Part shown: positions 1 through 64,000 of the stretch, one piece after another
Layout of the letters: each line of letters starts with the position of its first letter
How positions within the stretch are numbered: position 1 is the stretch's first letter
Source of the DNA: Candidatus Goldiibacteriota bacterium HGW-Goldbacteria-1
Lineage (GTDB): Bacteria > Oederibacteriota > PGYV01
NCBI GenBank assembly: GCA_002839855.1
Contig: PGYV01000002.1
Span: 203,125 to 267,124 of the forward strand
DNA length: 64,000 nt
Direction of reading: 5' to 3'
Translations under genes and position numbers: made by a program
Notes under the pieces: model-generated
Seen by the model: only the letters and a program-made list of their open reading frames with translations
The model's database searches: none
Told to the model about the DNA's origin: nothing

Positions 1-2
1 AC

Positions 3-746
3 ACAAAGACCGGGCAGTATGGCGACAATGATGATAAAGATGAAAGGCTTTGGGCTGCTTCGGAATTGTTTTCAACTACCGGCGAAGAAGTCTATAATAA
101 ATTTTTTACGGCTAATTATAAAAACTGGGATAAAGCCATAGACCGGGCTGCGTCATGGCGCGACGTAAAAGAAATGGCAATGTTTTCATATTGCGTGTCT
201 GTACAGCCGGGTAAATCAGAAGAGGCATGTGAGTCCATAAAGAAATCAATGGCGGTTCACTGTGATACTTTAATGGCAAAGATAAACGACAGCGGTTACA
301 GGAACGTGATGGGTGAAGAGGATTACGTCTGGGGGTCAAATTCAGTTGCGTTAAATTACGCCATGAACCTTATCGTAGGCGCGGATGTCCTTGAAAAACA
401 GGAATACAAAAAAGGCGCGCTTGAAATACTGGGTTATATATTCGGCATTAATCCTTTTGCAAGAAGCTATGTGACGGGAATCGGCTCTAACTATCCCATG
501 AACATACACCACAGGCCCACGGTTGGGGATAAAAATCCGGAGCCGTGGCCGGGGCTTTTAGCCGGCGGGCCCAATAAAAGGCCGCAGGACAACCCTTTAA
601 AAGCATTGCCATTTGGCACCGCACCGGCAAGAAACTACGCCGACCACATTGATTCATACGCCAGCAACGAAATTGCCATAAACTGGAACGCGCCTTTGGC
701 ATACGTCTTGGCGGAATTTTTATCAAATAATGTGGTGATGGAATAA
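3..746 (+). CDS. Glycoside hydrolase family 9 endoglucanase, C-terminal fragment (5' end outside window)
   Basis: Both GH9 active-site signatures are present: 'SYVTGIGSNYPMNIHHR' (signature 1) and 'YADHIDSYASNEIAINWNAP' (signature 2). The ORF is open to the window edge. Confidence 0.85.
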   Translation, partial: TKTGQYGDNDDKDERLWAASELFSTTGEEVYNKFFTANYKNWDKAIDRAASWRDVKEMAMFSYCVSVQPGKSEEACESIKKSMAVHCDTLMAKINDSGYRNVMGEEDYVWGSNSVALNYAMNLIVGADVLEKQEYKKGALEILGYIFGINPFARSYVTGIGSNYPMNIHHRPTVGDKNPEPWPGLLAGGPNKRPQDNPLKALPFGTAPARNYADHIDSYASNEIAINWNAPLAYVLAEFLSNNVVME

Positions 747-917
747 TACCGGTTTATACACGCTGAAATTATCATAAGGGGTTATTAAAATCATTTATTT
801 ATTAAAGGATACTTGCGGCTTATTAATGAGTATAATAGTTTTATTTGGTATTATTTTGTACTTGTTTTTCATAGCCGTTTTTAATATAATTATTAAAACG
901 ATTTACGGAGGATAACT

Positions 918-1172
918 ATGGCTAAAAATGTAACCTTTACAATGAAAGTGGATAAAGACGTTCGTGACCTTTTAAAAGACTTCTGCCGATCAAGGGGATT
1001 TATGATGAAATCTTTCCTTGAAAAGGCGATACTGGATGAAATTGAAAGGGAAGAAATGAAAGAAGACCTTTTAAGTATTCAGAATTATGAGAGAAATGAA
1101 AAAGGAAACACTATACCGCTTGAAAACGTTGCCGAAGAACTTGGATTTTACGGAAAGAAAAAGAATGTATAA
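918..1172 (+). CDS. Type II antitoxin, RHH (RelB/DinJ-like)
   Basis: 84 aa with an N-terminal beta-strand/helix pattern 'VTFTMKVDKDVRDLLKDF'. It overlaps the downstream RelE/ParE toxin gene by 8 nt. An RBS GGAGG lies upstream. Confidence 0.55.
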   Translation: MAKNVTFTMKVDKDVRDLLKDFCRSRGFMMKSFLEKAILDEIEREEMKEDLLSIQNYERNEKGNTIPLENVAEELGFYGKKKNV

Positions 1173-1431
1173 AATTGAACTTTCGCGCAGCGCGTATAAA
1201 TGGCTGAAAATGGCTCCCGGGGGGATGCCGGAACTTGCGGCCATTAAGGGTAAAATAATGGAGCTTGCGGAAAATCCAAAACCGCCCGGCTGTGAGAAGT
1301 TAAGGATGAAAGAAGATTATTATAGAATAAGGCACGGGAATTACAGGGTTGTGTATGAAATCTCGGTCACAGAAAAGAAGGTAATAATTGTTGCAATAGG
1401 GCATAGAAGGGAAATATACAGGGGGATATAA
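1165..1431 (+). CDS. Type II toxin, RelE/ParE family
   Basis: 88 aa from the internal ATG. 'YRIRHGNYRVVYEI...KKVIIVAIGHRREIY' is the typical RelE/ParE core. Translationally coupled to the upstream antitoxin. Confidence 0.75.
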   Translation: MYKIELSRSAYKWLKMAPGGMPELAAIKGKIMELAENPKPPGCEKLRMKEDYYRIRHGNYRVVYEISVTEKKVIIVAIGHRREIYRGI

Positions 1432-1591
1432 TCAGCGGGTTGAATCATCGTTTTTTTTCTGTGGCCGCATATGGAAACATATTTTTATACATAGGCTTTT
1501 ATTGTTAATCAATTGAAATCCCATGGGGGATATAATATAATGCACTCTGCTCCCGGATTATGAGGGTAAAAATGTGGTATTGGGGTAAAAG

Positions 1592-2623
1592 ATGAAACGT
1601 GTGACAATGCAGGAAATTGCAAAGAGGGCAGGAGTTACAAAAGCCACTGTTTCCATGGCGGTAAATGGTTCCAAACGCATCGGGGAAGCAACCGGAAAAA
1701 AGATAATGGATATAGTCCGCGAGCTTAATTATATTCCGAATGAATCGGCAAGAAAGCTTGCCCTTGGCAGAAGCGGGGCAATTGCCGTAATAGCGCCAAG
1801 GTATAACGGCCCTTTTATGATGAGTGTCCTGAATGCTTTTGAAGAAAAAGCATTTGCCACGGGCAGATACCTTCACAGCATACAGGCGTATTCAACAATG
1901 CACAAAATTGATATCAGGGAAAAACTGCTTAAGCAGATTCTTTACGGCAGAAAGGCGGACGCGGTGGTGCTTATTTCCTTAAGGCCGGATGATGAAACCG
2001 TGGAGCTTTATAAAAAAGAAGGCATTCCAATGATACTTATGGAAAACAAGGTTAAAGGCGCGCATTCAATTAATATTGATAACGAAGCGGGTGTTTATAA
2101 AGCCGCGGATTACCTTATAAAAAAATACGGGAATAAAATAACATTTGTATCGTCTATGCCGGCACGGTCAAATGACGCGGAGCTTAACCCGGTGTATGAC
2201 GCCCGTTTGAACGGCTTTAAAAGCGCCTTAAAAGACAACGGGATAAAATTCCGCAATGCTATGGTGGCATATACCCCCGGTTTTGAATACCATGAAGCGC
2301 CGGCAGCCTATAAAGAACTTAAAAAAAATAATGCCGGAATAAATTCAATATTGTGTTCAACGGGGGATAAAGTCGCGTTTGGAATTATAGAAGCGGTAAA
2401 GAAAGACGGGCTTAAGGTTCCCGCGGATATCGCGGTTATCGGCTTTGACGACCTTTTACCTCTTACGCTGTTGTCTTCCCCGAAGATTACCACGATAAGG
2501 CAGGATTTTGAGGAAATAGGCTGCGCCGCTTTTGATATGGTAATGGCGGCAATAAAGGATAAACCGGCAAAGGACATGAATGTTATAATAGAACCTGAAT
2601 TAATAATAAGGGAGTCCGCGTGA
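1592..2623 (+). CDS. LacI family transcriptional regulator
   Basis: N-terminal HTH 'VTMQEIAKRAGVTKATVSMAVNG' followed by a periplasmic-binding-protein-like sugar-binding domain. Confidence 0.85.
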   Translation: MKRVTMQEIAKRAGVTKATVSMAVNGSKRIGEATGKKIMDIVRELNYIPNESARKLALGRSGAIAVIAPRYNGPFMMSVLNAFEEKAFATGRYLHSIQAYSTMHKIDIREKLLKQILYGRKADAVVLISLRPDDETVELYKKEGIPMILMENKVKGAHSINIDNEAGVYKAADYLIKKYGNKITFVSSMPARSNDAELNPVYDARLNGFKSALKDNGIKFRNAMVAYTPGFEYHEAPAAYKELKKNNAGINSILCSTGDKVAFGIIEAVKKDGLKVPADIAVIGFDDLLPLTLLSSPKITTIRQDFEEIGCAAFDMVMAAIKDKPAKDMNVIIEPELIIRESA

Positions 2624-3651
2624 AAAATATAACCATAAGGGACGTGGCAAAACTTGCAGGTGTTTCCCACGTTACAGTTTCCAATGTAATAAACGGGCGC
2701 GGCAGAATGTCCGCGGAGACCAAAGAAAAGGTTTTAAAAGCCGTTAAAAAACTTAAATTCTATCCTGATGTCATGGCAAGGACGCTTGCCGGCGGCAGGT
2801 CAAACAATATTGCCCTTATCAGTTCGTACCTGTCATCGCCGTTTGTAATAAATATCCTGTCAGGGGTGGAACGCAGGCAGGCGGAATTAAATAAGTTTGC
2901 CTACCGGCTGGAACATCACAGCACAAGAGGGGCGCTGTCGGTAAAAGAAGACCTGTTAAAAAGTATCCTTTACGGTAAGAAAGCGGATGCTGTTATTACC
3001 GTTACCGTAAAACCAAGCGCTGAACTTGTAAAAGAGTTTTCAAAAAGGGGGATGCCCCTTGTGATTATAGAAAACAAAGCCGCGGGCGCAAGTTCGGTAA
3101 CTGTGGATAATTACAAAGGCGCTTTTATGGCAACGGAACACCTTATAAAATCCGGCAGAAAAAAACTTGCAATTGTTAACGGGCCGGTGGGTTCCAGTGT
3201 TTATGACGAAGAAGAAAACCCCGTGGTATCAGAGCGTTTAAAGGGTTTTAAAGACGCGCTGGAAGAATACAATTTAAAATATGATGACAAGATGTCCTAT
3301 CACGTGGCTTTCTATAACAGGGAAGAAGGCGAAAAAGCCATGCAGCGTATTAATAATACCGGCACCAGGGTGAATGGGATTTTCTGCGCGGCAGGCGATA
3401 CAACGGCTTTAGGGATAATATACCAGTGCAGGCAATATGGGATAAAAATCCCGCAGGACGTAGCGCTTGCCGGTTATGACGATATTTCAATAGCGGGGAT
3501 TATGACGCCGCCTTTGACAACCATAAGGCAGCCGATGGCAGAAATGGGAAAAGCCGCGTTTGATATTGTGATGGCGGCAATGGAAGGAAAAGTTAAAAAA
3601 CCGGCGGATATAGTGCTGCAGCCGGAGCTGATAAAAAGGGAAAGCGCATAG
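2620..3651 (+). CDS. LacI family transcriptional regulator (tandem paralog)
   Basis: HTH 'ITIRDVAKLAGVSHVTVSNVING'. Overlaps the upstream paralog by 4 nt. The C-terminal 'TTIRQPMAEMGKAAFDIVMAA' parallels the upstream gene. Confidence 0.85.
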   Translation: MKNITIRDVAKLAGVSHVTVSNVINGRGRMSAETKEKVLKAVKKLKFYPDVMARTLAGGRSNNIALISSYLSSPFVINILSGVERRQAELNKFAYRLEHHSTRGALSVKEDLLKSILYGKKADAVITVTVKPSAELVKEFSKRGMPLVIIENKAAGASSVTVDNYKGAFMATEHLIKSGRKKLAIVNGPVGSSVYDEEENPVVSERLKGFKDALEEYNLKYDDKMSYHVAFYNREEGEKAMQRINNTGTRVNGIFCAAGDTTALGIIYQCRQYGIKIPQDVALAGYDDISIAGIMTPPLTTIRQPMAEMGKAAFDIVMAAMEGKVKKPADIVLQPELIKRESA

Positions 3652-3660
3652 ATAAATCTT

Positions 3661-3868
3661 AAACTATAAGCATAGAAGCAGATAAGCATAAGCGCAGGAT
3701 ATAAAGAAATTCTTTTGCTATAGCTTAACTGCTTAATATTTTAAAGTGTTATACTTTCGTTATTGCTTAAAGTTTAAACCGTCCCTCCGTACATCTGTCC
3801 CTCTGTCCCTCGGTTTTACCAAGCCTCCAAGCCTCCAAGCATCTAAGCCTCCAAGCCTCCAAGCCTCT
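3661..3868. repeat. Composite intergenic repeat, copy 1. An 'ataagc'-rich module (3661-3697) plus 'GTCCCTC...CCAAGCCTCCAAGC' octamer tandem repeats (3776-3868)
   Basis: Related copies occur at 10516-10929 and 21563-21760. 'CCAAGCCT' is tandemly repeated about 5 times. ORF 3746..3949 is a translation artefact of this repeat. Confidence 0.7.
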
Positions 3869-3888
3869 TGTTTTGCCGGGTTTCATAA

Positions 3889-5735
<1,847 letters not shown>

Positions 5736-5736
5736 T

Positions 5737-6051
5737 ATGAAAAGGGATAATGACTATAAAAAAGAATTTCAGACAAAAATAGAAAGTGAAATTGATAAAA
5801 AAGAGCAGGCAAAAAAAACCGGTTCAGAGGCCCTGTACTGGATAGGCATGATGGGTATTGTGGGATGGTCAGTCACAATTCCTCTGCTGGCGGGGATATT
5901 TCTGGGCAGATGGATAGATGAAAAATTCCCGGGGCAGTATTCGTTTACCTTAATGTTAATGTTTGCAGGGTTGGCGCTTGGCTGCTGGAACGCGTGGTAT
6001 TGGGTGCAAAAAGCAAGCCGGAATAAAAAGGAAAAAGATAAAAGTAAATAA
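5737..6051 (+). CDS. atpQ: AtpQ-like small membrane protein (ATPase_gene1/AtpZ family)
   Basis: 104 aa with two predicted TM helices ('ALYWIGMMGIVGWSVTIPLLAGIFLGRW', 'FTLMLMFAGLALGCWNAWYWV'). Lies between atpC and the a-subunit gene. Confidence 0.5.
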   Translation: MKRDNDYKKEFQTKIESEIDKKEQAKKTGSEALYWIGMMGIVGWSVTIPLLAGIFLGRWIDEKFPGQYSFTLMLMFAGLALGCWNAWYWVQKASRNKKEKDKSK

Positions 6052-6063
6052 ACGGAGGCGCGT

Positions 6064-6372
6064 ATGAACAATATAATGCTTGTTGTGTCTGCGGCGGCGG
6101 GTGCGGTTACGGCGTGGATATATCTGATGCTGCTAAAAAGGACTGTTTTACAGATTACGTCCGGCAAATCATCAGCTGTTTTGATATTCGGATATTTTCT
6201 TCGGATAGCCATCTGTATTATTTGTTTTGCCGCGGTTTCGTGGGGTAATCACCTTGACAGGGTGCTTGCGTGTTTGGTGGGTTTCAGTGTTGTGCAGATT
6301 AGTTCAATAATCAGGGCGGGCAGACAGTCAGATTTCTTAAAAAGCGCGGGGAATTATGGAAATAAATCCTGA
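6064..6372 (+). CDS. atpR: AtpR-like small membrane protein (N-ATPase accessory)
   Basis: 102 aa with about 3 TM helices and an Arg inside the first TM ('LLKRTVLQI'). Sits immediately upstream of subunit a. Confidence 0.5.
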   Translation: MNNIMLVVSAAAGAVTAWIYLMLLKRTVLQITSGKSSAVLIFGYFLRIAICIICFAAVSWGNHLDRVLACLVGFSVVQISSIIRAGRQSDFLKSAGNYGNKS

Positions 6373-7027
6373 CAATATGCAGATGTTCAGTATAGGAATT
6401 ATAAAAATCAATGCCACTATTTTTTATACGTGGATTGTTATGGCTCTGCTGACACTATTTTCTATTATTATTACATCGCGCCTTTCAACCGGGGCAAAGA
6501 TACCGCGGTGGCAGGGCGTGCTGGAAGTAATTGTATCTTTTGTAAACAATCAAATAAGGCAGGTGATAGGGCGCAACCCGCGGCCTTATACCGCTTTTCT
6601 TGGTACGCTGGGAATATTTATACTTGTGTGTAATGTGTTGGAAGTGGTGCCGCTGTACCATCCGCCCACGTCGTCGCTGTCCACCACAGCCGCGCTGGCT
6701 GTAAGCGTGTTTTTTGCTGTGCCGTTCTATGGGATATTAAAGAATGGGCTGTGGGCGCATATCAAGTCATATTTTCAGCCGTCATTTTTTATGCTGCCTT
6801 TCCATATTATAAGCGAGATTTCAAGGACAGTGTCCCTTGCGGTAAGGCTTTTTGGAAATATCATGAGCGAAAGTTTAATGATAGGCGTGTTTCTTTCGGT
6901 TGTGCCGCTATTTGTGCCGCTTGTTATGCAGGCCTTTGGGCTGGTAATAGGCGTGGTTCAGGCATATATTTTCTTTACTCTGGCAACTGTTTACATAGGG
7001 TCTTCCGTGTCAATACACGGGGAATAA
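6356..7027 (+). CDS. atpB: ATP synthase F0 subunit a
   Basis: Polytopic membrane protein with the 'LAVRLFGNIMSE' motif carrying the conserved Arg. Confidence 0.9.
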   Translation: MEINPDNMQMFSIGIIKINATIFYTWIVMALLTLFSIIITSRLSTGAKIPRWQGVLEVIVSFVNNQIRQVIGRNPRPYTAFLGTLGIFILVCNVLEVVPLYHPPTSSLSTTAALAVSVFFAVPFYGILKNGLWAHIKSYFQPSFFMLPFHIISEISRTVSLAVRLFGNIMSESLMIGVFLSVVPLFVPLVMQAFGLVIGVVQAYIFFTLATVYIGSSVSIHGE

Positions 7028-7048
7028 AAAAATGAAAGGAGGGTCATA

Positions 7049-7327
7049 ATGGACAATGCAACGATAGTGGCGGTAGTTTCAATCATTACGGCAGGGGCGA
7101 CAATTACATTAGGGACAATGGTTCCCGCGTACGGCGAGATGAAAGCGCTGATAAAGGCGCTTGAATCAATTACGCAGCAGCCGGATGCTTCAAATGTGTT
7201 AAGCAGAAACCTTTTTGTGGGGCTTGCCATGATTGAATCGCTGGCAATTTACTGCCTTGTAATTTCAATAATTCTTATATTTACAAATCCGTTCTGGAAT
7301 TTCATGACAACAGCCGGAGGAAAGTAG
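7049..7327 (+). CDS. atpE: ATP synthase F0 subunit c
   Basis: 92-aa hairpin proteolipid. Helix 2 reads 'GLAMIESLAIYCLV'. Helix 1 carries Glu in 'VPAYGEMKA'. Confidence 0.9.
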   Translation: MDNATIVAVVSIITAGATITLGTMVPAYGEMKALIKALESITQQPDASNVLSRNLFVGLAMIESLAIYCLVISIILIFTNPFWNFMTTAGGK

Positions 7328-7328
7328 G

Positions 7329-8111
7329 ATGCACTTTGACCTGTTTACATTCATTGCGCAGCTTATTAATTTCGCGTTGCTTGTATTTCTGCTTAATAAG
7401 TTTCTTTTTGGCAGGATTAAAGCCGCAATGGACGAAAGGGAAAAAAAGATAGCCGGCGACCTTGAAAAGGCGGGTATTCTAAGGGAAGAAGCGCAAAAAT
7501 CCGCGGCGCTTGCGGCAGAAGAATTAAAATTGCTGGAAAGCCGCAGGCAGGAAATGCTGGATAATGCCCGCAAAAAAGCGCGTGAAGAAGCTGAAGAAAT
7601 GAAAGCCGCAGCGCAGGGCGCGCAGCGGGAGCAGCAGAAAAAATGGCAGCAGGCATTTTCGGGAGAGCAGGAAAACTACTTAAGGATGCTTAAAGCGCAT
7701 TCCGGTAAATTCGCGTGGAAGGTTTCTGAAAAGATGTTAAGGGAGCTGTCTGATGAAAAGATAAATGATAAAGCCGCGGAGATATTTTTAAAAAAACTGG
7801 AAGCGCTTGGCGGCGCGCAAACGGCGGAATTTAAAGCGGCGGTTAACAGGTCGGAAAAACCTGTGGTGGTTTCAAGTCCGTTTATTATAGATGCCGGTAT
7901 TAAGGATAAAATTTCCGGTGTAATTGCAGCCAAGACAGGCAGCCAAAAAACAGTTATATATGAGCTTAACGAAGCTCTGGTCTGCGGTATTGAAGCCGGG
8001 GCTGAAGGGTATAAAATATCATGGGGCGGGGAGGAATATTTTTCCGGTATAGAAAAAGAAGTGATGGATGTTTTTAAAGATGGAAGCAAAAAAGGCGGAT
8101 ACGATGGATGA
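7329..8111 (+). CDS. atpF: ATP synthase F0 subunit b (unusually long; possible b/delta-like fusion)
   Basis: N-terminal TM 'FTFIAQLINFALLVFLLNKFLF' followed by a coiled coil. At 260 aa it is much longer than a typical b subunit. The C-terminal part loosely resembles the delta (OSCP) C-domain. No separate delta gene is present. Confidence 0.75.
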   Translation: MHFDLFTFIAQLINFALLVFLLNKFLFGRIKAAMDEREKKIAGDLEKAGILREEAQKSAALAAEELKLLESRRQEMLDNARKKAREEAEEMKAAAQGAQREQQKKWQQAFSGEQENYLRMLKAHSGKFAWKVSEKMLRELSDEKINDKAAEIFLKKLEALGGAQTAEFKAAVNRSEKPVVVSSPFIIDAGIKDKISGVIAAKTGSQKTVIYELNEALVCGIEAGAEGYKISWGGEEYFSGIEKEVMDVFKDGSKKGGYDG

Positions 8112-9660
8112 AAGTAAAAATATAAAAAGCACGCTTAATAATATGCTTGATTCCGTTTTTACAGAAGCGGAAAAGATAGCGGGTGAGAATTCCGCGTCAC
8201 TTTTACTGGGAGAGACCGGAACAGTAATTTCCGTGGGCAGGGGTATCGCATCCGTAAAAGGGCTGTTTAATGTGAAATCAGATGAACTTATAAGTTTTCC
8301 GGGAGGGTATTACGGAACTGCTTTTAATCTGGAACCGGATTATGTGTTAGTGGTGCTTCTGTCAAAAAGCGATGATATTTCCGCGGGTATGCAGGTAAAA
8401 AGAACAGGCAAAACAGTAAGCGTGCCTGTGGGCGAAGCGCTGCTTGGCAGGGTGGTTGACCCGCTTGGCAGGCCGCTGGATAACGGTGCTGAAATAGCGG
8501 CCGAAAAATGGTACCCGTCGGAAAGGCCGTCGCCGGTTATTATGGACCGCGCGCCGGTAAATATGCCGCTGCAGACAGGTATTACAGCGGTGGATGCGCT
8601 GATACCAATAGGCAGGGGGCAAAGGGAGCTTATTATAGGCGACAGGCAGACAGGCAAGACTGCAGTTGCCGTGGACACAATAATAAATCAGCGCGGCAAG
8701 AATGTGATATGCGTGTACTGCTCTATCGGGCAGCAGAATTCAGCCGCGGCAAAGGTAATTGCATCACTTAGAGACGCCGGGGCAATGGATTACACTTTTA
8801 TAGTTGTATCCGGAGGGGATGACCAGCCGGGAATGAATTTTCTGGCGCCGTATTCGGCGTGCTCTATGGCGGAATTTTTCATGGAGCAGGGAAAAGATGT
8901 ACTGATAGTATTTGACGACTTAAGCAAACACGCCCGTTCTTACAGGGAAATTTCCCTGTTGCAAAGGCGCCCGCCCGCAAGGGAGGCCTTCCCGGGCGAT
9001 ATTTTTTACATTCATTCGCGGCTGCTTGAAAGGGCAACTCACCTGTCCGCGGAAAAAGGGGGCGGCTCGCTTACCGCGCTTCCTGTGGTGGAAACAGAGG
9101 CGCAGAATATTGCGGCGTATATCCCCACAAATCTTGTCTCCATAACAGATGGGCAGATATACCTGTCGCCTAAACTATTTCAGCAGTCGGTCCTGCCTGC
9201 CGTGGATGTGGGCAAGTCTGTATCACGCGTTGGCGGTGCGGCGCAGCTTCCGGCTTTCAGAAAAACAGCAGGCGACCTTAAACTTTCATATTCCCAGTTT
9301 GAAGAGCTTGAAATTTTTGAAAGGTTTTCAACCAAACTGGATGACCGGACAAAACAGTCGCTGCTGCGCGGCCACAGAATACGCGCCGTTTTAAAACAGC
9401 AGCAGAATAACCCCGTATCTGTTATGGGGCAGATAGCGCTTTTAACCGCAGTTAATAACGGGGTGTTTGATGAAATTGCCGAAAACGCCGTGCCGGCAGC
9501 CGCGGATATTGTAAGGCAAAAGGCAGAGGCGGAATTAAAAACAATCTCGGAGAAGATACTGGCAGGCAATGAAATCACTCCGGAAGATAATATTATAATT
9601 CTGAATACTGTAAAAAAACTAATTTCAGAAAGCACAGGTAAAAACAATGCAGTCTCCTGA
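8104..9660 (+). CDS. atpA: ATP synthase alpha subunit
   Basis: P-loop 'GDRQTGKTAVAVDTIINQ'. The start codon was chosen at 'MDESKNIK', which has an RBS-like 'AAGGCGGA' upstream. The ORF-track start is 8068. Confidence 0.9.
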   Translation: MDESKNIKSTLNNMLDSVFTEAEKIAGENSASLLLGETGTVISVGRGIASVKGLFNVKSDELISFPGGYYGTAFNLEPDYVLVVLLSKSDDISAGMQVKRTGKTVSVPVGEALLGRVVDPLGRPLDNGAEIAAEKWYPSERPSPVIMDRAPVNMPLQTGITAVDALIPIGRGQRELIIGDRQTGKTAVAVDTIINQRGKNVICVYCSIGQQNSAAAKVIASLRDAGAMDYTFIVVSGGDDQPGMNFLAPYSACSMAEFFMEQGKDVLIVFDDLSKHARSYREISLLQRRPPAREAFPGDIFYIHSRLLERATHLSAEKGGGSLTALPVVETEAQNIAAYIPTNLVSITDGQIYLSPKLFQQSVLPAVDVGKSVSRVGGAAQLPAFRKTAGDLKLSYSQFEELEIFERFSTKLDDRTKQSLLRGHRIRAVLKQQQNNPVSVMGQIALLTAVNNGVFDEIAENAVPAAADIVRQKAEAELKTISEKILAGNEITPEDNIIILNTVKKLISESTGKNNAVS

Positions 9661-10513
9661 GGAGGTAAAAAGAAAACTATCCGGGGCTGAATCTTTAAAG
9701 TCAATAGTGCGCACAATGAAGGTGCTTGCCGCGGTAAATGTCAGGCAGTATGAGAAGATGTCTGATGCTATTGACAGGTATAACGAAATTGTGGAAATGG
9801 GTTTCAGGGTGTTTTTGGGTAATGAAGAAAAAAATTATAATCCGGCGCCGGAAGAAGAAAACACCGGATATATTGTACTGGGTTCGGATATGGGCATGTG
9901 CGGAAGGTTTAATGACCAGATAGCAGCGTATGCTTTGGAAAAAACAGGTAATAATACAGATACAGTGATGGCGGTCGGCGACAAAGTTTCCGCCAAGCTG
10001 GAAGACGCAGGGGTTAAGCCGGCGGAAACTATTATTTATCCGGCAGTCCTGTCCGCGGGCATTGTGCCGCTTCTGCGGGAGATAATTCTTAAAATTGACG
10101 GGTGGCGGGAGACCAGAGGCATAAATTCCATAAGTGTATGCTATAACAAACCGGCAGATTCACTGTCGTACAATCCTGTTATGAAAAAGATTCTTCCCAT
10201 GGAGCCGGAATATCTGGAGCAGTTAAGAAAAAAAGAATGGAAATCCCGCAGCCTTCCTATATATAAAGAAGATAGGGAGAAGTTATTCTCCGGCCTTGTT
10301 AAGAATTATATTTATGTAGCGCTATACAGGGCGTTTGTGGAATCGCTTGTAAGCGAAAACACGGCAAGGCTTATTTCCATGCAGGCGGCGGAAAAACATA
10401 CCGCAGAACGCATAGAGGAGCTGACACTGGAATACAACATGGAACGCCAGGACGCCATCACCTCTGAAATCCTTGACATCATCGCCGGCGCAGAAGCGGT
10501 GGAAGGGAAGTAA
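9647..10513 (+). CDS. atpG: ATP synthase gamma subunit
   Basis: 288 aa. Last gene of the operon. Its C-terminal 'ITSEILDIIAGAEAV' is gamma-like. Confidence 0.8.
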   Translation: MQSPEEVKRKLSGAESLKSIVRTMKVLAAVNVRQYEKMSDAIDRYNEIVEMGFRVFLGNEEKNYNPAPEEENTGYIVLGSDMGMCGRFNDQIAAYALEKTGNNTDTVMAVGDKVSAKLEDAGVKPAETIIYPAVLSAGIVPLLREIILKIDGWRETRGINSISVCYNKPADSLSYNPVMKKILPMEPEYLEQLRKKEWKSRSLPIYKEDREKLFSGLVKNYIYVALYRAFVESLVSENTARLISMQAAEKHTAERIEELTLEYNMERQDAITSEILDIIAGAEAVEGK

Positions 10514-10515
10514 AA

Positions 10516-10929
10516 AAAGCGATTTAAGCTATAAGCAGTTAAGCATAAGCGATAGCTATGATTTTGTAGTGGTTTATTTTTTTTCTTTGAATTTGTAGGG
10601 ATAGCGCTCCCGCGCTGTCCGCGTATTTGATTTGTCCTGGTAGACGCGGGTCTTCAGCCCGCGGCAGTTGGTTTGTATTTAATGTTTGTATTTATATTTA
10701 TATTTATATTTGTATTTGTATTTGTATTGGTATTGGTATTGGTATTGGTAGACGCGGGTCTTCAGCCCGCGGTAGTTGATTTGTATTTAATGTTTGTATT
10801 TGCCATGGTAGGCGAACCCTTTAGGGTGCGGCAGTTGTTCTTGAACGGTCTGCCTTGTCGCCGTTCTTCCGTCCCTCGGTTCTACTGACCTTCCAAGCCT
10901 CTAACCATCCAAGCCTCCAAGCATCTCTC
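10516..10929. repeat. Composite intergenic repeat, copy 2. Contains the 'aagctataagcagttaagcataagc' module, two REP-like hairpins, a microsatellite and the 'CCAAGCCT' module
   Basis: GTAGACGCGGGTCTTCAGCCCGCGG occurs at 10639 and 10747. A second hairpin CGAACCCTTTAGGGTGCG occurs at about 10815. The CCAAGCCT tail spans 10861-10929. Confidence 0.75.
10661..10741. repeat. Compound hexanucleotide microsatellite (TATTTA)n(TTTGTA)n(TTGGTA)n
   Basis: Directly visible as tttatatttatatttatatttgtatttgtatttgtattggtattggtattggtattgg. Confidence 0.9.
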
Positions 10930-10944
10930 AAGATAAAAATTCCC

Positions 10945-10973
10945 TTGCCAAACCTCCGCCACAGCCATATAAT
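10945..10973 (+). promoter_or_regulatory. sigma70-like promoter TTGCCA-N17-TATAAT with a conserved roughly 110-nt leader. Duplicated at 16937
   Basis: -35 TTGCCA, a 17-bp spacer and -10 TATAAT. The next roughly 110 nt are near-identical to 16966-17075. Confidence 0.55.
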
Positions 10974-11163
10974 ACCAATTGTGGCAGGGGTAATATAAAA
11001 GGAAGCGGAGGGAAGATGGAATTGGGAGCAAAAAATCGTTTTTCGTTTCTGCCTGTTATCAACAACAACTTCCCTAAAACTATGTTAAGTTTTGCCTATT
11101 TCGCGAATTTATATTCAAATTCCAAACGCAAGGGTATGGATAATAACGAGTTTTTTGTTCTGA

Positions 11164-11190
11164 TTTCAAGGTCTGGTATGAGATTATTAT
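11164..11190 (+). promoter_or_regulatory. Conserved upstream element TTTCAAGGTCYGGYAYGRG-TTATTAT (copy 1 of 4)
   Basis: Lies 25-50 nt upstream of the 11215 start codon. Paralogous copies occur at 13996, 15609 and 17141. Confidence 0.5.
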
Positions 11191-11214
11191 TTTGAATTAG
11201 GGAGGTTTTTGCGA

Positions 11215-12471
11215 ATGGCTAAAAATATTTCTTTTATAAGTATGCTGCGAGTAGTTGTTCGATTACATTCTAAAGGTATTGTCTGCGCGTTTTTATTAAT
11301 TTCAGTATCAACTATGGTATGCATTTCCTGTTCCAGACACTTAAGCCCGCCTGCTATTTCAACATCTCCGGTAACGCAGGTTCCAACTGCGGCTATTTCG
11401 GGTACTGTCTCTGCTGCGGCTTCTCATACTTTTACAAATACAGATACACCTGTTGTTTTTTACACAAATACAGAAACAAGTACGTTTACAATGACAGATA
11501 CATTTACACCAACTCGAACGGCAACAAATACCAAAACTCCTATTCCAACACTGTCTTCGGCGCAGATAATAGCCACGCAGACTGTAGTTGCGGAAATGGT
11601 GGCAGTCCCCGGGGGTACGTTTACGCAGGCGGATTCATATGGAAATTACAGTTTCGTTCACACAATTTCACCATTTAAGATTGCAAAATATGAACTTACT
11701 TATGATCTTTGGTATAAAGTGTATGATTGGTCCAGACAATCGGGTAATTATGTATATGCAAGTAATTACAGTGTCAGTGAAGGTTTTATAGGAACAACTA
11801 AACAACCGACCAACGCGAGATTTCAACCGGCTTATGGCATGTCCTGGTATGATGCAATCATTTGGTGTAATGCTTATAGTGAACTGGCAGGATTGACACC
11901 TGTTTACTATAAAGATCCTGCATTTCTTATTCCGCATAATGTTTCAAAGATAATATATCCACCAGATATTGATCCAACTCCCGGGAGTATTGATTATCCG
12001 TATGTGAAATGGGATGCAAATGGATATAGGTTACCTACATATGGAGAATGGCAATACGCGGCAAGGTATATTGACGGAACCAGTTGGCTTCCAACCAATT
12101 ACGCAAGTGGAGCGGCGGATTTTGAATATAACAGTTATGCAACAATGGCTGTTGCGTGGTGCGTGGAAAATTCAGATTATTATACGCATATTGTAGGTTT
12201 GTTGATCCCAAATGCACTGGGGATTTATGATATGTCCGGAAATGTTTCAGAGTGGTGTTGGGATTGGGGTAATACTTATTTCCCGAATACGCCGAAAGTA
12301 AATTACAGGGGACCGGATGTCTGTAGCCTGATAAATCCGGGACGAATAATAGCGGGTTCTTATTTTACTATCAGTTCTTTTGATTCCGGTGTTCATTATC
12401 TCAGTTGGAGTGATTTATTCTATGGGAACATGGGTGGTGCAGTAACAATAAGACTTGTCAGATCAAACTGA
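11215..12471 (+). CDS. Secreted lipoprotein with a Thr-rich linker and a C-terminal FGE-sulfatase (SUMF1-like) domain
   Basis: Lipobox-like 'MVCISC'. Low-complexity 'TNTDTPVVFYTNTETSTFTMTDTFTPTRTATNTKTP'. FGE-family motifs 'GYRLPTYGEWQYAARY' and 'YDMSGNVSEWCWDW'. Confidence 0.75.
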   Translation: MAKNISFISMLRVVVRLHSKGIVCAFLLISVSTMVCISCSRHLSPPAISTSPVTQVPTAAISGTVSAAASHTFTNTDTPVVFYTNTETSTFTMTDTFTPTRTATNTKTPIPTLSSAQIIATQTVVAEMVAVPGGTFTQADSYGNYSFVHTISPFKIAKYELTYDLWYKVYDWSRQSGNYVYASNYSVSEGFIGTTKQPTNARFQPAYGMSWYDAIIWCNAYSELAGLTPVYYKDPAFLIPHNVSKIIYPPDIDPTPGSIDYPYVKWDANGYRLPTYGEWQYAARYIDGTSWLPTNYASGAADFEYNSYATMAVAWCVENSDYYTHIVGLLIPNALGIYDMSGNVSEWCWDWGNTYFPNTPKVNYRGPDVCSLINPGRIIAGSYFTISSFDSGVHYLSWSDLFYGNMGGAVTIRLVRSN

Positions 12472-12520
12472 CGGTGTTTTTTACTTTTAAATCGCGTTTC
12501 TAACATATAAAAGGGGTGTT

Positions 12521-13846
12521 TTGATGAGAGTGGCTGCAATCATACCGGTTTTGATAGTATTAATAGAGGGATGTACTGCTCACAGAGCGCCGTCACCTGT
12601 CACTGCGGTGGTGATTCCTGCTGAAAGTGTTACAGTTACCGCGACATATACTTTGACAGCAGTAAGCACGCATACGCCTGCGGCTTCTATCAGCCCGACA
12701 CATACCCCCGCTGCCACTGCCACTGCCACTGCTACTCCGGGATGTTTTGTTGTCACGTTTGCCGATCCTAATTTAGAACAACTTATTAGAGCGAAGATTG
12801 CTAAGTATAGTGGAGACATATATAACTGTGATCTGGCAGGGATTTATGAAATTGATGTGGTTTTTGAAATTTATGATTTATCGGGTTTGGAATATTGTAC
12901 AAATGTAAAATATTTAGATCTTGACTTTTTTAAGGGGAATACTTTAGCGCAGTTGGCTACTATGAAGCAATTAGTAAATATACACATTCACGGCAAAGGT
13001 CAGGTGATAGATATAACGTCATTAAGTGAATGCACGATTTTATCAACGTTAAAACTAATAAACGTTGACATATCCGGCACTGTAAGTTCAATTAGTAATT
13101 TGTTTAATCTGGTGGTTTTAGATCTTGATTCTGAGTCTTTACCAAATCTTTCGGCTTTATCAGCGCTTACAAAACTTGTATATCTAAGTGTTTCTGCCTC
13201 GAATTTAAGTGATATTTCGGCCATTTCGGGATTAACGAATGTAGAGTATTTGGATATTGTTGCCGGCGGAATTACTTCTTTATCCGTTTTAAGCGGATTA
13301 GATTTACGTGAATTTTCATTTACTCATCTCCCAAGATACATAAGAAGGTCAATAGTATCAGATCTTTCGCCTTTTGCAGGCATGACAAATCTGGAGATTT
13401 TTAGAGTGTCGGGTGCTGAAATTACCGATATTTCTCCTTTGTCTAATTGTACGTCTTTGATTAATCTTACTATTAATGATACGCTTATTACCAACCTTAA
13501 CGCGTTATCTGCTTTGTCAAATCTTCAAGATGTTACTCTTTGGGAAAATATAAATCTTGATGATATAAGCGGCCTTGCAAATTCTAAAAGTATTTCCGAC
13601 CTTTCTATTATTGGTTCGAAAGTATCAGATATAAGTGCTATATCTACTATGTCTTGTTTATTTTCGATTGACCTGCCTAATAATATGATAACGGACATAC
13701 ATCCCATTGTGTTAAATGCGCAGGATAGTTCGTGTGGACAGAGTCCTTATAGTATTTTCTTGACAGGCAATCCGCTAAGTGCCGCGGCATTAGCAGACAT
13801 AGAATTGCTTGAAAATACTTACGGGGTAAGTGTCATGTATGAATAA
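12521..13846 (+). CDS. Leucine-rich-repeat (internalin-like) lipoprotein with a Thr/Ala-rich linker
   Basis: Signal/lipobox 'LIVLIEGC'. Repeated 'L..L..L..LDLS...I.DIS.LS.L.NL' units, for example 'ITDISPLSNCTSLINLTINDTLITNLNALSALSNLQDVTL'. Confidence 0.75.
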   Translation: MMRVAAIIPVLIVLIEGCTAHRAPSPVTAVVIPAESVTVTATYTLTAVSTHTPAASISPTHTPAATATATATPGCFVVTFADPNLEQLIRAKIAKYSGDIYNCDLAGIYEIDVVFEIYDLSGLEYCTNVKYLDLDFFKGNTLAQLATMKQLVNIHIHGKGQVIDITSLSECTILSTLKLINVDISGTVSSISNLFNLVVLDLDSESLPNLSALSALTKLVYLSVSASNLSDISAISGLTNVEYLDIVAGGITSLSVLSGLDLREFSFTHLPRYIRRSIVSDLSPFAGMTNLEIFRVSGAEITDISPLSNCTSLINLTINDTLITNLNALSALSNLQDVTLWENINLDDISGLANSKSISDLSIIGSKVSDISAISTMSCLFSIDLPNNMITDIHPIVLNAQDSSCGQSPYSIFLTGNPLSAAALADIELLENTYGVSVMYE

Positions 13847-13854
13847 AAACGGTG

Positions 13855-13890
13855 GCAGACATTGGAAGTAAAATGTCTGCTTGATATTGT
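13855..13890 (+). terminator. Hairpin terminator candidate after the LRR gene
   Basis: GCAGACAT-N10-ATGTCTGC followed by a T-rich stretch. Confidence 0.45.
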
Positions 13891-13995
13891 TTCCCAAATT
13901 GCACTCTAGCTCTTTGTGGGGTAGGTAAAACATATAATTAGGAAAAAGGCATAAGTCTGTCAGGCGGAAATGGGTTATTAATTATTTATTTCAAC

Positions 13996-14024
13996 TTTAA
14001 AGATTTGGTATGGGCACTTTAATA
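13996..14024 (+). promoter_or_regulatory. Conserved upstream element (copy 2 of 4), diverged: TTTAAAGATTTGGTATGGGCACTTTAAT
   Basis: Same position relative to the start codon. Preceded by the conserved block 'GGTAAAACATATAAT..GGCATAAG.CTGTCAG.CGGAAAT', which is shared with 15540-15600. Confidence 0.45.
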
Positions 14025-14047
14025 CTATATTTATGCGGGAGGCTGAT

Positions 14048-14884
14048 ATGCGGCTGAATCGTTATTTTTTTGTTATGTTTTTTGTGTTTATATTTGTTAT
14101 TTCCGCGCAGTCAAAAGATGCTGCTTATTATATGAAAGCGGGAATAGAAAGGGATGGTTCAGGAGATGATAGAGGAGCTTTAAAAAATTATAATCAGGTT
14201 ATTAAATTAGATCCTTCAAATGCAAAGGCGTATTCGTACCGCGGTGTAATTGAAGAAAGAGCCGGCAAGTTAAAAGAAGCGCTTATTGATTTTGATAAAG
14301 CGGTGGCTTTAGATCCTGATTTTGCGGATGCACATTTTAACAGGGGTGTAGTATTAGATAAACTTAAGCAATATGAAAAGGCCTTAAAAGCATATGATAA
14401 AGCAATAGAATTAGAACCCAAAATGGCATCTGCATACTTTAACCGTGGAAATGTAAAAGTTTCTATTAATAACCTTAAATCAGCAATAAAAGATTACAGC
14501 ATGGCAATACAAATTAATCCCAAATATATCGGCGCATATTATAACAGAGGCAGTGCCAGAGATAAAAATGGAGAGTTAAAATTGGCTTTGGCAGATTTTG
14601 ATGAGATACTTAAATTAAATGAAAATATAGCAGAAGCATATGTTAAACGCGGAAAAATCAAAATGAAACTAAACGACTATAACGGAGCAGTTGATGATTT
14701 TAGTGTTTTGATAACAGGTTATCAGGGGCCGCCTGATGAGTATATTTCTGAATTGTACTTTCTTCGCGGTTTTTGTTTTGAGAAACTGGCTAAATATAAA
14801 AATGCAATACGCGATTTTGAACTGTCAGCGGAATTTGGTTCGGCAGATGCAAAAGAACATCTGGTCAATTTAAAAGGGAAGTAA
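14048..14884 (+). CDS. TPR-repeat protein, secreted
   Basis: Signal peptide 'FFVMFFVFIFVISAQS'. About seven TPR units ('AKAYSYRGVIEERAGKLKEALIDFDKAVALDP' and similar). Start chosen at the second ATG, which follows a GGGAGG RBS. Confidence 0.75.
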   Translation: MRLNRYFFVMFFVFIFVISAQSKDAAYYMKAGIERDGSGDDRGALKNYNQVIKLDPSNAKAYSYRGVIEERAGKLKEALIDFDKAVALDPDFADAHFNRGVVLDKLKQYEKALKAYDKAIELEPKMASAYFNRGNVKVSINNLKSAIKDYSMAIQINPKYIGAYYNRGSARDKNGELKLALADFDEILKLNENIAEAYVKRGKIKMKLNDYNGAVDDFSVLITGYQGPPDEYISELYFLRGFCFEKLAKYKNAIRDFELSAEFGSADAKEHLVNLKGK

Positions 14885-14930
14885 AACGTGTCTTAACTCT
14901 TGCATGGCAGGGTGAAAACGTAACAGGAGA

Positions 14931-15479
14931 ATGATGGCGAATAAAAAGCGGATTTCTGCGGATAAAACTAAAAAGAGAGCAAAAAAAGCAGATAAAACGA
15001 AGGCAAAAAAGGCCATACCCGCGGTTAAACCGCCGGGGCAAAACCGCGGCGTTGCCATAAAGAAAACGCCTGTTTTGCTTGTAATACTTTTTCAGTTAAT
15101 TACTCTTGGTATTTATTATCCTATATGGTTTTTGCGCAGGATGAAAAGTTTTAATAAAATGGCAAAAATTACAGGGGAAGTGGAAATATCCAAAGCGGCG
15201 CTAGTCTTTGCACTGGTTCTTGAAATTTTATCTGCGGTTGCGGTGCTATTTGGTTCACGTGCGGGTATTTTTTCACTTATTACATTTATTTTGCTCACAG
15301 TTCAGGCTTTTAGAAGCAGAAGGATTATGGTTTCGTACCAGAAGATGCATAAAATAAAACTGGTAATGCCGGGTTTAGCGGTATTTTTTATTTCACCGTA
15401 TTATCTGCAGTATGAGATTAACAGATTGAATATTAAGATAGGGACAAGGCGTAAAAAAAATACCCGTATCAGATCATAG
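14931..15479 (+). CDS. Small membrane protein with a Lys-rich N-terminus
   Basis: 'KKRISADKTKKRAKKADKTKAKKA' followed by about 3 TM helices. Confidence 0.45.
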   Translation: MMANKKRISADKTKKRAKKADKTKAKKAIPAVKPPGQNRGVAIKKTPVLLVILFQLITLGIYYPIWFLRRMKSFNKMAKITGEVEISKAALVFALVLEILSAVAVLFGSRAGIFSLITFILLTVQAFRSRRIMVSYQKMHKIKLVMPGLAVFFISPYYLQYEINRLNIKIGTRRKKNTRIRS

Positions 15480-15608
15480 GATAAGAAAGCATAAATTTTA
15501 TTGTGTAATATTTTATTCCGAACTGCAGTTTCGTTCTTTGTGTGGCAGGGTAAAACATATAATAATAAAATGGCATAAGCCTGTCAGACGGAAATTATCT
15601 TCCGGGAC

Positions 15609-15649
15609 GGTTTTACTTTCTGGTTTCAAGATCCGGTACGGGTTATTAT
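15609..15649 (+). promoter_or_regulatory. Conserved upstream element (copy 3 of 4) GGTTTTACTTTCTGGTTTCAAGATCCGGTACGGGTTATTAT
   Basis: Near-identical to 17141-17181. Confidence 0.5.
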
Positions 15650-15686
15650 ATTGCTGTTATGAAAATCGAGATACAGGAGGGTATGA

Positions 15687-16889
15687 ATGAAGAATATTTT
15701 AATAACGTTTATATTTTTGGTTATGGGCATTATTCCTGCCATTGCTTTGGAAAAACCGAATAATTCCAAGGCTGTAGATGAAAAGATGGAAAAGATAAGG
15801 ACGATGGAAGATAAAACGATTCAAATGAAACTCGGCAGGTCATATATCGCAGAACTGGATGGTATGATTCAAAAAGACGCCAAAAATCCTGAACTTTTCT
15901 ATAAAAAAGGAAATGTTTATTTTTATATAGAGGATGATGCAAACGCCATAAAGTTCTTTTCCGAGGCCATTTCTCTGTCTCCTGCGGTTTCTGTTTATCA
16001 CTTTAAAAAAGGAATATCACTGTATTATCTTAGGGACATTGACGGTTCCATAAAAGAGTTAAAAACATCAGCTGAGTTGGATAAGAAGTGCGAAGAATGT
16101 TTTTATGAGTTGGGCTGCAGATACTCTGAAAAAGATGATTTTGCGAACGCTGAAGCGGCTTTTAAATCGGCGCTCAGGATAAATCCGGAATTTCCGGATG
16201 CTATGTCGAAGCTTGGCGGATTATATGCGGAAAAGAGAATGTATGAAAAAGCACTTCCGTTTTTCAGGGAAATAGTTAAACGCAGGCCTGAAAATGTAAG
16301 TGATTTATATAACCTGGGGGTGGTACTGCAGCAGCTAAGGAATAATAAAGAGGCAGCAGACTGTTTTTCGGCTGTTGTCAAGAAAAACAAAGAAGACTGG
16401 CAGGCGATAGCAAAACTTTTACAGATAAGCCAGTCAGCTGACCGCGATGAAGAAGTGAATAAATATATGAAAATGCTTTTTGCGCTATATAGGGCGGGAA
16501 AAGTAGGTAAGGATTCATTTTGCAGGGAACAAATATGGGCTGGTGATGTACAGATAGTAGTTATGCAGGCCTTTGAGTTAAAAGGCGAATTTGCCAAACC
16601 GTATGTATTTCTTTTGACCGACTCTAAGACAGGCAGGACGCTTTATGAACTTAGTCTGGAGTCGTTTGAAGCAGACACGCAGATTGCCAGAGAGACCGGA
16701 CAGATAAAAAAAGATGAGAGGGTATATACGTATGATTATCATGATACTTCTGACGGTGATTTTCACGGTACTCTTGGGATAGTGAACAAAAAACCGGAAT
16801 ATAAGAAATTAAGGAAAATTATGCTTGGATTTGTTGATAGCAAAAATAAAGGAACACTTAAATTTGTAAGTTCTACCGTTACAAAATGA
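15687..16889 (+). CDS. TPR-repeat protein, secreted
   Basis: Signal peptide 'ILITFIFLVMGIIPAIA'. TPR units ('AEAAFKSALRINPEFPDAMSKLGGLYAEKRMYEKALPFF'). Confidence 0.7.
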   Translation: MKNILITFIFLVMGIIPAIALEKPNNSKAVDEKMEKIRTMEDKTIQMKLGRSYIAELDGMIQKDAKNPELFYKKGNVYFYIEDDANAIKFFSEAISLSPAVSVYHFKKGISLYYLRDIDGSIKELKTSAELDKKCEECFYELGCRYSEKDDFANAEAAFKSALRINPEFPDAMSKLGGLYAEKRMYEKALPFFREIVKRRPENVSDLYNLGVVLQQLRNNKEAADCFSAVVKKNKEDWQAIAKLLQISQSADRDEEVNKYMKMLFALYRAGKVGKDSFCREQIWAGDVQIVVMQAFELKGEFAKPYVFLLTDSKTGRTLYELSLESFEADTQIARETGQIKKDERVYTYDYHDTSDGDFHGTLGIVNKKPEYKKLRKIMLGFVDSKNKGTLKFVSSTVTK

Positions 16890-16936
16890 ATTTAACAGGA
16901 TTGACCCCGAGCTGCTGCTTTTAATAAAAAATACCA

Positions 16937-16965
16937 TTGCCAAATACCTGTTATCGCCATATAAT
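16937..16965 (+). promoter_or_regulatory. sigma70-like promoter TTGCCA-N17-TATAAT plus conserved leader (copy 2)
   Basis: Paralog of 10945-10973. The leader 16966-17075 is about 95 percent identical to 10974-11084 apart from a 1-nt indel. Confidence 0.55.
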
Positions 16966-17140
16966 ACCAATTGTGGAAGGGGTAATATAAAAGGAATCGG
17001 AGGGAAGATGGAATTGGGAGCAAAAATCGTTTTTCGTTTCTGCCTGTTATCAACAACAACTTCACAATAACTTTGTTTATTTTTGCCTATTTTGCGAATC
17101 TAAATTCGATTTCCAAAAGCAAAGTTATGAATAATTACTT

Positions 17141-17181
17141 GGTTTTACTTTCTACTTTCAAGGTCCGGCACGGGTTATTAT
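17141..17181 (+). promoter_or_regulatory. Conserved upstream element (copy 4 of 4) GGTTTTACTTTCTACTTTCAAGGTCCGGCACGGGTTATTAT
   Basis: Lies 68 nt upstream of the GHKL ATPase gene start. Confidence 0.5.
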
Positions 17182-17248
17182 TCATAAATTATGTAAGTTG
17201 TAATAGTAAATAGTTTATATAAAATGGTTTTGTATGGAGGCGGAGTAT

Positions 17249-19660
17249 ATGAGTAACGAAGATTTATTCTGGGAGTTTTATCGTGCGTCTGGAGAAAATG
17301 AAATTCATAATATTCTTGAAAAACACGATTTAATGAATAACAATTCTTTTTGGTTTCCATATGGGGGTAAGACGATTGATGATAGAAATAATTTTGGTAC
17401 GTTTGAAAGTCAGCAAGCAAATCCGATACCCGCTTTAATAGAAAAAATTACAAATTCTATTGACTCGCTATTGATGTTAAAATGCATAGAAAATGGTGTT
17501 GATCCGAAAAGTAAACTAGCTCCTAAGACAATGGAAGAGGCGATAGAAAAATATTTTAACATAAAAGATGGCGATTTTAGTGAGATAGGTAGAAATGTTA
17601 GGCGAAATATAGCTGAAGAAATACAAGTGATAGCTACTGGTGACAAACAAAGTCCTGACATTACTGTATATGATTGCGGCGAAGGTCAGTTACCAGAGAA
17701 GTTTAAAGATACATTTGTTTCGTTGTTGAAAGGAAATAAGAATGATGTACCATTTGTTCAAGGTAAATATAATATGGGTTCAACTGGAGCGGTAATTTTC
17801 TGTGGTAATAAGAAATATCAATTGATTGGGTCGAAATTAAATAAAACTATTGGTAGTTCTGAAAGTCCATTTGGATTTACATTAGTGCGTAGGCATCCAT
17901 TAACGGAAGAAGAAGAAAGCAAATATAAAAGTAGTTGGTATGAATATTTGGTTATTGAAAATGAAATACCAAGCTTTAATTGTGGCGAACTTGATTTAGG
18001 TCTGTATAATAGAAAATTCGAGTGTGGTTCAATTATTAAAATGTTTTCATATGGATTGCCAAGAGGGGCTCGTTCATCTGTGGTATGGGATTTGTGGAGA
18101 GAATTGAATCAGTTTCTATATCATCCAGCACTGCCGTTTCTTGTTTATGAAAAAAGAGGATATGATAATAAAACTCCGTCAAAACTAGTTCTTGGTAATA
18201 AGATCCGGTTAATTCTTGATGAAAGAGACAAAAAAGAAAAAACGATAACTACAAAAATCATTGATGAAAGATTTGGTGAAATTCCAATAGAAGTTCATGT
18301 GTTTAAAAATGATGTGAATCAAACTGAGTTTATCAACGGCAAAGCATTGATTTTTACTGTAAATGGACAGGTTCAGGGTTATGAAAAAAGAAACTTTATT
18401 TCAAGTGAGTTAAATTTCCCTATGTTGAAAGATCATATGCTTGTTAGGGTTGATTGTACAAATATAAGGACTTCTATACGAACGGATTTATTTAAGTCTT
18501 CTAGAGATAGATTGAATGAAAGTGTTTTAACGGAAGAATTTCTTGATAAAATTATAAATGTTTTAAAAGGCAATGAAGAATTAAGGAAAATTAACCAGGA
18601 AAGAAAGAATTCTATTTTACGACAAAATGCAGATGATAAGAAGTTATTTGAAGATATTATAACAAGAATGCCTCTGCAAAATGATTTTATTAAAATGTTT
18701 ACACAGTCAAATGATTTTAATTTTGATCTTAAAAATATAAATAAGAAACATGATAGGACTGATTCGTCTGATGGAAGTGAGAAAACTAAAAAGCCGATTG
18801 AGTCGAAAAGATTTCCTTCGATTTTCAAAGTTCAATTAAAAGATAATAACAATAAAGATAAAATTAAGACAATACCCATAAACGGAAAAGGTGTTATCAA
18901 TTTTGAAACCGATGTTGAAGATGAGTATTTGTTTAGGCCTAAAGATAAAGGCGAACTAAGAATTGGAATATTAAATTATAAAAGCAATAATGCCGACGGT
19001 GGAACGGAAGCAAAGCCAACCAAGATTGAAGAACTATTGGATGTCACTCTTAGCGGACCAACGGATAATGCAATTAAAGCGACTTTTGAACCTAAGGCGA
19101 AATTAAATGTTGGTGATGAAATTCAAATAAGCACTACGCTAACATCTCCTTCGGGGGATTTGGAATGTATTTTCTACATTAAAATTATAGATCCTCAGAA
19201 TTTGCAAGATAATAATTCAAAGAATAAAGACAAAGAAAGTCTTAACCTACCTTTGCCAATAAAAGTATTTGAAAACAAAGACAAAGACGATGATAGGACG
19301 TGGAGTGATTATGGTTGGGATGGCAATGATATTGTAAAGATAATAACTGATAATGAAAATAAAGAAAAAAAATTGATTGAGGGTATAGCGATAAATATGG
19401 ACAGTTTTGTAATCAAAAGATATATTTCTAAAAATAAAGTTATTACTTCAAGTGATCTGGTATTAACAAAGAATAGATACTTCCTTTCTGTTTATTGGCA
19501 TAGTATTTTTCTGTTTAAATTTCTTGAGAATATTTTTAAAGCCGAAGAATATCAAGAATTACCAGAAGATGTTGAGGAGATAGTAGCGCAATTGATGCAG
19601 TTTTATTCAGAATTTTTATTATCTTTTGGTATGTTAGGAGAGAGTTTAAATCAGGATTAA
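17249..19660 (+). CDS. Large (about 800 aa) GHKL/Bergerat-fold ATPase-domain protein with a K/N/D-rich C-terminal region. Candidate defence protein A
   Basis: N-box 'ALIEKITNSIDSL' (E-x3-N-x2-D). G1 box 'ITVYDCGEGQ' (D-x-G-x-G). G2-like 'QGKYNMGSTGAV'. Start chosen after 'GGAGGCGGAGTAT'; the alternative start is 17234. No signal peptide. The gene is AT-rich. Confidence 0.55.
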   Translation: MSNEDLFWEFYRASGENEIHNILEKHDLMNNNSFWFPYGGKTIDDRNNFGTFESQQANPIPALIEKITNSIDSLLMLKCIENGVDPKSKLAPKTMEEAIEKYFNIKDGDFSEIGRNVRRNIAEEIQVIATGDKQSPDITVYDCGEGQLPEKFKDTFVSLLKGNKNDVPFVQGKYNMGSTGAVIFCGNKKYQLIGSKLNKTIGSSESPFGFTLVRRHPLTEEEESKYKSSWYEYLVIENEIPSFNCGELDLGLYNRKFECGSIIKMFSYGLPRGARSSVVWDLWRELNQFLYHPALPFLVYEKRGYDNKTPSKLVLGNKIRLILDERDKKEKTITTKIIDERFGEIPIEVHVFKNDVNQTEFINGKALIFTVNGQVQGYEKRNFISSELNFPMLKDHMLVRVDCTNIRTSIRTDLFKSSRDRLNESVLTEEFLDKIINVLKGNEELRKINQERKNSILRQNADDKKLFEDIITRMPLQNDFIKMFTQSNDFNFDLKNINKKHDRTDSSDGSEKTKKPIESKRFPSIFKVQLKDNNNKDKIKTIPINGKGVINFETDVEDEYLFRPKDKGELRIGILNYKSNNADGGTEAKPTKIEELLDVTLSGPTDNAIKATFEPKAKLNVGDEIQISTTLTSPSGDLECIFYIKIIDPQNLQDNNSKNKDKESLNLPLPIKVFENKDKDDDRTWSDYGWDGNDIVKIITDNENKEKKLIEGIAINMDSFVIKRYISKNKVITSSDLVLTKNRYFLSVYWHSIFLFKFLENIFKAEEYQELPEDVEEIVAQLMQFYSEFLLSFGMLGESLNQD

Positions 19661-19696
19661 TTAATATGGAATCTAAATAAGGAACAGAAAGATAAA

Positions 19697-19726
19697 TTGA
19701 CAGTAGAAATGCACAAAGCTTATAAT
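19697..19726 (+). promoter_or_regulatory. Consensus sigma70 promoter TTGACA-N18-TATAAT upstream of the DGQHR/GIY-YIG gene
   Basis: 'ttgacagtagaaatgcacaaagcttataat' sits in the 237-bp A-B intergenic gap. Confidence 0.55.
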
Positions 19727-19897
19727 TACATTAATGTTTTAGGGAGTAATTATATAGCAATATGACATTCGAAATAACATTAAGAAAGAGTTCTAAAACT
19801 TATTTTTCAAAACGAATAGATCCAAAAGAAAAAATTCTTATTTATCAGATAGAATGTGATTTTATTCGAAAGTATAAAATTTGGAGGTTTATTAAAT

Positions 19898-21415
19898 ATG
19901 GAAAAATTTCATTATCCCGCAATAAGATTAAAACAATTTAATACCGAATTATACCTAACAAGTCTTTCTGCTGAAAGTGTAGCATATTTAGTTAATCAAA
20001 AATCATTAATCGTCGACAAATATCAAAGAGGCGAAGAAGATTCTTATCAAAGGAACGAAGATCATAGTAAGATTAGAGAACTTGCTGACTTTTTAAGATT
20101 ATATAAGAATGATGATATTGTAAAGCCGATTTTGCCAGCATCAATCATCATTAATGTCCCCGACAGTTCTAACCTAACTTTTGATGAAAAAAACGGCCAA
20201 ATTATTCTTGATAAAAAAGCAAAATTGAATATCGTAGATGGGCAGCATCGAGTCAAGGCTGTTTGTAAAGCTTATAGCGATGGAATCGCAGATGATTTCG
20301 AAGTACCAGTTACATTTATCAAAGGGTTAAAACGCATTCATGAAGCGGCTCAGTTTTTAATTATCAACGTTAAACAAAAACAAGTTAGAACCGATTTAAC
20401 CATGACCATATTGCATGAAATGAATGTACAAACGAACCAACTTGCAACGAAATTGAGAAAAATACTTAAAGTAGATGGATGGCAGATTGAAGCGACCGCC
20501 ATCGCTATTGATGTAAATACCAGGCAAAGAAGTCCATGGTTTAATTTAATAATGAGGCCCAATGAATCAAAACAATCATTGAAAGAACTAGGGGTAAAAT
20601 GGGTACCTATCAAACAGGCTTCATTTGTCGATTCACTCAGAAGATTTTGCGCTACAAATACTTCTAAAACGCTCGAGGAAAAGATCGCATTTTTAATTAA
20701 AACATGGAATTATCTTAAAAAAGAATACGCCCCTTCATTTGATTGCGAGACTGGGAATAATTATATGTTAACCAAAGGAACCGCGATAGGGCCAATACAT
20801 ATTTTTATGAGTTTGATGTATTCCATGGAAACCTGTGGTTTGTATGAAAATATCGAAGAAGTAATGACAACGTTTGTAAAAAAATATCCGTTAGAATTCT
20901 GGGAAAAGGGAAGCAAACACGCAGGATCATGGGGCACTTCGCAAAAAGAATATTATACACACGCAAAAGAAATTTCTGAAGTAATGTTTCCGGAATTGTA
21001 TTCTTTTTGGAACTCGGATTTATTAGAACATTATAGAAAAAAAGATTTAGTTGATGATGAAGTTCTTAATAGTATTGAGCATCTAATGGATCCTTTTTCG
21101 CTGAAACCATATACGGAAATAGAAGAATACATTAAAAACGATGTATCTGGTATATATTTATTAATAAATAAAAAACGAAATAAACTGAATATGTATGTTG
21201 GGCAAGCCGAAAGCATAAAGGACAGAGTTGCTGGTCATAATAGAGATTTCCTTGCTTTTAATTTCATCACTGTTAACGGCGAAGATCTAGACACGAGCGA
21301 AGCGCTCGTATATCATTTGATTAACAAAGAGTTTAGAACAAATACAATACATCCTCCTACTAAAAAATGTGAATTTTGCGAACACGATAAAAAACATAAG
21401 TCTAAGAAGAAATAA
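19898..21415 (+). CDS. DndB-like DGQHR-domain (ParB/Srx-fold) protein fused to a C-terminal GIY-YIG nuclease domain. Candidate defence protein B
   Basis: N-terminal 'YPAIRLKQFNTELYLTSLSAESVAYL' and 'KLNIVDGQHRVKAV' (DGQHR motif). C-terminal 'SGIYLLINKKRNKLNMYVGQAESIKDRVAGHNRD' (GIY...YVG...R...H, a GIY-YIG core). Terminal Cys/His cluster 'CEFCEHDKKH'. Start chosen at the ATG after a GGAGG RBS; the ORF-track start is 19856. Confidence 0.6.
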   Translation: MEKFHYPAIRLKQFNTELYLTSLSAESVAYLVNQKSLIVDKYQRGEEDSYQRNEDHSKIRELADFLRLYKNDDIVKPILPASIIINVPDSSNLTFDEKNGQIILDKKAKLNIVDGQHRVKAVCKAYSDGIADDFEVPVTFIKGLKRIHEAAQFLIINVKQKQVRTDLTMTILHEMNVQTNQLATKLRKILKVDGWQIEATAIAIDVNTRQRSPWFNLIMRPNESKQSLKELGVKWVPIKQASFVDSLRRFCATNTSKTLEEKIAFLIKTWNYLKKEYAPSFDCETGNNYMLTKGTAIGPIHIFMSLMYSMETCGLYENIEEVMTTFVKKYPLEFWEKGSKHAGSWGTSQKEYYTHAKEISEVMFPELYSFWNSDLLEHYRKKDLVDDEVLNSIEHLMDPFSLKPYTEIEEYIKNDVSGIYLLINKKRNKLNMYVGQAESIKDRVAGHNRDFLAFNFITVNGEDLDTSEALVYHLINKEFRTNTIHPPTKKCEFCEHDKKHKSKKK

Positions 21416-21562
21416 TTTTCAATCATTAAATTGATCGGATACTATTAACGAAATTACCAGTTAAAGTAATATCTGTGCCGGACATTAAAAAAGAAAGTAA
21501 ATTTATTGTTTGATTTTTCTTACGGAATGCAATCTGGGGCTTTGCGGGGAAGGGTTGGGTTA

Positions 21563-21760
21563 AAAAAGCGTTTTAAGCTATAAACAGTTAAGCAAAAGCA
21601 ATTTGACCTTTTGACCGGGTGGATAGTTAAAAATAATCTACTACCGCGGGCTGAAGACCCGCGTCTACCAGATCCAAACCAATCCTACAAGCAATCGAGA
21701 TGCCTTGCCCTTGCTTCCGTTCCTCTGTGCATCTGTCCCTCCGTCCCTCCGGTCTTACGG
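21563..21760. repeat. Composite intergenic repeat, copy 3. Contains an atpG-3'-end-like segment, the 'aagctataaacagttaagc' module, an inverted REP hairpin and the GTCCCTC module
   Basis: 21541-21602 resembles 10490-10557, including the last codons of atpG. CCGCGGGCTGAAGACCCGCG at 21641-21669 is the reverse complement of the 10639 hairpin. 21711-21760 resembles 3781-3830. Confidence 0.7.
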
Positions 21761-21872
21761 CTTTCATAAAAATCCCTTTACAAAATCAATTTTTTCTGTA
21801 AAATACTCCGAAAGTGTTTTTCTGCGCTAAAACTGTGTTTTATAAACACTATACTTCTTGAAGGAGGAACAG

Positions 21873-24167
21873 ATGGAAAACATCGCACTAAGCCCGTTGA
21901 CAGGTTCAGAACTCAACATGATCTGGATCATCTGGGGCATCGCTCTTGTGGCAATTGTGTACGGATTTATCCTGATGAAAGAAATCAATGCAAAAGATTC
22001 AGGAACAGCCAAAATGATCGAAATTAATAACGCGATCATGGAAGGCGCAAACGCTTATCTTGCAAGGCAGTTTAAGACAGTTGCATTACTTGTTGTAGTT
22101 CTGGCAGTGGTTCTTTATTTCACAGGTACTGCGGCAGACCCGGCAGTAAACCTTGGAAGGGCAATTGCTTTTGTACTTGGTGCAACAGCATCGGCTCTTA
22201 CAGGATTCATGGGAATGAGAATGGCAGTTAAAGGAAACGTAAGGGTTGCAGCGGCATCTTTAAAAGGCAAAGTGGAAGCGCTTACAATCGCGTTCAGGAC
22301 AGGCGCTATTGCAGGTATGTTCACAATCGGACTTGGCCTTCTTGGCGCGACAACAATATTCCTTATCTATAAAGAAAACCTTTCCGAAGTCCTTGTAGGA
22401 TTCGGATTCGGCGGATGCTTGCTTGCCATGTTCATGAGGGTAGGCGGCGGAATATACACAAAGGCAGCTGACGTTGGTGCTGACCTTGTTGGTAAAGTAG
22501 AAAAGAACATACCTGAAGACGATCCCAGGAACGCGGCTACAATCGCGGATAACGTTGGCGACAACGTAGGCGATTGCGCGGGTATGGCAGCAGACATATT
22601 TGAATCATACGAAGTAACACTTGTTGCTTCCATGGTTCTTGGCGCCACAGTATTCGGAAACATGGGTGTTATTTTCCCGCTTCTTCTCCGCGCTGTCGGT
22701 GTTATCACTTCAATCATCGGAACATATTTTGTAAGGGCAAAAAATGACAACGAACCGGCTATGAGGCCTATCAACAGGGGCTTTATAGTTTCTTCAGTAC
22801 TTTCAATAATCGGTTTTGCGATACTTACAGTAATGTATGTACAGGGAAGCATCTTCAACATCATGTCCACGGACGCAAAGTGGGCAAATGTTCTTGCGGC
22901 AAACCCGGACGCCAATGTTATTCTGGCGTGGAAGCTTTTTGGAATCACCACAATCGGTATCTTCCTGTCATTCGCTATTTCCGCAATGACGGAATACTTT
23001 ACATCAACAGAAACCAAACCTGTTCAGGAAATCGCGAAAGCGACCCTTACAGGCCCTGCAACAACAATCCTTTCCGGAACTGCTGAAGGAATGGAAAGCA
23101 GCGTATGGGCAATTCTTTCCATCGCTGTGGCAATTGCTTCTTCAATACTTGTATTCGCCATCAACCCGATAGGCGAAGGAATTCTTATTGTTGAACAGAC
23201 ACTTTACGGTGTATCGCTTCTTGGACTTGGTATGTTGACAATAACGGGTATCATTGTTGCTGAAGACACATACGGCCCTATTTCTGACAACGCTCAGGGC
23301 GTTGGCGAAATGGCAAAGCTTCCTGAAAAGGCACGTAAGGTTCTTGACGAACTTGACGCTGTTGGTAACTCCACAAAGGCTATCACAAAAGGTTTTGCAA
23401 TCGCGACTGCTGTTATCGCGGCTGTTTCACTTTTTGGTTCTTACAAAGAAATCACCGGAATGCATTACATCGACATAAGCAGCCCTATGGTTCTTATCGG
23501 ATTGCTTGTCGGCGGCGCGGTACCGTTCCTGTTCAGCTCGCTTTTAATCAGGGCTGTTGGAAGGGCGGCGTTCCTTGTTGTTAATGAAGTTCGCAGGCAG
23601 TTTAGGGAAATAAAGGGCATTATGTCAGGAAAAGCAAAACCGGAATACGGCAAAGTTGTTGACATCTGTACAACAGCGGCTTTAAAAGAACTTGTCGGAC
23701 CGGGGCTTATCGCTCTTCTTATGCCTGTTATAGTTGGTTTCTTATTTAAGGCTGAAGGACTTGGCGGATATCTGGCCGGCGTTATCGTTGTGGGTCAGCT
23801 TCTTGCCGTGTACCTGTCCAATTCGGGCGGCGCATGGGACAATGCCAAGAAATTCATTGAACAGGGCAATTACGGCGGCAAAGGTTCCGATGCTCACAGA
23901 GCAGCGGTTATCGGCGACACAGTAGGAGACCCGTTCAAAGACACAGCAGGACCGGCGTTAAACCCGCTTATCAAGGTTATGAACCTTGTGGCTATTCTTA
24001 TAGCGCCTCTTATCATCAAGAATCCGGGATACGGCCCGCAGGTTATAATAGTTGTTGTAATCTGCCTTGCAATCATCGGCACAGCCTTGTTCTTTTCCAA
24101 AAGGTCTGATGACAGCGGAATAGCTGATGAAGTTGCAAAAACAGTAAGCAAAGGCAAAAAGAAATAA
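21873..24167 (+). CDS. hppA: Membrane-bound proton-translocating pyrophosphatase (K+-independent type by motif)
   Basis: '[13 protein letters not shown]', '[22 protein letters not shown]' and '[10 protein letters not shown]' (Lys/Thr variant). An RBS AAGGAGG lies 5 nt before the ATG. Confidence 0.9.
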
Positions 24168-24195
24168 ACGGGATTTTTTCCGTAAGTAATAGAAA

Positions 24196-24224
24196 AAGGG
24201 CCGGTGCAAACCGGCCCTTTTTCA
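24196..24224 (+). terminator. Rho-independent terminator
   Basis: GGGCCGG-tgcaaa-CCGGCCC followed by TTTTT. Confidence 0.8.
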
Positions 24225-24285
24225 TTAACACGCATTTATCTGTAAGCACGCCTGTTTTTTCGGCAGATTAACCGGAGGTATTATA

Positions 24286-25386
24286 ATGGAAGTAGGAATA
24301 GTAGGGCTGCCAAATGTGGGCAAATCCACGACATTTAATGTATTAACAAAGACCAAAGGTGCCCAGGTTGCCAATTATGAATTCTGCACAATTGAACCCA
24401 ATGTGGGAATTGTGGCGGTGCCGGACAAACGCCTTGATTTTTTATTTAACCTTTACAATGACGGGAAAACCAAACTGGTTCCCGCTTCATTTAAATTTGT
24501 AGATATCGCCGGCCTTGTAAAAGGCGCAAGCAAAGGCGAAGGGCTGGGCAACAAATTCCTTGGCAATATCAGGGAAGTGGACGCTATAGCGCACGTGGTA
24601 AGGGTCTTTACCGACCAGAACGTGGTGCGCACCACAGGCAAGCTTGACCCCATAGGCGACATAGAAACCATAGAAACAGAACTTATGCTTGCCGACCTTG
24701 AAAGCGTTACAAAAGGCTTTCAGAAAAATGAAAGGGCTGCAAAATCCGGCAATGATAAAGAAGCGTTAAAAAAATACGAAGCGCTTAAAAAGGTAAAAGA
24801 CACCCTTGAAAAAGGCATGCCCGCGTCCTCAATTGGACTGACACCCGAAGAAAAACTTCAGGTTAAAGAACTGGGTTTAATGACGCTAAAACCAATGCTG
24901 TATGTTTTAAACACGGACGAGGATAAAATAGAAAACTTTGAAAAAAACTTTCCGGAATTAACCGATTACATAAAAAAGAGAAAAGCCGAATACGCCGTTA
25001 TTTCCGCCAGGATAGAATCTGAAATGATGGAATTAGGCGAAGAAGAACGCGCTGACTACTTAAAAGAGCTTGGATTTGAATACAAAGGCTTTGACGAATT
25101 TATTACGCACGCTTACAATCTGCTGGATTTAATAACATTTTTCACATCCGGCGCGGATGAATGCCGCGCATGGCCCATTCTGCGCAATTCCAGGGCGGAA
25201 GAAGCCGCGGGCAAGATACACTCTGACATTCAAAGGGGTTTCATACGCGCGGAAGTGATGAAGTTTGAAGAGTTTAAAGATGTCAAAGATGATTTAAAGA
25301 TGAAAGAAAAGGGCCTTGTAAGAAGCGAAGGCAGGGATTACATAATGCAGGACGGGGATATAGTTTATTTTAAGTTTAATGTTTAG
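24286..25386 (+). CDS. ychF: Ribosome-binding ATPase YchF (Obg family)
   Basis: '[15 protein letters not shown]' G1 motif and a TGS-like C-terminus '[21 protein letters not shown]'. Confidence 0.9.
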
Positions 25387-25397
25387 ATTATGCGGCC

Positions 25398-25976
25398 TTG
25401 ATTATTGCGGGAGGGCAGATGAATTTTGCGGTAAAAGCCATAATCCCGGCGGTTTTAGCGGCGTTTCTTCTTAACGGATGCGCCGGCATTCCGGCCGGAG
25501 TTTATGAAACAAGCAGGTATAAAAAGGGAAAAAGTTTTTATAAAACAGCCGTTATTCTTGTGACAAAAGCGGATGACAGTTATTATGTGCCTTCCGGGGG
25601 CGAAATAAACGGCATTAAATGGCTTATTAAAGACGGCCTTATAGAGCAGAAAGTTTTTCCGGTTGTTTTAGAATACAAAAAAGGCATAAAAGACGCTGAC
25701 CTGCTTATCCACGTTTCAATTCAGGAAATTAAATCACAGGGATTAAATCTTTACTATGAGTTTGTAAGAGTCGGAAATGTAAAAGACGTAAACGCCAAGA
25801 TGAAAGTGGAATTCATAGATGTAAAAACAAGGATGCCTGTGTCTGAAATAACAGTGGATAAAGGCATGCCTTCGGGCGAAAAATATCATTCTGATGCCAT
25901 TAAAGGGCTGTTATCTGACGCGGCAAATGATATTATCAGCTACATAAAAAACTATATACAGGAATCCGGTGTTTAA
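25398..25976 (+). CDS. Hypothetical lipoprotein
   Basis: Signal/lipobox 'LLNGCAG'. Confidence 0.4.
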   Translation: MIIAGGQMNFAVKAIIPAVLAAFLLNGCAGIPAGVYETSRYKKGKSFYKTAVILVTKADDSYYVPSGGEINGIKWLIKDGLIEQKVFPVVLEYKKGIKDADLLIHVSIQEIKSQGLNLYYEFVRVGNVKDVNAKMKVEFIDVKTRMPVSEITVDKGMPSGEKYHSDAIKGLLSDAANDIISYIKNYIQESGV

Positions 25977-26113
25977 TTTCACACAAGCGCCCGTAATTCT
26001 GCGATTAAGGCTGTAAAACTTTTCTGAAATTTTTCCTTGAAATCATTTTCAATCCGAATATAATAATAAAAACGGGAATTAAAGGGGAGATGCCAGCAAT
26101 TATAGGAGGGTTT

Positions 26114-27691
26114 ATGAAAAAAAAGCAATTGCTTGTGTTATTATCTGTTATTTTTCTTTTTGTTTTTATATCCTGCAGTAAAAAAGCAAGCCCCACATCT
26201 CCTGTAGCCGAACCTACAACACCTCCCGTTTCAGCTACTGTAACTGAAACTGATTTGGGCACGTTAACAGCAACCCCGACTGTTACAATTACAGCGCCGG
26301 ACGCAACTGTTACCGTTACATCAACCCTTCCGGAAAACACACGGACGGCAACAGCCACATTAACGGCATCACCGACTTTAACCGCAACCGATATCATACT
26401 ATCCTCAACTGCAAGCGCGACTGCCACGGCAACATTAACAGCAACCGATATCATACCGTCCTCAACGCCAAGCGCGACTGCCACGGCAACACTCCCTGAA
26501 AATACCTATACTTCTACCGTGACACAGACCGCGACAGGTACTTTAACGGGGACAATGACAAATACGATGACGCTTACCGATACAATAGAAGAAACACCCA
26601 CTTTAACAGCCACAATTACAATCACGCCCACTGCCACGGTAACCGTCACTTTGACAGCCACTCCTTTGCCTGTATGGGCTGATTTTGGGACAAATCCCGT
26701 AAGTTCAGATATGGGCGGCATGCCTGTTTTAAGAAATTACAGTTCGCAGTTCTACCTTTTATATATTGACGGCGCGCAGGGCGGAAAATTAAGCGCAAAG
26801 TATCATAATGGATTTGCCTGGGGTTCAGCAGGCGACGGAATATCGTCGGATGTGGCGTCCTATCCAAGCATGGAATTAAGTTCCGGCGATATGTACTGCG
26901 CTTACGCGCAGCTTGGCAAAGTATATTTCAAAAGAAAGCTTGCTTTAACCTGGCAGGCGGAATATCAGATATCGGACGGCAATGCAAATTATCCGGATAT
27001 TTTTGTTTACAGCGGCACAAGCCAGTATATATCATACAGGGATGAATACGGGGCTGCTGCGGGAAAAGCTTCGCTTAAGACAGGGCAGGGAAGCGCGTGG
27101 TCGCTTGTCGGCCTTTCGGGATTCAACACGGTTGCGGTAAAAGATACGGACGTTGTTGTAGCATCTGGCGCTGTGCCTTATGTGGCGTGCCAGGAAGAAA
27201 CCGGAAATGTTCTGGGCAAAGTGGAGGTAATGACATACAACGGCGCGTCCTGGTCACAGGTTGGCACCACAATTACCGCGCGCACCGGATGTAATATAGA
27301 TATGGTTTACGGCGGCGGTTATTTATACCTTGCTTACGCCGCGCCGCAGAGCCCTTATCCCGTGCAGGTAATAAGATCAAGCGGGGGTGCATGGACGCCG
27401 GTGGGCGGAATTGTAAATAATGTAGAGGCAGCGGATATATCCCTTTCGTATGATGTATATCAGGGAACCATTAATGTGGCCTTTACGGATGTTTCATCTT
27501 CCAATTCAGGCAAGGCGTTTGCATGGAACGGCGTTTCATGGAACCAGATAGGCGGCATATTCAATGATAATATTAGCACCAGCAGCGCAATTTTCCCGTC
27601 GCTTAATGTTTATAACGGAGTTCCGTATGTGGCCTTTAAGGATACAGGAACCCTGCATAACGGGAAGATTGTGACAAGAGTATACCGATAG
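26114..27691 (+). CDS. Secreted lipoprotein with a Thr-rich tandem-repeat linker and a C-terminal roughly 330-aa domain of unknown function
   Basis: Signal 'LLVLLSVIFLFVFISC'. The roughly 60-nt tandem DNA repeat 'gcgactgccacggcaacattaacagcaaccgatatcata..tcctcaac' occurs twice. The antisense ORFs 26005..26484 and 26506..26721 are artefacts of the repeat. Confidence 0.6.
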   Translation: MKKKQLLVLLSVIFLFVFISCSKKASPTSPVAEPTTPPVSATVTETDLGTLTATPTVTITAPDATVTVTSTLPENTRTATATLTASPTLTATDIILSSTASATATATLTATDIIPSSTPSATATATLPENTYTSTVTQTATGTLTGTMTNTMTLTDTIEETPTLTATITITPTATVTVTLTATPLPVWADFGTNPVSSDMGGMPVLRNYSSQFYLLYIDGAQGGKLSAKYHNGFAWGSAGDGISSDVASYPSMELSSGDMYCAYAQLGKVYFKRKLALTWQAEYQISDGNANYPDIFVYSGTSQYISYRDEYGAAAGKASLKTGQGSAWSLVGLSGFNTVAVKDTDVVVASGAVPYVACQEETGNVLGKVEVMTYNGASWSQVGTTITARTGCNIDMVYGGGYLYLAYAAPQSPYPVQVIRSSGGAWTPVGGIVNNVEAADISLSYDVYQGTINVAFTDVSSSNSGKAFAWNGVSWNQIGGIFNDNISTSSAIFPSLNVYNGVPYVAFKDTGTLHNGKIVTRVYR

Positions 27692-27898
27692 ATTAAAATG
27701 CGTAATAAAGGCCAAACAAGTTCATTTTATATATGTTGTTTTCCGTAAAGCCAAATTTGAATTTCAGGCCGGCTTGTATTTTTTGATTATTAATAATTAT
27801 AAATATCGGCCGTTTTAAAAATCAAACTTGACAAAATACTTTGGCTGTGTTTTCATATTAAAACGGGTAATTAAAACGGTCAATATGGAGGATTTTTT

Positions 27899-28297
27899 AT
27901 GCATAAAAAAATATTTCTGCTTTTTATAGCGCTCTTACTTATTGCTTTTATGGGCGTTGGATGCAAAGGCAAAAGGTCGGTAAGGGTTGTAATTGAACAC
28001 CCGTACTGGTGGGAAGCGAACATGATTAAGGGAGACACACTTACGCCAAATTTTTCTGATAATGAGACCAGAACATATCAGCTTGGTGATTATAAGTCCA
28101 AACTTACCGTTAAAGCGTGGCAGACTGACGCTGATCCAAATACCAAGCAGGCAAGGCTTTACATAAAAATAATAGAAGATTACGCGCCGGGATTTCTGTA
28201 TCTTGAATCTTCGGAAGTGAAAGATGAAATATCAACTGAAGAACATATGTTTCCCATACAGGCAATGTATGATTTTGGCAGCAAGGATAACGAATAA
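27899..28297 (+). CDS. Hypothetical lipoprotein
   Basis: 'FMGVGCKGK' lipobox. An RBS GGAGG lies upstream. Confidence 0.4.
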   Translation: MHKKIFLLFIALLLIAFMGVGCKGKRSVRVVIEHPYWWEANMIKGDTLTPNFSDNETRTYQLGDYKSKLTVKAWQTDADPNTKQARLYIKIIEDYAPGFLYLESSEVKDEISTEEHMFPIQAMYDFGSKDNE

Positions 28298-28383
28298 CCT
28301 TTTAAAATAACGCTAAAACGGGTTGACTATTGGATTTTTTCATGTTATTTTGGATGTCAATTATTTAATTTCAGGAGGATTTT

Positions 28384-28875
28384 ATGAAAAGACGCGCTGT
28401 CGCGCTGTTTCTTGCGCTTACTATTCTTGTAGTTCCGGCTTCCGCAATTTTTGCGGCAAATGATTATGTAATTGATGAAGTGGTAATTGAACCCAAAGAC
28501 CCGATTTTAGCGACTGTTGTCGCTTTTGGGCCCGGGCTTTTAGTCCACGGCTGGGGGCAGTTTTACAGCGAAAATTATAAAATGGGGCTTTTATTCACGG
28601 GAATAGAGATATTATCAATAGGCGCAATGACTTTTGGATATATTCAGAACACTAATCCGGAAATGCTCCGTATATACGGCGGAAATTTAGATGAAGTAAG
28701 AAGGGGCGGAGCCCTTGTATTTGCTTTTGGAATCGCGATGTTTCTTGGAACATGGCTTGCCGACATAGTGCTTGCCGGGCCTGCCGCGGAACAGTACAAT
28801 AAAGAACACAATCTGGAGTTCAGGCTTCAGCAGGAATCGTACGCGCCGTCCCTGATGTATTCATATAAATTCTAA
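28384..28875 (+). CDS. Hypothetical secreted/membrane protein
   Basis: Signal peptide plus 2-3 TM helices. An RBS AGGAGG lies upstream. Confidence 0.4.
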   Translation: MKRRAVALFLALTILVVPASAIFAANDYVIDEVVIEPKDPILATVVAFGPGLLVHGWGQFYSENYKMGLLFTGIEILSIGAMTFGYIQNTNPEMLRIYGGNLDEVRRGGALVFAFGIAMFLGTWLADIVLAGPAAEQYNKEHNLEFRLQQESYAPSLMYSYKF

Positions 28876-28965
28876 TTATTAACTGTAATTTAAAATAATA
28901 ATAAAAGACGGCCCCGCTTAACTGCGGCGCCGTCTTTTACATTTAAAAAAGGAAGTGGTAAAGAA

Positions 28966-30729
28966 ATGATAAAAAGGTCGGTTTATTGCGGTGAAATTAA
29001 CGAAAAGCAGATAGGGCAGCAGGTTTCCATAAACGCGTGGCTTGGAACAAGGCGTGACCACGGCGGCGTAATATTTTTTGACATGCGCGACAGGACAGGC
29101 ATAGTACAGGTGGTCTTTGATCCGGAAGCGGACGCGGCGCTTCATGAAAGCGCGCATAAATTAAGAAGCGAATTTGTGCTTGCGATAACCGGTAAAGTGC
29201 GTTTAAGGCCGGAAGGCACGCAGAATAAAAGGATTCCCACGGGAATGATAGAAGTGCTTGCGGAAAAACTGGAAGTGTTAAATGAATCAAAGCCGCTTCC
29301 GTTTATGATAGAAGATGACGCCGAAGTAAGCGAAGAAATACGCCTGCAGTACAGGTACCTTGATTTAAGAAGGCCCAAGATACAGAAGAACCTGATAATA
29401 AGGCACAAAGTGTGCGAAATTACCCGCAACTATTTAAATAACGGCGGCTTTATAGAAGTGGAAACGCCTATGCTTATTAAAAGCACCCCTGAAGGCGCAA
29501 GGGATTACCTTGTACCAAGCAGGGTAAACGAAGGCAAATTCTTCGCGCTGCCGCAGTCGCCGCAGACCTTAAAACAGATTCTTATGGTATCGGGTTTGGA
29601 TAAATACTATCAGATAGTAAAGTGTTTCAGGGATGAAGATTTAAGGGCTGACCGCCAGCCGGAATTCACTCAGATAGACCTTGAAATGTCATTCGTGGAC
29701 GAGCAGGACGTAATGGATGTCACCGAAGGTATTGTACAAAGTGTTTTTAACGGCGTGAAAGGCACAAACTTAAGCGGCCATTTTACAAAGATGCCTTATG
29801 ATGAAGCCATGGAAAAATACGGCAATGACAAACCCGACACAAGGTTTGAAATGCATTTAAAAACCGTGTCCGATATTTTTAAAGGGTCGGATTTTAAAGT
29901 GTTTGCCGGTGTGATAGAAAAAGGCGGAGTGGTAAAATCCATAAACTTTAAAGGCGCGGGAGAGAAGCTTTCAAGAAAAGAAATAGATGACCTTGTGGCA
30001 TACGCGCAGAAATGCGGCGCGTCCGGAATGGCGTGGATACGTTTTGCGGATAAGCCTGAATCGCCCATTGTTAAATTTCTTGGCGATGAGCGCATAGAAA
30101 TGATAAAGAAAGAGATGAACGTTGAAAAAGGCGACATCACATTCTTTATAGCCGATAAATTCGAGGCGGCCAATGATGTCCTTAGCAGGGTAAGGCTTCA
30201 CATAGGAAAAAAATACGGCTTCATTGATGAAAATAAATTTAACTTTCTGTGGGTAACGGATTTCCCCATGTTCGCGTTTAACGAGCAGGAAAACCGCCTT
30301 GATGCCAACCACCATCCGTTTACAACCGTAAAGGATGAAGACGCGCATCTATTGGACACTGACCCGGTAAATTCCAAGGCAAAAGCGTATGACCTTATAT
30401 TAAACGGCACGGAAATAGGCGGGGGAAGCATAAGGATTCACAGGCGCGACCTTCAGAGCAAGATTTTCACGCTGCTTAAAATAAGCGAAGAAGACGCAAA
30501 GATGAAATTCGGATTCCTTCTTGAAGCGCTTGAATTCGGCGCGCCGCCTCACGGCGGCCTGGCATTGGGGCTGGACAGGCTTATAATGATTCTTACCGGC
30601 AGCCAGTCAATAAGGGACGTTATAGCGTTCCCCAAAACCCAGAAAGCGCAGTGCCTTTTAACTGACGCACCGGGCGAAGTGGACTTAAAACAGTTAAAAG
30701 AGCTTCACATAAAAATAGTCCAGGAATAA
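28966..30729 (+). CDS. aspS: Aspartate--tRNA ligase
   Basis: Class II aaRS motifs '[18 protein letters not shown]', '[13 protein letters not shown]' and '[16 protein letters not shown]'. Confidence 0.95.
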
Positions 30730-30753
30730 ATATAGTTCCTTTAAACGGTTAAA

Positions 30754-30790
30754 CAGGGGGCGCTTATGGCGCTCCCTGTTTGGTTTTACC
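30754..30790 (+). terminator. Rho-independent terminator after aspS
   Basis: AAACAGGGGGCGC-ttatg-GCGCTCCCTGTTT followed by GGTTTT. Confidence 0.75.
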
Positions 30791-30891
30791 CTTAAAATAA
30801 CGCTTTTACCTTATACCTCTTGACATATGCTTATATTATGTTAAGATTTTTATTGTTGGGTAATGTTATTAAAAAAGGGAAAAGGATTTTT

Positions 30892-31602
30892 ATGAAAAAA
30901 CTGTATGTTTTACTGGCTTTTCTTGTTTTTGCCTTAAACATACCGGTATATTCCGCCGGCGGCAGTACAGTTGACATAATTAATGAAAAAGTTCAGGAAA
31001 AGCTTGATGCCATAAAGAAAGCCGGCGATAAAGGCGGCGCTTTTGTTGAAGAAATAAAGATTGATAAATCAAAAGCAAAGCAGCAGGTTCAGGCAGCAGA
31101 GCCGGTAAATTATGAAATGGGCAATCTGGCGGCAATGAATATTGTGGGCGGCTTTTTTGAAGGCGCAATAGCAGGGGCCGGCTGCGGGCTTATAGGTTAC
31201 GGGCAGACAAAAAACATGGATATAAATCCGCTTGTAAACGGGGCAATTATAGGCGCGGTTTCAGGCGCGGTTTTGGCATCAGTTCTTTCAATCGCACAGG
31301 TGCAGACAAAAAAATATTACGCGTCAGATGATTATGGAATAAACACAGCGGTCTGGACGCTGCTTGGAAGCGCAATAGGCGCGTCCGGCGGCGCTTTGTC
31401 TTATGCTTCAACAAAACAGACGGAAAAAATAACAGAAGGCGCGGGTTATGGCGCGGCAATAGGCGCTTTATCCGGAATAATATTATCCACCGTGGAATTT
31501 TTTATGCCGGAAAATTTAAGAGGCAAAGTATATAAAGGCCACGCAATAAGGCAGATACCCGTAGTCGACGGTTTTGCTATGGCTTTTACGGCGGAGTATT
31601 AA
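30892..31602 (+). CDS. Gly/Ala-rich (glycine-zipper) secreted membrane-associated protein
   Basis: Signal 'LYVLLAFLVFALNIPVYSA'. Repeated 'GAIAGAGCGLIGYG' and 'GAIIGAVSGAVLASVL' segments. Confidence 0.45.
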   Translation: MKKLYVLLAFLVFALNIPVYSAGGSTVDIINEKVQEKLDAIKKAGDKGGAFVEEIKIDKSKAKQQVQAAEPVNYEMGNLAAMNIVGGFFEGAIAGAGCGLIGYGQTKNMDINPLVNGAIIGAVSGAVLASVLSIAQVQTKKYYASDDYGINTAVWTLLGSAIGASGGALSYASTKQTEKITEGAGYGAAIGALSGIILSTVEFFMPENLRGKVYKGHAIRQIPVVDGFAMAFTAEY

Positions 31603-31604
31603 TT

Positions 31605-31967
31605 ATGAAAAAAACATTAATGATTCTTATAATTGCAGCAATGTTTTGCGTGCCGGTATCTGCGGGTGAAATTGCCAATACTGTTGCTGTGGACACTTTA
31701 ATAGGATTTTCTGCGGGAGCCGCAATAGGCGCGTTAACCGCTATTGCGCCTTACAGCGAAGGCAATAACATTGCTGTGTTTGCGGCGGGCGGCGGAATAG
31801 GCGCGCTTGCAGGCGCGGGAGCGGGCCTTGCTGTTGGAATCTGGCACGCAATTTACAACGCGCAGAATAAACCGCCGGAAAGAACCGGTAATCTGCAGGG
31901 CGATATTAATATAAGTTATGAAAATAAATCAGACTATTATGGTATAAGGCTGACAAAATCATTTTGA
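31605..31967 (+). CDS. Gly/Ala-rich glycine-zipper protein (paralogous to the upstream gene)
   Basis: 'GFSAGAAIGALTAIAPY' and 'FAAGGGIGALAGAGAGLAVGIW'. Confidence 0.45.
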   Translation: MKKTLMILIIAAMFCVPVSAGEIANTVAVDTLIGFSAGAAIGALTAIAPYSEGNNIAVFAAGGGIGALAGAGAGLAVGIWHAIYNAQNKPPERTGNLQGDINISYENKSDYYGIRLTKSF

Positions 31968-31979
31968 GGAGGTAAGAGC

Positions 31980-32417
31980 ATGAAGGTATTAAGACTTGCG
32001 GTTTTAGCGGTAATTGCATTTGCACTAGTTTTCACGGTAGGGTGCGCGGCTAAACAGACAGTTAAGCCCGACACAACAGACGCTATAGACACATCAGCGT
32101 CAGCAGATGTAGAAGAAGCTGCAACAGCGGTTCCGACAAAGGTATCGGTTCAGAAGTATGTTGTTAAGAAAGGCGATACTCTGTGGGATATTTCATCAAT
32201 GAACAAAATCTACACCGACAATTTCCAGTGGCCGCTTCTTTTTAAGGCAAACAGGGACCAGATTGAAGACCCGGATTTAATTGAAGTAGACCAGGAACTT
32301 ATCGTTAAAAAGGACTGGAGCAAATCTGAAGTTAATGACGCAAGGCAGAAGGCTATGGATACACCGCCTTTCAAGCCGCACACTTCTGCAAGGAAGACGC
32401 TGCCTTTAAGGTATTAA
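31980..32417 (+). CDS. LysM-domain lipoprotein
   Basis: Lipobox 'FTVGCAA'. LysM 'YVVKKGDTLWDISSMNKIYTDNFQWPLLFKANRDQIEDPDLIEVDQELIV'. Confidence 0.7.
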   Translation: MKVLRLAVLAVIAFALVFTVGCAAKQTVKPDTTDAIDTSASADVEEAATAVPTKVSVQKYVVKKGDTLWDISSMNKIYTDNFQWPLLFKANRDQIEDPDLIEVDQELIVKKDWSKSEVNDARQKAMDTPPFKPHTSARKTLPLRY

Positions 32418-32447
32418 TTTTTTTAAGCAGGAATCGGATGGCCAAAG

Positions 32448-33428
32448 TTGCTTGATTCAAAAAAGATAAATGTCAATATGCACAAAGAAGCGCTCTTTAA
32501 CCTGTATGGTATTGCTGATGAAAACCTTAGGTTTATGGAAAGGATTCTTGGCGTTGAAATAGTCGGCAGAAATGACGTGATTATTATCAATGGCAGAAGA
32601 AAAGACATAAGCCGCGCCGAACGCGTTATTGAACGGTTAAAGAAATACGCGGAAGGCGGAAAAGCGGTTTCCAGATTACTGGTTGAAGAGACTGTTGAAA
32701 ATGACAAAGCAGGCGGCAGGGAAACGGTGCCGGAAGCAGACGCAAAGCATATAAAAAGCTCCGGGCTTCTTGTTTCAAGCAAAAGGGACCTTGTAAGGCC
32801 AAAGACAAAGAATCAGGAAAGTTATATACAGTCAATTTTTGATAATCAGATAGTATTTGGTATCGGGCCCGCGGGAACCGGCAAGACTTATCTTGCCACT
32901 GCCGCGGGCCTTTACTTTCTTCGGGAAAAACTGGTGGAAAGAATTGTCCTTGTAAGGCCGGTGGTGGAAGCGGGGGAAAACCTTGGCTTTTTACCCGGTG
33001 ATTTAAAGGAAAAGATAGACCCGTATTTAAGGCCTTTGTTTGACGCTATTTATGACATGATAGAGCCAAGAATATTTCACGAACTGGTGGAAAGCGAAAT
33101 CATAGAAGTGGCCCCGCTGGCATACATGAGGGGCAGGACTTTAAATAAGTCATTTGTAATACTTGACGAGGCGCAGAACACAACTGTGGACCAGATGAAG
33201 ATGTTTTTAACCAGGACAGGCAATGATTCCAAACTGGTTATTACAGGCGATGTCACGCAAATTGACCTGCCTGTGGGCAAAAAGTCAGGGCTTATCCACG
33301 CAACAGAGATATTTCAGGGAATGCAGGACATAAAGTTTTCTTATTTCGGGACAGAAGATGTTTCCAGGGCGGAAGTTGTTAAAAGAATCCTGGACGCCTA
33401 CGAAAAGTACGATAAAAATGAAAAGTAA
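32448..33428 (+). CDS. PhoH-like ATPase
   Basis: Walker A 'GPAGTGKTYLA' and 'ILDEAQNTT'. TTG start per the ORF track; the start is uncertain. Confidence 0.85.
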   Translation: MLDSKKINVNMHKEALFNLYGIADENLRFMERILGVEIVGRNDVIIINGRRKDISRAERVIERLKKYAEGGKAVSRLLVEETVENDKAGGRETVPEADAKHIKSSGLLVSSKRDLVRPKTKNQESYIQSIFDNQIVFGIGPAGTGKTYLATAAGLYFLREKLVERIVLVRPVVEAGENLGFLPGDLKEKIDPYLRPLFDAIYDMIEPRIFHELVESEIIEVAPLAYMRGRTLNKSFVILDEAQNTTVDQMKMFLTRTGNDSKLVITGDVTQIDLPVGKKSGLIHATEIFQGMQDIKFSYFGTEDVSRAEVVKRILDAYEKYDKNEK

Positions 33429-33837
33429 TCCAGGCATAGAAGTTTTTTACAAAAAAAAGGTGGATGCCGGATTTGATATAATAAAGGCCGCCGAAAAGAT
33501 TATTTTATCTGAAAAAAAGCCGGGCATACAGGCGAATATTATTTTTGTAAGCGATGCTTTTATAAAAGAAATGAACCTTAATTACCGGATGAAAAACAGT
33601 AAAACCGATGTTATATCTTTTGAAAACGGCAGCGGCGGTGACATTTATATTTCCGTTGATACCGCAAAGACAGACGCCGCGGAGCTTGGCATAACCTTAA
33701 GCGAGGAAATTTTAAGGCTTTTAATTCACGGACTGCTGCATATAATGGGATATGACCACATTAAATATAATGACTATAAAAAGATGTATGTTAAGGAAAA
33801 AAAGTACCTTGAATTTTTCAAAAAAAAAGGAGTTTAA
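33418..33837 (+). CDS. ybeY: Endoribonuclease YbeY (rRNA maturation factor)
   Basis: Zn-binding 'HGLLHIMGYDH'. The start codon overlaps the phoH end, which is the typical phoH-ybeY-corC arrangement. Confidence 0.85.
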   Translation: MKSNPGIEVFYKKKVDAGFDIIKAAEKIILSEKKPGIQANIIFVSDAFIKEMNLNYRMKNSKTDVISFENGSGGDIYISVDTAKTDAAELGITLSEEILRLLIHGLLHIMGYDHIKYNDYKKMYVKEKKYLEFFKKKGV

Positions 33838-35154
33838 ATGGAAATAGCCGCTCAGTTTCAGCTTTATATAATAATCCTGCTTTTTTTTGTTGCTGCCACT
33901 CTGTCAGTCGCGGAAACCGCGTTAATAGGCATGAGCAGGATAAAAATAATTGCGCACATTAAGAATAATCACCCAAAGGCAAAATATTTAAAGGTTTGGA
34001 TGGCAGACCCCAATAAACTGCTGGCCACGCTTTCCATCTGCGTAAATGCAGTTGCTATAACCACTTCCACCATCGGCGCTTTTTTATCAATGAAACTTGC
34101 GGAGGTGACAGGGTTTGACGCGGCGCTGGTTGCGACCCTTACGGCCGGCATAATAACATTTATAATAATAATTTTCGGCGAAATTACGCCTAAGATTTTT
34201 GCTATTCACAATACCGAAAAACTTGGGCTTCTGCTGGTGGGTCCTATTGTTTTTTTATTCAGGATACTGAAACCTATCACCGAACTTTTTGTAAAAATAA
34301 GCAACCTTACCATTAAAATACTGGGGGGCAAATCTTCTTCCAGCATACCTGTGATTTCCGGGAAAGATATTGACACCGTAATAGACGTCAGCATGGAAGC
34401 CGGAGTTATAAACGAACAGGAAAAATCCATGATGCAGAACATCCTTGAAATTAAAGACACCCAGGTGAAACATATAATGGTGCCAAGGACAAAAATGGTG
34501 GGTATTGACATCACATGGGACGTGGATAAAATAATTGATGTTATTGTTGAAGACGGGTATTCGCGCGTGCCTGTGTTTAAAGAAAACTACGACAACATTG
34601 TGGGCATTGTTTACGTTAAAGACATGCTTACAATGATTAAAAACCGCGGGCTTATAATTTTTCACGACCTTATAAGGATGCCTTATTTTGTCCCGGAATC
34701 CAAAAACATAGGCGAACTTTTTAAGGAATTTAAAAAAGGAAAGATGCACATGGCGATTGTTGTGGATGAATTCGGAGGCACTTCCGGGCTTATTACCATA
34801 GAGGATATCCTTGAAGAAATAGTGGGGGAAATAAAGGATGAATATGACGTAGAAGAACCGCAGTTCAGAAAACTGGCGGAAAATTCCTATGAAGTGGACG
34901 GGCTTGCCGAAATAACAAGGTTAAACAGGGATTTATCCATAGATATTCCGCTTGAAGAAGATGTAAATACTGTGGCGGGTTTTGTTATGGCGCTTTTTGG
35001 AAGGGTTCCCAAAAAAGGGGAAAAAGCGGATTTTGGAAATATTTCTTTTACGGTGCTTAAAAGCGACGCCAAGAAAGTGGAATTATTAAAAATGGATATC
35101 ACGCCTCAAATAGCGGCGGCTGAACCCAAGGCAGACGAAGGGGTAAAAGGATAA
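33838..35154 (+). CDS. HlyC/CorC family transporter (DUF21-CBS-CorC)
   Basis: N-terminal 4-TM DUF21, CBS pair 'HIMVPRTKMVGIDI' and C-terminal transporter-associated domain. Confidence 0.85.
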   Translation: MEIAAQFQLYIIILLFFVAATLSVAETALIGMSRIKIIAHIKNNHPKAKYLKVWMADPNKLLATLSICVNAVAITTSTIGAFLSMKLAEVTGFDAALVATLTAGIITFIIIIFGEITPKIFAIHNTEKLGLLLVGPIVFLFRILKPITELFVKISNLTIKILGGKSSSSIPVISGKDIDTVIDVSMEAGVINEQEKSMMQNILEIKDTQVKHIMVPRTKMVGIDITWDVDKIIDVIVEDGYSRVPVFKENYDNIVGIVYVKDMLTMIKNRGLIIFHDLIRMPYFVPESKNIGELFKEFKKGKMHMAIVVDEFGGTSGLITIEDILEEIVGEIKDEYDVEEPQFRKLAENSYEVDGLAEITRLNRDLSIDIPLEEDVNTVAGFVMALFGRVPKKGEKADFGNISFTVLKSDAKKVELLKMDITPQIAAAEPKADEGVKG

Positions 35155-35157
35155 TTA

Positions 35158-35640
35158 TCAGTTCTTAATAATTTCCAGCACAAAGAAAAACAGCATTATT
35201 AAAGTGGCGGAAAGTTTTAAGGCAATGCCCGCGATAAAACCCACAAAAGTGCCAAAAGAGACCTTCACTGATTTTAAGACTTCTTTTCCGGCTGAAATTT
35301 CCCCGATAAAAGCACCGATAAAAGCCCCTAACAGCATACCCACGGGCGGTAACAGGAAAATTCCCGCAATAGTGCCTGCCGTGGCTCCTATTATGGCGCG
35401 CTTGCTTCCGCCAAACTGTTTCGCGCCCATTATGGAAAAAACATTGTCAAGTATGGATGCTGCAATGGTAAGAATACCCGCTACAATAAGGAAAGCGGTT
35501 GAAAATTCGCCGTACTTTGAAAAGTGAAGGAGTAAGAGCCCCGCGTAAGCCAAAGGCGGCCCTATTAAGACCGGAACCACGCATCCGACAAGCGCCAATA
35601 ACTGTAAGATAGAACCTGCAATTACAAATGTAATATCCAT
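35158..35640 (-). CDS. DUF456-family membrane protein
   Basis: 'CVVPVLIGPPLAYAGLLLLHF' and 4 TM helices. It converges on the corC end. Confidence 0.55.
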   Translation of the reverse strand: MDITFVIAGSILQLLALVGCVVPVLIGPPLAYAGLLLLHFSKYGEFSTAFLIVAGILTIAASILDNVFSIMGAKQFGGSKRAIIGATAGTIAGIFLLPPVGMLLGAFIGAFIGEISAGKEVLKSVKVSFGTFVGFIAGIALKLSATLIMLFFFVLEIIKN

Positions 35641-35756
35641 ATGATTATTTTAATTTGATATGGTAATATTGTAAAGATAATAATAAGTAAAGCGGATGGA
35701 ACCGGAAAGCATACAAAAACGTCTAAATATTAAATAAATCAATGAAGGGTAATAAT

Positions 35757-37001
35757 ATGAAAAATAAAATATTCTGTTTTGTTCTTCTGCCTTTTCTGAT
35801 GTTTCCTGCGTTGCTGCAGGCAGATGTTATTTCGTGGCAGCAGTGCGCGAAAAACGCGCTTGTAAACAGCGGGGATTTGGCCGCGGCAAAAGAGAAACTT
35901 AACAAGGCGCTGGCCGCAAAAAATTCTTCCATATCAAACATACTGCCTTCGGTGAACGCAGGCGCGGGATACAGCAGAAACGCCGGCGGTGAAGGGTTTT
36001 CTTACAGTGTATCAGGCTCGCAGGTTATTTTTCAGGGGTTAAGAAATATATATTCCATACTTGCATCAGATGCGTCGCTGATGGCTGCGCGTGCGGAATA
36101 TGACACTGCTTCGGCGCTTATACGCCATAATTTAAAACTTGCGTATATAGAGGTTTCAAAACAGCAGGAAGCTGAAGGCATAACGAAAATTATAATGGAA
36201 AGAAGAAAGCAGCAGCTGGAACTTGTGGAGTTAAAATATAATTCCGGCAAAGAACACAGGGGCGCTTTTTTAAACGCGCAGGCTTCCATGGCTCAGGCGG
36301 AAGCTGATTACAGGCAGGCAAAAGACCTTCTGGTGCTGGCAAAACTTAAACTGGCAAGGCTGATGGGGTCGGAATTAAACAGCGATTTTACCGTACAACC
36401 GCAGGATGAAGCGCGGGTTTCAATTCCGCAGCCTGACTTTAAAAGCGGCGCGCTTAATACTTCCGGAATAAAGCAGATGCAGGCAAATCTTGAAGCTGCA
36501 AAACACAGGGTGATGGTATCAAGGGCGCAGTTTATGCCTTCTGTTTCGGCGTCCGCAAGCTACGGCAAGTCCGGCAGCAGCTGGTTTCCCCAAAAAGAGA
36601 ACTGGTCGCTTGGGGTGAATATAAGCCTTCCCATTTTGTCAGGCCTTGATAAATTATCGTCGTTATCACAGGCAGAGTCGGACCTAAAGACCGCACAGAT
36701 AGCGCTTGATGACGGGATTAAGGATATGGAGATCAAATTATGGGAAAAATTCATAAGCCTGCAGTCAGCCGCTGACGAAGTAAATGTAAGGGAAAAATCC
36801 GCGTCTGCCATTGAAGAACGGGCGCAGATAGCCGACGCCCAATATCAGACAGGGCTTATGACATTTGACAACTGGGCAATGATACAGGATGACCTTGTAA
36901 ATTCAAGAAAATCCATGCTTGCCGCCGTAGCTTCTTATCACGGCTCGTATTCACAGTGGCTTAATACAATAGGGAGGAAATTAGAAGATGAAGCTGAATA
37001 A
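35757..37001 (+). CDS. TolC-like outer membrane efflux protein
   Basis: Signal peptide and coiled-coil/OEP repeats. First gene of a tolC-macA-macB operon. Confidence 0.75.
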   Translation: MKNKIFCFVLLPFLMFPALLQADVISWQQCAKNALVNSGDLAAAKEKLNKALAAKNSSISNILPSVNAGAGYSRNAGGEGFSYSVSGSQVIFQGLRNIYSILASDASLMAARAEYDTASALIRHNLKLAYIEVSKQQEAEGITKIIMERRKQQLELVELKYNSGKEHRGAFLNAQASMAQAEADYRQAKDLLVLAKLKLARLMGSELNSDFTVQPQDEARVSIPQPDFKSGALNTSGIKQMQANLEAAKHRVMVSRAQFMPSVSASASYGKSGSSWFPQKENWSLGVNISLPILSGLDKLSSLSQAESDLKTAQIALDDGIKDMEIKLWEKFISLQSAADEVNVREKSASAIEERAQIADAQYQTGLMTFDNWAMIQDDLVNSRKSMLAAVASYHGSYSQWLNTIGRKLEDEAE

Positions 37002-37959
37002 TAAAGGGAAAATTATTGCGGCAGCTGTAATTATTGTTTTTATTGCCGGATTTATTATTGTTAAGAAGCCTTTTAGCGTAAAAAAAGGCCCGCAAATGGA
37101 AGAAATTTTCCCGGAAATAAGGGATATATCCATTGTTATTTCCGCTACAGGCGTTGTTCAGCCTATGAACCGGCTGGAAATAAAACCGCCTATTGCGGGC
37201 AGGATAGAAAAAGTGCTTGTCAGAGAAGGTGATGTGGTTTCTAAAGGAAAGGTGCTGGCCCTTATGAGTTCTTCTGAAAGGGCGGCGCTGCTTGACGCGG
37301 CGCGCGCGCAGGGCGAAGACAACGTGAAAAAATGGGAGGAAATTTATAAACCCATTTCTGTCATCGCGCCCATAAACGGCACTGTTATAGTAAGGGGTTC
37401 GGAACCGGGGCAGACTGTGGGTTCGGGCGATGCTGTTTTTGTCCTGTCCGACAGGCTTGTTATTAAGACTTCCGTGGATGAAACTGATGTGGGAAAAGTA
37501 AAAGTGGGGCAGAAAGCGGTGATAACGCTTGACGCTTATTCGGATACCGAAATCCCGGGCAGTGTTTATCACATAAGTTATGAATCAAGCGTAATGAATA
37601 ACGTATCCATATATGAAACTTTTGTGAAACCGGATAAGGTTCCGGATTTCTTCAGGTCGGGAATGACCGCAAATGTGAATATTATCAGGGCTGAAAGTAA
37701 AGGGGCCCTTTCATTGCCTGTTAACGCCGTAAAAATAAAAGACGGTGTTTCATTTGTCATGATTAAAAGCGGGGACAAACCCAAAAGAAAAGAGGTTGTA
37801 ACGGGCATTGATGACGGCACTTATGTAGAGATAAAATCAGGTATAACGCAGAATGAAGCCGTGCTTGCCGTTAAAAGCGGTTATACCGCCAATAATGATA
37901 ATGCAAGAAGCGCGGGGACCAGCCCTTTTATGCCGAAACGCCCGGGCGCAAGGCGCTAA
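36988..37959 (+). CDS. macA: Efflux periplasmic adaptor (HlyD/MacA family)
   Basis: N-terminal TM and biotinyl/lipoyl-like hairpin 'VQPMNRLEIKPPIAGRIEKVLVREGDVVSKGKVLALM'. Confidence 0.8.
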   Translation: MKLNNKGKIIAAAVIIVFIAGFIIVKKPFSVKKGPQMEEIFPEIRDISIVISATGVVQPMNRLEIKPPIAGRIEKVLVREGDVVSKGKVLALMSSSERAALLDAARAQGEDNVKKWEEIYKPISVIAPINGTVIVRGSEPGQTVGSGDAVFVLSDRLVIKTSVDETDVGKVKVGQKAVITLDAYSDTEIPGSVYHISYESSVMNNVSIYETFVKPDKVPDFFRSGMTANVNIIRAESKGALSLPVNAVKIKDGVSFVMIKSGDKPKRKEVVTGIDDGTYVEIKSGITQNEAVLAVKSGYTANNDNARSAGTSPFMPKRPGARR

Positions 37960-37962
37960 AAG

Positions 37963-39906
37963 ATGATATCTGTTAAGGGTATTTCAAAGATATACAAGTC
38001 CGGAAAAATGGAGTATCAGGCGTTAAATGACGTCAGTATAGATATTAATAGGGGCGAATTTGTAGCCATAATGGGGCCTTCCGGGTCAGGCAAGTCCACT
38101 TTAATGCACCTGCTTGGATTTCTTGATAAGCCGGATTCGGGTTCATATCTGCTTGAAGGAAATGAGACCGCGGGGCTGGCCGATGAAGCATACGCGCGGT
38201 TAAGGCAGGATAAAATTGGTTTTGTGTTTCAGCAGTTTCACCTGCTGCCCAGAAGCAGCGCCGAGGAAAATGTGGCAATGCCGCTTGTTTATTCCGGGAA
38301 AAAATTATTTGAACACAGGGCAAAAGAGCTGCTTGAAAGCGTGGGGCTGGGGACAAAACTAAAAAACCTGCCGGGTGAAATGTCCGGCGGTGAAAAACAA
38401 AGGGCGGCAATAGCGCGCGCGCTGATTAATGACCCGGAAATTCTTTTTGCGGATGAACCCACGGGCAACCTTGATTCTAAAAGTGAAAAAGAGATAATGG
38501 ATATATTTACCGCGCTTAATAAGCAGGGAAAGACAATAGTAATGGTGACCCACGAGCCGGAAATAGCGCAGTACGCGCACCGCATTATAACCGTAAGGGA
38601 CGGTAAAATTCTGTCCGATAAAAAAACTTCAAACGGCGAAACAAAATTATTAAATGTACAGCAGCACGAAGAAAAGCAGGGAAGCGCGGTCCTTGAAATA
38701 GAATTTAAGGATTATCTTAAGCAGGCGCTTATATCCGTAATGGGCAATAAGTTAAGGTCAGCTTTGTCGGTTCTTGGCATACTTATCGGTGTGGCTTCTG
38801 TCATAGCAATGCTTGCGCTGGCGGAAGGAGCCAAAGAGTCAATAAATAAACAGCTTTCATCACTTGGGTCAAACCTTCTTGTGGTAAGCCCGGCATATAA
38901 CAGGTCAGGCGGCGTGTCAAGGGAAGGAGCCACAAGGATTACCCTTCAGGATTCACAGGAAGCAGCAAGGCTTGTTTCGGTAAAAAACGCTTCAGGCCTG
39001 GTCAGCGGCAATGTTCAGGCTGTATATGGCAATAAAAATAAGGCTACAAGGGTTGAAGGCGCGGCGCATTCCTATGAGGAATTAAGAAGTTATAAACCCG
39101 AAGCAGGCCGTTTTTTTACGCAGGCCGAAGAAAAACAGAGGGAAAGGGTGGCTCTTCTTGGCGCCACGGTTGTAAAGGAACTTTTTGTAAGCGAAGACCC
39201 GATAGGCGCTACGATAAAAATTAACAGGGTAAATTTTAAGGTGATAGGAGTTCTGCCTTTAAAGGGTTCAAGCGGATGGCGCGACCAGGACGACACCATA
39301 ATAATTCCTATTAATACGGCCATGTACAGGCTTCTGGGCAAACAGTATGTTGATCAGATATATGTGCAGGCAAAAAGCGCGGATTCACTTGAAAGCGCGC
39401 AGGCGGAAATAATGGAGCTTTTGAATAAAAGGCACAATATAAGCGCATTAAGAAAAGACCCGGCTTTTGAAATAAGAAATATGGCGGAAATGCAGGAAGC
39501 CATACAAAGCACAAGCCGGACATTAACATGGCTTTTAGGTTCTATCGCCGCCATATCCCTTCTTGTGGGCGGAATAGGTATTATGAATATTATGCTTGTG
39601 TCCGTAAAAGAGCGTACCAGGGAAATTGGTTTAAGAAAAGCGGTGGGCGCCAGAAGTTTTGACATATTATATCAGTTTATGATAGAAGCCGTGTTAATGA
39701 CGCTTACAGGCGGTTTTGCCGGGATTGTTTTAGGCGCTTTGATTGCTTTTTTAATGGCCGTGCTGGCAGGGTGGGCTGTAAAGGTTTCTGTTTTTTCTGT
39801 ACTCTTATCCGTTTTCTTTTCTGCCGCGACAGGGTTGGGTTTTGGTATATGGCCTGCCAGGCAGGCCGCGGAATTAAATCCTATTGACGCGCTAAGGTAC
39901 GAATGA
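37963..39906 (+). CDS. macB: MacB-type ABC transporter, fused ATPase and FtsX permease
   Basis: 'GPSGSGKSTLMHLLG' and 'LSGGEKQRAAIARAL'. C-terminal 4-TM FtsX domain. Confidence 0.9.
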   Translation: MISVKGISKIYKSGKMEYQALNDVSIDINRGEFVAIMGPSGSGKSTLMHLLGFLDKPDSGSYLLEGNETAGLADEAYARLRQDKIGFVFQQFHLLPRSSAEENVAMPLVYSGKKLFEHRAKELLESVGLGTKLKNLPGEMSGGEKQRAAIARALINDPEILFADEPTGNLDSKSEKEIMDIFTALNKQGKTIVMVTHEPEIAQYAHRIITVRDGKILSDKKTSNGETKLLNVQQHEEKQGSAVLEIEFKDYLKQALISVMGNKLRSALSVLGILIGVASVIAMLALAEGAKESINKQLSSLGSNLLVVSPAYNRSGGVSREGATRITLQDSQEAARLVSVKNASGLVSGNVQAVYGNKNKATRVEGAAHSYEELRSYKPEAGRFFTQAEEKQRERVALLGATVVKELFVSEDPIGATIKINRVNFKVIGVLPLKGSSGWRDQDDTIIIPINTAMYRLLGKQYVDQIYVQAKSADSLESAQAEIMELLNKRHNISALRKDPAFEIRNMAEMQEAIQSTSRTLTWLLGSIAAISLLVGGIGIMNIMLVSVKERTREIGLRKAVGARSFDILYQFMIEAVLMTLTGGFAGIVLGALIAFLMAVLAGWAVKVSVFSVLLSVFFSAATGLGFGIWPARQAAELNPIDALRYE

Positions 39907-39933
39907 TTAACAACGTACAACTAACAAGTTACA

Positions 39934-40049
39934 ACTGTCAGCTGTAACCTGTAACTTGTAACCTGTAACCTGTAACTTGTAACCTGTAACCTGTAACTTG
40001 TAACCTGTAACCTGTAACTTGTAACCTGTAACCTGTTAGCTGTTAGCTG
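39934..40049. repeat. Minisatellite: 7-bp units CTGTAAC/TTGTAAC/CTGTTAG, about 16 copies (21-bp higher-order unit CCTGTAACCTGTAACTTGTAA, about 4 copies)
   Basis: Directly visible between the convergent macB and MATE genes. Confidence 0.95.
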
Positions 40050-41417
40050 TTAAATTTCCCTTGAATATGGTTTTAACCTTTCACGGTTTTTCCAGCGGCC
40101 GCTTTTGTAATACCAGAAATTTAACAGAGCGCCAAGATAAGCGCTTGCCGTAATTCCAATCCAAATACCGCGTTCATCCATGCCCGCTTTATCCAGCAGC
40201 GCCCACGACAGCCCCACGCGTAAAACAATTAAAGTTATAAACGCGAACAGCGTGGATGGCAGCGTATCGCCTGAACCACGGACAATACCCTGAAACGCGA
40301 ACATAACGGCATAGGCGAAATAGGTAAGGGTGATGTATCTAAAGTATACGGCGCCGTGAGAAATAACAGAGGCGTCGCCGGTGAATATAGCGGTTATCTG
40401 CGAAGGGAAAAGGTTAATAGCCGTAAACGCCGCCGCGGCAAACGCAAGAGATAAAATGGTAACCCAAAGCGCCACTTCGCGTATTAATTCCTCTTTTTTC
40501 GCGCCTATCGCCTGAGCTGTAAAAGATGAAGCCGCGGCGCCAAGCGACATGGCGGGGATAAACGAAAACTGGTCTATCCTTAAACCTATTCCGTACGCGG
40601 CAATTATTCCGGGGCCGAACCTGTTTACAAAAGAGATTACCGCGATTGCGCTTAGCGACACAATAACCATCTGAAAAGTCACGGGGATTCCTATTGTGAA
40701 CATGTTTTTTATAATGCTGTAATTCAGCTGAAATTTCCATTTAAGCACGTTGAAGATTACATTTTTTCTTGCCAGATAAATAAAGGAAATTAAAGTGGTG
40801 ACAGCTCCCGATATTACCGTGGCGGCCGCGGAGCCGGCTATTTTTAATTCCGGAAACAGCCACCATCCTTTTATAAGCAGGGGGGCAAGTATGATGTTTA
40901 ATGCCACGTAAATGCAGGAAAATATAAGAGGGGTTTTTGAATCGCCCAGGCCGCGCAGTATTCCCGCAAACCAGTTCTGGGTGAACATAAAAATAAGGCC
41001 GCTGAAAATTATAACCAGAAACAGATGCGCGTCTTTTATTATGGTATCCGGTGTGCCTAGAAATTTAAGCATGGGCATGGCAAGTGTTGTCCCTAAAACC
41101 GTGATAAGCAGGCATAAAGAGAAAATTGTGATAAATGAATTTGATATTATTTTTGAAACAAATTCCATGTCATCCATTCCGTATGCCTGGCCAATCATTA
41201 TCACTGTGGATACGGAAAGGCCTATGATAAGCGATATCAGGAAAAACATTACAGGCATGGAAGAGGAAACGGCGGCAAGGGCGTCGGGGCCTAAAAGCCG
41301 CCCCACCCAGAACGCGTCAATTGCGCTGTATAAAGACTGCAGCAGGTCGCCGGCCATTATGGGCCAGGAATATATAAAAAGATTTTTAAGGACATTTCCT
41401 TCTGTTAAATTTTTCAT
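40050..41417 (-). CDS. MATE family efflux transporter
   Basis: 12 TM helices. The N-terminus 'MKNLTEGNVLKNLFIYSWPIMAGDLLQSLY' is typical of NorM-like proteins. Start chosen at the ATG after an AAGGAG RBS; the ORF-track start is 41474. Confidence 0.85.
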   Translation of the reverse strand: MKNLTEGNVLKNLFIYSWPIMAGDLLQSLYSAIDAFWVGRLLGPDALAAVSSSMPVMFFLISLIIGLSVSTVIMIGQAYGMDDMEFVSKIISNSFITIFSLCLLITVLGTTLAMPMLKFLGTPDTIIKDAHLFLVIIFSGLIFMFTQNWFAGILRGLGDSKTPLIFSCIYVALNIILAPLLIKGWWLFPELKIAGSAAATVISGAVTTLISFIYLARKNVIFNVLKWKFQLNYSIIKNMFTIGIPVTFQMVIVSLSAIAVISFVNRFGPGIIAAYGIGLRIDQFSFIPAMSLGAAASSFTAQAIGAKKEELIREVALWVTILSLAFAAAAFTAINLFPSQITAIFTGDASVISHGAVYFRYITLTYFAYAVMFAFQGIVRGSGDTLPSTLFAFITLIVLRVGLSWALLDKAGMDERGIWIGITASAYLGALLNFWYYKSGRWKNRERLKPYSREI

Positions 41418-41525
41418 AAATACTCCTTCATTAAAATCAGGCAATATTTTAATACTAAAGCGCGGTATTATCAATATGATTACTGTGGTATAATTTTTTA
41501 ATATTATACAGGAGGAAATTTTAAA

Positions 41526-42080
41526 GTGGAACTTTCACTGATAATAATTACGGCGGTGGGGCTGGCAATGGACTGTTTTGCTGTTTCGCTGTCAGCCGGC
41601 ACATGCAGGGTAAAGGTTAAAACGTCAATTCTGCTGAAGATGGCTATAATGTTTGGTATTTTTCAGGCGGGAATGACGTTTATAGGGTGGTTTGTGGGAA
41701 GCGCCTTTGCCGGCATTATAGGAGCGTTTGACCATTGGATAGCTTTTGGCCTTCTTCTGGCAGTGGGGGGCAAAATGATACTGGAAGCTTTAAAAAAAGA
41801 GGAAGATAAAACAGCAATAAATTATTGCAGCAACCGAATAATTCTGCTGCTTTCGGTTGCCACAAGCATTGACGCGCTTGCGGTGGGTATAAGTTTTTCA
41901 ATTCTTAAAGCGGGCCTGGTGCTGCCGGTTATGGTTATTGGGGTGGTGTCGTTTTTGTTTTCAATAGCCGGCGGATTTATCGGAAGAAAAACAGGCGAAA
42001 TGCTGGGAGATAAAGCGGAATTATTCGGAGGGCTTATACTGGTTGGTATCGGAATAAAGATTCTGATTGAACACATCTAA
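41526..42080 (+). CDS. mntP: Manganese efflux pump MntP
   Basis: 'AVGLAMDCFAVSLSAG' and a duplicated 'SIDALAVGISFS' half. Confidence 0.8.
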   Translation: MELSLIIITAVGLAMDCFAVSLSAGTCRVKVKTSILLKMAIMFGIFQAGMTFIGWFVGSAFAGIIGAFDHWIAFGLLLAVGGKMILEALKKEEDKTAINYCSNRIILLLSVATSIDALAVGISFSILKAGLVLPVMVIGVVSFLFSIAGGFIGRKTGEMLGDKAELFGGLILVGIGIKILIEHI

Positions 42081-42175
42081 ACACGGCGGATTTTTATTAG
42101 CAAATAAGTCAAATACCTTTTTGTTTCATAATGAGAAATTTTTCACTAAGGACTCTCTTTTATTGATAAAAACTG

Positions 42176-42204
42176 TTGACAACACAAAGGCATAGTTTTA
42201 TAAT
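42176..42204 (+). promoter_or_regulatory. Consensus sigma70 promoter TTGACA-N17-TATAAT upstream of the yceD-rpmF-fab cluster
   Basis: 'ttgacaacacaaaggcatagttttataat'. Confidence 0.55.
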
Positions 42205-42348
42205 TACGCGCTGTATTTTATAAGTGTTTAAAGTTAAAAGATGACAGCGTGATTTGAAAGGCACAAAAAGCATTTTTGTGTTACAGGAATGGTATTTTCT
42301 ATTTTTACTGTTATTTTCAGAAGCTATTTAAAAAGAGGTTAATTTATA

Positions 42349-42840
42349 ATGTTAAAAATAAATCTGTCATCGTTTAAAGTAAGGCAGGAATTAAGTTTTG
42401 ATCTTACTAAAGATGATATTTCTTTAGATGACACTGCAGTCCTTGAAGGCCCTTTACATCTTGACCTTGTACTTACAAAAGACAGTGACACATCCGTTAT
42501 AGTGGAAGGCAGGCTGAAAGGTACGCTTGCAATGGCTTGCTCACGGTGCTTAAAGGAAATAATGCAGGATGTTGAAGGTGATTTTGTTACAATATTTAAA
42601 GAACAAAGCCGAATGAATGATGAAGACAGGGAAAGTGATGTGGTTGAATATAAGGATAACGAGCTTGATTTAACGGATTTTATAAGGCAGACAGTGCTTA
42701 TTGAAGCGCCAACAAAGCCGGTATGTGATGAAAAATGCCTTGGCTTATGCCCGGTGTGCGGTAAAAACCGCAATGAAGGCGACTGCGGGCATAAACAGGA
42801 AATTAAATTCAACCCGTTTGGCGGAATTGATATAAAGTAA
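42349..42840 (+). CDS. yceD: YceD/DUF177 family protein
   Basis: Cys pairs 'CSRCLKEI' and 'CPVCGKN'. Lies immediately upstream of rpmF. Confidence 0.75.
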   Translation: MLKINLSSFKVRQELSFDLTKDDISLDDTAVLEGPLHLDLVLTKDSDTSVIVEGRLKGTLAMACSRCLKEIMQDVEGDFVTIFKEQSRMNDEDRESDVVEYKDNELDLTDFIRQTVLIEAPTKPVCDEKCLGLCPVCGKNRNEGDCGHKQEIKFNPFGGIDIK

Positions 42841-42900
42841 AACCCGCGGCATAAGCCTGCGGATTTATAAAAAGAAATAATTTTACAGGAGGAACAGAAA

Positions 42901-43086
42901 GTGGCAAATTTAACGTGGAGAACTTCAAAGTCAAAAACAAGGTCAAGAAAAGCGGCTAACATGAAATTAAGCCAGAATATCAACCTCACTGAATGCCCCA
43001 ACTGCCATGCAAAAAAAGAGCAGCACAGGGTATGCAAGAGCTGCGGCCATTACAATGGCAAAGAAGTCATTAGCTCTGAAGAATAG
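42901..43086 (+). CDS. rpmF: 50S ribosomal protein L32
   Basis: '[14 protein letters not shown]...[26 protein letters not shown]'. GTG start after a GGAGGA RBS. Confidence 0.85.
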
Positions 43087-43125
43087 TCCTGATACTCAAA
43101 ATTCAGTCATGAGGTGAGGCAAAAC

Positions 43126-44142
43126 GTGCGCATTGTTTTGGATGCAATGGGCGGGGACAACGCCCCGCAGGTAGAAGTTAAAGGCACTGTTGATGCGATA
43201 AAAAAGAACCGTGATCTTAATGTTATTCTTGTAGGTAAAAAGGAAGAAATAGAAAAATACCTTAATACATATAAGCTTAGCGAAAAAGAACGCGCCCGTC
43301 TGGAAGTTGTCAACGCAAATGAAGTAATTACCATGTCTGACGAACCGGCAAAAGCTTTCAAGCAGAAGCAGGATTCATCAATGATAGTCGGAGCAAAACT
43401 GGTAAAAGAAGGCAGGGCAGATGCTTTTGTTTCTGCCGGAAATACCGGAGCAATGCTTGTTACATCGCTTCTTACCATAGGCAGAATACCGGGCGTCATA
43501 AGGCCTGCTATTCTTGTTCCTATGCCTTCTAAAAGCGGAACCACAGCTGTACTTGATGCCGGTGCCAATGTGGACTGCAAACCAATTCATCTTGCGCAGT
43601 TTGCGATTATGGGCAGTATTTATGCATCTCATATATTTAAGATAAACAAGCCGCGCGTGGGTGTTATGAGCGTAGGCGAAGAAGAAGGCAAGGGAAACGA
43701 ACTTACAATTGAAGCAAAAGAAATTATAAAAAAACTTAACCTTAATTTTAAAGGCAATGTTGAAGGCAGGGATGTATTTAACGGAAATGCCGACGTTGTA
43801 GTCTGTGACGGATTTGTAGGAAATATAATCCTTAAAGTGGGCGAAGGCGCGGGAGTGCTTCTGGTAAGCGAAATAAAAAAAGGCGCAAAAAAGAGCCTGC
43901 TTACCATAATCGGCGGCCTTTTAATGAAAAAAGTTTTTATACAGGTCAAAGACAGAATTAACCCTGATGCTTACGGCGGGGCGCCGCTTCTTGGAATACA
44001 AAAACCGGTAATAATATGCCACGGCAGTGCAAGCGCGGAAGGCATTAAGAACGCGCTGATAGTGGCCTATGAATTTGTGGACGGCCATATAAATGAAGAA
44101 ATAGAAAGTGAAGTGAAAAAAATGGAGGCAAAAAGTGAGTAA
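43126..44142 (+). CDS. plsX: Phosphate acyltransferase PlsX
   Basis: N-terminal 'VRIVLDAMGGDNAP'. Start chosen at the GTG after a GGTGAGG RBS; the ORF-track start is 43114. Confidence 0.85.
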   Translation: MRIVLDAMGGDNAPQVEVKGTVDAIKKNRDLNVILVGKKEEIEKYLNTYKLSEKERARLEVVNANEVITMSDEPAKAFKQKQDSSMIVGAKLVKEGRADAFVSAGNTGAMLVTSLLTIGRIPGVIRPAILVPMPSKSGTTAVLDAGANVDCKPIHLAQFAIMGSIYASHIFKINKPRVGVMSVGEEEGKGNELTIEAKEIIKKLNLNFKGNVEGRDVFNGNADVVVCDGFVGNIILKVGEGAGVLLVSEIKKGAKKSLLTIIGGLLMKKVFIQVKDRINPDAYGGAPLLGIQKPVIICHGSASAEGIKNALIVAYEFVDGHINEEIESEVKKMEAKSE

Positions 44143-45121
44143 AAGGGCAGCCATACTTGGTACGGGGTATTATGTTCCCGAAAAAATATTGACAAATAAA
44201 GATATTGAAAAGTTTTTGGACACAAATGACGAGTGGATTACCACAATGACAGGAATGAAAGAAAGGCGCATATCCGGCAAAGACGAGCCTACTTCCGAAC
44301 TTGCGATGAAAGCGGCTGAAAAAGCCCTTCTAAACGCGGGCGTAAAAAAAGAAGAAATTGATTTTGTGATTGTGGCAACGGTTACCGGGGATTATATCTG
44401 GCCTTCAACAGCTAATATTGTTATTAATAAACTTGGAATTAACGGAGTACCGTCAATGGATGTATCTGCGGCGTGCTGCGGTTTTATTTATGCGCTTACA
44501 ACAGCAAGGTCATTTATTGAATCAGGGCTTTATAAAAAAATACTGCTTATAGCAGCAGATGAATTTGCAAAGGTATCTGACTGGACAGACAGAAAGACAT
44601 GCGTACTGTTTGGCGACGGCGCGGGAGCGGTGGTTGTAGGTCAGGCAGAAAATGAAAATCAGGGAATTCTTTCAACATATCTTGGGTCAGACGGGTCCAA
44701 GGTATCTTATTTAATGCAGCCCGGCGGCGGCACTGCAAATCCTTTCAGCCAGGAAGTACTTGATAAAAAAATGCAGTATGTATATATGGAAGGCAAAGAA
44801 GTATTTAAGCAGGCCGTGATTAAAATGACTTCATCAATTGAGATTGCGATGGAAAGGGCGGCTGTAACGCCGGAGCAGGTTGATTATTTTATATTTCATC
44901 AGGCTAACAAGAGGATAATTGATTCAATCGCGCAGAGGTTTAGCGCGCCTGAAGAAAAAATAATTGTTAATATTCATAAATATGCCAACACTTCCGCGGC
45001 CACAATTCCGATAGCGCTTGCCGAAGCGGTGGAAGAAGGCAAAATAAAAAAAGGCGACCTTCTGGGTTTCTCGGCGCTTGGCGCGGGATTCACATGGGGC
45101 GGCGCAGTTGTCAGGTTATAA
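44135..45121 (+). CDS. fabH: 3-oxoacyl-ACP synthase III
   Basis: 'AILGTGYYVPEKILTN', active-site Cys in 'SAACCGFIYAL', 'FHQANKRI' and 'NTSAATIPIAL'. Confidence 0.9.
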   Translation: MSKRAAILGTGYYVPEKILTNKDIEKFLDTNDEWITTMTGMKERRISGKDEPTSELAMKAAEKALLNAGVKKEEIDFVIVATVTGDYIWPSTANIVINKLGINGVPSMDVSAACCGFIYALTTARSFIESGLYKKILLIAADEFAKVSDWTDRKTCVLFGDGAGAVVVGQAENENQGILSTYLGSDGSKVSYLMQPGGGTANPFSQEVLDKKMQYVYMEGKEVFKQAVIKMTSSIEIAMERAAVTPEQVDYFIFHQANKRIIDSIAQRFSAPEEKIIVNIHKYANTSAATIPIALAEAVEEGKIKKGDLLGFSALGAGFTWGGAVVRL

Positions 45122-45145
45122 TTTAATGGAAAAAGGTGCCAGATA

Positions 45146-46066
45146 ATGTCAACAGCATTGGTTTTTCCGGGTCAGGGTTCACAGTATGTAGGTATGGGTT
45201 TCGCGTTCAGCGAACATAATGAAAGGGCTAACGCCATATTTGCCATGGCAAGGGAAGCATGCGGACGTGAACTTTTAGACGCAATGTTTTTAGGGCCGGA
45301 AGAAACACTTAAAAAAACAGATTTTACACAGCCGGCGATATTGACAGTAAGCGCGGCCATATACGAAGCGATAAAAGACAGTGTTAAACCTGCTTTTTTC
45401 GCGGGACACAGCCTTGGCGAATATTCAGCTTTATGCTGCGCGGGCGCAATGGATTTTAAGACAGCGGTTGAAATGGTAAAGTTAAGGGGCTCGCTTATGC
45501 AGGAAGCTTCCGGCAAAGCCGCAAGCGGTATGGCAGCGGTGCTTGGGCTTGATGTTGAAAATATTAGATTACTGTGCGAAAAAGTAAAACCGGCAGGCCT
45601 TATGTCGCTTGCTAATATAAACTGCCCGGGGCAGATAGTGGTGTCAGGTGATTCCGCCGCAATAGACGCGGGAGAAGCAGCCGCAAAGGAACTTGGCGCA
45701 AAAAGGTATATTAAACTGGCTGTGGCAGGCGCGTTTCATTCGCAGTTTATGCAGAGTGCGGCTGACGGCATGGAACAAAGCATGGCTGTTTTTAAAATGA
45801 AAGATACTGCGGTTCCTGTTATTTCAAATGTGACAGCGCAGGCTGTGACATCGGCTGAAGAAATAAAAAAACTTCTTGTCAGGCAGATTGTGTCGCCGGT
45901 CCGGTGGATTGAATCGGTTGAATACATGAAAGCGCAGGGAGTGGATACTTTTATAGAATGCGGGCCGGGCGCTGTATTGTCCGGACTTATTAAAAAAATA
46001 GATAAAAATTTAAAAACAATAAATATTGAAAAACCTGAAGACCTTGTAAAACTGCAGGGAATTTAA
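45146..46066 (+). CDS. fabD: Malonyl-CoA:ACP transacylase
   Basis: 'FPGQGSQYVGMG' and 'GHSLGEYSAL'. Confidence 0.9.
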   Translation: MSTALVFPGQGSQYVGMGFAFSEHNERANAIFAMAREACGRELLDAMFLGPEETLKKTDFTQPAILTVSAAIYEAIKDSVKPAFFAGHSLGEYSALCCAGAMDFKTAVEMVKLRGSLMQEASGKAASGMAAVLGLDVENIRLLCEKVKPAGLMSLANINCPGQIVVSGDSAAIDAGEAAAKELGAKRYIKLAVAGAFHSQFMQSAADGMEQSMAVFKMKDTAVPVISNVTAQAVTSAEEIKKLLVRQIVSPVRWIESVEYMKAQGVDTFIECGPGAVLSGLIKKIDKNLKTINIEKPEDLVKLQGI

Positions 46067-46094
46067 GAGCTAAAAAAAGTTAACGGAGGCAAAA

Positions 46095-46838
46095 ATGGGA
46101 TTACTGAACGGAAAGATAGCACTTGTAACAGGCGGAGCCCAGGGAATAGGCGAAACCATTGCGGCAACACTTGCGCGTGAAGGCGCGTCAGTGGCTGTTC
46201 TTGACGTAAATCTTGAAAAGGCGTCAGCCACGGCTGCAAAGTTAAAGGAATTCGGTGTGGATTCAGAAGCTTATAAATGTGATGTTTCAAATGTGGCGGA
46301 AGTTGAAGAAACTGTGAACAAAGTAATTGACAAATTTAAGCGCATTGATATACTTGTCAACAATGCGGGTGTTACAAGGGACAATCTTTTAATAAGGATG
46401 ACGGAACAGGAATGGGACCTTGTAATAGCAATCAACCTGAAAGGTACTTTTAATTTCACCAAAGCTGTAGGAAAGATAATGATGAAGCAGAGGGCAGGCG
46501 CAATAATTAATATTTCATCTGTTATCGGGCTTATGGGAAATGCAGGGCAGACAAACTATGCCGCCACAAAAGCCGGCGTTATAGGAATAACAAAAAGTGT
46601 TGCCAAAGAACTTGGTTCAAGGAATGTCAGGGTAAACGCGGTTTGTCCCGGATACATTAACACGGCAATGACTGATAAACTGACAGAAGAAGTTAAGAAT
46701 GCCATGATACAGATAATTCCTGCAAAGAAAATGGGTGAAACCCAGGATGTGGCAAACGCGGTATTGTTCCTTGCATCAGACCTGTCTTCGTATGTGACGG
46801 GAGAAACAATTAGAGTCGACGGCGGAATGGCAATGTAA
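46095..46838 (+). CDS. fabG: 3-oxoacyl-ACP reductase
   Basis: 'ALVTGGAQGIGETIA', 'NNAGVTRD' and 'YAATKAGVIGITKS'. Confidence 0.9.
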   Translation: MGLLNGKIALVTGGAQGIGETIAATLAREGASVAVLDVNLEKASATAAKLKEFGVDSEAYKCDVSNVAEVEETVNKVIDKFKRIDILVNNAGVTRDNLLIRMTEQEWDLVIAINLKGTFNFTKAVGKIMMKQRAGAIINISSVIGLMGNAGQTNYAATKAGVIGITKSVAKELGSRNVRVNAVCPGYINTAMTDKLTEEVKNAMIQIIPAKKMGETQDVANAVLFLASDLSSYVTGETIRVDGGMAM

Positions 46839-46963
46839 ATGGATGCAATCCAAGGCAAGTCCGTAAGGACGCAGCCGAAGATTAGCAGCCATTTATACAA
46901 GTTAAAATAAAAAAGATTTTCAAATAAAAAAGAAAGTAAAACAAATTCAAGGAGGAAACAGAA

Positions 46964-47209
46964 ATGGCAGACGAAAAGACAATTGAAGAAAGAGTGAAGG
47001 ACGTTATCGTAGCACAGCTTGGTGTTGACGCAGCAGAAGTTAAACCGGAAGCATCGTTTATTGATGACCTTGGTGCGGATTCACTTGATACCGTGGAACT
47101 TGTAATGGCGCTTGAAGAAGAATTCGGCGTAGAGATCCCGGATGAAGACGCGGAAAAGATCAAAACAGTAGGCGAAGCCACAGACAGCATTAAGTCAAAG
47201 CTGGGCTAA
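46964..47209 (+). CDS. acpP: Acyl carrier protein
   Basis: '[21 protein letters not shown]', which includes the phosphopantetheine-attachment Ser. Confidence 0.95.
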
Positions 47210-47238
47210 ACTTCAAGTAATAAAAAAAGAGGTCAATA

Positions 47239-48483
47239 ATGGAAAAGAAAAGAGTTGTCATTACCGGTATGGGTGTACTTACCCCGGTTGGGAATAACGT
47301 AAAAGATACCTGGGATGCGGTGCTTGCCGGTAAAAGCGGCATTGGCCTTATTACCCAGTTTGATGTTACGGCGTATCCCACTAAGATTGCCGGAGAAATA
47401 AAAAATTTTGATGCTTCAGAGGTCATGGAAAAAAAAGAAATCAGAAGGACGCCCGGGTTCATTCAGTATGCTTTAAAAGCAGCTAAAGAAGCCGTGGAAA
47501 TGTCGGGCCTTGAAAATGCATCAATTAATAAGGACAGGGTGGCTGTAATTGTAGGTTCGGGTATTGGCGGCATTTCCGTAATGGAAGAGCAGTACAAGAT
47601 TCTTACCGAAAAAGGCCCATCCAGAGTTTCTCCTTTCTTTATCCCGATGATGATTATTAACATGGCGGGAGCCTATATATCTATGCGTTACGGTTATCGC
47701 GGGCCTAATTACGGAATTGTGACCGCGTGCGCGTCAGGAACGCATGCTTTTGGAGAAGGCGCAAAAATGATTATCCGCGGCGATGCGGATGTAGCAGTGG
47801 TAGGCGGAGTTGAAAGTGCGGTCGGGCCTTTGGGCCTTGCCGGTTTCTGCTCGGCAAAATCACTGTCGCAGCGCAACGGCGATCCTACGACGGCCTCAAG
47901 GCCGTTTGACAAGGACCGCGACGGTTTTGTAATGGCGGACGGCGCCGGAATTCTTGTGCTTGAATCACTGGAGCACGCCAAGGCGCGCGGCGCGAATATC
48001 ATTGCGGAATACGCAGGCTACGGCGCTTCTGATGACGCTTACCATATGGTAGCGCCTCCGGAAGACGGAGCAGGCGGCGTTCTTTGCATGAAAAACGCGC
48101 TGGCTGATGCCGGAATAAAACCGGAACAGGTGGATTACATCAACGCGCACGGTACTTCAACTAACCTGAATGATAAAACAGAATCAAGAATTATCAGGGA
48201 AGTTTTTGGAGCGCATGCCAATAAGGTTATGATAAGTTCCACCAAATCAATGACAGGGCATATGCTTGGAGCCACAGGAGCGGTGGAAACCGTTATGTGT
48301 GCTTTATCCTGCAAATACGATGTGGTTCATCCCACCATTAATCAGTTCACCACGGACCCTGAATGCGGCCTTGATTACGTTCCCAATGTAAAAAGGGAAG
48401 CGGTTATTAATTATGCCGCATCAAATTCGCTGGGTTTTGGCGGGCACAACGCAACAATAATAGTAAAAAAATATAAAGAATAA
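47239..48483 (+). CDS. fabF: 3-oxoacyl-ACP synthase II
   Basis: 'VTACASGTHA', 'NAHGTSTNLND' and 'GHMLGATGAVE'. Confidence 0.9.
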   Translation: MEKKRVVITGMGVLTPVGNNVKDTWDAVLAGKSGIGLITQFDVTAYPTKIAGEIKNFDASEVMEKKEIRRTPGFIQYALKAAKEAVEMSGLENASINKDRVAVIVGSGIGGISVMEEQYKILTEKGPSRVSPFFIPMMIINMAGAYISMRYGYRGPNYGIVTACASGTHAFGEGAKMIIRGDADVAVVGGVESAVGPLGLAGFCSAKSLSQRNGDPTTASRPFDKDRDGFVMADGAGILVLESLEHAKARGANIIAEYAGYGASDDAYHMVAPPEDGAGGVLCMKNALADAGIKPEQVDYINAHGTSTNLNDKTESRIIREVFGAHANKVMISSTKSMTGHMLGATGAVETVMCALSCKYDVVHPTINQFTTDPECGLDYVPNVKREAVINYAASNSLGFGGHNATIIVKKYKE

Positions 48484-48489
48484 AATATT

Positions 48490-49176
48490 ATGCTTAAAGA
48501 AAGCTTCATTGAAGATTATCTTGACAAGAACGGGCTTTTAAATCAAAAGCCCGTTCTTGAAGCTTTAACACATAAGTCAGCCGAAGGCCCGCATTACGAA
48601 AGGCTTGAATTTTTGGGTGATTCGGTGCTTGGTTTGTGTGTTTCTGATTTTCTTTACAGCGAAATGTACGACACGGATGTAGGCTCCATTTCAAAAATTA
48701 AAGGTTATCTGGTAAGCAAGGATGTTCTTTACAGGATTGCGGTGGATAACAACCTTATCAAGCACATTGTATTTGGCAGCGCGCTGACAAAGAAAGATAT
48801 TAAGAATAACAGAAAAATAATGAGCGATGTCATTGAATCGCTTATAGGCGCCATATACCTGTTAAAAGGTTTTGAAGAAGTAAATGAATTCATAATGAAT
48901 ATTTATAAGGAAGAGTTTAAGAATATAGGCACAAAAAAAGACCTTGGCGATTATAAGTCGGAACTTCAGATGAAGATTCTTTCAAAAGGCACAAGGCTTC
49001 CTGAATACGCGGTGGTAAACGCGGAAGGCCAGGAGCATAAAAAAACTTTTTATGTGGAAGTTTCCCTGAATTCCGGGGTTATAGGAAAAGGAAAAGGAAA
49101 AACAATAAAGGAAGCTGAACAAGCTGCCGCTAAAAAGGCGCTGGGCTCCCCAAAAATCAAGGAGGCAAAGAAGTGA
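48490..49176 (+). CDS. rnc: Ribonuclease III
   Basis: 'ERLEFLGDSVLGLCV' and a C-terminal dsRBD 'EAEQAAAKKAL'. Confidence 0.9.
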   Translation: MLKESFIEDYLDKNGLLNQKPVLEALTHKSAEGPHYERLEFLGDSVLGLCVSDFLYSEMYDTDVGSISKIKGYLVSKDVLYRIAVDNNLIKHIVFGSALTKKDIKNNRKIMSDVIESLIGAIYLLKGFEEVNEFIMNIYKEEFKNIGTKKDLGDYKSELQMKILSKGTRLPEYAVVNAEGQEHKKTFYVEVSLNSGVIGKGKGKTIKEAEQAAAKKALGSPKIKEAKK

Positions 49177-50348
49177 ATTATTTTCTCTCGGATGAAGAAC
49201 AGATGATTGTGGAAACAAGCCGTGAACTTGCGGTTAAAAAGGTAAAGCCGGTAAGGGAACACTATGACGAAGCCGGGATTTTCCCGTGGGACATAGTAAA
49301 AGAAATGGCAAACCTTGGACTTTGCGGCCTTTATATTCCGGAAGAGTACGGCGGAATGTCAGGCGAAGGCAGTAAGGGAATAATGCAGCTTGTACTGTGC
49401 GTTGAAGAAATGTCAAAAATTTGCGGCGGTATATCGCTTGCAATGGCGGCATCCGCGCTGGGAACTTTCCCTATACTTCTGGGAGCCACGGCCGAACAGA
49501 AAAAGAAATATCTTCCGGATATCGCTTCCGGTAAAAAACTTGCAGCATTCGGCCTTACAGAAGCCGGTGCAGGATCAGACGCAGGTGCGATGAGGACAAC
49601 AGCGGTTAAAAAAGGAAATAAATATGTAATAAACGGTACAAAACAGTGGATTACAAACGGCAGCGAAGCCGAGACTTATACAGTTTTTGCAATAACAGAT
49701 AAATCCAAAGGCACCAGGGGCTGTTCCTGTTTTATTGTTGAAAAAGGGACACCGGGATTCACATTTGGAAAGAAAGAAAATAAGATGGGCATCAGGGCTT
49801 CGGCCACCACAGAACTTATTTTTCAGGACTGCGAAGTTCCGGAGGAAAACCTTGTGGGCGGAAAAGAAGGAATGGGCTTTATACACGCGGTAGGCACGCT
49901 TAACCATTCAAGGCCGGGAGTTGCGGCACAGGCGCTTGGTATTGCAGCGGGCGCTCTTGATGAAGCTCTGGCTTATTCCAGGCAAAGGGAGCAGTTTGGC
50001 ACAAAAATATCCTCTTTCCAGGCTGTTCAGCATATGCTTGCCAATATGGCGGTTGAAGTTGAAGCGGCAAGAGGGCTTATCTATAATGTAGCCCGCGGGG
50101 TTGATAAAGGAGCGGTAGATTTTGCTAAAGATTCGGCTATGTGCAAATATTACGCGTCAGAAGTGGCAATGAGGGTCACGACAAATGCGGTTCAGGTATT
50201 CGGCGGATACGGATATATGAAAGAATACCCCGTTGAAAAAATGATGAGGGACGCAAAAATCACACAGATATATGAAGGCACCAGCCAGATACAGTTAAAC
50301 GAAATAGCCGCAAAGCTTATTAAAGAACACGCGATGAAGAAAAAATAA
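49173..50348 (+). CDS. bcd: Acyl-CoA dehydrogenase (butyryl-CoA dehydrogenase-like)
   Basis: 'FGLTEAGAGSDAG' and 'YEGTSQIQ'. Lies immediately upstream of etfBA. Confidence 0.85.
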   Translation: MNYFLSDEEQMIVETSRELAVKKVKPVREHYDEAGIFPWDIVKEMANLGLCGLYIPEEYGGMSGEGSKGIMQLVLCVEEMSKICGGISLAMAASALGTFPILLGATAEQKKKYLPDIASGKKLAAFGLTEAGAGSDAGAMRTTAVKKGNKYVINGTKQWITNGSEAETYTVFAITDKSKGTRGCSCFIVEKGTPGFTFGKKENKMGIRASATTELIFQDCEVPEENLVGGKEGMGFIHAVGTLNHSRPGVAAQALGIAAGALDEALAYSRQREQFGTKISSFQAVQHMLANMAVEVEAARGLIYNVARGVDKGAVDFAKDSAMCKYYASEVAMRVTTNAVQVFGGYGYMKEYPVEKMMRDAKITQIYEGTSQIQLNEIAAKLIKEHAMKKK

Positions 50349-50419
50349 AACAGTCCGGTTCTTGTCAGCCGTAAAATTGCGCCTGACAGGCGGCCGGGAT
50401 AATTTACCAGGAGGAAAAT

Positions 50420-51211
50420 ATGAAAATTGTTGTATGCGTTAAACAGGTACCGGATACCACAAATATAAAAGTTGATCCGGAAACAGGCACATTAAAAAGG
50501 GAAACTGCCGGGACTGTAATGAATCCTTTTGACATGTATGCTATTGAAGAAGGTTTAAGGCTTAAAGAAAAACTTGGCGGCACGGTTACTGTTGTTTCTA
50601 TGGGGCTTCCGATGGCAAAAGATATGTTAAAGATAGCAATAGGAATGGGCGCTGATGAAGCAGTGCTGCTGTCAGACAGAAGGCTTGCCGGCTCGGACAC
50701 ATGGGCCACTTCTTACGCGCTTGCAAAGGTATGCGAAAAACTTGGATATGATGTAATTCTTTTTGGCAAACAGGCAGTTGACGGCGATACAGCTCAGGTT
50801 GGGCCTTCAACAGCAGCTTATCTGAATGTACCGCAGATTACATGGGTTAAAAAGATAAGGGAAATAAACGAAAAAGAGATAATTGCAGAAAGGCTTATGG
50901 AAGACGGCACAGACGTGGTTAAAGCATCGCTTCCTGTTGTGCTTACTGTTGTAAAAGAAATTAATGAACCAAGGCTTGAATCCCTTAAGGGGAAAATGAG
51001 GGCAAAGAAGTATGAAGTGCCCACGTGGACTCTTGATGATATCAATGGAGACGAGGCAATGGTAGGCGTAAAGAATTCGCCGACCAGGGTCAACAAATCC
51101 TGGACGCCTGTCAGGGAATTTGGCAAGGCGGAATTAATTACCGGCGCTGACGCAGCCGAGACTGCAGACAAGCTCTATGTTAGGTTAAAAGAGCTTGGCT
51201 TCATTAAATAA
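50420..51211 (+). CDS. etfB: Electron transfer flavoprotein beta subunit
   Basis: 'MKIVVCVKQVPDT' at the N-terminus. Confidence 0.85.
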   Translation: MKIVVCVKQVPDTTNIKVDPETGTLKRETAGTVMNPFDMYAIEEGLRLKEKLGGTVTVVSMGLPMAKDMLKIAIGMGADEAVLLSDRRLAGSDTWATSYALAKVCEKLGYDVILFGKQAVDGDTAQVGPSTAAYLNVPQITWVKKIREINEKEIIAERLMEDGTDVVKASLPVVLTVVKEINEPRLESLKGKMRAKKYEVPTWTLDDINGDEAMVGVKNSPTRVNKSWTPVREFGKAELITGADAAETADKLYVRLKELGFIK

Positions 51212-51224
51212 GGAGCTGATGAAA

Positions 51225-52229
51225 ATGGCCAACAAAGATGATTTTAGGGGAGTATGGATAGTAGCGGAGCAGCGCAATAATCAGCTGCATAAAGTAAGTT
51301 TTGAACTTCTTGGCAAAGGCCGTGAACTGGCTGATAAACTTGGAGTAAAATTATCAGCTGTGATAATGGGCGATAAAGTACAGGAGCTTGCAAAAGAGCT
51401 TGTGGCATACGGCGCGGATACGGTATATGTGGCTGATAACCCCAAACTTGCTCATTTCAATGACGAGCTTTACACGGAAGTTGTAACAGAGCTTGCGAAC
51501 AAACACAAACCGGAAATTATTATTACCGGCGCAACAGCGATAGGAAGGGCGTTTTTTCCGCGCGTTTCCATAAAGCTTAACGCGGGCTTAACAGCTGACT
51601 GCACGGATTTTGAACTTGATATGGAAAACAGAAACCTTCTGCAGGTAAGGCCCGCTTTTGGCGGAAGCCTTATGGCAAAGATTATGACGCCTGAAAAAAG
51701 GCCTCAGATGTCCACCGCAAGGTATAAAGTGTTTAAAGCCCTTGCAAAAGATGAAAGCAGAAAAGGCGAAATAGTGGATGCGGGCGTAAACGTGGATTCG
51801 TTTCAGGCAAAATCACAGTTTATGGAATTTATCCCTGAAGTTGAAACCACTATAAATATTGCGGAAGCCGACATGATTGTGTCAGGCGGGCGCGGTATCG
51901 GCGGAGCCGATAACTTTAAGATTGTAAAAGAATTTGCAGCTGCAATGGGATGCGCCGTCGGCGCTTCAAGGGCGGCGGTAGATTCAGGATGGATTCCTTA
52001 CAGCCACCAGGTCGGCCAGACAGGAAAAACAGTTTCACCCAAGCTTTACATGGCGCTTGGCATATCCGGCGCTGTTCAGCACCTTGCAGGAATGCAGAGT
52101 TCTGATATTATAGTTGCGGTAAATAAAGACCCCGAAGCCCCCATATTTTCAGTGGCAAAAGTGGGCGTGGTAGGCGATGTATTCCAGATAATACCGGCAC
52201 TGACGGAAAGAATCAAAAAAGGCTGTTAA
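51225..52229 (+). CDS. etfA: Electron transfer flavoprotein alpha subunit
   Basis: 'VSGGRGIG', 'SRAAVDSGWIPYSHQVGQTGKTVSPKLYMALGISGAVQHLAGM'. Start chosen at the ATG after an AAGGAG RBS. Confidence 0.85.
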   Translation: MANKDDFRGVWIVAEQRNNQLHKVSFELLGKGRELADKLGVKLSAVIMGDKVQELAKELVAYGADTVYVADNPKLAHFNDELYTEVVTELANKHKPEIIITGATAIGRAFFPRVSIKLNAGLTADCTDFELDMENRNLLQVRPAFGGSLMAKIMTPEKRPQMSTARYKVFKALAKDESRKGEIVDAGVNVDSFQAKSQFMEFIPEVETTINIAEADMIVSGGRGIGGADNFKIVKEFAAAMGCAVGASRAAVDSGWIPYSHQVGQTGKTVSPKLYMALGISGAVQHLAGMQSSDIIVAVNKDPEAPIFSVAKVGVVGDVFQIIPALTERIKKGC

Positions 52230-52243
52230 AAGCCTGTTATAAG

Positions 52244-52278
52244 CAAAGGCCGTGGAGAAATCCACGGCCTTTTGCATT
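52244..52278 (+). terminator. Rho-independent terminator after etfA
   Basis: AAAGGCCGTGG-agaaat-CCACGGCCTTT followed by TGCATTTAT. Confidence 0.7.
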
Positions 52279-52334
52279 TATGTCGTTGTTTGGATTTTGT
52301 GTCTTTGCTTATTTAATTCTTGTGTATAGTCTTG

Positions 52335-52362
52335 GTAGCCGCACCCTTTAGGGTGCGTTGTT
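52335..52362. repeat. REP-like palindromic hairpin GTAGCCG-CACCCTTTAGGGTG-CG
   Basis: Same element as 10808-10840 (GTAGGCGAACCCTTTAGGGTGCGGCAGTTG). An 8-bp stem. Confidence 0.7.
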
Positions 52363-52416
52363 TAGACTTATTTGTTATTCGATTATAGAATCTTTTAAAA
52401 TGTTTCAGGGGTAAAA

Positions 52417-53451
52417 ATGGAAAAAACAGACCTGCGCAATTACACCAGAGATGAACTTGAAGTAATCGTCAAATCCCGTGGCGGAAACAAAATTGACTCT
52501 GCGTCATTATTTGAATGTTTATACAGATTAAAAGCAACAGATTTTAGTGACATAAAAGGGGTAAATTTAAAAGTTCTAAAACTTATAGAATCAGATTATT
52601 CATTAAGTCCTTTAAAGGTATGCGCCAGACAGGAATCCAAAAAAGATAAGACCATAAAAATGCTGCTTGCGCTTCCCGACGGCAAAAAAACAGAAAGTGT
52701 TGTCATTCCAAGCGGGCATGGATACTCCGCCTGCATTTCATCACAGGCAGGATGCGCCTGCGGGTGCGCTTTCTGCGCCACAGGCAAAATTGGTTTTAAA
52801 AGAGATTTAACGGTATCTGAAATAACAGGGCAGTATATGGCAGCAGAACATGCAGCCGGCGGTAAAATTAATAATATAATTTTTATGGGGATGGGAGAGC
52901 CGTTTTTAAATTATGAAAATCTGATAAAAAGCATAAATATTTTAACTGACCATAAAGGGTTTGCCTTTCCGCAGACAAAGATAACCGTATCCACCTGCGG
53001 TATTGTGCCAAAAATAAAAGCCCTTGCGGATTCAGGGTTAAGGGTGAATCTTGCGGTTTCAATTGTTACAGCGGACGCAAAGCAAAGAAGCAGATTAATG
53101 CCGGTTAATAAGAAATATCCGCTTGCGGAAGTAATAAAAGCTGTCAAATATTACAATCAAAAGGCTAAAAGGCAGGTCTTTTTTGAATATATAATGTTTG
53201 ACGGTATTAATGATAATCCTGAAGATGCCGAAAAACTTTATGAAATAATTAAAGATACAGACTGCAAGGTAAACCTGATAATTTATAACACCGTTAAAGG
53301 CGGGGAGTTTTCGTCCGCTCGTGATGAAAAAACAAAAGCATTCCAGAAGATACTTGTAGATAAGGGCATAAGGACTTATCAGCGCAGGGAAAAAGGCGCG
53401 GACATCTCAGCCGCATGCGGGCAGCTTGCAGGGGAAGCAGATAATGGGTAA
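52417..53451 (+). CDS. rlmN: Radical SAM 23S rRNA/tRNA adenine-C2 methyltransferase RlmN
   Basis: CxxxCxxC 'CACGCAFCATG'. Conserved C-terminal 'DISAACGQL'. Confidence 0.85.
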   Translation: MEKTDLRNYTRDELEVIVKSRGGNKIDSASLFECLYRLKATDFSDIKGVNLKVLKLIESDYSLSPLKVCARQESKKDKTIKMLLALPDGKKTESVVIPSGHGYSACISSQAGCACGCAFCATGKIGFKRDLTVSEITGQYMAAEHAAGGKINNIIFMGMGEPFLNYENLIKSINILTDHKGFAFPQTKITVSTCGIVPKIKALADSGLRVNLAVSIVTADAKQRSRLMPVNKKYPLAEVIKAVKYYNQKAKRQVFFEYIMFDGINDNPEDAEKLYEIIKDTDCKVNLIIYNTVKGGEFSSARDEKTKAFQKILVDKGIRTYQRREKGADISAACGQLAGEADNG

Positions 53452-54502
53452 CAAGACAGCGGTTAAAGTTTCAATAATAATTGTGATTGTCTTTGTCATT
53501 ATGCTGCTTTGCGGATGCGGCGAAAAACAGGTGTTTAATAAGGTTGGTTTTTATTACTGGAAAACTGTTTTTAACTTAACCTCTGCTGATACGGAACTTA
53601 TGAAAAAATTCAGGGTAAGCAGTCTTTATGTAAGGATGTTTGATGTATCATATGACAATGTATCGGGAAAACATACCTTCAGGCAGCCGGTGATGAATTT
53701 AAAACCCGTTGAAGGGGTAGTGCTTTTTCCCGTCATATTCTTATTGCCTGATACGTTTGCGCGCGGCAAGGGTAATGATCCGAAAAAAGCTGCAGCAGTA
53801 ATAATAAAAGAGCTGGATAAATTATGGAAGAGCCAGCTTGTAAAATACAGCGAAGTACAGTTTGATTACGACTGGTCGCAGGGGACTAAAGAGGCCTATT
53901 TTGAATTTCTAAAAGCAGCTGGAGAAATATATGTAAAAACAGGTATTAAAATCAGTGTTACTGTAAGGCTGCACCAGTATAAATACTGGAAAAAACTTGG
54001 GGTTCCACCGTCTGACAGGAAAAAAGTCATGGTATATAATATGAGAGATCCGCAGACTTTTGGGGAGTTAAATACAATCCTTAATATTAAGGATATGAAG
54101 AGTTATATCAGGGGGAATGTGAAATATCCGGAAAAAGTGGATGTAGTACTGCCCGTATATTCATGGTATATACAGTATAACGGAGGGAAAATAGCGGGGA
54201 TATTTACTGATATTCCCCGGGAACAGATATCAGAAGGCGGTTATTTTAAAAGATATAAAAAAAATATTTTCATTGCCCAAAAAAGAGTTATGATAAAAGG
54301 GCATGAGATATCAGCAGGGGATATTTTAAAAAAAGAGTGTGTAACGGAGAAGGATTTAAACAGAACTTTAAGCCATATAAAGAAAAATATGAATCTGTCT
54401 GGAGAGTTGATTTACTTTGGGTGGGATAAAAATAAAATTGACGAGGTGGGGAATGAAACGGTTTATAGGAATGTTATTTCTGCTGTACACAGCAACGATT
54501 AA
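53444..54502 (+). CDS. Hypothetical lipoprotein
   Basis: Signal/lipobox 'VIMLLCGCG'. The ATG overlaps the rlmN stop. Confidence 0.4.
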   Translation: MGNKTAVKVSIIIVIVFVIMLLCGCGEKQVFNKVGFYYWKTVFNLTSADTELMKKFRVSSLYVRMFDVSYDNVSGKHTFRQPVMNLKPVEGVVLFPVIFLLPDTFARGKGNDPKKAAAVIIKELDKLWKSQLVKYSEVQFDYDWSQGTKEAYFEFLKAAGEIYVKTGIKISVTVRLHQYKYWKKLGVPPSDRKKVMVYNMRDPQTFGELNTILNIKDMKSYIRGNVKYPEKVDVVLPVYSWYIQYNGGKIAGIFTDIPREQISEGGYFKRYKKNIFIAQKRVMIKGHEISAGDILKKECVTEKDLNRTLSHIKKNMNLSGELIYFGWDKNKIDEVGNETVYRNVISAVHSND

Positions 54503-57500
54503 CATACTTGCATGTCCTATGGGGCCGTCGTTGGGCGGGTTAAAGCCAAGTTTTTATGAATATGATGACTCCGTTTTATTTGAAGGCGTGACCGCCACGG
54601 CTTCGATGTATGGCAGGACTAATGATTACCCCGGAATTGCTCAGGAGTGGGAGGATTTTACAGGTAATACCACAGCGGTTAATAATTTAATTCCGTATAT
54701 TTACGGCAATGCAGATTACTTTGAAGAAAGTTATTATAATGATGAAACAAAGCAATATATAAAAGATTTGCATGAAGTTTTTATTATGAATCGTGAATCG
54801 CCTTACGGGGAAAGTCCATATCAGGAAGGATTTGATGACAGAATCAAAGTTAAATTTGAAGCCGCTGAACAGCTTTTTATAAAAAAAAGATATGCGTATT
54901 TATTCATACGGGTTTGCTTTAGCATGAAGAAATATAATAAGGTTAAGGAAATGTATGAATCTGTATTTCTGAGTGATAAATCGCAGGATATCCCTTATTA
55001 TAGGTCGCGTGGATATTATGCGGGTTCGCTTTTAAAGCTGGGTGATAAGACGAAGGCTATTGATGAATATATAACCTTATACAATGAATACCCAAACTAC
55101 AGGGGTACAATCAAAGAGGATATAATAAAAAACTCCATAAGCAGTGAAATTGACGGTTATGCTAAAAGTACAACTGATACGGCAAAAAAGTATACCGTTG
55201 CATATATTTCAGGAAATCTGGATATTATGACTGATATCGGCCCGCAATACTGGGAAACCCTGTCAACACTGCACCGCAGGTTTAAGGCGTTTCAAAGATC
55301 ATATCTGGCAAATAACTGGAAGAATATTATAGGTAATAAAAATCCAGGGAGTTTCGGAGATTCAATAAAGAAACTTTCTACAAAAGCCATGAATAACGAA
55401 CTTGCGTTATATAAAGGGTATTTTGAAAAGATACTTGCAGGATCTCAGTCGCAGGTTGTATCTGCGTATTGTAATGCTTGCCTTGGATATATTTGCAGCT
55501 TGGAGGGTGACTGGAAAAATGCTTCAAAATATATTAAAAAAGCAAAGAAGTACGAGGAAGTTCCGGAGATATTGAAAAACCAGGTAGAAATATTCATGTA
55601 TTTTAATGAACTTGCAGCGGCAACGGATACAAAAAAATTTTTAAAATCCAATGCCGAAGATTTTAATATTTTTGCGAAGAAGAACTGCATGGTCAACAAT
55701 AGTGAAGGCTGCTACGGTATGGGATGGATGGATAATGGGTACCCCGCGGATAACCTTATGATAATGCTTGCCCAAAAATTTTATCTTGAAGGCGATAAAA
55801 CGCGAAGCGCCGCATGTTTTAATAAAACGTGTGTTGATGATATAGGAAAATTTCTTCTTGATATGGAGATGACGGACAAAGAGTTTGAAAAAACCGCCAT
55901 CTTTATAACCGCTGCGCCTGATAACGAATTTGACGGTTTTCTTAAAGAGGGTTTCTATATAAATGATTTAAAGGAATGGAATTACCTGCTGGGGGTACGG
56001 AAACTGCGGGAAAAAGATTTTGTGTCGGCTTCCAAATACTTGAATGCCGCAGACCGGGACATGTTCTTTGCTCCGGATGAAAAAAAGTATTATTATTACG
56101 ATTATAATTATAGAGATAATAGGGGTGTTAAGCTGTTAAATAAAACAGTATATTTTAAATCTGCCGAAGACAAGTCTGAAGTAAAGAATAAAAAGGAAAT
56201 AGCAGAATACCTTGAAGCCCTTGAGAAAAGTGCTAAAAATGGGAAAGATGCCGCGGAGAACTACTTTAAAATGGGGCTGGCATATTACAGCTGCCCTTAC
56301 ATAGGATATTCTGATATTTTATGGAATGGCGGGATGTGGTACGGTATCAGGTACTATTGTGAACCTGATTGCTGGATAACAAGAGGGATAATAGATAATA
56401 AAAAGATGAGCGGTATTATTTCATCGTTTTATGAGGATAAATATAACAGGTTGAAATCCGCGCGGGAATATTTCATTAAGGCGGAAAAGGAAAATATGAA
56501 ATCAGGCAATAAAGAACTTAGCGCAAACTGTCTTATTTATACCGCACAGACAAAAGTGAAGACGAAATATACCAAAGATCATATAGGATATTTAAAAAGC
56601 CTTCCGGAATATAAGGAATTAATTAATAATTACCTTGAAACTGAAACAGTTAAAAATTTTGTAAACTCCTGCTCCTGGTTTGCGTCTGCCGCAGATGGCA
56701 GGGTAACTGTTATACCAACTGCCACAAATACGCCGAATGTCACCGCCACTGTAATTGCACAACAGACAGCAGCGGTACATGCGCGTGAAACCGCCACGAT
56801 GACGGCAATTTTTGTGACAAAATGGGAGACTCAGAGGGATAAAAACGGGGAAACAGGAGATCCTAAGAGCATGACAATTGACAGCCAAAACAACATTATA
56901 GTTGTTGATAATAAACTGCATAATATTCAGAAATATTCTGCTTCAGGAGCGTTGCTGAATATTATGGGATCTGTAGGGGCGGATGAAGGACAGTTTATTA
57001 AAGCTGCAGGAATAGCAGCTGACAGCCAAAACGATATTTATATATACGATAATGAGTTGAAGTATATTTCTAAATTTTCATCGAAAGGTGAATTTATTAA
57101 GAGATTTAAGCTTAATTATACGGAGGATACATATTTTCTGTCGAATATCCGCCAGGTATGCATGGACAGTAAGGGCTTTGTATATTTGTGGTACGGAAAC
57201 AAAGTTTTAAAGGTAAAACCGGATAAAGATATAATTGAAATAACTCCTGCGGATGTAATGGTTTTTGATTATGTGATAAACGGAATTGCAGTTGACTCAA
57301 AAGATAATTTGTATCTTCATGACGAAAAATCAAATACGATTCATAAAATACGTAATAACGGCAAAATATTGGATTTAAATGTTGAAAAAAAGATTAAAGG
57401 CGCTTTTTGGTATCTTAGAATTGCTGTTGACCGGAATGAAAACATATATCTTGTGGAAACTGACAAGTACATAGCGAAATATTCATCTAAAGGCAAATAT

Positions 57501-57647
57501 ATTATTGGATGGCAAAACATAGGTACACGCGACGGCGTTTTTGAGTATATTAATTCCATTGACCAGCTGGCAGTTGACAGGGATGGATATTTATATGCTT
57601 TAGCTTATGCTTCTAACGGGAGATTTGTACTGAAATTTAAGCTGTAA
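54453..57647 (+). CDS. Large secreted protein with an N-terminal TPR-like helical region, a Thr-rich linker and C-terminal NHL-type beta-propeller repeats
   Basis: Signal 'FIGMLFLLYTATINILA'. Linker 'TATNTPNVTATVIAQQTAAV'. NHL-like blades 'GIAVDSKDNLYLHDE', 'IAVDRNENIYLVETD' and 'LAVDRDGYLYALAY'. Confidence 0.55.
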   Translation: MKRFIGMLFLLYTATINILACPMGPSLGGLKPSFYEYDDSVLFEGVTATASMYGRTNDYPGIAQEWEDFTGNTTAVNNLIPYIYGNADYFEESYYNDETKQYIKDLHEVFIMNRESPYGESPYQEGFDDRIKVKFEAAEQLFIKKRYAYLFIRVCFSMKKYNKVKEMYESVFLSDKSQDIPYYRSRGYYAGSLLKLGDKTKAIDEYITLYNEYPNYRGTIKEDIIKNSISSEIDGYAKSTTDTAKKYTVAYISGNLDIMTDIGPQYWETLSTLHRRFKAFQRSYLANNWKNIIGNKNPGSFGDSIKKLSTKAMNNELALYKGYFEKILAGSQSQVVSAYCNACLGYICSLEGDWKNASKYIKKAKKYEEVPEILKNQVEIFMYFNELAAATDTKKFLKSNAEDFNIFAKKNCMVNNSEGCYGMGWMDNGYPADNLMIMLAQKFYLEGDKTRSAACFNKTCVDDIGKFLLDMEMTDKEFEKTAIFITAAPDNEFDGFLKEGFYINDLKEWNYLLGVRKLREKDFVSASKYLNAADRDMFFAPDEKKYYYYDYNYRDNRGVKLLNKTVYFKSAEDKSEVKNKKEIAEYLEALEKSAKNGKDAAENYFKMGLAYYSCPYIGYSDILWNGGMWYGIRYYCEPDCWITRGIIDNKKMSGIISSFYEDKYNRLKSAREYFIKAEKENMKSGNKELSANCLIYTAQTKVKTKYTKDHIGYLKSLPEYKELINNYLETETVKNFVNSCSWFASAADGRVTVIPTATNTPNVTATVIAQQTAAVHARETATMTAIFVTKWETQRDKNGETGDPKSMTIDSQNNIIVVDNKLHNIQKYSASGALLNIMGSVGADEGQFIKAAGIAADSQNDIYIYDNELKYISKFSSKGEFIKRFKLNYTEDTYFLSNIRQVCMDSKGFVYLWYGNKVLKVKPDKDIIEITPADVMVFDYVINGIAVDSKDNLYLHDEKSNTIHKIRNNGKILDLNVEKKIKGAFWYLRIAVDRNENIYLVETDKYIAKYSSKGKYIIGWQNIGTRDGVFEYINSIDQLAVDRDGYLYALAYASNGRFVLKFKL

Positions 57648-57689
57648 TATATATTTTGAAGTTTTTATCAGGTTAAATATAATTCCGGA

Positions 57690-57726
57690 TCAGCCGCATG
57701 CGGGCAGCTTGCAGGGGAAAAGCAGG
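57690..57726. repeat. Direct repeat of the rlmN 3' end (matches 53406-53440)
   Basis: 'TCAGCCGCATGCGGGCAGCTTGCAGGGGAA' is identical in both places. The two copies bracket the 53444-57647 gene pair. Confidence 0.8.
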
Positions 57727-57787
57727 CTTAAAATAATGTTTAAAAATGGTATAATTAAAACTATTAAATCTTAACAGGCGGTTACAA

Positions 57788-58666
57788 ATGAAAAAAATAT
57801 TAAGAAAGATACGTCAGTTTATAAACAGGCCGATTGCAGATGAGATGGAGCGTGCCCGTCTTGCGCAGGGCAGGATTGAAAAAAGGCAGGTGCTAAGTTC
57901 AAAAGTTGAAAAACTGGCGCAGGCTGAATTTCAGGTTTTTTCGCAGCACGGGGAAGACGGAATAATTCAGTATCTGCTTTCAAAAGTGGCTGTAGAAAAT
58001 AAGTATTTTATTGAATTCGGAGTGGAATCTTACAGGGAATCAAACACCCGTTTTCTTCTTATGAATGACAGGTGGCAGGGGCTGATTATAGACGGCGGCT
58101 GCGACCACATCAACTATATTTCAAAGGAATCTTTTCTTGGCATCAATCATGACATTAAAGCTGTCCAGGCAATAATTACTCCGGAAAATGTTGAACTGCT
58201 TTTTAAACAGGCAGGCGCCCCGTACGAACCTGGAATAATCTCTGTAGATATTGACTATAATGATTATTTTATACTAAAAGCAATTAAGGCATATAAACCT
58301 GCAATTTTTATAACAGAGTATAACAGGGCTTTTGGACCTGAAAAGCAGGTAACGCTTCCATTTATGAAAGGGCTTAATAGGTACAATTCGGGTATATATT
58401 TTGGCGCATCGCTTGCGGCAATTAATTCGCTTATGAAAGAAAATGGCTATGTGCTTGCCGGTTCTGAATCATGGGGTGTTAATGCTTTTTTTGTACGTAA
58501 AGATCTTGCCGTGAATATAAATGAAATAACTCCGGCAGGAGTATTTGAAAATCTGACCGCTTCTGAAAAGTACGGCAGGGATGAATTGGCGGGGATAAAA
58601 GACAGTGTTCTGCTTGATCTTGAGTCAAATAAAGAAAGAACTATAAAAGATATTTATAATTTATAG
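57788..58666 (+). CDS. Hypothetical protein
   Basis: 292 aa with no recognisable motif. Confidence 0.35.
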   Translation: MKKILRKIRQFINRPIADEMERARLAQGRIEKRQVLSSKVEKLAQAEFQVFSQHGEDGIIQYLLSKVAVENKYFIEFGVESYRESNTRFLLMNDRWQGLIIDGGCDHINYISKESFLGINHDIKAVQAIITPENVELLFKQAGAPYEPGIISVDIDYNDYFILKAIKAYKPAIFITEYNRAFGPEKQVTLPFMKGLNRYNSGIYFGASLAAINSLMKENGYVLAGSESWGVNAFFVRKDLAVNINEITPAGVFENLTASEKYGRDELAGIKDSVLLDLESNKERTIKDIYNL

Positions 58667-58772
58667 CATTGGTTTTTAATATATTACATAATCCATATAG
58701 ATACATCCTGTAAGGTGTTCAAATTTGTAATTACCTGTAAAAAAAATCATTATAATTAATCCAAGGAATAAT

Positions 58773-60047
58773 ATGAACAGATTAAAGGTAATATTCAGAG
58801 CATTCAAATATAGAAATTACCGGTTGTTTTTCGCGGGGCAGGGCTTGTCTGCTTTGGGCGGAATGATGCAGCAGATGGCGCAAAGCTGGCTTGTTTACCG
58901 TATTACCGACTCTCCGCTTATGCTTGGTATTGTGGCATTTGCGGGGCAGGTTCCCGCATTTTTGCTTACTCCGGCAGCAGGTATTGTAAGCGACAGGCAT
59001 GACAGGCGGTTTATAATACTTATTGCGGATATTGCCCAGATGGCAGTTGCTTTTATTTTTGCCGCGCTTGTATTTTCCGGCCTTATCCGCGCGTGGCACA
59101 TAGTAATTTTAAGCATTGCGGCAGGGTCTGCAGCGGCTTTTGAAATGACCACAAGGCACTCTTTTGTCCCGCAGATGGTGGAAGATAAGAACGACCTTGG
59201 GAACGCCATTGCCCTTAATTCTGTTATGTTTAATTCGGCGCGCCTGCTTGGCCCCGCGCTTGCGGGTGTGGTTGTGGCATTTGCCGGCGAAGGTATCTGT
59301 TTTTTGATAAATGGAATAAGTTTTATGGCGGTAATATCCGCCCTTTTAATGATGAATATTAAAAAACATGTATATACCCGGCACAAAAGCCCCTTGAAAG
59401 AACTTAAAGAAGGTTTTAAATATGTTACTGAATCTGTACCGCTTAAAAGTATAATTATCCTTATGGCTTTTGTAAGCCTTTTTGGTTCCGGTGTTACAAT
59501 ATTGCTTCCTGTTTTTGCGCGCGACATACTTCACGGAGATTCAATGACTTACGGTTTTTTAACGGGGGCGGTTGGATTAGGCGCCCTGTTGGGCGCTTTA
59601 AGCATGGCTGTTAAAAAGACCTTAAGGGGGTTAGCCGCCCTTATGGCGTCGGCTGCCGCGCTTTTTGGAGCCGGCCTTATTGCGGCGTCATTTTCCGGAA
59701 ACTTATATATCGCGATGGCGCTGCTTATGTTTGTGGGCGCCGGCACAATGCTGCATATGGCCGCTTCAAATACAATCATTCAGACCGTGGCGGATGACGA
59801 TAAACGCGGCAGGGTGATAAGTTTTTATATCCTTTCTTTTTCGGGATTTATGCCTCTTGGAAGTTTAATTTCGGGCTGGGCCGCGAAAATATTCGGAGTA
59901 AGGCATGTAATTGCCGCGGGCGGGGTTTTGACGCTTATTGCGGCTGGTATTTTTGTATTTTTTTTGCCGCGGATACGCAGCCATCTTAGGTCAGTATATA
60001 TTAAGAAAGGCATAATTCCTGCTGAAACGGTGGTAGAAATAAAATAA
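58773..60047 (+). CDS. MFS transporter (enterobactin-exporter-like)
   Basis: 12 TM helices. N-terminal 'YRNYRLFFAGQGLSALG'. Confidence 0.8.
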   Translation: MNRLKVIFRAFKYRNYRLFFAGQGLSALGGMMQQMAQSWLVYRITDSPLMLGIVAFAGQVPAFLLTPAAGIVSDRHDRRFIILIADIAQMAVAFIFAALVFSGLIRAWHIVILSIAAGSAAAFEMTTRHSFVPQMVEDKNDLGNAIALNSVMFNSARLLGPALAGVVVAFAGEGICFLINGISFMAVISALLMMNIKKHVYTRHKSPLKELKEGFKYVTESVPLKSIIILMAFVSLFGSGVTILLPVFARDILHGDSMTYGFLTGAVGLGALLGALSMAVKKTLRGLAALMASAAALFGAGLIAASFSGNLYIAMALLMFVGAGTMLHMAASNTIIQTVADDDKRGRVISFYILSFSGFMPLGSLISGWAAKIFGVRHVIAAGGVLTLIAAGIFVFFLPRIRSHLRSVYIKKGIIPAETVVEIK

Positions 60048-60132
60048 GGCATTTAAAATTGACTTATTTTACCCGCGGGGTTAAAATAAATTTATAAGAT
60101 TATTTAAGGGGTAAAAGTATTCAGGAGGGTTT

Positions 60133-62193
60133 ATGTTTGAACTGTTAAAAAAAAGGGCGAATAAGACTTTTTATAATAGTTCAAAAAATGAAAAACTTAA
60201 CGGCGAAGAGACACTTCTTTTAAGTCAATTCCGCGGCGATATCTGGAAAATGTCAAATAATTATCATCTATCCGAAGAACAGCTTACAGAAGAGCTTATT
60301 TCAAAAATAGGCGGTTTTTTTGATGCTGAAAGGTGTGTTTTCAGCAGGATAAAAGGAAACAATATTTATGCACAGACAGAATGGAAGAACAACAGGGTTA
60401 AAGGTGTTTCCGCGGGGCTTTCGGTTCCGCTGGACCTTATAGAAAAACTTAAAGCTGATCAACAGCGCACAGTCACTCTTGAAGAAATGATGGACGCGAT
60501 AAGCGGCGCCAAAACGGACTTTCTTAAGCCTGTTATCCACGCCATGGTTGCCGCTATCGGAGATGCGCCTTCTTTGTCAACGCCGGTAAAGGTTAATGGA
60601 AGCCTTATGGGGTTTATAACAATGCGTTTCTTTAATTCGAAAATTGAGATGTACACAAAAAATGTAAAGGACGTTATAACTGACGCGGCAAATATCATAG
60701 CCCTTACCATAGAACGCAGGCGGTCGGAAGAGATGTTCAGGGCGTCCTTTGATTTAAACCCTGACGCCATGATTTTTGTAAACGTTTCTGACGGAAAAAT
60801 TTTTGATGTGAATGAAGGTTTTATCCGTGCCAGCGGTTTTTCAAGAGAAGAAGCAACAGGAAAAACCACGACAGAACTGAAGTTATGGTACAGCGAAGAC
60901 GAAAGGCAGGAAATTGTTATGCTTTTAAAAAAAGATGGAATTGTCAAGAATAAGGAGATAAAATTCAGAAGAAAAGATGGATGTGTCATTACCTGTTTAT
61001 ATTCGTCCAGGTTGATTAATCTTAACGGAGCGGCAAGAGTATTTACCTCAATTAAGGATATTTCTGACAGGAAAGAAATGGAAATGAAGCTTGCCGCAAG
61101 CGAGGAAAAGTTCAGGGTGGCATTTAATACAAGCCCTGATTCAATCAATTTAAACAGATTAAGTGACGGGATATTTGTTGAAGTTAATGAAGGGTTTTCC
61201 AGAGTTATGGGTTTTTCAAAAGATGACGTGAATGGAAAGACCTCCGCTGAAATAAAAATATGGGTTGATGCTGCTGACAGGGCAAAACTTATTTCCGGGC
61301 TGGAAAAATACGGTTTTTTTGATAATCTGGAAGCAAAATTCAGGTGTAAAGACGGAAGCGTTAAGACAGGCCTGATGTCCGCAAGTATAATTACTATATA
61401 CGGTGAACCTCATATATTGTCGGTTACAAAAGATATTACGGAAAGAAAAAATATGGAACAAAACTTAATGAATACTACGGAGAAATTAATAAATACAATA
61501 GATACGCTTGAAAAGACAAATGAAGAACTTGAACGGTTTGCCTATGTGGCATCTCATGACATGCAGGAACCCTTAAGGATGATGTCAAGTTACGCGCAGC
61601 TTATGGAAAGAAAGTATAAGGGCAGGCTTGACGGTGACGCGGATGATTATCTTGGATACATTATATCCGGAGCCTTCAGGATGAGCGCTCTTATTAAAGA
61701 CATGCTGGAATTCTCCCGTATCGGGAGTAAAGGCAGAAACTTAGAAAGTGTTGACATCAATACGCTGCTAAAACAGGTCACTGATGCTCTTCAACTGCAG
61801 GCAGACGGCGTTAACGCCGTAATTACTGCCGGACAAATGCCGGAATTAAAATGCGATCAGATGCAGATTTTTCAGGTTTTTCAGAACCTGCTTACAAACG
61901 CGCTTAAATTTGTAAAGAAAGGGCAAATACCACAAATTAATATTACTGCCGAACATAAGGGTAAAGAATGGATTTTCTGCGTGAAAGATAACGGGATCGG
62001 CATATCACCGCAGTATTTTAACAAAATTTTTGTAGTGTTTGAAAGGCTGCATTCAAAGGATGAATACGAAGGCACTGGTATAGGCCTTTCTATCTGTAAA
62101 AAAATAGTGGAACATCACGGGGGCAGAATCTGGGTGGAATCTGAACCGGGTAAAGGGGCGTCTTTCTTTTTTGTACTTCCCGAATCGGATTAA
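60133..62193 (+). CDS. Sensor histidine kinase (GAF-PAS-PAS-HisKA-HATPase), cytoplasmic, no cognate receiver gene adjacent
   Basis: H-box 'FAYVASHDMQEPLRMM'. N/G boxes 'FQNLLTNALKF' and 'GTGIGLSICKKIVEHHGGRIWVES'. PAS 'RKDGCVITCLYSSR' and 'CKDGSVKTGLMSASI'. Confidence 0.85.
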   Translation: MFELLKKRANKTFYNSSKNEKLNGEETLLLSQFRGDIWKMSNNYHLSEEQLTEELISKIGGFFDAERCVFSRIKGNNIYAQTEWKNNRVKGVSAGLSVPLDLIEKLKADQQRTVTLEEMMDAISGAKTDFLKPVIHAMVAAIGDAPSLSTPVKVNGSLMGFITMRFFNSKIEMYTKNVKDVITDAANIIALTIERRRSEEMFRASFDLNPDAMIFVNVSDGKIFDVNEGFIRASGFSREEATGKTTTELKLWYSEDERQEIVMLLKKDGIVKNKEIKFRRKDGCVITCLYSSRLINLNGAARVFTSIKDISDRKEMEMKLAASEEKFRVAFNTSPDSINLNRLSDGIFVEVNEGFSRVMGFSKDDVNGKTSAEIKIWVDAADRAKLISGLEKYGFFDNLEAKFRCKDGSVKTGLMSASIITIYGEPHILSVTKDITERKNMEQNLMNTTEKLINTIDTLEKTNEELERFAYVASHDMQEPLRMMSSYAQLMERKYKGRLDGDADDYLGYIISGAFRMSALIKDMLEFSRIGSKGRNLESVDINTLLKQVTDALQLQADGVNAVITAGQMPELKCDQMQIFQVFQNLLTNALKFVKKGQIPQINITAEHKGKEWIFCVKDNGIGISPQYFNKIFVVFERLHSKDEYEGTGIGLSICKKIVEHHGGRIWVESEPGKGASFFFVLPESD

Positions 62194-62303
62194 AAATCTG
62201 CTGCTAAACAGCAGGTGTATCTTGTTTAAACAGTAACAACTGCCTGCTTGTATTATTTCTCGTATTTCGGTATATTATTAATTAAGGATGAAAAGAGGGG
62301 AAT

Positions 62304-63185
62304 ATGAAAAAGAAAACGGGCACGAAGGTAAAATTAAAAGCGGCATTTAATTCAATTGCCTTTATCAGCGGCAGGATGGGTTCTGTTTTTAATTCAACTG
62401 TGGCAAAAGGCATTGAAAATCATGTTGCACTGCTGGGCGGCGGCAAGAAAACAATCCTTTATCACCTGCCAAGGGACGGTTCGGCAGAAGCCTGCAGCGC
62501 GGAAATTAATGATGTTATAAAACAAGGCGAGGCTGACGGTTTAATCTGCCTTAGTTTTACCCCGACGGAAAGCGCCGTGCAGAAAATCATAAAAAGCGGA
62601 ATGCCCGCGGTATTTGTTGAAAGAAAAATAAAAGGGCTTCATTCCGTGAAAGTGGATAATTATAAAGGGGGATACACAGCGGGTGAATATCTTGCAAGAA
62701 AGGGTTATAAGAAAACCGGTTTAATAATTGACCCGCAGTGCGCGGATGAAAAATCCGCTTCTTATGAAAGGCTTTTGGGTTTTAATAAAGCGCTTGATTT
62801 TTATGGCATAAAACAGTTAAAAGGCGCAAGCGTTATGGCAGCCAGGCATAGCATAGAGTGCGGCAGGGATGTTTTTGAAGAGTTTGAAGATAAAATAAAA
62901 GGGATTGATTCTGTATTTTCTGTGGCCGGCGACCTTGTAGCGATAGGTTTTATGATGGAAGCAAAGGCCGGCGGGATGAAGTTTCCTGAAGATATAGCAA
63001 TAATGGGTTATGACGGGATTGAAGCGGCTAAAGCGGTTTTCCCGGTTCTTACCACAATTAAGCAGCCCATTGAAAGAATGGGAATGGAAGCGGTGGAAAT
63101 TATTAATGGCTGTTTAAAAGGCTTAATTGACGGGGAAAAGCACCTTGGTATTGACACGGAATTATCTGAAGGCGGCACTGTTTAA
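62304..63185 (+). CDS. LacI-type ligand-binding (periplasmic-binding-protein-like) domain protein lacking the HTH
   Basis: Aligns to the C-terminal two-thirds of the LacI paralogs at 1592/2620 ('DIAIMGYDGIEAAKAVFPVLTTIKQPIERMG'). There is no N-terminal DNA-binding helix. Confidence 0.6.
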   Translation: MKKKTGTKVKLKAAFNSIAFISGRMGSVFNSTVAKGIENHVALLGGGKKTILYHLPRDGSAEACSAEINDVIKQGEADGLICLSFTPTESAVQKIIKSGMPAVFVERKIKGLHSVKVDNYKGGYTAGEYLARKGYKKTGLIIDPQCADEKSASYERLLGFNKALDFYGIKQLKGASVMAARHSIECGRDVFEEFEDKIKGIDSVFSVAGDLVAIGFMMEAKAGGMKFPEDIAIMGYDGIEAAKAVFPVLTTIKQPIERMGMEAVEIINGCLKGLIDGEKHLGIDTELSEGGTV

Positions 63186-63291
63186 GAATTCAGATTCATT
63201 ATTAAAAACGCTAGAGTGCCCGGCGTATTAAAAAAGTATTTGCTGATTTTTAAATATTCATTTTAAACCTAAAATAATAACATGGGGATTT

Positions 63292-63933
63292 ATGGCAGAA
63301 AAAATAATTGAATGCAGGCTGTGCGGTGAAAATGCCTGTTTTTTTACATCTTACAGGCATGCGGATTTTTATAAGTGTTCTGTATGCGGTTCTGTCATGA
63401 CGCATGAAAACGCATTTATGCCGATTGATAAGGAAAAAAAACGTTATGAAAAGCATAACAACGACATAAATGACAGCGGTTACAGGGCTTTCACGGCGCC
63501 TGTTGTAAAGGCTGTTACAGGCAAATACAGTAAAGACAGCGCCGGGCTTGATTTTGGGTCCGGCTCGGGCCCCGTTATTACAACTGTGTTAAAAGAAAAA
63601 AATTATAACATTGAAACTTACGATATATTTTTTGATAACGATTTAAAGAAACTTGAACATAAATACGATTATATTGTGTGCTGCGAGACGGCGGAGCATT
63701 TTAAAAAACCGGCAGCGGAATTTGCCCTTCTTTTTGGGCTGTTAAAACCGGGCGGCGCTGTTTTTTTAATGACAGAGATGTATGAAGATACTTTAAATTT
63801 TAGTCAATGGCACTATAAAAATGACGCTACGCATGTGTTTTTTTACACGCGAAAAGCTTTTGAGGTAATAAAGAAAAAATTTGGTTTTGCTGAAGTTATA
63901 TTTGACGGCCGCCTGATAACGCTGCTGAAATAA
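63292..63933 (+). CDS. Class I SAM-dependent methyltransferase with an N-terminal Zn-ribbon
   Basis: 'CRLCGEN...CSVCGS', then motif I 'LDFGSGSGPV' and 'VCCETAEHF'. Confidence 0.65.
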   Translation: MAEKIIECRLCGENACFFTSYRHADFYKCSVCGSVMTHENAFMPIDKEKKRYEKHNNDINDSGYRAFTAPVVKAVTGKYSKDSAGLDFGSGSGPVITTVLKEKNYNIETYDIFFDNDLKKLEHKYDYIVCCETAEHFKKPAAEFALLFGLLKPGGAVFLMTEMYEDTLNFSQWHYKNDATHVFFYTRKAFEVIKKKFGFAEVIFDGRLITLLK

Positions 63934-64000
63934 AACACGCCTTTTTTTATGAAATAATTAAGACCGATACGGCTATTGGTAATTTTTAGCTCGCGGCCGC

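Follow-up and report, generated by a model that had tools for sequence, protein, structure and literature searches.

A DGQHR–GIY-YIG fusion protein encoded in a low-GC island of an uncultured bacterium: a candidate single-gene defence system

Fusions of a ParB-like NTPase to a nuclease form a well-recognised class of restriction-type defence enzymes, and those characterised to our knowledge (GmrSD, BrxU and SspE) all join a DUF262 ParB-like NTPase to a DUF1524 HNH-type nuclease and are Type IV or phosphorothioate-sensing enzymes. The DGQHR branch we know only from the accessory proteins DndB and DpdB. GIY-YIG nucleases have a catalytic set made up of a Tyr, a Tyr-x-Gly, an Arg some 10 residues beyond the second Tyr, a His or Tyr at +4, a Glu and an Asn, as seen in the spacings of I-TevI and UvrC; the Type II members Eco29kI, Cfr42I and Hpy188I are small, sequence-specific and have a cognate methyltransferase. 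The signature of the DGQHR family is a QR pair, the DGQHR pentapeptide and FxxxN (PMC4619093). The DGQQR motif of SspE is required for its NTPase activity, and DpdB, also with a DGQQR motif, is a DNA-stimulated ATPase devoid of endonuclease activity whose dimer has a tunnel of DNA width (PMC10164549). Further, DNA carrying 5hmC and glucosyl-5hmC is the specific target of CMoRE/PD-T4-3, a GIY-YIG enzyme of Type IV encoded by one gene (PDB 9u75; PMC12923530).

The protein considered here has a DGQHR module and a GIY-YIG domain in one polypeptide, a fusion for which a literature search on DGQHR or DndB combined with GIY-YIG found no precedent. Its gene, termed gene B, lies in a 64-kb window (the whole stretch of DNA that was analysed), and the product is identical (100%) to the NCBI hypothetical protein CVV21_02475 of Candidatus Goldiibacteriota HGW-Goldbacteria-1. 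Our reading, to which we give a probability of roughly 60%, is that it is a self-contained DNA endonuclease, most likely nucleotide-controlled, for restriction-type defence against foreign DNA. The gene and its expression signals are as follows.

19697–19726, plus strand: sigma-70-type promoter-like site, a 12-of-12 match to TTGACA-N18-TATAAT lying 172 nt before the ATG
19856–21415, plus strand: open frame of gene B, containing the ATG at 19898
19883–19887, plus strand: ribosome-binding site GGAGG, 10 nt 5' of the ATG, read directly from the sequence
19898–21415, plus strand: gene B coding sequence, 505 amino acids plus TAA stop, the DGQHR–GIY-YIG fusion protein

The sequence-only reading had credited gene B with a consensus promoter of its own, and a promoter-like site of that sequence is indeed there: the window holds two perfect matches to TTGACA-N18-TATAAT against 0.03 expected from shuffles. 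The island that carries the gene, with a GC content of 0.32 against 0.42 in its flanks, was horizontally acquired. The genes around gene B, from translations read by eye, encode TPR proteins, a GHKL ATPase (gene A), an H+-pyrophosphatase and YchF. An Rfam search of the island gave no match, and no tRNA gene was found in the window. An 18-nt imperfect direct repeat (16876–16893 and 21775–21792) is not claimed as an att site for the island, because a rough estimate puts a repeat of this kind near the chance expectation for AT-rich DNA. Nor is there a case for a conserved small upstream partner of gene B: a 59-aa ORF at 19762–19941 lacks a PHROG match and has no room in close homologues, and the upstream ORFs of two homologous loci (L001 and L004) are unrelated. 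The protein itself is divided as follows.

19898–20332, plus strand: ParB/Srx-fold domain, predicted NTP-binding module, residues ~1–145, with YQR at 20045–20053 and DGQHR at 20237–20251
20333–21097, plus strand: helical domain, residues ~146–400, with the FxxxN motif at 20354–20368
21140–21352, plus strand: GIY-YIG nuclease domain, residues 415–485, with GIY at 418–420, YVG at 433–435, R443, H447, E468 and N482
21350–21379, plus strand: C-terminal tail H485-P-P ... C491-x-x-C494, conserved in 34 sequences

The N-terminal part passes the membership cutoffs of the DGQHR domain family, which belongs to the ParB/Srx superfamily, with 97.6 bits for TIGR03187 over residues 8–298 (cutoff 58.85) and 59.2 bits for Pfam DndB PF14072 (cutoff 29.1), so the domain named from the letters alone is indeed there. 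Its signature motifs (Y50-Q51-R52, D114-G-Q-H-R118 and F153-L-I-I-N157) are intact and invariant or at least 90% conserved, including the equivalents of those required in SspE and DpdB. In the predicted model the N-terminal domain has the ParB/Srx fold, as had been anticipated, and residues ~146–400 are mostly helical, with an invariant helix, EAAQFLIINVKQKxVR, carrying the FxxxN motif. This helical domain is common to gene B and to stand-alone DGQHR, DpdB and DndB proteins: the PADLOC DpdB profile aligns to residues 2–341, and stand-alone DGQHR proteins of ~360 aa match profile positions 7–367. By analogy with DpdB it may bind DNA and mediate dimerisation (PMC10164549).

Two qualifications of the sequence-only reading are needed here. 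Its label 'DndB-type' fails in the strict sense, with only 33.4 bits against a cutoff of 328 for the DndB equivalog TIGR03233 and 53.6 against 300 for the DpdB equivalog NF041060, and gene B sits neither in a dndBCDE context nor beside dpd genes. The statement that DGQHR domains normally belong to dnd or dpd islands was too sweeping, as generic DGQHR proteins (2014 matches in one search) are common outside those clusters and include plasmid and phage copies. DndB has been reported to regulate transcription, so a DGQHR domain alone does not imply restriction.

The C-terminal end of the protein has, in the predicted model, the beta-beta-alpha-beta-alpha fold of GIY-YIG nucleases, with homing endonucleases and UvrC among its top structural matches. 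The string GIYLLINKKRNKLNMYVGQA, on which the GIY-YIG core had first been recognised, occupies residues 418–437 and is followed by R443, at +10 from Y433, and H447, at +4 from R443; E468 and N482 are also in place, and an HMM alignment matches GCY, YVG and R of the domain to UvrC (1yd6). Pfam GIY-YIG (PF01541) gives gene B itself 19.3 bits where the gathering score is 22.6, over the first half of the model only; the same profile matches 12 of the 15 members of an alignment of the gene B protein with 14 homologues (A1) at E<0.1, the best at 3e-6, and scores 22.8 bits with the homologue from locus L023. Fold and catalytic residues both favour assigning the domain to GIY-YIG. No significant match came from sequence searches of the PDB with profiles of the full-length protein or of its N- or C-terminal part (UvrC at E 0.12 and a DUF262 protein at E 0.46 came closest), and for this reason the fold evidence for gene B is that of predicted models.

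Y420, Y433, G435, R443, E468, H473, C491 and C494 are invariant across 34 homologues with identities down to 22%, and conservation reaches at least 90% for G418, H447, N482, H485, P486, YQR, F153/N157 and the DGQHR pentapeptide, a pattern from which both modules appear to be under selection. The catalytic residues of the GIY-YIG domain, the Arg and Glu asked after in the sequence-only reading among them, being invariant or nearly so, argue for a predicted active nuclease. H473 together with the H485/C491/C494 region of the tail may form a zinc-binding site. A word-indexed search with the C-terminal domain alone returned 3 matches, one of them an amber-split copy (locus L022), and found no other architecture with this GIY-YIG-HPP-CxxC module.

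The fusion is rare: clustering at 50% identity gives ~25 groups of it in a set of 1.84 billion representatives. Both bacteria and archaea have it, so far only in uncultured lineages (Goldbacteria and archaeal MAGs). Homologues of equal length are 38–52% identical to gene B. The pairing of the two modules is not limited to the fused form. In four replicons (two from Sinorhizobium and one each from Rhizobium and Cupriavidus), plasmid-borne, DGQHR and GIY-YIG proteins are encoded by neighbouring genes that abut or overlap by 4 nt, for example WP_180942147.1 (DGQHR domain-containing protein) and WP_180942148.1 (GIY-YIG nuclease family protein). The modules are the same and in the same order, the DGQHR protein of the pair matches the fusions better than it matches the other stand-alone DGQHR proteins, and its GIY-YIG partner specifically detects the C-terminal domain of the fusion. 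The differences are that there are two polypeptides, the first with an N-terminal extension of ~80 aa, that identity to gene B is only ~27% and that the split GIY-YIG protein lacks the HPP...CxxC tail; the pair is itself uncharacterised. That the two modules occur as abutting or overlapping separate genes in rhizobial and Cupriavidus plasmids supports a functional link between them.

At other loci the fusion sits in defence islands, and its neighbours, though varied, are overwhelmingly defence genes: Type III RM with DpnI, GmrSD_N-HNH, DUF4917/SIR2, nSTAND3, Mrr, MvaI/BcnI and BsoBI RM systems, MjaI, HmaA (Hma-like), LmuB-like ATPases (Lamassu-like), DruA and NurA/HerA. No neighbour gene is common to the fusion loci across lineages, and neither an immunity gene nor an antitoxin, a methyltransferase or any other partner is linked to it consistently.

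How might such a protein work? In the nuclease reading that we favour, the N-terminal 400 residues, a ParB/Srx-fold nucleotide-binding domain followed by a helical domain as in DpdB and DndB, would bind DNA as a dimer and be switched by NTP binding and hydrolysis, on the analogy of DpdB, SspE and ParB. The GIY-YIG domain, with its complete catalytic set and conserved His/Cys tail, would make the cut, and the two such domains of a dimer could yield a double-strand break. Gene B has a predicted promoter and a ribosome-binding site of its own, would need no fixed partner and would have no functional tie to gene A. As no immunity gene, methyltransferase or partner is consistently linked, the simplest way of sparing the host would be a Type IV-like logic, in which the protein cuts only DNA bearing a mark that the host lacks. 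Support for a Type IV enzyme is indirect, namely a solitary gene, the lack of a consistently linked methyltransferase or immunity gene, and the defence-island setting. Both the NTP dependence and the specificity for modified DNA are suggested by analogy with DpdB, SspE and GmrSD, and we infer the nuclease activity, the clamp-like behaviour of a dimer, the role in defence and the kind of target.

A broader proposal, which we hold tentatively, is that the DGQHR–GIY-YIG pairing, fused or split, marks an unrecognised family of anti-phage and anti-plasmid defence in which a ParB-like nucleotide-gated clamp loads onto foreign DNA and licenses the nuclease. Discrimination of the target might then lie in NTP-gated loading at DNA ends or structures and not in classical modification sensing, or could rely on NurA/HerA or SMC-like ATPases. 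In one lineage (L023) the fusion is inside a DruA-(ABC ATPase-Hjc-like)-NurA-fusion-HerA operon with overlapping gene ends, and at L020 there is an overlap between the fusion gene and a small ORF, which is preceded by an LmuB-like ATPase. Partners may thus contribute to the protein's function at some loci, which counts against a wholly self-contained nuclease.

Is reading of a modification involved at all? A rather doubtful alternative, still to be taken seriously, is a toxic effector for abortive infection: a nuclease held off, for instance by bound NTP, and released on infection by perturbed nucleotide pools or aberrant DNA to degrade DNA indiscriminately, with no modification being read. 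Published proposals make the ParB/Srx proteins of conflict systems either nickases under nucleotide regulation or degraders of nucleotides (PMC10853773, PMC12839542), profile searches detected no modification-reader domain (SRA, YTH or PD-T4-3-like sensor) in the gene B protein, and the disrupted copies of the fusion at 3 of the ~30 loci (L005/L015, L034 and L022), a point against the reading that we favour, would fit a costly gene. Against this, no antitoxin or immunity partner is conserved, and in GmrSD/BrxU and SspE, ParB-like nuclease fusions of analogous design, discrimination is based on DNA modification.

With a GIY-YIG fold best known from homing endonucleases and UvrC, a horizontally acquired island and one homologue adjoining a phage terminase gene, one could envisage a selfish mobile nuclease of homing-endonuclease type, or a UvrC- or Slx1-like repair nuclease, instead of an immunity gene. 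This is improbable: gene B is not inside an intron, an intein or another gene, its domain order is the reverse of that in I-TevI-type enzymes, searches of viral contigs, phage genomes and plasmids turned up neither the full-length fusion nor close relatives, and there is the defence company that it keeps elsewhere.

MORC/GHKL ATPases are known parts of restriction-like systems, and genes A and B lie side by side in the same orientation within one low-GC island, so that a two-gene system might be imagined in which the GHKL ATPase senses or remodels DNA and hands it to the nuclease. We consider it very improbable, and comparative context has largely refuted it, so that gene A is rejected as a partner: the 237-nt gap between the two genes holds the perfect promoter match, and a gene-A homologue adjoins the fusion at none of the ~30 other loci. 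The homologues of gene A number more than 1600 and have a conserved small upstream ORF of their own; in the two distinct neighbourhoods sampled (three loci) they have other neighbours, e.g. a 234-aa unknown protein or a KAP NTPase, and no DGQHR gene. The suggestion of the sequence-only reading that gene B acts independently of gene A is thereby supported. Least probable of all is an accessory or regulator of a DNA-modification pathway with the GIY-YIG domain inactive or a mere DNA-binding appendage, for while DpdB (an ATPase aiding preQ0 insertion into DNA) and DndB (reported to be an ATP-modulated repressor) are the closest named profiles, gene B falls far under both equivalog cutoffs, lacks dnd and dpd flanks and keeps its catalytic residues.

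The DGQHR–GIY-YIG protein is thus a candidate new single-gene defence system in which DNA cleavage would offer a convenient read-out for DGQHR recognition and nucleotide control, and if it proves modification-dependent it may furnish a new reagent for detecting DNA modifications, as proposed for CMoRE. With the family rare and so far met only in uncultured lineages, any impact would be specialist, not broad.

Where does it stand among known systems? The resemblance to GmrSD, BrxU and SspE is structural only, as judged from predicted models, and modification sensing would be by analogy with them: the nuclease is GIY-YIG and not His-Me/HNH, with no DUF1524 or HNH match in a profile search, and the N-terminal module is of the DGQHR branch (TIGR03187/PF14072) and not DUF262, PF03235 (GmrSD_N) reaching 13.5 bits against a cutoff of 33.2. 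DpdB and DndB share with it the domain family over ~340–370 residues, ParB-fold and helical domain alike; unlike them it has an added GIY-YIG nuclease and no dpd or dnd neighbours. From the Type II GIY-YIG enzymes it differs in its 400-residue DGQHR module and in that no methyltransferase gene adjoins it within the 64-kb window. CMoRE/PD-T4-3 provides the precedent for a single-gene GIY-YIG enzyme of Type IV, though with the GIY-YIG domain N-terminal (the order is reversed), a sensor unrelated to ParB/DGQHR and no NTPase module. Gene B is a GIY-YIG analogue of both GmrSD/SspE and DndB/DpdB, and a member of none of them.

Gene B encodes a 505-aa polypeptide in which a DGQHR (ParB-like) module is followed by a C-terminal GIY-YIG domain, and its product is identical over the full length (100%) to the NCBI hypothetical protein CVV21_02475 of HGW-Goldbacteria-1. 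It and its 5' surroundings, including the adjacent GHKL-ATPase gene (gene A), are laid out as follows.

17234-19660, + strand: gene A, 808 aa
19697-19726, + strand: promoter-like TTGACA-N18-TATAAT, 12/12 match
19762-19941, + strand: 59-aa lysine-rich ORF in the long 5' leader of gene B, whose start it overlaps by 44 nt
19856-21415, + strand: open frame of gene B
19883-19887, + strand: GGAGG, with the gene B ATG 10 nt after
19898, + strand: ATG start of gene B, its frame closed by a TAA stop

The promoter-like site that the sequence-only reading had assigned to gene B is present. The 64-kb window has two such perfect matches, against 0.03 in shuffles; the other, TTGACA-N17-TATAAT at 42176-42204 (+ strand), lies within a GC dip (about 0.36, 42-43 kb). 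The 59-aa ORF has no family match, and close homologues have no counterpart of it.

Assignment of the N-terminal part to the DGQHR family is solid from sequence comparison: NCBIfam TIGR03187 matches residues 8-298 with 97.6 bits (cutoff 58.85), Pfam DndB gives 59.2 bits against 29.1, the PADLOC DpdB profile covers residues 2-341, and the motifs YQR (50-52), DGQHR (114-118) and FLIIN (153-157) are in place. The earlier label 'DGQHR (DndB-like)' is right as to family, but the protein is neither DndB nor DpdB proper, at 33 bits versus 328 and 54 versus 300, respectively. The closest non-fused relatives are also generic 'DGQHR domain-containing proteins'. Sequence search finds no solved structure matching the N-terminal 400 residues; the top-ranked entry, a DUF262 protein at E 0.46, sets YQR opposite YQR and DGQHR opposite DGQQR. 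The GmrS domain has the QR, DGQ(Q/H)R and FxxxN motifs as well (PMC4619093). DpdB is a DNA-stimulated ATPase whose DGQQR motif corresponds to the one on which SspE depends for its NTPase activity and is analogous to the nucleotide-binding motif of ParB, and in its dimer the helical domains enclose a tunnel of DNA width (PMC10164549). Stand-alone DGQHR proteins are also found in the filamentous Pf-type Pseudomonas phage PfAC19 (L052 3992-4996), beside a phage repressor gene, and on a small Acinetobacter plasmid (L047 3900-5051), right after a BglII/BstYI restriction-modification (RM) system; DGQHR modules are thus common on mobile elements outside dnd/dpd clusters.

Judged by the gene B copy alone the GIY-YIG call is marginal, with 19.3 bits against the Pfam gathering score of 22.6; 12 of the 15 aligned members (gene B and 14 homologues) match the profile, the best at E 3e-6. 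The string on which the domain had first been recognized occupies residues 418-437, with R443 and H447 following. Across a 34-sequence alignment reaching down to 22% identity, Y420, L422, Y433, G435, R443, E468, H473, C491 and C494 are invariant, and G418, H447, N482, H485 and P486 are at least 90% conserved. The spacing in gene B (Tyr-x12-Tyr-x-Gly, Arg at +10, His at +4, Glu and Asn 14 residues apart) matches that of the catalytic sets of I-TevI and UvrC, and in the HMM alignment with UvrC 1yd6 GCY, YVG and R fall into register. The claim of a GIY-YIG domain thus withstands both objections named for it in advance, a missing GIY-YIG fold and a missing catalytic Arg/Glu. Beyond the catalytic set there is a tail, H473, H485-P-P and C491-x-x-C494, that is possibly a zinc site.

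Are the two modules joined by more than accident? Tblastn of plasmid records yields no full-length fusion on plasmids. In Sinorhizobium mexicanum, plasmid pEmeITTGR7b encodes a 452-aa 'DGQHR domain-containing protein' and then, with a 4-nt overlap, a 112-aa 'GIY-YIG nuclease family protein', the pair adjoining a 3'-5' exonuclease gene and one for a 1334-aa hypothetical protein. By tblastn the same end-to-end pair recurs on replicons of Cupriavidus necator, Rhizobium sp. WSM1274 and S. fredii, with 58-91% identity to the S. mexicanum protein in the DGQHR parts and 46-79% in the GIY-YIG parts. The split pairs lie at four loci:

L046, 6749-8442, 4-nt overlap
L048, 4980-6445
L050, 3746-5460
L051, 3749-5442

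Against the fusions the split DGQHR protein scores better (E about 1e-23) than against other stand-alone DGQHR proteins (1e-10 to 1e-15); its GIY-YIG partner matches the C-terminal domain of the fusions (L029, E 1.7e-6) but, unlike them, is without the HPP...CxxC tail. This Rosetta-stone relation shows that the fusion is no assembly artefact, and supports a functional link between modules predicted to act jointly.

In a database of 5.8 billion proteins there are 15 homologues of gene B's length with 38-52% identity. A complete HMMER scan of 1.84 billion cluster representatives brings in distant full-length members as well, for a total of about 25 clusters at 50% identity when counted up to where stand-alone DGQHR proteins (~360 aa, profile positions 7-367 only) begin. 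They come from bacteria and from archaeal MAGs (Bilamarchaeaceae, Thermoplasmata). Three loci hold disrupted copies, which may be pseudogenes or assembly errors: frameshifts in L005/L015 (about 3486-3534) and L034 (about 3913-3980), and in L022 an in-frame TAG (1927-1929) at a conserved G(T/S)SQ position, dividing the gene near the domain boundary.

The neighbours of the fusion at other loci are typical defence-island genes.

L001/L002: Type III-like RM, in L001 DpnI too
L003: EcoRI-type methylase, GmrSD_N-HNH, DUF4917/SIR2-like, nSTAND3
L013: Mrr
L014: MvaI/BcnI RM
L020, L023, L032, L033: LmuB-like SMC ATPases
L026: HmaA-like helicase, DUF1156 methylase
L030: phage terminase
L034: BsoBI RM, Schlafen AlbA_2

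When flanking ORFs were clustered all against all, none proved common to several lineages. The exception is one tight lineage (at least 83% identical; L018, L019, L023-L025, L027, L033, L035), in which NurA-like and HerA-like genes flank the fusion with gene ends abutting or overlapping, in a cluster DruA-(ABC ATPase-Hjc-like)-NurA-fusion-HerA-MjaI that may be a multi-gene system. In L023 (1527-11830) the order is N6/N4 MTase-SNase, DruA, LmuB/PbeC-like ABC ATPase, Hjc-like protein, NurA, fusion, HerA and MjaI; some copies have internal deletions, with a DruA-NurA chimaera in L025 and L027. In L020 (5364-9440) successive overlaps join a 797-aa LmuB-like SMC ATPase, an 81-aa ORF without family match and the fusion gene, reminiscent of DndD-DndE-DndB triads and of Lamassu systems.

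We consider the gene B protein, with a probability of about 0.6, to be a self-contained, nucleotide-regulated DNA endonuclease against foreign DNA. Like DpdB, SspE and ParB, it would bind DNA through its DGQHR module as a dimer switched by NTP, and the GIY-YIG domains would make the cut. With no consistently linked partner, whether methyltransferase, antitoxin or other, Type IV-like dependence on a modification missing from the host would be the simplest way to spare host DNA, a tentative analogy to which we give clearly less than an even chance. An infection-triggered, indiscriminate (abortive-infection) nuclease is unlikely, and a selfish or repair nuclease quite improbable.

Also improbable is a genuine two-gene system of A and B, which lie side by side on one strand within a low-GC island (16890-21857, GC 0.32; flanks 0.42). 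Gene A as a conserved partner was rejected: about 30 other fusion loci include no gene-A homologue, and three sampled gene-A homologue loci (two distinct neighbourhoods) have a 234-aa unknown protein or KAP NTPase downstream and no DGQHR gene. The suggested independence of gene B from gene A is thereby supported. The family of gene A is uncharacterised and large (>1600 homologues, about 800 aa long), and near the N-terminus some members pass the Pfam threshold for HATPase_c_3 (GHKL). By sequence gene A matches nothing in PADLOC, NCBIfam, PHROG or PDB; since it occurs in variable regions, it may itself be a defence gene. A conserved 70-76-aa ORF (L007 7773-7985, L009 7767-7997; 43% identity, E 1e-14) precedes its homologues and is absent before the window's gene A (16890-17233).

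Translations indicate housekeeping-type genes on the flanks, TPR proteins upstream and H+-pyrophosphatase and YchF downstream. An imperfect 18-nt direct repeat (16/18; CCGTTACAAAATGAATTT, CCTTTACAAAATCAATTT) lies at the two island edges, 16876-16893 and 21775-21792; by rough estimate, AT-rich sequence would yield such a repeat by chance. There are no tRNA genes in the window, no Rfam match on the island and no integrase gene noticed among its neighbouring ORFs. Further along, a 533-aa ORF (26090-27691, + strand) has a signal-peptide-like start and then a long low-complexity Thr/Ala/Pro-rich N-terminal region of repeated TATATLTA-like units, with a long antisense ORF opposite.

Least probable, with catalytic residues so constant, is a DndB/DpdB-like regulator carrying a dead nuclease.

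PADLOC matches on gene B are at domain level only (DpdB, DndB, PDC-S14, UzuA), full-text literature searches found no published DGQHR/DndB + GIY-YIG fusion or operon, and the fusion partners of ParB-like COG1479 given by Makarova et al. are HNH, PD-(D/E)xK and HEPN, GIY-YIG not being among them. CMoRE/PD-T4-3 is a single-gene GIY-YIG enzyme acting as a Type IV restriction enzyme (PMC12923530), but its sensor domain is unrelated to that of gene B and its domain order reversed. Membership tests place gene B outside the GmrSD/BrxU/SspE family, DndB and DpdB alike. A reasonable candidate for experimental work, if not categorically new, in function it appears to resemble GmrSD, BrxU and SspE, with a GIY-YIG in place of their HNH-type nuclease and a DGQHR cousin in place of their DUF262 domain.
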